From: Escherichia coli | GTDB taxonomy: Bacteria; Pseudomonadota; Gammaproteobacteria; Enterobacterales; Enterobacteriaceae | Assembly: GCF_003334815.1 (NCBI RefSeq) | Contig: NZ_QOWO01000105.1 | Strand: one strand, 5' to 3' | Length of the DNA stretch: 1,140 nt | Made by a program: the position numbers and the translations under genes | Shown: one piece after another, positions 1 to 1,140 of the stretch | How the letters are laid out: the number at the start of each line of letters is the position of its first letter | Numbering within the stretch: the stretch's first letter is position 1 | The notes under the pieces: model-generated | Seen by the model: only the letters and a program-made list of their open reading frames with translations | The model's database searches: none | What the model was told of the DNA's origin: nothing

Positions 1-8
1 ATGTGCGA
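1..8 (-). ncRNA. RNA-OUT: 5' end (first 8 nt) of antisense RNA-OUT; the rest of the ~70-nt RNA lies upstream of the window
   Basis: The reverse complement of nt 1-8 (atgtgcga) is TCGCACAT, which matches the 5' end of RNA-OUT as I recall it (5'-UCGCACAU...). In IS10 the RNA-OUT 5' end is a few nt inside the transposase start codon and pairs with the RBS/AUG region of the transposase mRNA (RNA-IN). Only the complement of the start codon and the next 5 nt is visible here. Confidence 0.6.
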
Positions 9-1140
9 ACTCGATATTTTACACGACTCTCTTTACCAATTCTGCCCCGAATTACACTTAAAACGACTCAACAGCTTAACGTTGGCTTGCCACGCATTAC
101 TTGACTGTAAAACTCTCACTCTTACCGAACTTGGCCGTAACCTGCCAACCAAAGCGAGAACAAAACATAACATCAAACGAATCGACCGATTGTTAGGTAA
201 TCGTCACCTCCACAAAGAGCGACTCGCTGTATACCGTTGGCATGCTAGCTTTATCTGTTCGGGCAATACGATGCCCATTGTACTTGTTGACTGGTCTGAT
301 ATTCGTGAGCAAAAACGACTTATGGTATTGCGAGCTTCAGTCGCACTACACGGTCGTTCTGTTACTCTTTATGAGAAAGCGTTCCCGCTTTCAGAGCAAT
401 GTTCAAAGAAAGCTCATGACCAATTTCTAGCCGACCTTGCGAGCATTCTACCGAGTAACACCACACCGCTCATTGTCAGTGATGCTGGCTTTAAAGTGCC
501 ATGGTATAAATCCGTTGAGAAGCTGGGTTGGTACTGGTTAAGTCGAGTAAGAGGAAAAGTACAATATGCAGACCTAGGAGCGGAAAACTGGAAACCTATC
601 AGCAACTTACATGATATGTCATCTAGTCACTCAAAGACTTTAGGCTATAAGAGGCTGACTAAAAGCAATCCAATCTCATGCCAAATTCTATTGTATAAAT
701 CTCGCTCTAAAGGCCGAAAAAATCAGCGCTCGACACGGACTCATTGTCACCACCCGTCACCTAAAATCTACTCAGCGTCGGCAAAGGAGCCATGGGTTCT
801 AGCAACTAACTTACCTGTTGAAATTCGAACACCCAAACAACTTGTTAATATCTATTCGAAGCGAATGCAGATTGAAGAAACCTTCCGAGACTTGAAAAGT
901 CCTGCCTACGGACTAGGCCTACGCCATAGCCGAACGAGCAGCTCAGAGCGTTTTGATATCATGCTGCTAATCGCCCTGATGCTTCAACTAACATGTTGGC
1001 TTGCGGGCGTTCATGCTCAGAAACAAGGTTGGGACAAGCACTTCCAGGCTAACACAGTCAGAAATCGAAACGTACTCTCAACAGTTCGCTTAGGCATGGA
1101 AGTTTTGCGGCATTCTGGCTACACAATAACAAGGGAAGAC
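1..1140 (+). CDS. tnp: IS10/Tn10 transposase (IS4 family, DDE transposase), 3'-partial: codons 1-380 of an expected ~402
   Basis: Manual frame-1 translation from nt 1 gives 380 codons with no stop: MCELDILHDSLYQFCPELHLKRLNSLTLACHALLDCKTLTLTELGRNLPTKARTKHNIKRIDRLLGNRHLHKERLAVYRWHASFICSGNTMPIVLVDWSD...QIEETFRDLKSPAYGLGLRHS...GYTITRED. This matches the IS10 transposase as I recall it, with DDE residues at the expected positions (D97 nt 289-291 gac; D161 nt 481-483 gat; E292 nt 874-876 gaa) and the YREK signature Y285/R288/E292/K299. The frame is open to the last base, so the CDS is truncated by the window edge. Recognition is from memory, not a database search. The symbol tnp follows the Tn10 literature; this gene has no universally fixed symbol. 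Confidence 0.95.
   Translation, partial: MCELDILHDSLYQFCPELHLKRLNSLTLACHALLDCKTLTLTELGRNLPTKARTKHNIKRIDRLLGNRHLHKERLAVYRWHASFICSGNTMPIVLVDWSDIREQKRLMVLRASVALHGRSVTLYEKAFPLSEQCSKKAHDQFLADLASILPSNTTPLIVSDAGFKVPWYKSVEKLGWYWLSRVRGKVQYADLGAENWKPISNLHDMSSSHSKTLGYKRLTKSNPISCQILLYKSRSKGRKNQRSTRTHCHHPSPKIYSASAKEPWVLATNLPVEIRTPKQLVNIYSKRMQIEETFRDLKSPAYGLGLRHSRTSSSERFDIMLLIALMLQLTCWLAGVHAQKQGWDKHFQANTVRNRNVLSTVRLGMEVLRHSGYTITRED
9..45 (-). promoter_or_regulatory. pOUT: pOUT promoter region driving RNA-OUT (minus strand); -10-like hexamer TAAAAT at nt 16-21, -35 not confidently placed
   Basis: On the minus strand, nt 16-21 read TAAAAT (5 of 6 match to TATAAT), about 8 nt upstream of the inferred RNA-OUT start at nt 8. 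Candidate -35 hexamers on the minus strand are weak or mis-spaced: TTGGTA at nt 34-39 has only a 12-bp spacer, and AGAATT/CAGAAT at nt 38-44 has a 16-17 bp spacer but poor consensus match. The location agrees with the established position of pOUT just inside the 5' end of the transposase gene, firing outward. Confidence 0.55.
289..876 (+). other. Span containing the DDE catalytic triad codons (D97 nt 289-291, D161 nt 481-483, E292 nt 874-876) of the transposase
   Basis: The codons gac, gat and gaa are read directly in frame at these positions. Assignment as the catalytic triad follows established knowledge of Tn10/IS4-family transposases. E292 lies within the YREK-type motif Y285-x2-R288-x3-E292-x6-K299 (IYSKRMQIEETFRDLK). 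Confidence 0.8.

Follow-up and report, generated by a model that had tools for sequence, protein, structure and literature searches.

The window analysed here, a stretch of 1,140 nucleotides of Escherichia coli DNA, is filled by a single open reading frame of 380 codons, which starts with an ATG at positions 1-3 and runs stop-free in frame 1 of the plus strand up to position 1140. In all six frames, no open reading frame of more than 63 aa was found besides this one. The presence of one 380-codon frame across the window had already been noted in the first-pass annotation, and the six-frame scan agrees with it. The same annotation had quoted two peptides of the IS10 transposase, both of which were found in the translation, MCELDILHDSLYQFCPELHL as residues 1-20 and YSKRMQIEETFRDLK, which spans the YREK signature, as residues 285-299. 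The full IS10 transposase gene occupies nt 108-1316 of the element and comprises 402 codons and a stop codon. The window end lies 69 nt short of this normal stop, and the window includes neither the final 22 codons and their stop codon nor the terminal inverted repeats at the two ends of IS10. The agreement of the window with IS10 is far beyond chance. Coordinates of the individual features are collected in Table 1.

Table 1. Features located in the 1,140-nt window, numbered from its first base.
Feature	Position	Strand	Basis
IS10 transposase CDS, codons 1-380 of 402 (IS10 nt 108-1247)	1..1140	+	exact match to L001:3307-4446 (E. coli TUM9868)
RNA-OUT, first 8 nt (IS10 nt 115 down to 108)	1..8	-	L001:3307 = window position 1
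pOUT, RNA-OUT promoter, inferred region	9..45	-	mapped RNA-OUT 5' end and minus-strand sequence
A in window, C in both R100 copies; synonymous Ala32 (GCA vs GCC)	96	+	R100 comparison
DDE transposase catalytic domain, RNase H-like core, residues 90-327	268..981	+	Pfam PF01609 DDE_Tnp_1, E 2.1e-24
Asp97, first catalytic residue of DDE triad, codon GAC	289..291	+	invariant in 99-sequence alignment
Asp161, second catalytic residue, codon GAT	481..483	+	invariant in 99-sequence alignment
G (Val266), IS10-right diagnostic; R100 IS10-left has A (Ile266)	796	+	R100 comparison
YREK signature, Y285-x2-R288-x3-E292-x6-K299	853..897	+	regular-expression match
E292, third catalytic residue	874-876	+	within YREK signature

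A copy identical to the window over 1140/1140 nt is present in E. coli TUM9868, where it forms part of a complete IS10 of 1329 bp (L001:3200-4528), whose outside end, CTGATGAATCCCC..., lies at 3200 and whose inside end lies at 4528. Both IS10 copies of plasmid R100, from which Tn10 is classically known, were compared with the window. IS10-right of R100 (NC_002134), the copy by tetD encoding protein WP_001339197.1, agrees with the window at 1139/1140 nt and 380/380 aa, while IS10-left, the copy by gltS/jemA encoding WP_001352368.1, agrees at 1136/1140 nt and 379/380 aa, with V266I as the amino acid replacement. IS10-left differs from the window at positions 96, 303, 318 and 796, and the A at position 96, the sole difference from IS10-right, is common to widespread modern copies, some of which, like the TUM9868 copy, match the window exactly. 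All three sites that discriminate between the two R100 copies (303, 318 and 796) are right-type, and therefore the window is of the IS10-right type. A reading of the window as the IS10-left of Tn10 could appeal to the small distance between the R100 copies, which differ at just 15/1329 positions, to the presence in finished genomes of copies mixing left-type and right-type sites, and to left-type bases in the upstream 107 nt of three contigs that contain the exact window. This reading is nevertheless very improbable given the right-type bases at 303, 318 and 796, including the one specifying Val266, and the candidate was rejected on these three diagnostic sites inside the window.

Database labels use different names for this gene. 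In RefSeq it is annotated as 'IS4-like element ISVsa5 family transposase', with ISVsa5 being treated as a synonym of IS10R (PMC10885879), and a GenBank depositor labelled the same 1140 nt 'IS10 transposase' within a lambdoid phage immunity region (EF120459.1). Hence, the assignment to the IS10 transposase made in the first-pass annotation is supported, with one synonymous difference from R100 IS10-right and four differences from IS10-left, and a comparison with IS10 equivalent to the one it had proposed gave near-identity along the full length. Based on the exact sequence match, with no counter-evidence, the identity as IS10 is confirmed at the sequence level.

At the protein level, the translation is recognised by the NCBIfam model NF033591 (transpos_IS4_2, IS4 transposase) with 400.5 bits against a cutoff of 152. 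The IS4 family is defined by a gene read without frameshift, by a DDE triad and by the motif Y-(2)-R-(3)-E-(6)-K in region C1 (PMC2266710), the E of this signature being the DDE glutamate (De Palmenaer et al. 2008; PMC2266710), and features of the IS10 subgroup are given in the same source (PMC2266710). All of these traits were found here, namely the DDE triad, the YREK signature and a single ORF without frameshift, together with an HMM score above the cutoff and a fold like that of the Tn5 transposase. The full-length identical copy likewise encodes a 402-aa ORF without frameshift. In an alignment of 99 family representatives, R288, E292 and K299 are invariant and Y285 is conserved in at least 90%. 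Searching the PDB with the single transposase sequence gave no match, even at E <= 10. When a family profile was used instead, the YREK stretches aligned with those of the Tn5 transposase (E 0.011). When an AlphaFold model of the transposase (pLDDT 93.5, pTM 0.92) was compared with the PDB, strong matches were confined to five chains of the Tn5 transposase (E from 2.7e-11 to 4.1e-10, TM ~0.6, probability 1.00), with other RNase H-like folds matching weakly and ranking after them.

The family is large, as 3390 relatives at E <= 0.001 were returned when 1.84 billion representative proteins were searched exhaustively, and this size is what could favour the view that the window belongs to another IS4-family member merely similar to IS10. 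However, no full-length relative outside the IS10 cluster exceeds 59% identity, and all but the nearest are at 45% or below, whereas the window protein is 100% identical to that of IS10-right. Another family member is thus extremely unlikely, and this candidate was discarded on the exact TUM9868 match together with the identity to R100 IS10-right. A best match to a different IS4-family member, which the first-pass annotation had named as the outcome that would overturn its assignment, was accordingly not what was obtained.

The 5' end of the window overlaps the antisense RNA of the element. Rfam model RF00240 places RNA-OUT at L001:3314-3245 on the minus strand with 98.8 bits, corresponding to IS10 nt 115-46, and the RNA folds as a stable stem-loop (z = -4.7). 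This mapping agrees with the published RNA-OUT of 69 nt ending at nt 47 (PMC5006887). The remaining 61-62 nt of the ~70-nt RNA fall upstream of the window, and an Rfam scan of the window alone, with 8 of the ~70 nt inside, gave no match. The 5' end of RNA-OUT is complementary to the AUG region of the transposase mRNA, and the RNA made from the opposite strand would, according to the literature, block translation of that mRNA; control of IS10 by RNA-OUT, Dam and Hfq has been described (PMC5006887). On the minus strand, a TAAAAT hexamer is located at window positions 21..16, 7 nt upstream of the RNA-OUT 5' end. A consensus scan of the window revealed no sigma-70-like promoter, and the -35 element of pOUT was not placed. 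As the pOUT hexamers were missed by the consensus scan, pOUT is given as an inferred region only. The sole terminator-like hairpin of the window (261-276) does not exceed what chance would give.

GATC is absent from the window, where ~3.5 sites would be expected, with a probability of such an absence of ~0.03 in a first-order Markov simulation and of ~0.01 in a synonymous-codon shuffle, values that are weakened by there being 256 possible 4-mers, and the absence is only suggestive. In the whole 1329-bp element GATC occurs twice, at nt 67 in the pIN region and at nt 1320 in the inside end, which are the two known Dam-regulated sites.

The question of the 3' end was examined with the contigs that encode the same partial product. 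The gene had been described in the first-pass annotation as 3'-truncated, which is correct for the window but not necessarily for the gene; contigs with exactly the 380-aa product stop at an assembly break. A record of this product carries the name 'IS4 family transposase, partial', and its exact sequence is present in 2550 collection blocks, in 1798 of which the longest carrying contig is shorter than 2 kb. All eight contigs that were read (8/8; L003-L010, position 5141) end 1 nt past the window, at IS10 nt 1248, and their flanking genes differ. Beyond nt 903, the first of the positions at which R100 IS10-right and IS10-left differ is nt 1249, and five of the six IS10-left differences downstream of nt 903 lie within the last 22 codons, starting from this position. 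A left-type 3' end at >=99% identity is found in 725 of the 1264 E. coli records holding the region. Since the contigs halt just before the polymorphic nt 1249, a break inside a multi-copy repeat fits. Assemblers would enter the repeat from a unique flank and stop where the IS10 copies first diverge, and the window would correspond to the complete codons of a gene call cut off in this way; past window position 1140, an intact IS10 would read TACTCGTGGCTGCAACC... on to the inside end. With a pure left-type copy in the same genome, assemblies should already fork at nt 410, 425 or 903, and hence this reading needs copies that are alike through the window and diverge only from nt 1249. Among the mosaic copies examined, the combination of the window sequence with divergence only from nt 1249 was not directly observed.

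Alternatively, the gene could be truly truncated: a deletion or the insertion of another element at nt 1247/1248 would have left a remnant with a dead transposase that lacks its last 22 residues, the inside end also being gone. The window is stop-free and ends 69 nt ahead of the normal stop, and interrupted or rearranged IS10 does occur, as seen with IS1 inside IS10 in many plasmids and with one IS10 inserted into another in the TUM9868 locus, all of which would suit such a remnant. Against it, the sequence is stopped at 8/8 places read by the contig end and not by foreign DNA, the stop point lies directly before a known polymorphic site, and a junction at nt 1247/1248 is present in none of the records seen; a true remnant is therefore rather unlikely. 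The contig ends recurring at IS10 nt 1248 mark a point at which assemblies break systematically, and the 3' truncation most likely does not reflect biology, with the cause of the break in this contig deduced from other assemblies. Overall, with a probability of about 95%, the window represents nt 108-1247 of an IS10 of the right-hand type, carrying the first 380 of 402 transposase codons, with the missing 3' end likely being an artefact of a contig break.

Sequences matching the window are widespread. By megablast, 1820 of 5426 complete E. coli genomes carry the window at >=99% identity, and among plasmids 2269 matching records were found, 2240 of them at >=99% identity. The E. coli matches comprise 6407 places, of which 4308 are chromosomal and 2099 on plasmids, with up to 45 per genome, and because so many places are chromosomal and so many copies can share a genome, many IS10 copies are solo elements. 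Among 50,697 phage records, a single one holds the sequence, the immunity region of phage CL707 (L014, EF120459.1), in which IS10 adjoins the N antitermination gene of a lambdoid prophage.

Several copies are mosaics of the right-type and left-type sites known from R100, as seen at L001:3200-4528 and L012:502-1830 and in the draft contigs L003, L005 and L006. In the TUM9868 copy, left-type bases occupy nt 24-47 and right-type bases follow, and the L012 copy has right-type bases through nt 425 but left-type ones at nt 903 and beyond. The sequences suggest that such mosaics may have arisen by recombination or gene conversion between IS10 copies, with assembly chimeras as a possible alternative for the three draft contigs. 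The IS10-left-type protein (WP_001352368.1) is also encoded by solo chromosomal copies, at L011:502-1830 within yejA and at L012:502-1830 within wzzB. These solo copies are bordered by their own 9-bp direct repeats, CGCTCAGCT in L011 and TACTCAACC in L012, and therefore left-type copies have transposed as solo elements. IS10-left has classically been described as poorly active. A wider scheme, in which the recurring contig stop at nt 1248 and the mosaics mirror a true population structure, right-type and left-type sequences recombine inside genomes through gene conversion, copies with the left-type protein transpose by themselves in natural E. coli, and the GATC-free body has been selected such that Dam control acts at nt 67 and nt 1320 only, may be considered but is quite improbable.

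Interrupted copies were observed as well. Directly upstream of the complete TUM9868 copy lies a 306-bp 5' fragment of a second IS10 (L001:2894-3199), an arrangement that resembles the insertion of IS10 into IS10 at nt 306. No matching 9-bp repeats were found at the ends of this complete copy. It adjoins a tetD-like gene that is truncated, and tetC, tet(B) and tetR(B) come next. In many plasmids, among them plasmid p2_0.1 (L015:1501-3416) and many IncF plasmids, the IS10 gene is split by IS1 at window positions 45-54, and the 10 bp concerned (window 45-54) are present on both sides of IS1. The top BLAST rows are two-piece matches due to this splitting of the IS10 gene by IS1.

Some database labels attached to these proteins are unexpected. 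The 402-aa IS10 transposase bears a UniRef name derived from a human cDNA clone (Q6AW98_HUMAN), the 380-aa partial product is labelled Gilliamella apicola, and two 258-aa cluster members are named as ThrE-family exporters. Such labels likely stem from contamination, from chimeric gene calls or from IS10 having hopped into clones. IS10 is reported in laboratory E. coli strains that are in common use (PMC4574204), and its hops from laboratory E. coli into clones lead to database entries under wrong organisms. IS10 also switches neighbouring genes off or on, including porin, efflux and resistance genes, which is known already. The window itself is a fragment of a textbook mobile element, having a housekeeping value only and not being a candidate for a new system. 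This bears out the earlier judgement that a well-known mobile element is present without a novel system: beyond the described IS10, the window has no feature but one synonymous base, and what it contains is already known.

As established in earlier work on Tn10/IS10 and Tn5, the full IS10 transposase binds both terminal inverted repeats of the element, and excision proceeds by cut-and-paste through a DNA hairpin intermediate with the use of one Asp-Asp-Glu metal-binding active site, followed by a staggered insertion that generates a 9-bp target duplication. In the composite Tn10, two inverted IS10 copies surround the tet(B) tetracycline-resistance genes, and the Tn10 of R100 measures 9147 bp and lies between the 9-bp direct repeats CGCTCTGCC. 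Around matching copies, a 1329-bp element with 5'-CT terminal inverted repeats is seen, as at L001:3200-4528 and in R100. The window is without flanks, and these element-level features, i.e., the ends, the length, the target duplication and the Tn10 context, hold in copies elsewhere.

Among known systems, the Tn5/IS50 transposase (PDB 1MUH, 1MUS, 4DM0) is likewise a member of the IS4 family with DDE chemistry and the YREK motif, and it was reached from IS10 by the family profile and the fold search, without a single-sequence match. Its best superposition on the IS10 model has an E of 2.7e-11 and TM values of 0.60/0.53, with 12-14% identity in the structural alignment, and it differs in being longer (477 aa) and in belonging to a separate IS4 subgroup (PMC2266710). 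Relative to IS10-right of R100, the window is missing both the outside and the inside end of the element, pIN, the bulk of RNA-OUT and the 22 terminal codons, whereas the start codon, the DDE triad, the YREK motif and, over the 8 nt inside the window, the overlap with RNA-OUT are alike in both.

Follow-up and report, generated by a model that had tools for sequence, protein, structure and literature searches.

Antisense control region of IS10-Right at the start of a transposase gene from Escherichia coli

Introduction

Antisense control of IS10-Right through the promoter pOUT and its transcript RNA-OUT was reportedly described by Simons and Kleckner in 1983. Expression of the IS10 transposase is governed both by Dam methylation, the Dam site overlapping the -10 region of the promoter pIN, and by an antisense RNA of 69 nt that is transcribed from the other strand and ends at IS10 nt 47 (Ellis et al, 2015; PMC5006887). 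The first 35 nt of RNA-OUT show perfect complementarity to the translation initiation region of RNA-IN, the transcript encoding the transposase, and when the two RNAs pair, ribosome binding is stopped (PMC5006887). Control tightens as copy number rises (multicopy inhibition), with the transposase acting in cis and the RNA in trans (PMC5006887). The RNA chaperone Hfq accelerates pairing approximately 20-fold and also binds RNA-IN directly, where its second site is an 8-nt U-rich region overlapping codons 5-8 (PMC5006887). The antisense promoter pOUT is located on the strand opposite to pIN, 35 bases downstream of it (Levine et al, 2007; PMC1994261). It reads outward from IS10 and is able to activate genes that flank the insertion (PMC9330008, PMC2744996).

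Several other insertion sequences provide points of comparison. IS1999 of Tn1999, which is related to the IS10A element annotated on OXA-48 plasmids, has been reported to carry a Pout. The art200 RNA of IS200 and the antisense RNA of IS30 likewise are opposite-strand RNAs that pair with a transposase mRNA and lower its translation, but their sequences and folds, and the transposase families to which they belong, are unrelated to those of IS10 and RNA-OUT.

Here, we analyze a 1,140-nt stretch of E. coli DNA, which we refer to throughout as the window. We find that the first 45 nt of the window, with pOUT and the start of RNA-OUT, almost certainly form the downstream half of the antisense control region of IS10. 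The feature is the textbook pOUT/RNA-OUT start of IS10 and is already known.

Results

The window is part of an IS10-Right transposase gene

Frame 1 of the window is a single uninterrupted reading frame of 380 codons, whose translation begins with MCELDILHDSLYQF. The window scores 400.5 bits against the NCBIfam IS4-family transposase model NF033591 (cut-off 152), and matches base for base, in one piece and with 100% identity, nt 108-1247 of the 1329-bp IS10-Right copy of Tn10 on plasmid R478. A scripted comparison places this exact match at positions 1001-2140 of the R478 locus (L002), where the element runs from CTGATGAATCCCC to GGGGATCTCTCAG and its two ends form the imperfect inverted repeat expected for IS10. 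The ATG at window nt 1-3 is thus IS10 nt 108-110. The corresponding R478 gene encodes WP_001339197.1 (402 amino acids), which NCBI names "IS4-like element ISVsa5 family transposase". Its neighbors are a helix-turn-helix gene and tetC, with tet(B) present in a parallel locus; the copy adjoins tetD/tetC in Tn10, which is the position of IS10-Right. The reading frame is as follows:

1-1140, plus strand: IS10-Right transposase coding sequence (IS4 family), codons 1-380 of 402, identified by translation, by NF033591 and by identity to WP_001339197.1.

This gene is widely distributed. Megablast searches recovered the window from 1820 of the 5426 complete genomes of E. coli, and nearly all matching E. 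coli records (2177 of 2182) were at least 99% identical to it. A further search matched 2269 plasmid records from Escherichia, Klebsiella, Salmonella, Vibrio and others. Copies on plasmids are often cut at recurring points, with the match ending at window nt 965, 905, 877, 747, 517, 265, 122 or 54, and other shortened copies begin at codon 16. These shortened copies often lie beside IS26 or IS1 and are often unannotated, and the recurring cut points suggest repeated IS-mediated deletions of IS10. Within the coding sequence, we also noted a hairpin resembling a terminator, GGGCAATACGATGCCC, with a T-poor tail behind it (window 261-276, plus strand). One such hairpin was found in the window against 1.0 expected from shuffled sequences, so that this one probably reflects chance.

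The minus strand of the first 45 nt carries pOUT and the start of RNA-OUT

The preliminary description had pointed to two strings on the minus strand at the start of this gene, and both are there. The reverse complement of nt 1-8 reads TCGCACAT, which had been recognized as the 5' end of RNA-OUT, and a motif search places the hexamer TAAAAT at nt 16-21. The hexamer had also been described as correctly spaced for a transcript starting at nt 8, and we indeed count 7 nt between TAAAAT (21 to 16) and TCGCACAT (8 to 1). With the published start of RNA-OUT at IS10 nt 115, we infer that TAAAAT is the -10 element of pOUT. Together with two further stretches, the features of this region are:

1-8, minus strand: first 8 nt of RNA-OUT (5'-UCGCACAU), with +1 at window nt 8, equal to IS10 nt 115 and to position 1 of the Rfam RNA-OUT family RF00240.

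16-21, minus strand: inferred pOUT -10 hexamer TAAAAT, which agrees with TATAAT at 5 of 6 positions and precedes the start of RNA-OUT by 7 nt.

38-45, minus strand: putative pOUT -35 stretch at 16-18 nt spacing (CAGAAT at 17 nt), a poor match to consensus.

14-21, plus strand: AUAUUUUA, rich in U and lying in codons 5-8 of the transposase mRNA, a putative second Hfq site of RNA-IN.

The composite motif TAAAAT-N7-TCGCACAT occurs once in the window (nt 1-21, minus strand) and in none of 200 shuffled sequences. TAAAAT on its own is not enriched: the window contains two against 0.89 expected, and 38 of the 200 shuffles contain at least two. It is exact identity to the characterized IS10, and not motif statistics, that gives the observation its weight.

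Copies identical to the window carry complete RNA-OUT

A search of the window alone with Rfam, at E values up to 10, returned no match, since only 8 of the 70 positions of the RNA-OUT model lie inside it. We therefore turned to full copies that are 100% identical to the window. In the R478 locus, RF00240 matches the minus strand from position 1008 to 939 over model positions 1-70, with a score of 98.8 bits (E = 3e-20; the gathering score of the family is 41 bits). Position 1008 is window nt 8, such that position 1 of the model falls exactly on the base at which the preliminary description had started RNA-OUT. The same full match is found in L003 and, twice, in the E. coli TUM9868 chromosome (L001), making three independent records together with R478.

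The approximately 110 bp upstream of the ATG, which the preliminary description had named as the place to check, contain in these identical copies the remainder of RNA-OUT, a GATC site and the outside-end repeat. In the R478 locus, the outside end (CTGATGAATCCCC) begins 107 nt before the ATG and the GATC lies at IS10 nt 67-70. The inside end of the full copies is CTGAGAGATCCCC, and both element ends fall beyond the window.

The 70-nt RNA-OUT is predicted to fold into a long stem-loop, with a minimum free energy of -23.9 kcal/mol (z = -4.9). The 5' arm of this stem comprises RNA-OUT positions 3-16, and its bottom part, positions 3-8, corresponds to window nt 6-1. Six of the eight RNA-OUT bases in the window thus belong to the stem. 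The preliminary description was right that the window holds just the promoter and the first 8 nt of the RNA, with approximately 61 nt of the roughly 69-nt transcript lying upstream, but not that the stem-loop lies wholly outside the window, as the lower part of its 5' arm is inside.

The part of the element seen in the window shows no difference from IS10-Right of Tn10 (RF00240). All 1140 nt are identical to the R478 copy, and the start of RNA-OUT, its -10 hexamer and the placing of the ATG (nt 108) agree both with this copy and with what has been published; the window holds the promoter and 8 of about 69 RNA-OUT nucleotides.

An estimated majority of transposase starts in E. coli genomes carry the upstream part of the control region

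The window begins exactly at the ATG and nothing upstream of it is visible, which leaves room for this copy to be a 5'-truncated or rearranged IS10 fragment that lacks the RNA-OUT body, pIN and the outside end. pOUT would then yield no functional antisense RNA and serve only as an outward promoter reading into foreign DNA. Truncated IS10 remnants are indeed numerous on plasmids and in chromosomes, where IS26 or IS1 is often their neighbor, and adjacent genes are known to be driven by pOUT. To gauge how often a transposase start is accompanied by its upstream part, we searched complete E. coli genomes with a 107-nt junction query consisting of 62 nt of upstream sequence and window nt 1-45, and thus covering RNA-OUT and pOUT. 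This query matched 5993 places, and in 2051 of the 2055 matching records one place covered at least 80% of the query. Window nt 1-107, used as a query in the same genomes, matched 6435 places. By this comparison roughly nine in ten transposase starts carry the RNA-OUT body, a figure that is an estimate only, as the place counts take in partial matches.

Two further points speak against a truncated copy. The truncations listed above mostly remove the 3' part of the gene or its first 15 codons, not the sequence before an intact ATG, and a window that opens precisely at the ATG has the look of a gene-based cut and not of a biological breakpoint. We therefore consider truncation of this copy improbable. 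If it were truncated, pOUT would be an orphan outward promoter for a neighboring host or resistance gene and not an antisense module; activation of this kind is already documented. From the genome counts, the copy in the window likely keeps its upstream RNA-OUT part.

Two loci show other arrangements of the IS10 5' end. In the E. coli TUM9868 chromosome (NZ_CP128923.1; L001 positions 1394-3030), the two complete RNA-OUT matches lie at 1439-1508 and 1745-1814, 306 bp apart. The locus looks like an IS10 5' fragment of approximately 306 bp followed directly by a complete IS10-Right that adjoins tetD/tetC/tet(B), the whole lying within a disrupted ireA, and it would encode two RNA-OUT genes to one transposase gene. 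In a K. pneumoniae plasmid (OW635551.1; L006 positions 1501-1640), a 5'-end remnant of IS10A, roughly 135-140 nt long, lies at the end of the copper-resistance gene pcoD. It retains the outside end together with an entire RNA-OUT (85.9 bits), has no transposase gene after it and, judging from its sequence, is an orphan antisense RNA gene.

RNA-OUT is conserved with compensatory changes in diverged relatives

We compared four sequences: IS10R, a 96.6% variant (L005), IS10A from an OXA-48 plasmid (L004), and an unannotated IS10-like fragment from the Shewanella putrefaciens plasmid pSA70-3 (CP078040.1; L007 positions 539-822). IS10A is 77% identical to IS10R in DNA over the first 193 nt and 67% over the element, with 73% identity in protein; protein identity of the Shewanella fragment is 58% over 74 residues. 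RF00240 scores 97.3 bits in the variant, 85.9 bits in IS10A and 45.2 bits in the Shewanella fragment, the last barely above the threshold of 41. In all three, position 1 of the model falls on nt 8 of the reading frame. More distant IS4-family elements, ISSfl1 and ISEc29 (about 35% protein identity), gave no match to RF00240 at E values up to 1.

In an RNAalifold analysis, every pair of the 14-bp lower stem is a standard pair in all four sequences. Four of the 14 pairs (5:64, 9:60, 10:59 and 16:53) have changed on both sides, within a small sample of only four distinct sequences. Pair 5:64 has window nt 4 as its 5' base, with TGC replaced there by CGC, and the Shewanella RNA-OUT carries several compensatory changes in its stem. 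Between IS10R and IS10A, the RNA-OUT region is 80% identical and the remaining coding sequence 66%.

IS10A shares the architecture of IS10R: its RNA-OUT begins at coding nt 8, TANNAT occupies nt 16-21, the pIN region contains a GATC, and the outside ends are similar. It differs from IS10R in its hexamer, TAGGAT, and in pair 5:64, which is G-C instead of A-U. Across the relatives, the hexamer at coding nt 21 to 16 reads TAAAAT (IS10R), TAGGAT (IS10A) and TAAGAT (Shewanella), with positions 1, 2, 5 and 6 invariant. The two that vary, 3 and 4, are those under the least constraint in -10 elements. The conservation of the hexamer could be owed to the protein, since its invariant positions fall in conserved Ile-Leu codons.

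pOUT is identified by identity to the mapped element

Simons et al. are said to have mapped, in 1983, a minus-strand transcription start of IS10 at the position of pOUT. By sequence criteria the promoter is inconspicuous. A scan for consensus sigma-70 promoters found no site in the whole window and missed pOUT, as the best -35 candidates in the window at 16-18 nt spacing match TTGACA at just 1-2 of 6 positions. None above 2/6 was found at this spacing in IS10R, IS10A or the Shewanella relative. With no recognizable -35 element and no hit in the scan, pOUT is identified by its sequence being identical to the element mapped by experiment. Between IS10R and IS10A, identity in the pOUT region (IS10 nt 116-152) hardly differs from that of the coding background (68% vs 66%), and conservation thus gives the promoter no independent support beyond the hexamer.

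Two further promoter signals were considered and set aside. TTGGTA (minus strand, window nt 39-34) lies only 12 nt from the -10 hexamer and was rejected as a -35 element, and a canonical extended -10 was rejected on the three bases upstream of TAAAAT, which are GTG and not TGN.

That TAAAAT and TCGCACAT are mere coding sequence with a chance likeness to a promoter, and no function on the opposite strand, is a reading that could draw on the lack of enrichment of the hexamer, the empty promoter scan, the missing -35 and the conserved Ile-Leu codons, but we regard it as barely credible given identity to the experimentally characterized IS10, where a 69-nt RNA-OUT transcript ending at nt 47 was detected, an Rfam 5' end exactly at nt 8 in four diverged elements, a stem including window nt 1-6 that is preserved by compensatory changes, and published transcript mapping that already contradicts it.

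A model for antisense control from the start of the gene

RNA-IN and RNA-OUT come from opposite DNA strands and share 35 nt of complementarity, of which window nt 1-8 are the last 8 nt. In these first 8 nt, RNA-OUT is the complement of the AUG plus the 5 nt that follow it in the transposase mRNA. If RNA-OUT starts at IS10 nt 115 and overlaps RNA-IN by the published 35 nt, the start of pIN falls at nt 81, in agreement with the known position of the pIN start.

In the scheme that follows, pOUT transcription, the block on translation and the part played by Hfq come from the literature and are set on the identity, 5' end position, fold and compensatory conservation described above. From its -10 hexamer TAAAAT (nt 21-16), pOUT would start minus-strand transcription at window nt 8, heading toward the outside end and yielding the roughly 69-nt RNA-OUT. 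Pairing would open between the 5' end of RNA-IN and the loop of RNA-OUT, aided by Hfq, then spread over the ribosome-binding site and the AUG and stop at window nt 8, thereby blocking ribosome binding. Since RNA-OUT would act in trans and the transposase in cis, repression would grow with copy number. Read-through from pOUT could also turn on genes beside the insertion. The account given in the preliminary description, in which RNA-OUT pairs with the transposase mRNA at its 5' end, blocks its translation and brings about multicopy inhibition, is the published mechanism (PMC5006887).

We tentatively place the second Hfq site of RNA-IN at AUAUUUUA, window nt 14-21, by our own mapping of the window sequence onto the published description. 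This stretch and the pOUT -10 hexamer on the other strand cover the same bases. Three constraints may bear on the 8 bases at nt 14-21: the encoded protein, the binding of Hfq and the function of the promoter.

Discussion

For annotation, the value of the feature is that it marks the window as IS10-Right of Tn10, and it brings no new biology beyond this. Few insertion sequences are as widespread as IS10-Right of Tn10 in the chromosomes of enterobacteria and on resistance plasmids. In this element, the first 45 bases of the transposase gene have a second role on the opposite strand, as the promoter and the start of an antisense RNA by which transposition is kept in check. Neighboring genes can also be activated by read-through from this promoter.

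Follow-up and report, generated by a model that had tools for sequence, protein, structure and literature searches.

The transposase gene and its limits

The window, i.e. the whole stretch of 1140 nucleotides that was analysed, is the transposase gene of the IS4-family element IS10, two copies of which make up the arms of Tn10. Frame 1 is open across all 1140 bases and its translation gives 380 codons, with an ATG as the first of them and zero stops. When aligned with complete 1329-bp copies, the window covers IS10 nt 108-1247 without gaps, and the transposase coding sequence (tnp) fills it from end to end (positions 1..1140, + strand) with codons 1-380 of 402, approximately the 5' 94% of the gene. 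The outside 107 nt of the element (IS10 nt 1-107), which hold the terminal repeat, pIN and most of RNA-OUT, are absent from the window, as are the inside 82 nt (IS10 nt 1248-1329), which hold the final 22 codons with their stop and the terminal repeat of the inside end. The reading frame is thus shorter than the complete 402-codon frame and ends without a stop, which is attributed to the end of a contig and not to a defect of the element. A previous reading of the letters alone, referred to below as the sequence-only reading, had named the IS10 transposase and had noted that the DNA begins exactly at the ATG, with neither a terminus nor a flank. The name is upheld by sequence identity and by the NCBIfam and Pfam matches given below, and the start by the alignment. 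The 3' cut of the gene had gone unremarked.

The window matches each of the two IS10 copies of the Tn10 carried by E. coli TUM9868 at 100% identity. The identity to reference IS10 is above 99%, with 1139 of 1140 bases common with the IS10-Right of R100 and all 1140 common with many E. coli copies. Matches, which far exceed what chance would give, were found in 2182 E. coli records and in 2269 plasmid records, nearly all at ≥99% identity, and 1820 of 5426 complete E. coli genomes contained an IS10 match. The plasmid matches came from Escherichia, Klebsiella, Salmonella, Enterobacter, Shigella, Vibrio and others. A scan of species-representative genomes gave 6 matches only, IS10 being rare among reference genomes. 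Genes that are 100% identical are annotated 'IS4-like element ISVsa5 family transposase', 'ISVsa5 family' being the name for IS10 used by the NCBI annotation pipeline and RefSeq. The element is therefore an ordinary and already known one, an IS10 transposase gene with a right-type core.

The protein scored 400.5 bits against the NCBIfam model NF033591 of IS4-family transposases, for a curated cut-off of 152, and matched the Pfam domain PF01609 (DDE_Tnp_1) at residues 90-327 with E = 2.1e-24. The DDE catalytic domain accordingly lies at positions 268..981 (+). Reading off the translation puts D97 at positions 289-291, D161 at 481-483 and E292 at 874-876, all on the + strand, and the Y-(2)-R-(3)-E-(6)-K signature at Y285, R288, E292 and K299. 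All of these residues appear at the expected positions, and D97, D161 and E292 are presumably the catalytic ones, as we take from the established biochemistry of IS10 and Tn10. The DDE_Tnp_1 domain and the NCBIfam IS4 class are common to the window product, to the Tn5/IS50 transposase and to other IS4-family DDE transposases. A PDB sequence search with the product returned no chain at E ≤ 0.01, these relatives being too distant for such a match. Hairpin cut-and-paste chemistry is common to IS10 and Tn5/IS50-type transposases. The full 402-aa DDE transposase binds terminal repeats of about 23 bp and, together with IHF, excises the element by hairpin-mediated double-strand cuts; insertion occurs at 9-bp targets resembling NGCTNAGCN, which become duplicated.

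The expression of IS10 is kept low by a weak, Dam-sensitive pIN promoter, by the antisense RNA-OUT and by Hfq. The Rfam model of RNA-OUT (RF00240) matched contig L022, which includes the complete outside end and has the tnp ATG at position 201, at positions 139-208 on the minus strand with 98.8 bits. Transferred to the window, this match places the first 8 nt of RNA-OUT at positions 1..8 (-), with the 5' end at position 8. These 8 nt belong to the RNA-IN/RNA-OUT pairing region over the start codon, and the remainder of the RNA lies upstream of the window. The Rfam scan of the window itself gave no match to the 69-70-nt RNA-OUT model, even at E ≤ 10, because just 8 nt of the RNA are inside. The hexamer TAAAAT at positions 16..21 (-), 7 nt upstream of the Rfam-defined start of RNA-OUT, is the probable -10 element of pOUT; it is called probable on account of its position, because the generic promoter scan, which found no promoter-like site in the window, gave no two-hexamer match. 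The terminator scan of the window found one terminator-like hairpin, which is at chance level. No GATC is present in the window; the two Dam sites that regulate IS10 are located in the missing ends and are visible in copies that include those ends. RNA-OUT has been described as a 69-nt antisense RNA, the first 35 nt of which pair with the translation-initiation region, and IS10 is also regulated by Dam methylation and Hfq (PMC5006887).

Right- and left-type alleles

The differences between the two arms of Tn10 were measured directly on the R100 Tn10 record. The arms differ at 15 sites, namely nt 24, 25, 27, 47, 83, 107, 410, 425, 903, 1249, 1268, 1271, 1272, 1281 and 1300, which lead from right to left to four changes in the transposase, V266I, L381S, A389T and A398V. 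In alignment with the R100 IS10-Right, the window exhibits a single mismatch, which is synonymous and lies at position 96 (+; IS10 nt 203), where the window has A and both R100 arms have C. In alignment with the R100 IS10-Left there are four mismatches (nt 203, 410, 425 and 903) and the identity is 99.6%. The three sites at which the arms themselves differ all present the IS10-Right base in the window: T at position 303 (+; nt 410), where the archetypal IS10-Left has C, A at position 318 (+; nt 425), where IS10-Left has G, and G at position 796 (+; nt 903), which gives Val266 in place of the Ile266 encoded by the A of IS10-Left.

With IS10-Right bases at nt 410, at nt 425 and at nt 903, the window has a right-type core, which is not that of an archetypal IS10-Left. 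The right alleles at these three sites are common to the window and to IS10-Right (IS10R, GenBank J01829, WP_001339197.1), the active arm of Tn10, from which the window differs in its lack of nt 1-107 and 1248-1329 and hence of the last 22 residues. IS10-Left (WP_001352368.1), the weakly active arm, has I266 where the window has V266. Three of the four amino-acid differences between right and left (L381S, A389T and A398V) fall in the 22 missing codons, so the window carries no sign of whether the C-terminus was of the active or of the weak type.

The general statement that the window is identical to both arms of Tn10 was considered and rejected: it is true of TUM9868 and false of R100, the left arm of which differs at three internal sites. 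In TUM9868 the two arms differ solely at four outside and six inside sites, and nt 48-1248 are identical between them. The tetD-side arm, which is 100% identical to the window at the nucleotide level over all 1140 bases, is of the left type at its outside end, and in the gltS-side arm a right-type core is combined with a left-type inside end. The recombinant left arm of this strain (WP_001339175.1), with its right-type core and left-type inside end, is likewise 100% identical to the window, which may thus belong to a hybrid left arm.

Recurrent contig ends at IS10 nt 1248

The last complete codon of the window, Asp380 (1138..1140, +), ends at IS10 nt 1247, next to an assembly break point recognised by its recurrence. 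The window stops one base before a recurrent contig end at nt 1248 and two bases before the T/C site at nt 1249, which is the first inside-end difference between the arms (T in the right type and C in the left type).

The recurrence was observed by searching for truncated transposases of exact length, the counts being of collection blocks that hold the exact product, i.e. of database blocks and not of genomes. The exact 380-aa product, which corresponds to a break before nt 1249, was present in 2550 blocks, compared with 47 and 32 blocks for the control products of 379 and 381 aa; the full-length 402-aa product was present in 15382. All of the 380-aa product contigs among the matches listed end 1141 nt past the ATG, that is, at IS10 nt 1248. 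Such ends follow from the selection by exact product, and the weight is therefore placed on the controls one codon shorter and longer and on the metagenome scan described below. If polymorphic sites are the cause of the breaks, peaks are expected at other internal sites; they appeared at both of the sites tested, nt 410 and nt 903. The exact 265-aa product, expected from a break before nt 903, was found in 725 blocks (69 for the 264-aa control), and the exact 100-aa product, expected from a break before nt 410, in 264 blocks (54 for the 99-aa control). Scaffold L024, which carries the 265-aa product, has an N-gap that replaces exactly nt 903, and contig L026, which carries the 100-aa product, ends at nt 409.

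The 32-mer at IS10 nt 1216-1247 was then used to scan metagenomes and retrieved 48 contigs. Three of these enter IS10 from the flank at nt 1 and have nt 1248 as their very last base. Others begin shortly before the polymorphic site, six at nt 1122, five at nt 1194 and one at nt 1173, that is, 127, 55 and 76 nt before nt 1249, which are offsets that match common assembler k values. These start coordinates are common to contigs with right-type and with left-type inside ends, as expected for two branches that leave one node of a de Bruijn graph. A few other contigs begin 119, 127 or 141 nt before nt 1329, which is the usual signature of the end of a collapsed repeat.

The window is therefore very probably an incomplete gene call made where a short-read contig ends, in an assembly that contains at least two IS10 copies differing at their inside ends. 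We infer from the pattern of the breaks that an assembler extends its path through a repeat until the path forks, and that this particular window originated by such a break. The assembler would walk from unique flanking DNA into the outside end and through the invariant core, and the path would halt at nt 1248 as the graph forks at nt 1249 between the T of the right type and the C of the left type. A fork at this site implies that two or more IS10 copies in the source assembly differ at their inside ends; these could be the arms of an intact Tn10 or solo copies of both inside-end types. The limit of 1140 bases could also stem from sampling rather than from a contig end.

A transposase gene with an ATG, an end in frame and no stop is consequently not necessarily a pseudogene, and here it most likely reflects a contig end. 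A sequence that stops at IS10 nt 1248 points to a sample with both inside-end alleles, the pattern characteristic of Tn10 or of multiple diverged IS10 copies. Before gene disruption or contamination is claimed, tet(B) and unresolved repeats should be looked for.

Solo copies, Tn10 arms and cloning-host IS10

Three contexts had been put forward in the sequence-only reading, which are the arms of Tn10, solo IS10 copies, and insertions from cloning hosts. All three exist: reference records contain Tn10 arms identical to the window, solo copies with 9-bp duplications were found, and insertion from cloning hosts is documented in the literature (PMC8867978, PMC2891674, PMC11148124). The window by itself cannot tell a Tn10 arm from a solo copy, and related loci were used in order to weigh the contexts. 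Both terminal inverted repeats that bound the 1329-bp IS10 (CTGATGAATCCCC... and ...GGGGATCTCTCAG) are present in loci carrying the identical sequence. Related loci also exhibit perfect 9-bp duplications resembling NGCTNAGCN, and at 14 of their target sites 49 of the 84 specified positions of the NGCTNAGCN consensus were matched (P = 9e-11). This enrichment indicates that the related loci are real products of transposition. The structure of Tn10, with two inverted IS10, tetR-tet(B)-tetC-tetD and jemABC/gltS-like genes, was verified in reference records only.

That the copy is a solo IS10, self-transposed into a chromosome or a plasmid, with another IS10 variant elsewhere in the genome, has about an even chance of being correct. 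Up to 45 IS10 places were counted in some E. coli genomes, and Providencia, Shewanella, Xenorhabdus and metagenomes all provide examples of solo copies bordered by perfect 9-bp duplications. Of the metagenome contigs that contain a complete IS10 copy with both flanks (n = 10), eight carry solo copies with perfect 9-bp duplications and one carries a right arm of Tn10. Three of the eight solo copies (L043, L046 and L074) are left-type, so that solo copies with this inside end do exist. Among the ten longest contigs with the exact truncated product, no two have a flank in common, all the flanks look chromosomal, and two assemblies contribute two contigs each. The possibility that each of these same-assembly pairs (L006 with L010, and L007 with L009) borders a single Tn10 on its two sides was rejected, as their 9-bp targets are not reverse complements. 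The flank of L003 matches the E. coli mhp operon at 83.5% identity, and the flank search gave no E. coli match for that of L010; such varied flanks indicate that several Enterobacterales-like hosts carry the truncated call. Nevertheless, solo copies and Tn10 arms look alike at their outside flanks, and the truncated-product contigs therefore do not discriminate between the two; the window, moreover, has no flank at all.

It is possible, at somewhat less than an even chance, that the copy is an arm of an intact or remnant Tn10, the composite transposon of tetracycline resistance; this is a sub-case of the contig-end explanation and is compatible with it. In that case the core alleles would be those of an IS10-Right arm or of a recombinant arm. 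A window-identical arm adjoins tetD-tetC-tet(B)-tetR in reference records, and 840 of the 1820 complete E. coli genomes with IS10 (46%) also contain the tetCD core. The right and left arms of one Tn10 also suffice to produce the fork at nt 1249. Among approximately 1262 E. coli records with any inside end, the best match was right-type in 887 and left-type in 716, so that both types occur on approximately 341 (887 + 716 - 1262). The left junction of Tn10 is present in 363 records.

Several counts argue against a Tn10 arm. The complete E. coli genomes hold 6407 IS10 places and only 896 places of the tetC-tetD core, so that most IS10 places cannot be Tn10 arms, and about half of the records with a left-type end are without the left junction of Tn10 (716 compared with 363). 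These numbers, together with the solo left-type copies with duplications, led us to reject the idea that left-type inside ends are confined to Tn10. The fully flanked metagenome copies point in the same direction, with eight solo and one Tn10 arm among ten, although short-read assembly is biased against resolving Tn10. There are no tet genes within the window.

A laboratory artefact, in which IS10 of an E. coli cloning host jumped into a cloned insert or host DNA contaminated a library, so that the sequence would be foreign to its nominal source organism, is very unlikely here, in spite of a well-documented background. IS10R has been found in 127 of 47,877 Addgene plasmids (PMC8867978), and in clone-based shotgun libraries made from unrelated organisms 68 of the 109 reads with an IS contained IS10, which had come into K-12 strains via laboratory Tn10 genetics (PMC2891674). 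We also found an IS10 contig that was mis-binned in a 'Collinsella' MAG. However, a lone insertion in a clone is single-copy and should assemble to nt 1329, giving the complete 402-aa gene, whereas a break at nt 1248 requires that a single assembly graph contain two variants. This requirement makes the lone clone insertion the least likely of the three contexts. Among the artefact routes, only bulk contamination with host DNA would reproduce the break; it could yield the same fork, since common cloning strains (DH10B, JM109 and XL1-Blue) carry both IS10R and IS10L (PMC11148124). The native Enterobacterales chromosomal flanks on the long contigs with the exact product, and the very high frequency of the truncated product in isolate genome assemblies, also speak against an artefact. 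A natural Enterobacterales genome with several IS10 copies or with Tn10 fits the data better than a single cloning-host insertion.

The weakest alternative, a biological truncation by deletion or by a mobile element at IS10 nt 1248 that leaves a real 380-codon pseudogene, is highly improbable, for although IncF plasmids commonly carry IS10 copies disrupted by IS1 or IS26, the contigs examined just end and none has foreign DNA after the break, the break falls at the first polymorphic site, parallel peaks occur at other polymorphic sites, and the contigs that resume begin one k-mer before nt 1249 and continue as normal IS10 with either allele. The truncation is thus most likely due to assembly rather than to biology.

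The comparison of complete copies also bears on the mobility of the two arms. The outside end, the core and the inside end would, on a tentative and rather doubtful reading, reassort freely, with the IS10-Left haplotype, which is supposed to be impaired, and the hybrid of right-type core and left-type C-terminus circulating as solo copies with fresh 9-bp duplications, which would point to frequent gene conversion between the arms of Tn10. If this were true, elements of the IS10-Left type would be more mobile, alone or in trans, than in the textbook picture. In addition to the arms of TUM9868, mosaics were found in E. coli 4/2-1, in E. coli 50579417, in Xenorhabdus and in metagenomes, and at least 8 distinct allele combinations are present among the complete copies compared.

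Mosaic alleles and solo copies of IS10

The IS10 haplotypes vary in three blocks, namely the outside end (nt 24-107), the core (nt 203-903) and the inside end (nt 1249-1300). Among the loci retrieved for comparison, these blocks were found to be combined as mosaics (L012, at 692-2020 and 8510-9838; L020; L021; L015; L043, L046 and L074). For instance, in arms such as those described for Tn10 of E. coli TUM9868, a left-type outside end is present on the tetD-side arm, while the gltS-side arm exhibits a right-type core together with a left-type inside end. Such three-block mosaicism points to repeated exchange among IS10 copies, by recombination or by gene conversion.

Complete elements of the IS10-Left type, bordered by perfect 9-bp target duplications, were also observed outside Tn10, in the metagenome contigs L043, L046 and L074. 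The "weak" left arm of Tn10 therefore does disseminate on its own, as a solo element. In cloning strains, too, IS10L has been reported in solo copies (PMC11148124).

Plasmid, metagenome and phage settings

A single Tn10 remnant is common to many IncF-type plasmids (matches H7-H30 and H34-H60), as exemplified by the E. coli plasmid p2_0.1 (NZ_CP023854.1; L033, 3001-4985). Its IS10 transposase gene is interrupted by IS1, and the window consequently matches in two pieces, split about 45 nt from the match start. Further along the remnant there are a tetD fragment, tetC and then an incomplete tet(B) adjoining IS26. The remnant resembles a lineage marker that has been passed on widely.

In the metagenome contig OGMB01000229.1 (33,274 bp), of which L068 and L069 are the two ends, a 30-kb segment is flanked by left-type IS10 pieces, one at each assembly break: the contig starts within the inside end, from nt 1194, and finishes with nt 1 to nt 1248. 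The 30-kb segment is possibly a composite structure distinct from Tn10.

The sole phage record containing the window sequence is the immunity region of Enterobacteria phage CL707 (EF120459.1; L032, 3845-5055), in which the IS10 transposase gene is 100% identical across the window, adjoins the N-side of the lambdoid immunity region and continues past the record end. This copy may stem either from a natural insertion into a prophage or from the cloning step.

IS10 among species representatives

In a scan of about 100,000 species representatives, the IS10 32-mer had matches in no more than 6 contigs: two belong to Shewanella and one each to Xenorhabdus szentirmaii, Providencia rettgeri, Vibrio cincinnatiensis, whose copy is a diverged relative with about 97% identity, and a mis-binned metagenome-assembled genome (MAG). 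IS10 is rare in reference genomes, whereas it is abundant in clinical Enterobacterales.

A 2.8-kb contig of the actinobacterial MAG "uncultured Collinsella sp." (CALDBJ010000089.1; L016, 1-2802) ends in IS10 nt 1-1309. The 1.5-kb flank of this contig, encoding an alpha/beta hydrolase, shares 99.7-99.8% identity with pig E. coli plasmids, and the contig therefore almost certainly corresponds to mis-binned enterobacterial plasmid DNA rather than to an IS10 residing in Collinsella.

Follow-up and report, generated by a model that had tools for sequence, protein, structure and literature searches.

A probable IS10-Right-type transposase gene of Escherichia coli with reference catalytic residues and cysteines at both ats positions

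The window, i.e. the whole stretch of 1,140 nucleotides of Escherichia coli DNA that was analysed, is occupied over its full length by a transposase coding sequence (Table 1). Six-frame translation of positions 1-1140 revealed 380 codons and zero stops in frame +1, and 16 to 31 stops in each of the remaining five frames. The deduced protein is identical (380/380 amino acids) to the IS10-Right transposase of Tn10 from plasmid R100 (WP_001339197.1), and the nucleotide identity with this copy amounts to 1139/1140, with no indel. The transposase is encoded by a single ORF whose 380 visible codons contain neither stop nor indel relative to the R100 reference, in agreement with the initial annotation, which had described them as free of frameshift and premature stop. 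The window covers codons 1-380 and ends before the final 22 codons and the stop; the terminal inverted repeats, on either side, are likewise beyond its limits. The figure of about 22 unseen codons given in the initial annotation is exactly right, since 402 - 380 = 22.

Tn10, a tetracycline-resistance transposon, has IS10-Right as its active module, and IS10/Tn10 is among the best-studied transposable elements of bacteria. In NCBI, the reference protein WP_001339197.1 carries the name “IS4-like element ISVsa5 family transposase”, and the window protein scored 400.5 bits with the IS4-family model NF033591 of NCBIfam, the cut-off of which is 152. We consider it highly probable that the transposase gene of which the window represents the 5' 94% belongs to an insertion sequence of the IS10-Right type (IS4 family, IS10 subgroup). 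Alignment to a reference IS10R transposase, proposed in the initial annotation as a check, yields no substitution at the protein level, and its reading of the gene as an IS10/Tn10 transposase numbered after the reference is upheld by the identity with WP_001339197.1: since the protein equals the R100 reference, the residue numbering of the latter applies directly. The start codon and all the catalytic, YREK, base-stacking and ats residues of R100 IS10-Right (NC_002134) are as in the window. The transposase found here is the standard, extensively characterised and already known IS10-Right form, and the biological importance of the window is small, as it holds the standard form of a well-studied element. 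From its sequence, the enzyme is likely functional.

Table 1. Location of the features discussed in the text. Positions are those of the window, except for the last line, which refers to plasmid R100 (L003).
Feature	Position	Strand	Basis or remark
IS10 (Tn10) transposase CDS, codons 1-380 of 402, from ATG	1-1140	+	Open frame; identity to R100 IS10-Right
Predicted antisense RNA-OUT, first 8 nt, remainder upstream of the window	1-8	-	Rfam RF00240 in R100 IS10-Right
Sole difference from R100 IS10-Right: A for C, synonymous, Ala32 GCA/GCC	96	+	Alignment
DDE transposase catalytic domain, residues 90-327	268-981	+	Pfam PF01609 DDE_Tnp_1, E 2.1e-24
D97 (GAC), putative first catalytic aspartate	289-291	+	Translation; invariant 30/30; end of predicted strand 93-99
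C134 (TGT), first ats position, wild-type	400-402	+	Translation
D161 (GAT), putative second catalytic aspartate	481-483	+	Translation; invariant 30/30; right after predicted strand 157-160
C249 (TGT), second ats position, wild-type	745-747	+	Translation
W265 (TGG), stacks on flipped base in hairpin processing	793-795	+	Invariant 30/30; equivalent to Tn5 W298
YREK signature, Y285-x2-R288-x3-E292-x6-K299	853-897	+	Y, R, M and E invariant, K 29/30
Y285 (TAT)	853-855	+	Translation
R288 (CGA)	862-864	+	Translation
M289, probe residue in the YREK signature	865-867	+	Invariant in homologues
E292 (GAA), putative catalytic glutamate	874-876	+	Translation; invariant
K299 (AAA)	895-897	+	Translation; 29/30 homologues
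Last 22 codons, R100 IS10-Right and IS10-Left	L003:43963-44031 and 37379-37447		Amino acids 381, 389 and 398 differ

Plasmid R100 (NC_002134; L003), which carries a complete Tn10, was used as the reference. Its transposon is organised as an IS10 copy by gltS, then tetR, tet(B) and tetC together with a helix-turn-helix gene, and a second IS10 copy. Following the published Tn10 map, we take the copy adjoining gltS to be IS10-Left and the other one IS10-Right. Each of them is 1329 bp long and begins with CTGATGAATCC; elements of the IS10 subgroup are characterised by a length of 1200-1350 bp, 5'-CT ends and a target duplication of 9 bp. Nucleotide 96 is a C in both of these copies and an A in the window; the A96 form predominates among complete E. 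coli genomes, 1552 of the 1913 matching records showing no mismatch over window positions 61-131.

The 5' end of the gene is expected to overlap the antisense regulator of the element. RF00240 of Rfam was detected with 98.8 bits at positions 45164-45233 of L003, opposite the IS10-Right CDS (43963-45171), and the first 8 nt of RNA-OUT overlap transposase codons 1-3 in this R100 copy. Only these 8 nt would fall inside the window, too short a stretch for detection there, and the Rfam scan of the window gave zero matches. A simple promoter scan of the window returned no sigma-70-like or pOUT-like site at the thresholds used; pOUT is presumably located at roughly positions 9-45 of the window, on the minus strand. 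A single terminator-like hairpin, at positions 261-276, corresponds to chance level. Expression of the IS10 transposase is held down by RNA-OUT and Hfq (PMC4265352).

The residues on which transposition is expected to depend were located by translation. D97, D161 and E292, as well as Y285, R288 and K299, are present at the codons to which the initial annotation had assigned them, and the interval 289-897 that it delimited has codons 97 and 299 as its exact limits. The spacing of Y285, R288, E292 and K299 is exactly that of the Y-(2)-R-(3)-E-(6)-K signature as defined in PMC2266710. When 30 full-length homologues sharing 47-81% identity were aligned, only 60 of the 402 positions proved invariant, and D97, D161, E292, Y285, R288, W265 and M289 are among them, K299 being kept in 29 of the 30 sequences. 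Taken with the identity to the R100 protein, this conservation indicates that the placement of the named residues goes beyond chance. In hairpin processing, W265 is described as the residue stacking on the flipped base (PMC2705183).

The AlphaFold2 model of the transposase (pLDDT 86.9, pTM 0.86) displays strands at residues 93-99, 107-116, 119-129, 157-160 and 178-182 and helices at 136-149 and 166-174, followed by a beta-rich insertion (about 188-269) and by helices 278-286 and 289-299, the latter bearing E292. D97, D161 and E292 are placed as expected in this predicted RNase H-like fold. When the model was submitted to Foldseek, the top five PDB matches were all the Tn5 transposase or its inhibitor, with a probability of 1.00 and best values of E 3.6e-10 and TM 0.59/0.53. 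The predicted fold is thus shared with the Tn5/IS50 transposase (PDB 1MUH, 1MM8, 1MUS, 3ECP and 4DM0), which also has in common with the IS10 enzyme the YREK motif and the stacking tryptophan, as well as a hairpin cut-and-paste mechanism (PMC2705183). The two enzymes nevertheless share only 11-13% identity in structural alignment and differ in length (402 amino acids for IS10, 476-477 for Tn5) and at the probe position, which is M289 in IS10 and W323 in Tn5.

With the window protein as query, phmmer retrieved nothing from the PDB sequences (E up to 1), and hmmsearch with the 30-sequence profile did not retrieve the Tn5 transposase, its only hit, to sarcospan, being a chance one; the distance to the Tn5 transposase exceeds the reach of these two methods. 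Using hhalign and a Tn5 sequence verified against PDB chains 3ECP and 1MUH, the profile paired residues 264-322 of IS10 with 297-353 of Tn5 (E 0.0017), bringing together W265 and W298, Y285 and Y319, R288 and R322, M289 and W323, E292 and E326, and K299 and K333 (IS10 and Tn5, respectively). This pairing of the tryptophan and of the YREK residues agrees with PMC2705183. The hhalign alignment, reliable only over IS10 264-322, does not include a pairing of D97 and D161 with D97 and D188 of Tn5. An extended alignment obtained at a low threshold was discarded, as it had zero confidence upstream and left D97 and D161 unpaired with these Tn5 residues.

We take D97, D161 and E292 to be the catalytic triad of the Tn10 transposase, a numbering that comes from general knowledge; a statement of it as the Tn10 triad was not found in the searchable literature, where one mention of “D97A” refers to the Tn5 transposase. 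Their invariance and their position in the predicted fold, together with prior knowledge, point to a catalytic role for D97 and D161. E292 would complete the triad on the grounds of general knowledge, conservation, the alignment with Tn5 and, again, its place in the predicted fold.

Both ats positions are occupied by cysteines, as the initial annotation had read them at nucleotides 400-402 and 745-747. It had also assigned the mutants with altered target specificity to Cys-to-Tyr changes at residues 134 and 249, which is borne out by PMC2229646, where C134Y and C249Y are presented, with reference to Bender & Kleckner 1992, as two Tn10 transposase mutations lowering target specificity. According to the same article, C134 is equivalent to A157 of Tn5, in a proposed DNA-binding channel, and C249 to the buried L283 of Tn5. 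The target consensus 5'-NGCTNAGCN-3' with its 9-bp duplication, likewise given in the initial annotation, is found in PMC4574204, which attributes it to Halling & Kleckner 1982 and mentions its later loosening to NPuCNN-NGPyN. A 9-bp direct repeat, CGCTCTGCC, borders Tn10 on either side in R100 (L003:36117-36131 and 45279-45293); it is a partial match to GCTNAGC in which the GCT half is full and the AGC half shares two of its three bases (TGC). Cysteines at positions 134 and 249 should imply wild-type target choice, and we regard this inference, made in the initial annotation, as reasonable.

These two positions vary among homologues. Position 134 is an asparagine in 21 of the 30 sequences and a cysteine in six, and position 249 is an arginine in nine, a cysteine in eight and a serine in five, with other residues in the rest; in the model, C249 lies in a loop of lower confidence (pLDDT about 58-61). 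Such variation might indicate that the ats positions are natural tuning points and that IS10 relatives differ in target strictness, an idea drawn from residue comparison that we consider rather unlikely. It concerns the IS10 subgroup, the window itself being plain wild-type IS10-Right.

On the basis of established work on Tn10 and Tn5, the activity of the encoded enzyme may be pictured as follows. The transposase would bind to both ends of IS10, joined by IHF at the outside end, and pair them in a transpososome. In each monomer, one active site holding two metal ions would nick the transferred strand, after which a hairpin would be formed on the transposon end and then resolved. The 3'-OH ends would finally be joined to the target at positions staggered by 9 bp, completing cut-and-paste transposition. 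With C134 and C249, the enzyme would be expected to favour NGCTNAGCN-like sites, as the wild type does, and not to show the relaxed ats pattern. The antisense RNA-OUT, with its start 8 nt into the window (minus strand), would keep expression low.

The sequence is widely distributed. Megablast returned 2182 matching records from 1820 of 5426 complete E. coli genomes (about a third), 2177 of these records being at >=99% identity, and matches, likewise at >=99% identity, were also obtained in 2269 plasmids from Escherichia, Klebsiella, Salmonella, Vibrio and others. The chromosomal copy of E. coli TUM9868 (L001, CDS 2807-4015, WP_001339197.1), which adjoins tetC and tet(B), is identical to the window over 1140/1140 nt and was the one identical full copy examined. 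The 69 nt that follow the equivalent of the window in this genome comprise 22 codons (LLVAATLLAQNLFTHGYALGKL) and then TGA, giving 402 amino acids with no frameshift and an IS10-Right-type tail (L381, A389, A398); 13 nt separate the TGA from the inside end of the element, which is 1329 bp long. This copy shows the form of the complete gene and does not establish completeness for the copy in the window. If the latter is complete, TTACTCGTGGCTGCAACCCTACTAGCTCAAAATTTATTCACACATGGTTACGCTTTGGGGAAATTATGA is to be expected 3' of the window, then GGGGATCTCTCAG.

A different reading of the locus is that the visible ORF, intact as it is, belongs to a truncated, interrupted or immobile copy, such as a remnant of Tn10 that has lost an end or has been cut by IS1 or IS26, so that the locus would hold no working element or full-length transposase. 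Several features of the distribution lend it some weight: in just 1438 of the 2182 E. coli records does the match span 80% or more of the window at a single place, IS1 or IS26 transposase annotations also apply to many of the matches listed, partial IS10 pseudogenes lie beside a full copy in E. coli BY63, and the IS10 of the TUM9868 record abuts a truncated helix-turn-helix gene, which we take to be tetD. Against this, the window is undamaged, with 1140 contiguous nucleotides and no indel relative to the reference, and identical full-length copies are common. We regard a truncated or immobile copy as clearly unlikely.

The window could alternatively derive from IS10-Left, the weak, poorly active copy of Tn10, or from a Left/Right mosaic with an IS10-Left-type C-terminus. 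The IS10-Left transposase of R100 (WP_001352368.1) has 379 of the 380 amino acids and 1136 of the 1140 nucleotides in common with the window, and three of the four amino acid differences between the two R100 transposases (L381S, A389T and A398V, from Right to Left) are situated in the unseen last 22 codons. The mosaic outside end of the TUM9868 copy suggests that exchange between the two types does occur. The visible part nevertheless argues for IS10-Right: the window has V266 where IS10-Left has I266, along with three further nucleotide differences from it, and it carries the IS10-Right base at positions 303, 318 and 796, which are all the in-window sites separating the R100 copies. As the tail of the identical TUM9868 copy is moreover of the IS10-Right type, an IS10-Left origin or tail is very improbable. 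The probability that the sequence comes from a mini-Tn10 delivery vector with an engineered ats1 ats2 transposase is negligible. Such constructs are in wide use (PMC1929150), but this candidate was rejected because codons 134 and 249 both encode Cys and not Tyr. For annotation, the window is best labelled as an IS10-Right-type transposase gene and not as a mini-Tn10 ats mutant.

The outside end of the TUM9868 copy (L001:2700-2806) was typed by comparison with both R100 copies. It associates the IS10-Left-type TTTTTATCAAAATC and AAGGTAGATAC with the IS10-Right-type TTCGCGAAAA and CAAGATG, a mosaic whose sequence suggests exchange between the IS10-Right and IS10-Left types. In E. coli BY63 (L002:1659-4205), the full IS10 copy is situated between the two partial IS10 pseudogenes, an arrangement that suggests insertion of one IS10 into another.

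IS10 is known to contaminate clones grown in commonly used laboratory strains of E. coli. UniRef also lists the exact 402-aa IS10-Right transposase under the name “Uncharacterized protein DKFZp686P13170” (Q6AW98_HUMAN), which looks like an IS10 of the cloning host inserted into a human cDNA clone. The 90% UniRef cluster of this entry also lists 258-aa ThrE exporter proteins, the presence of which looks like a clustering artefact.
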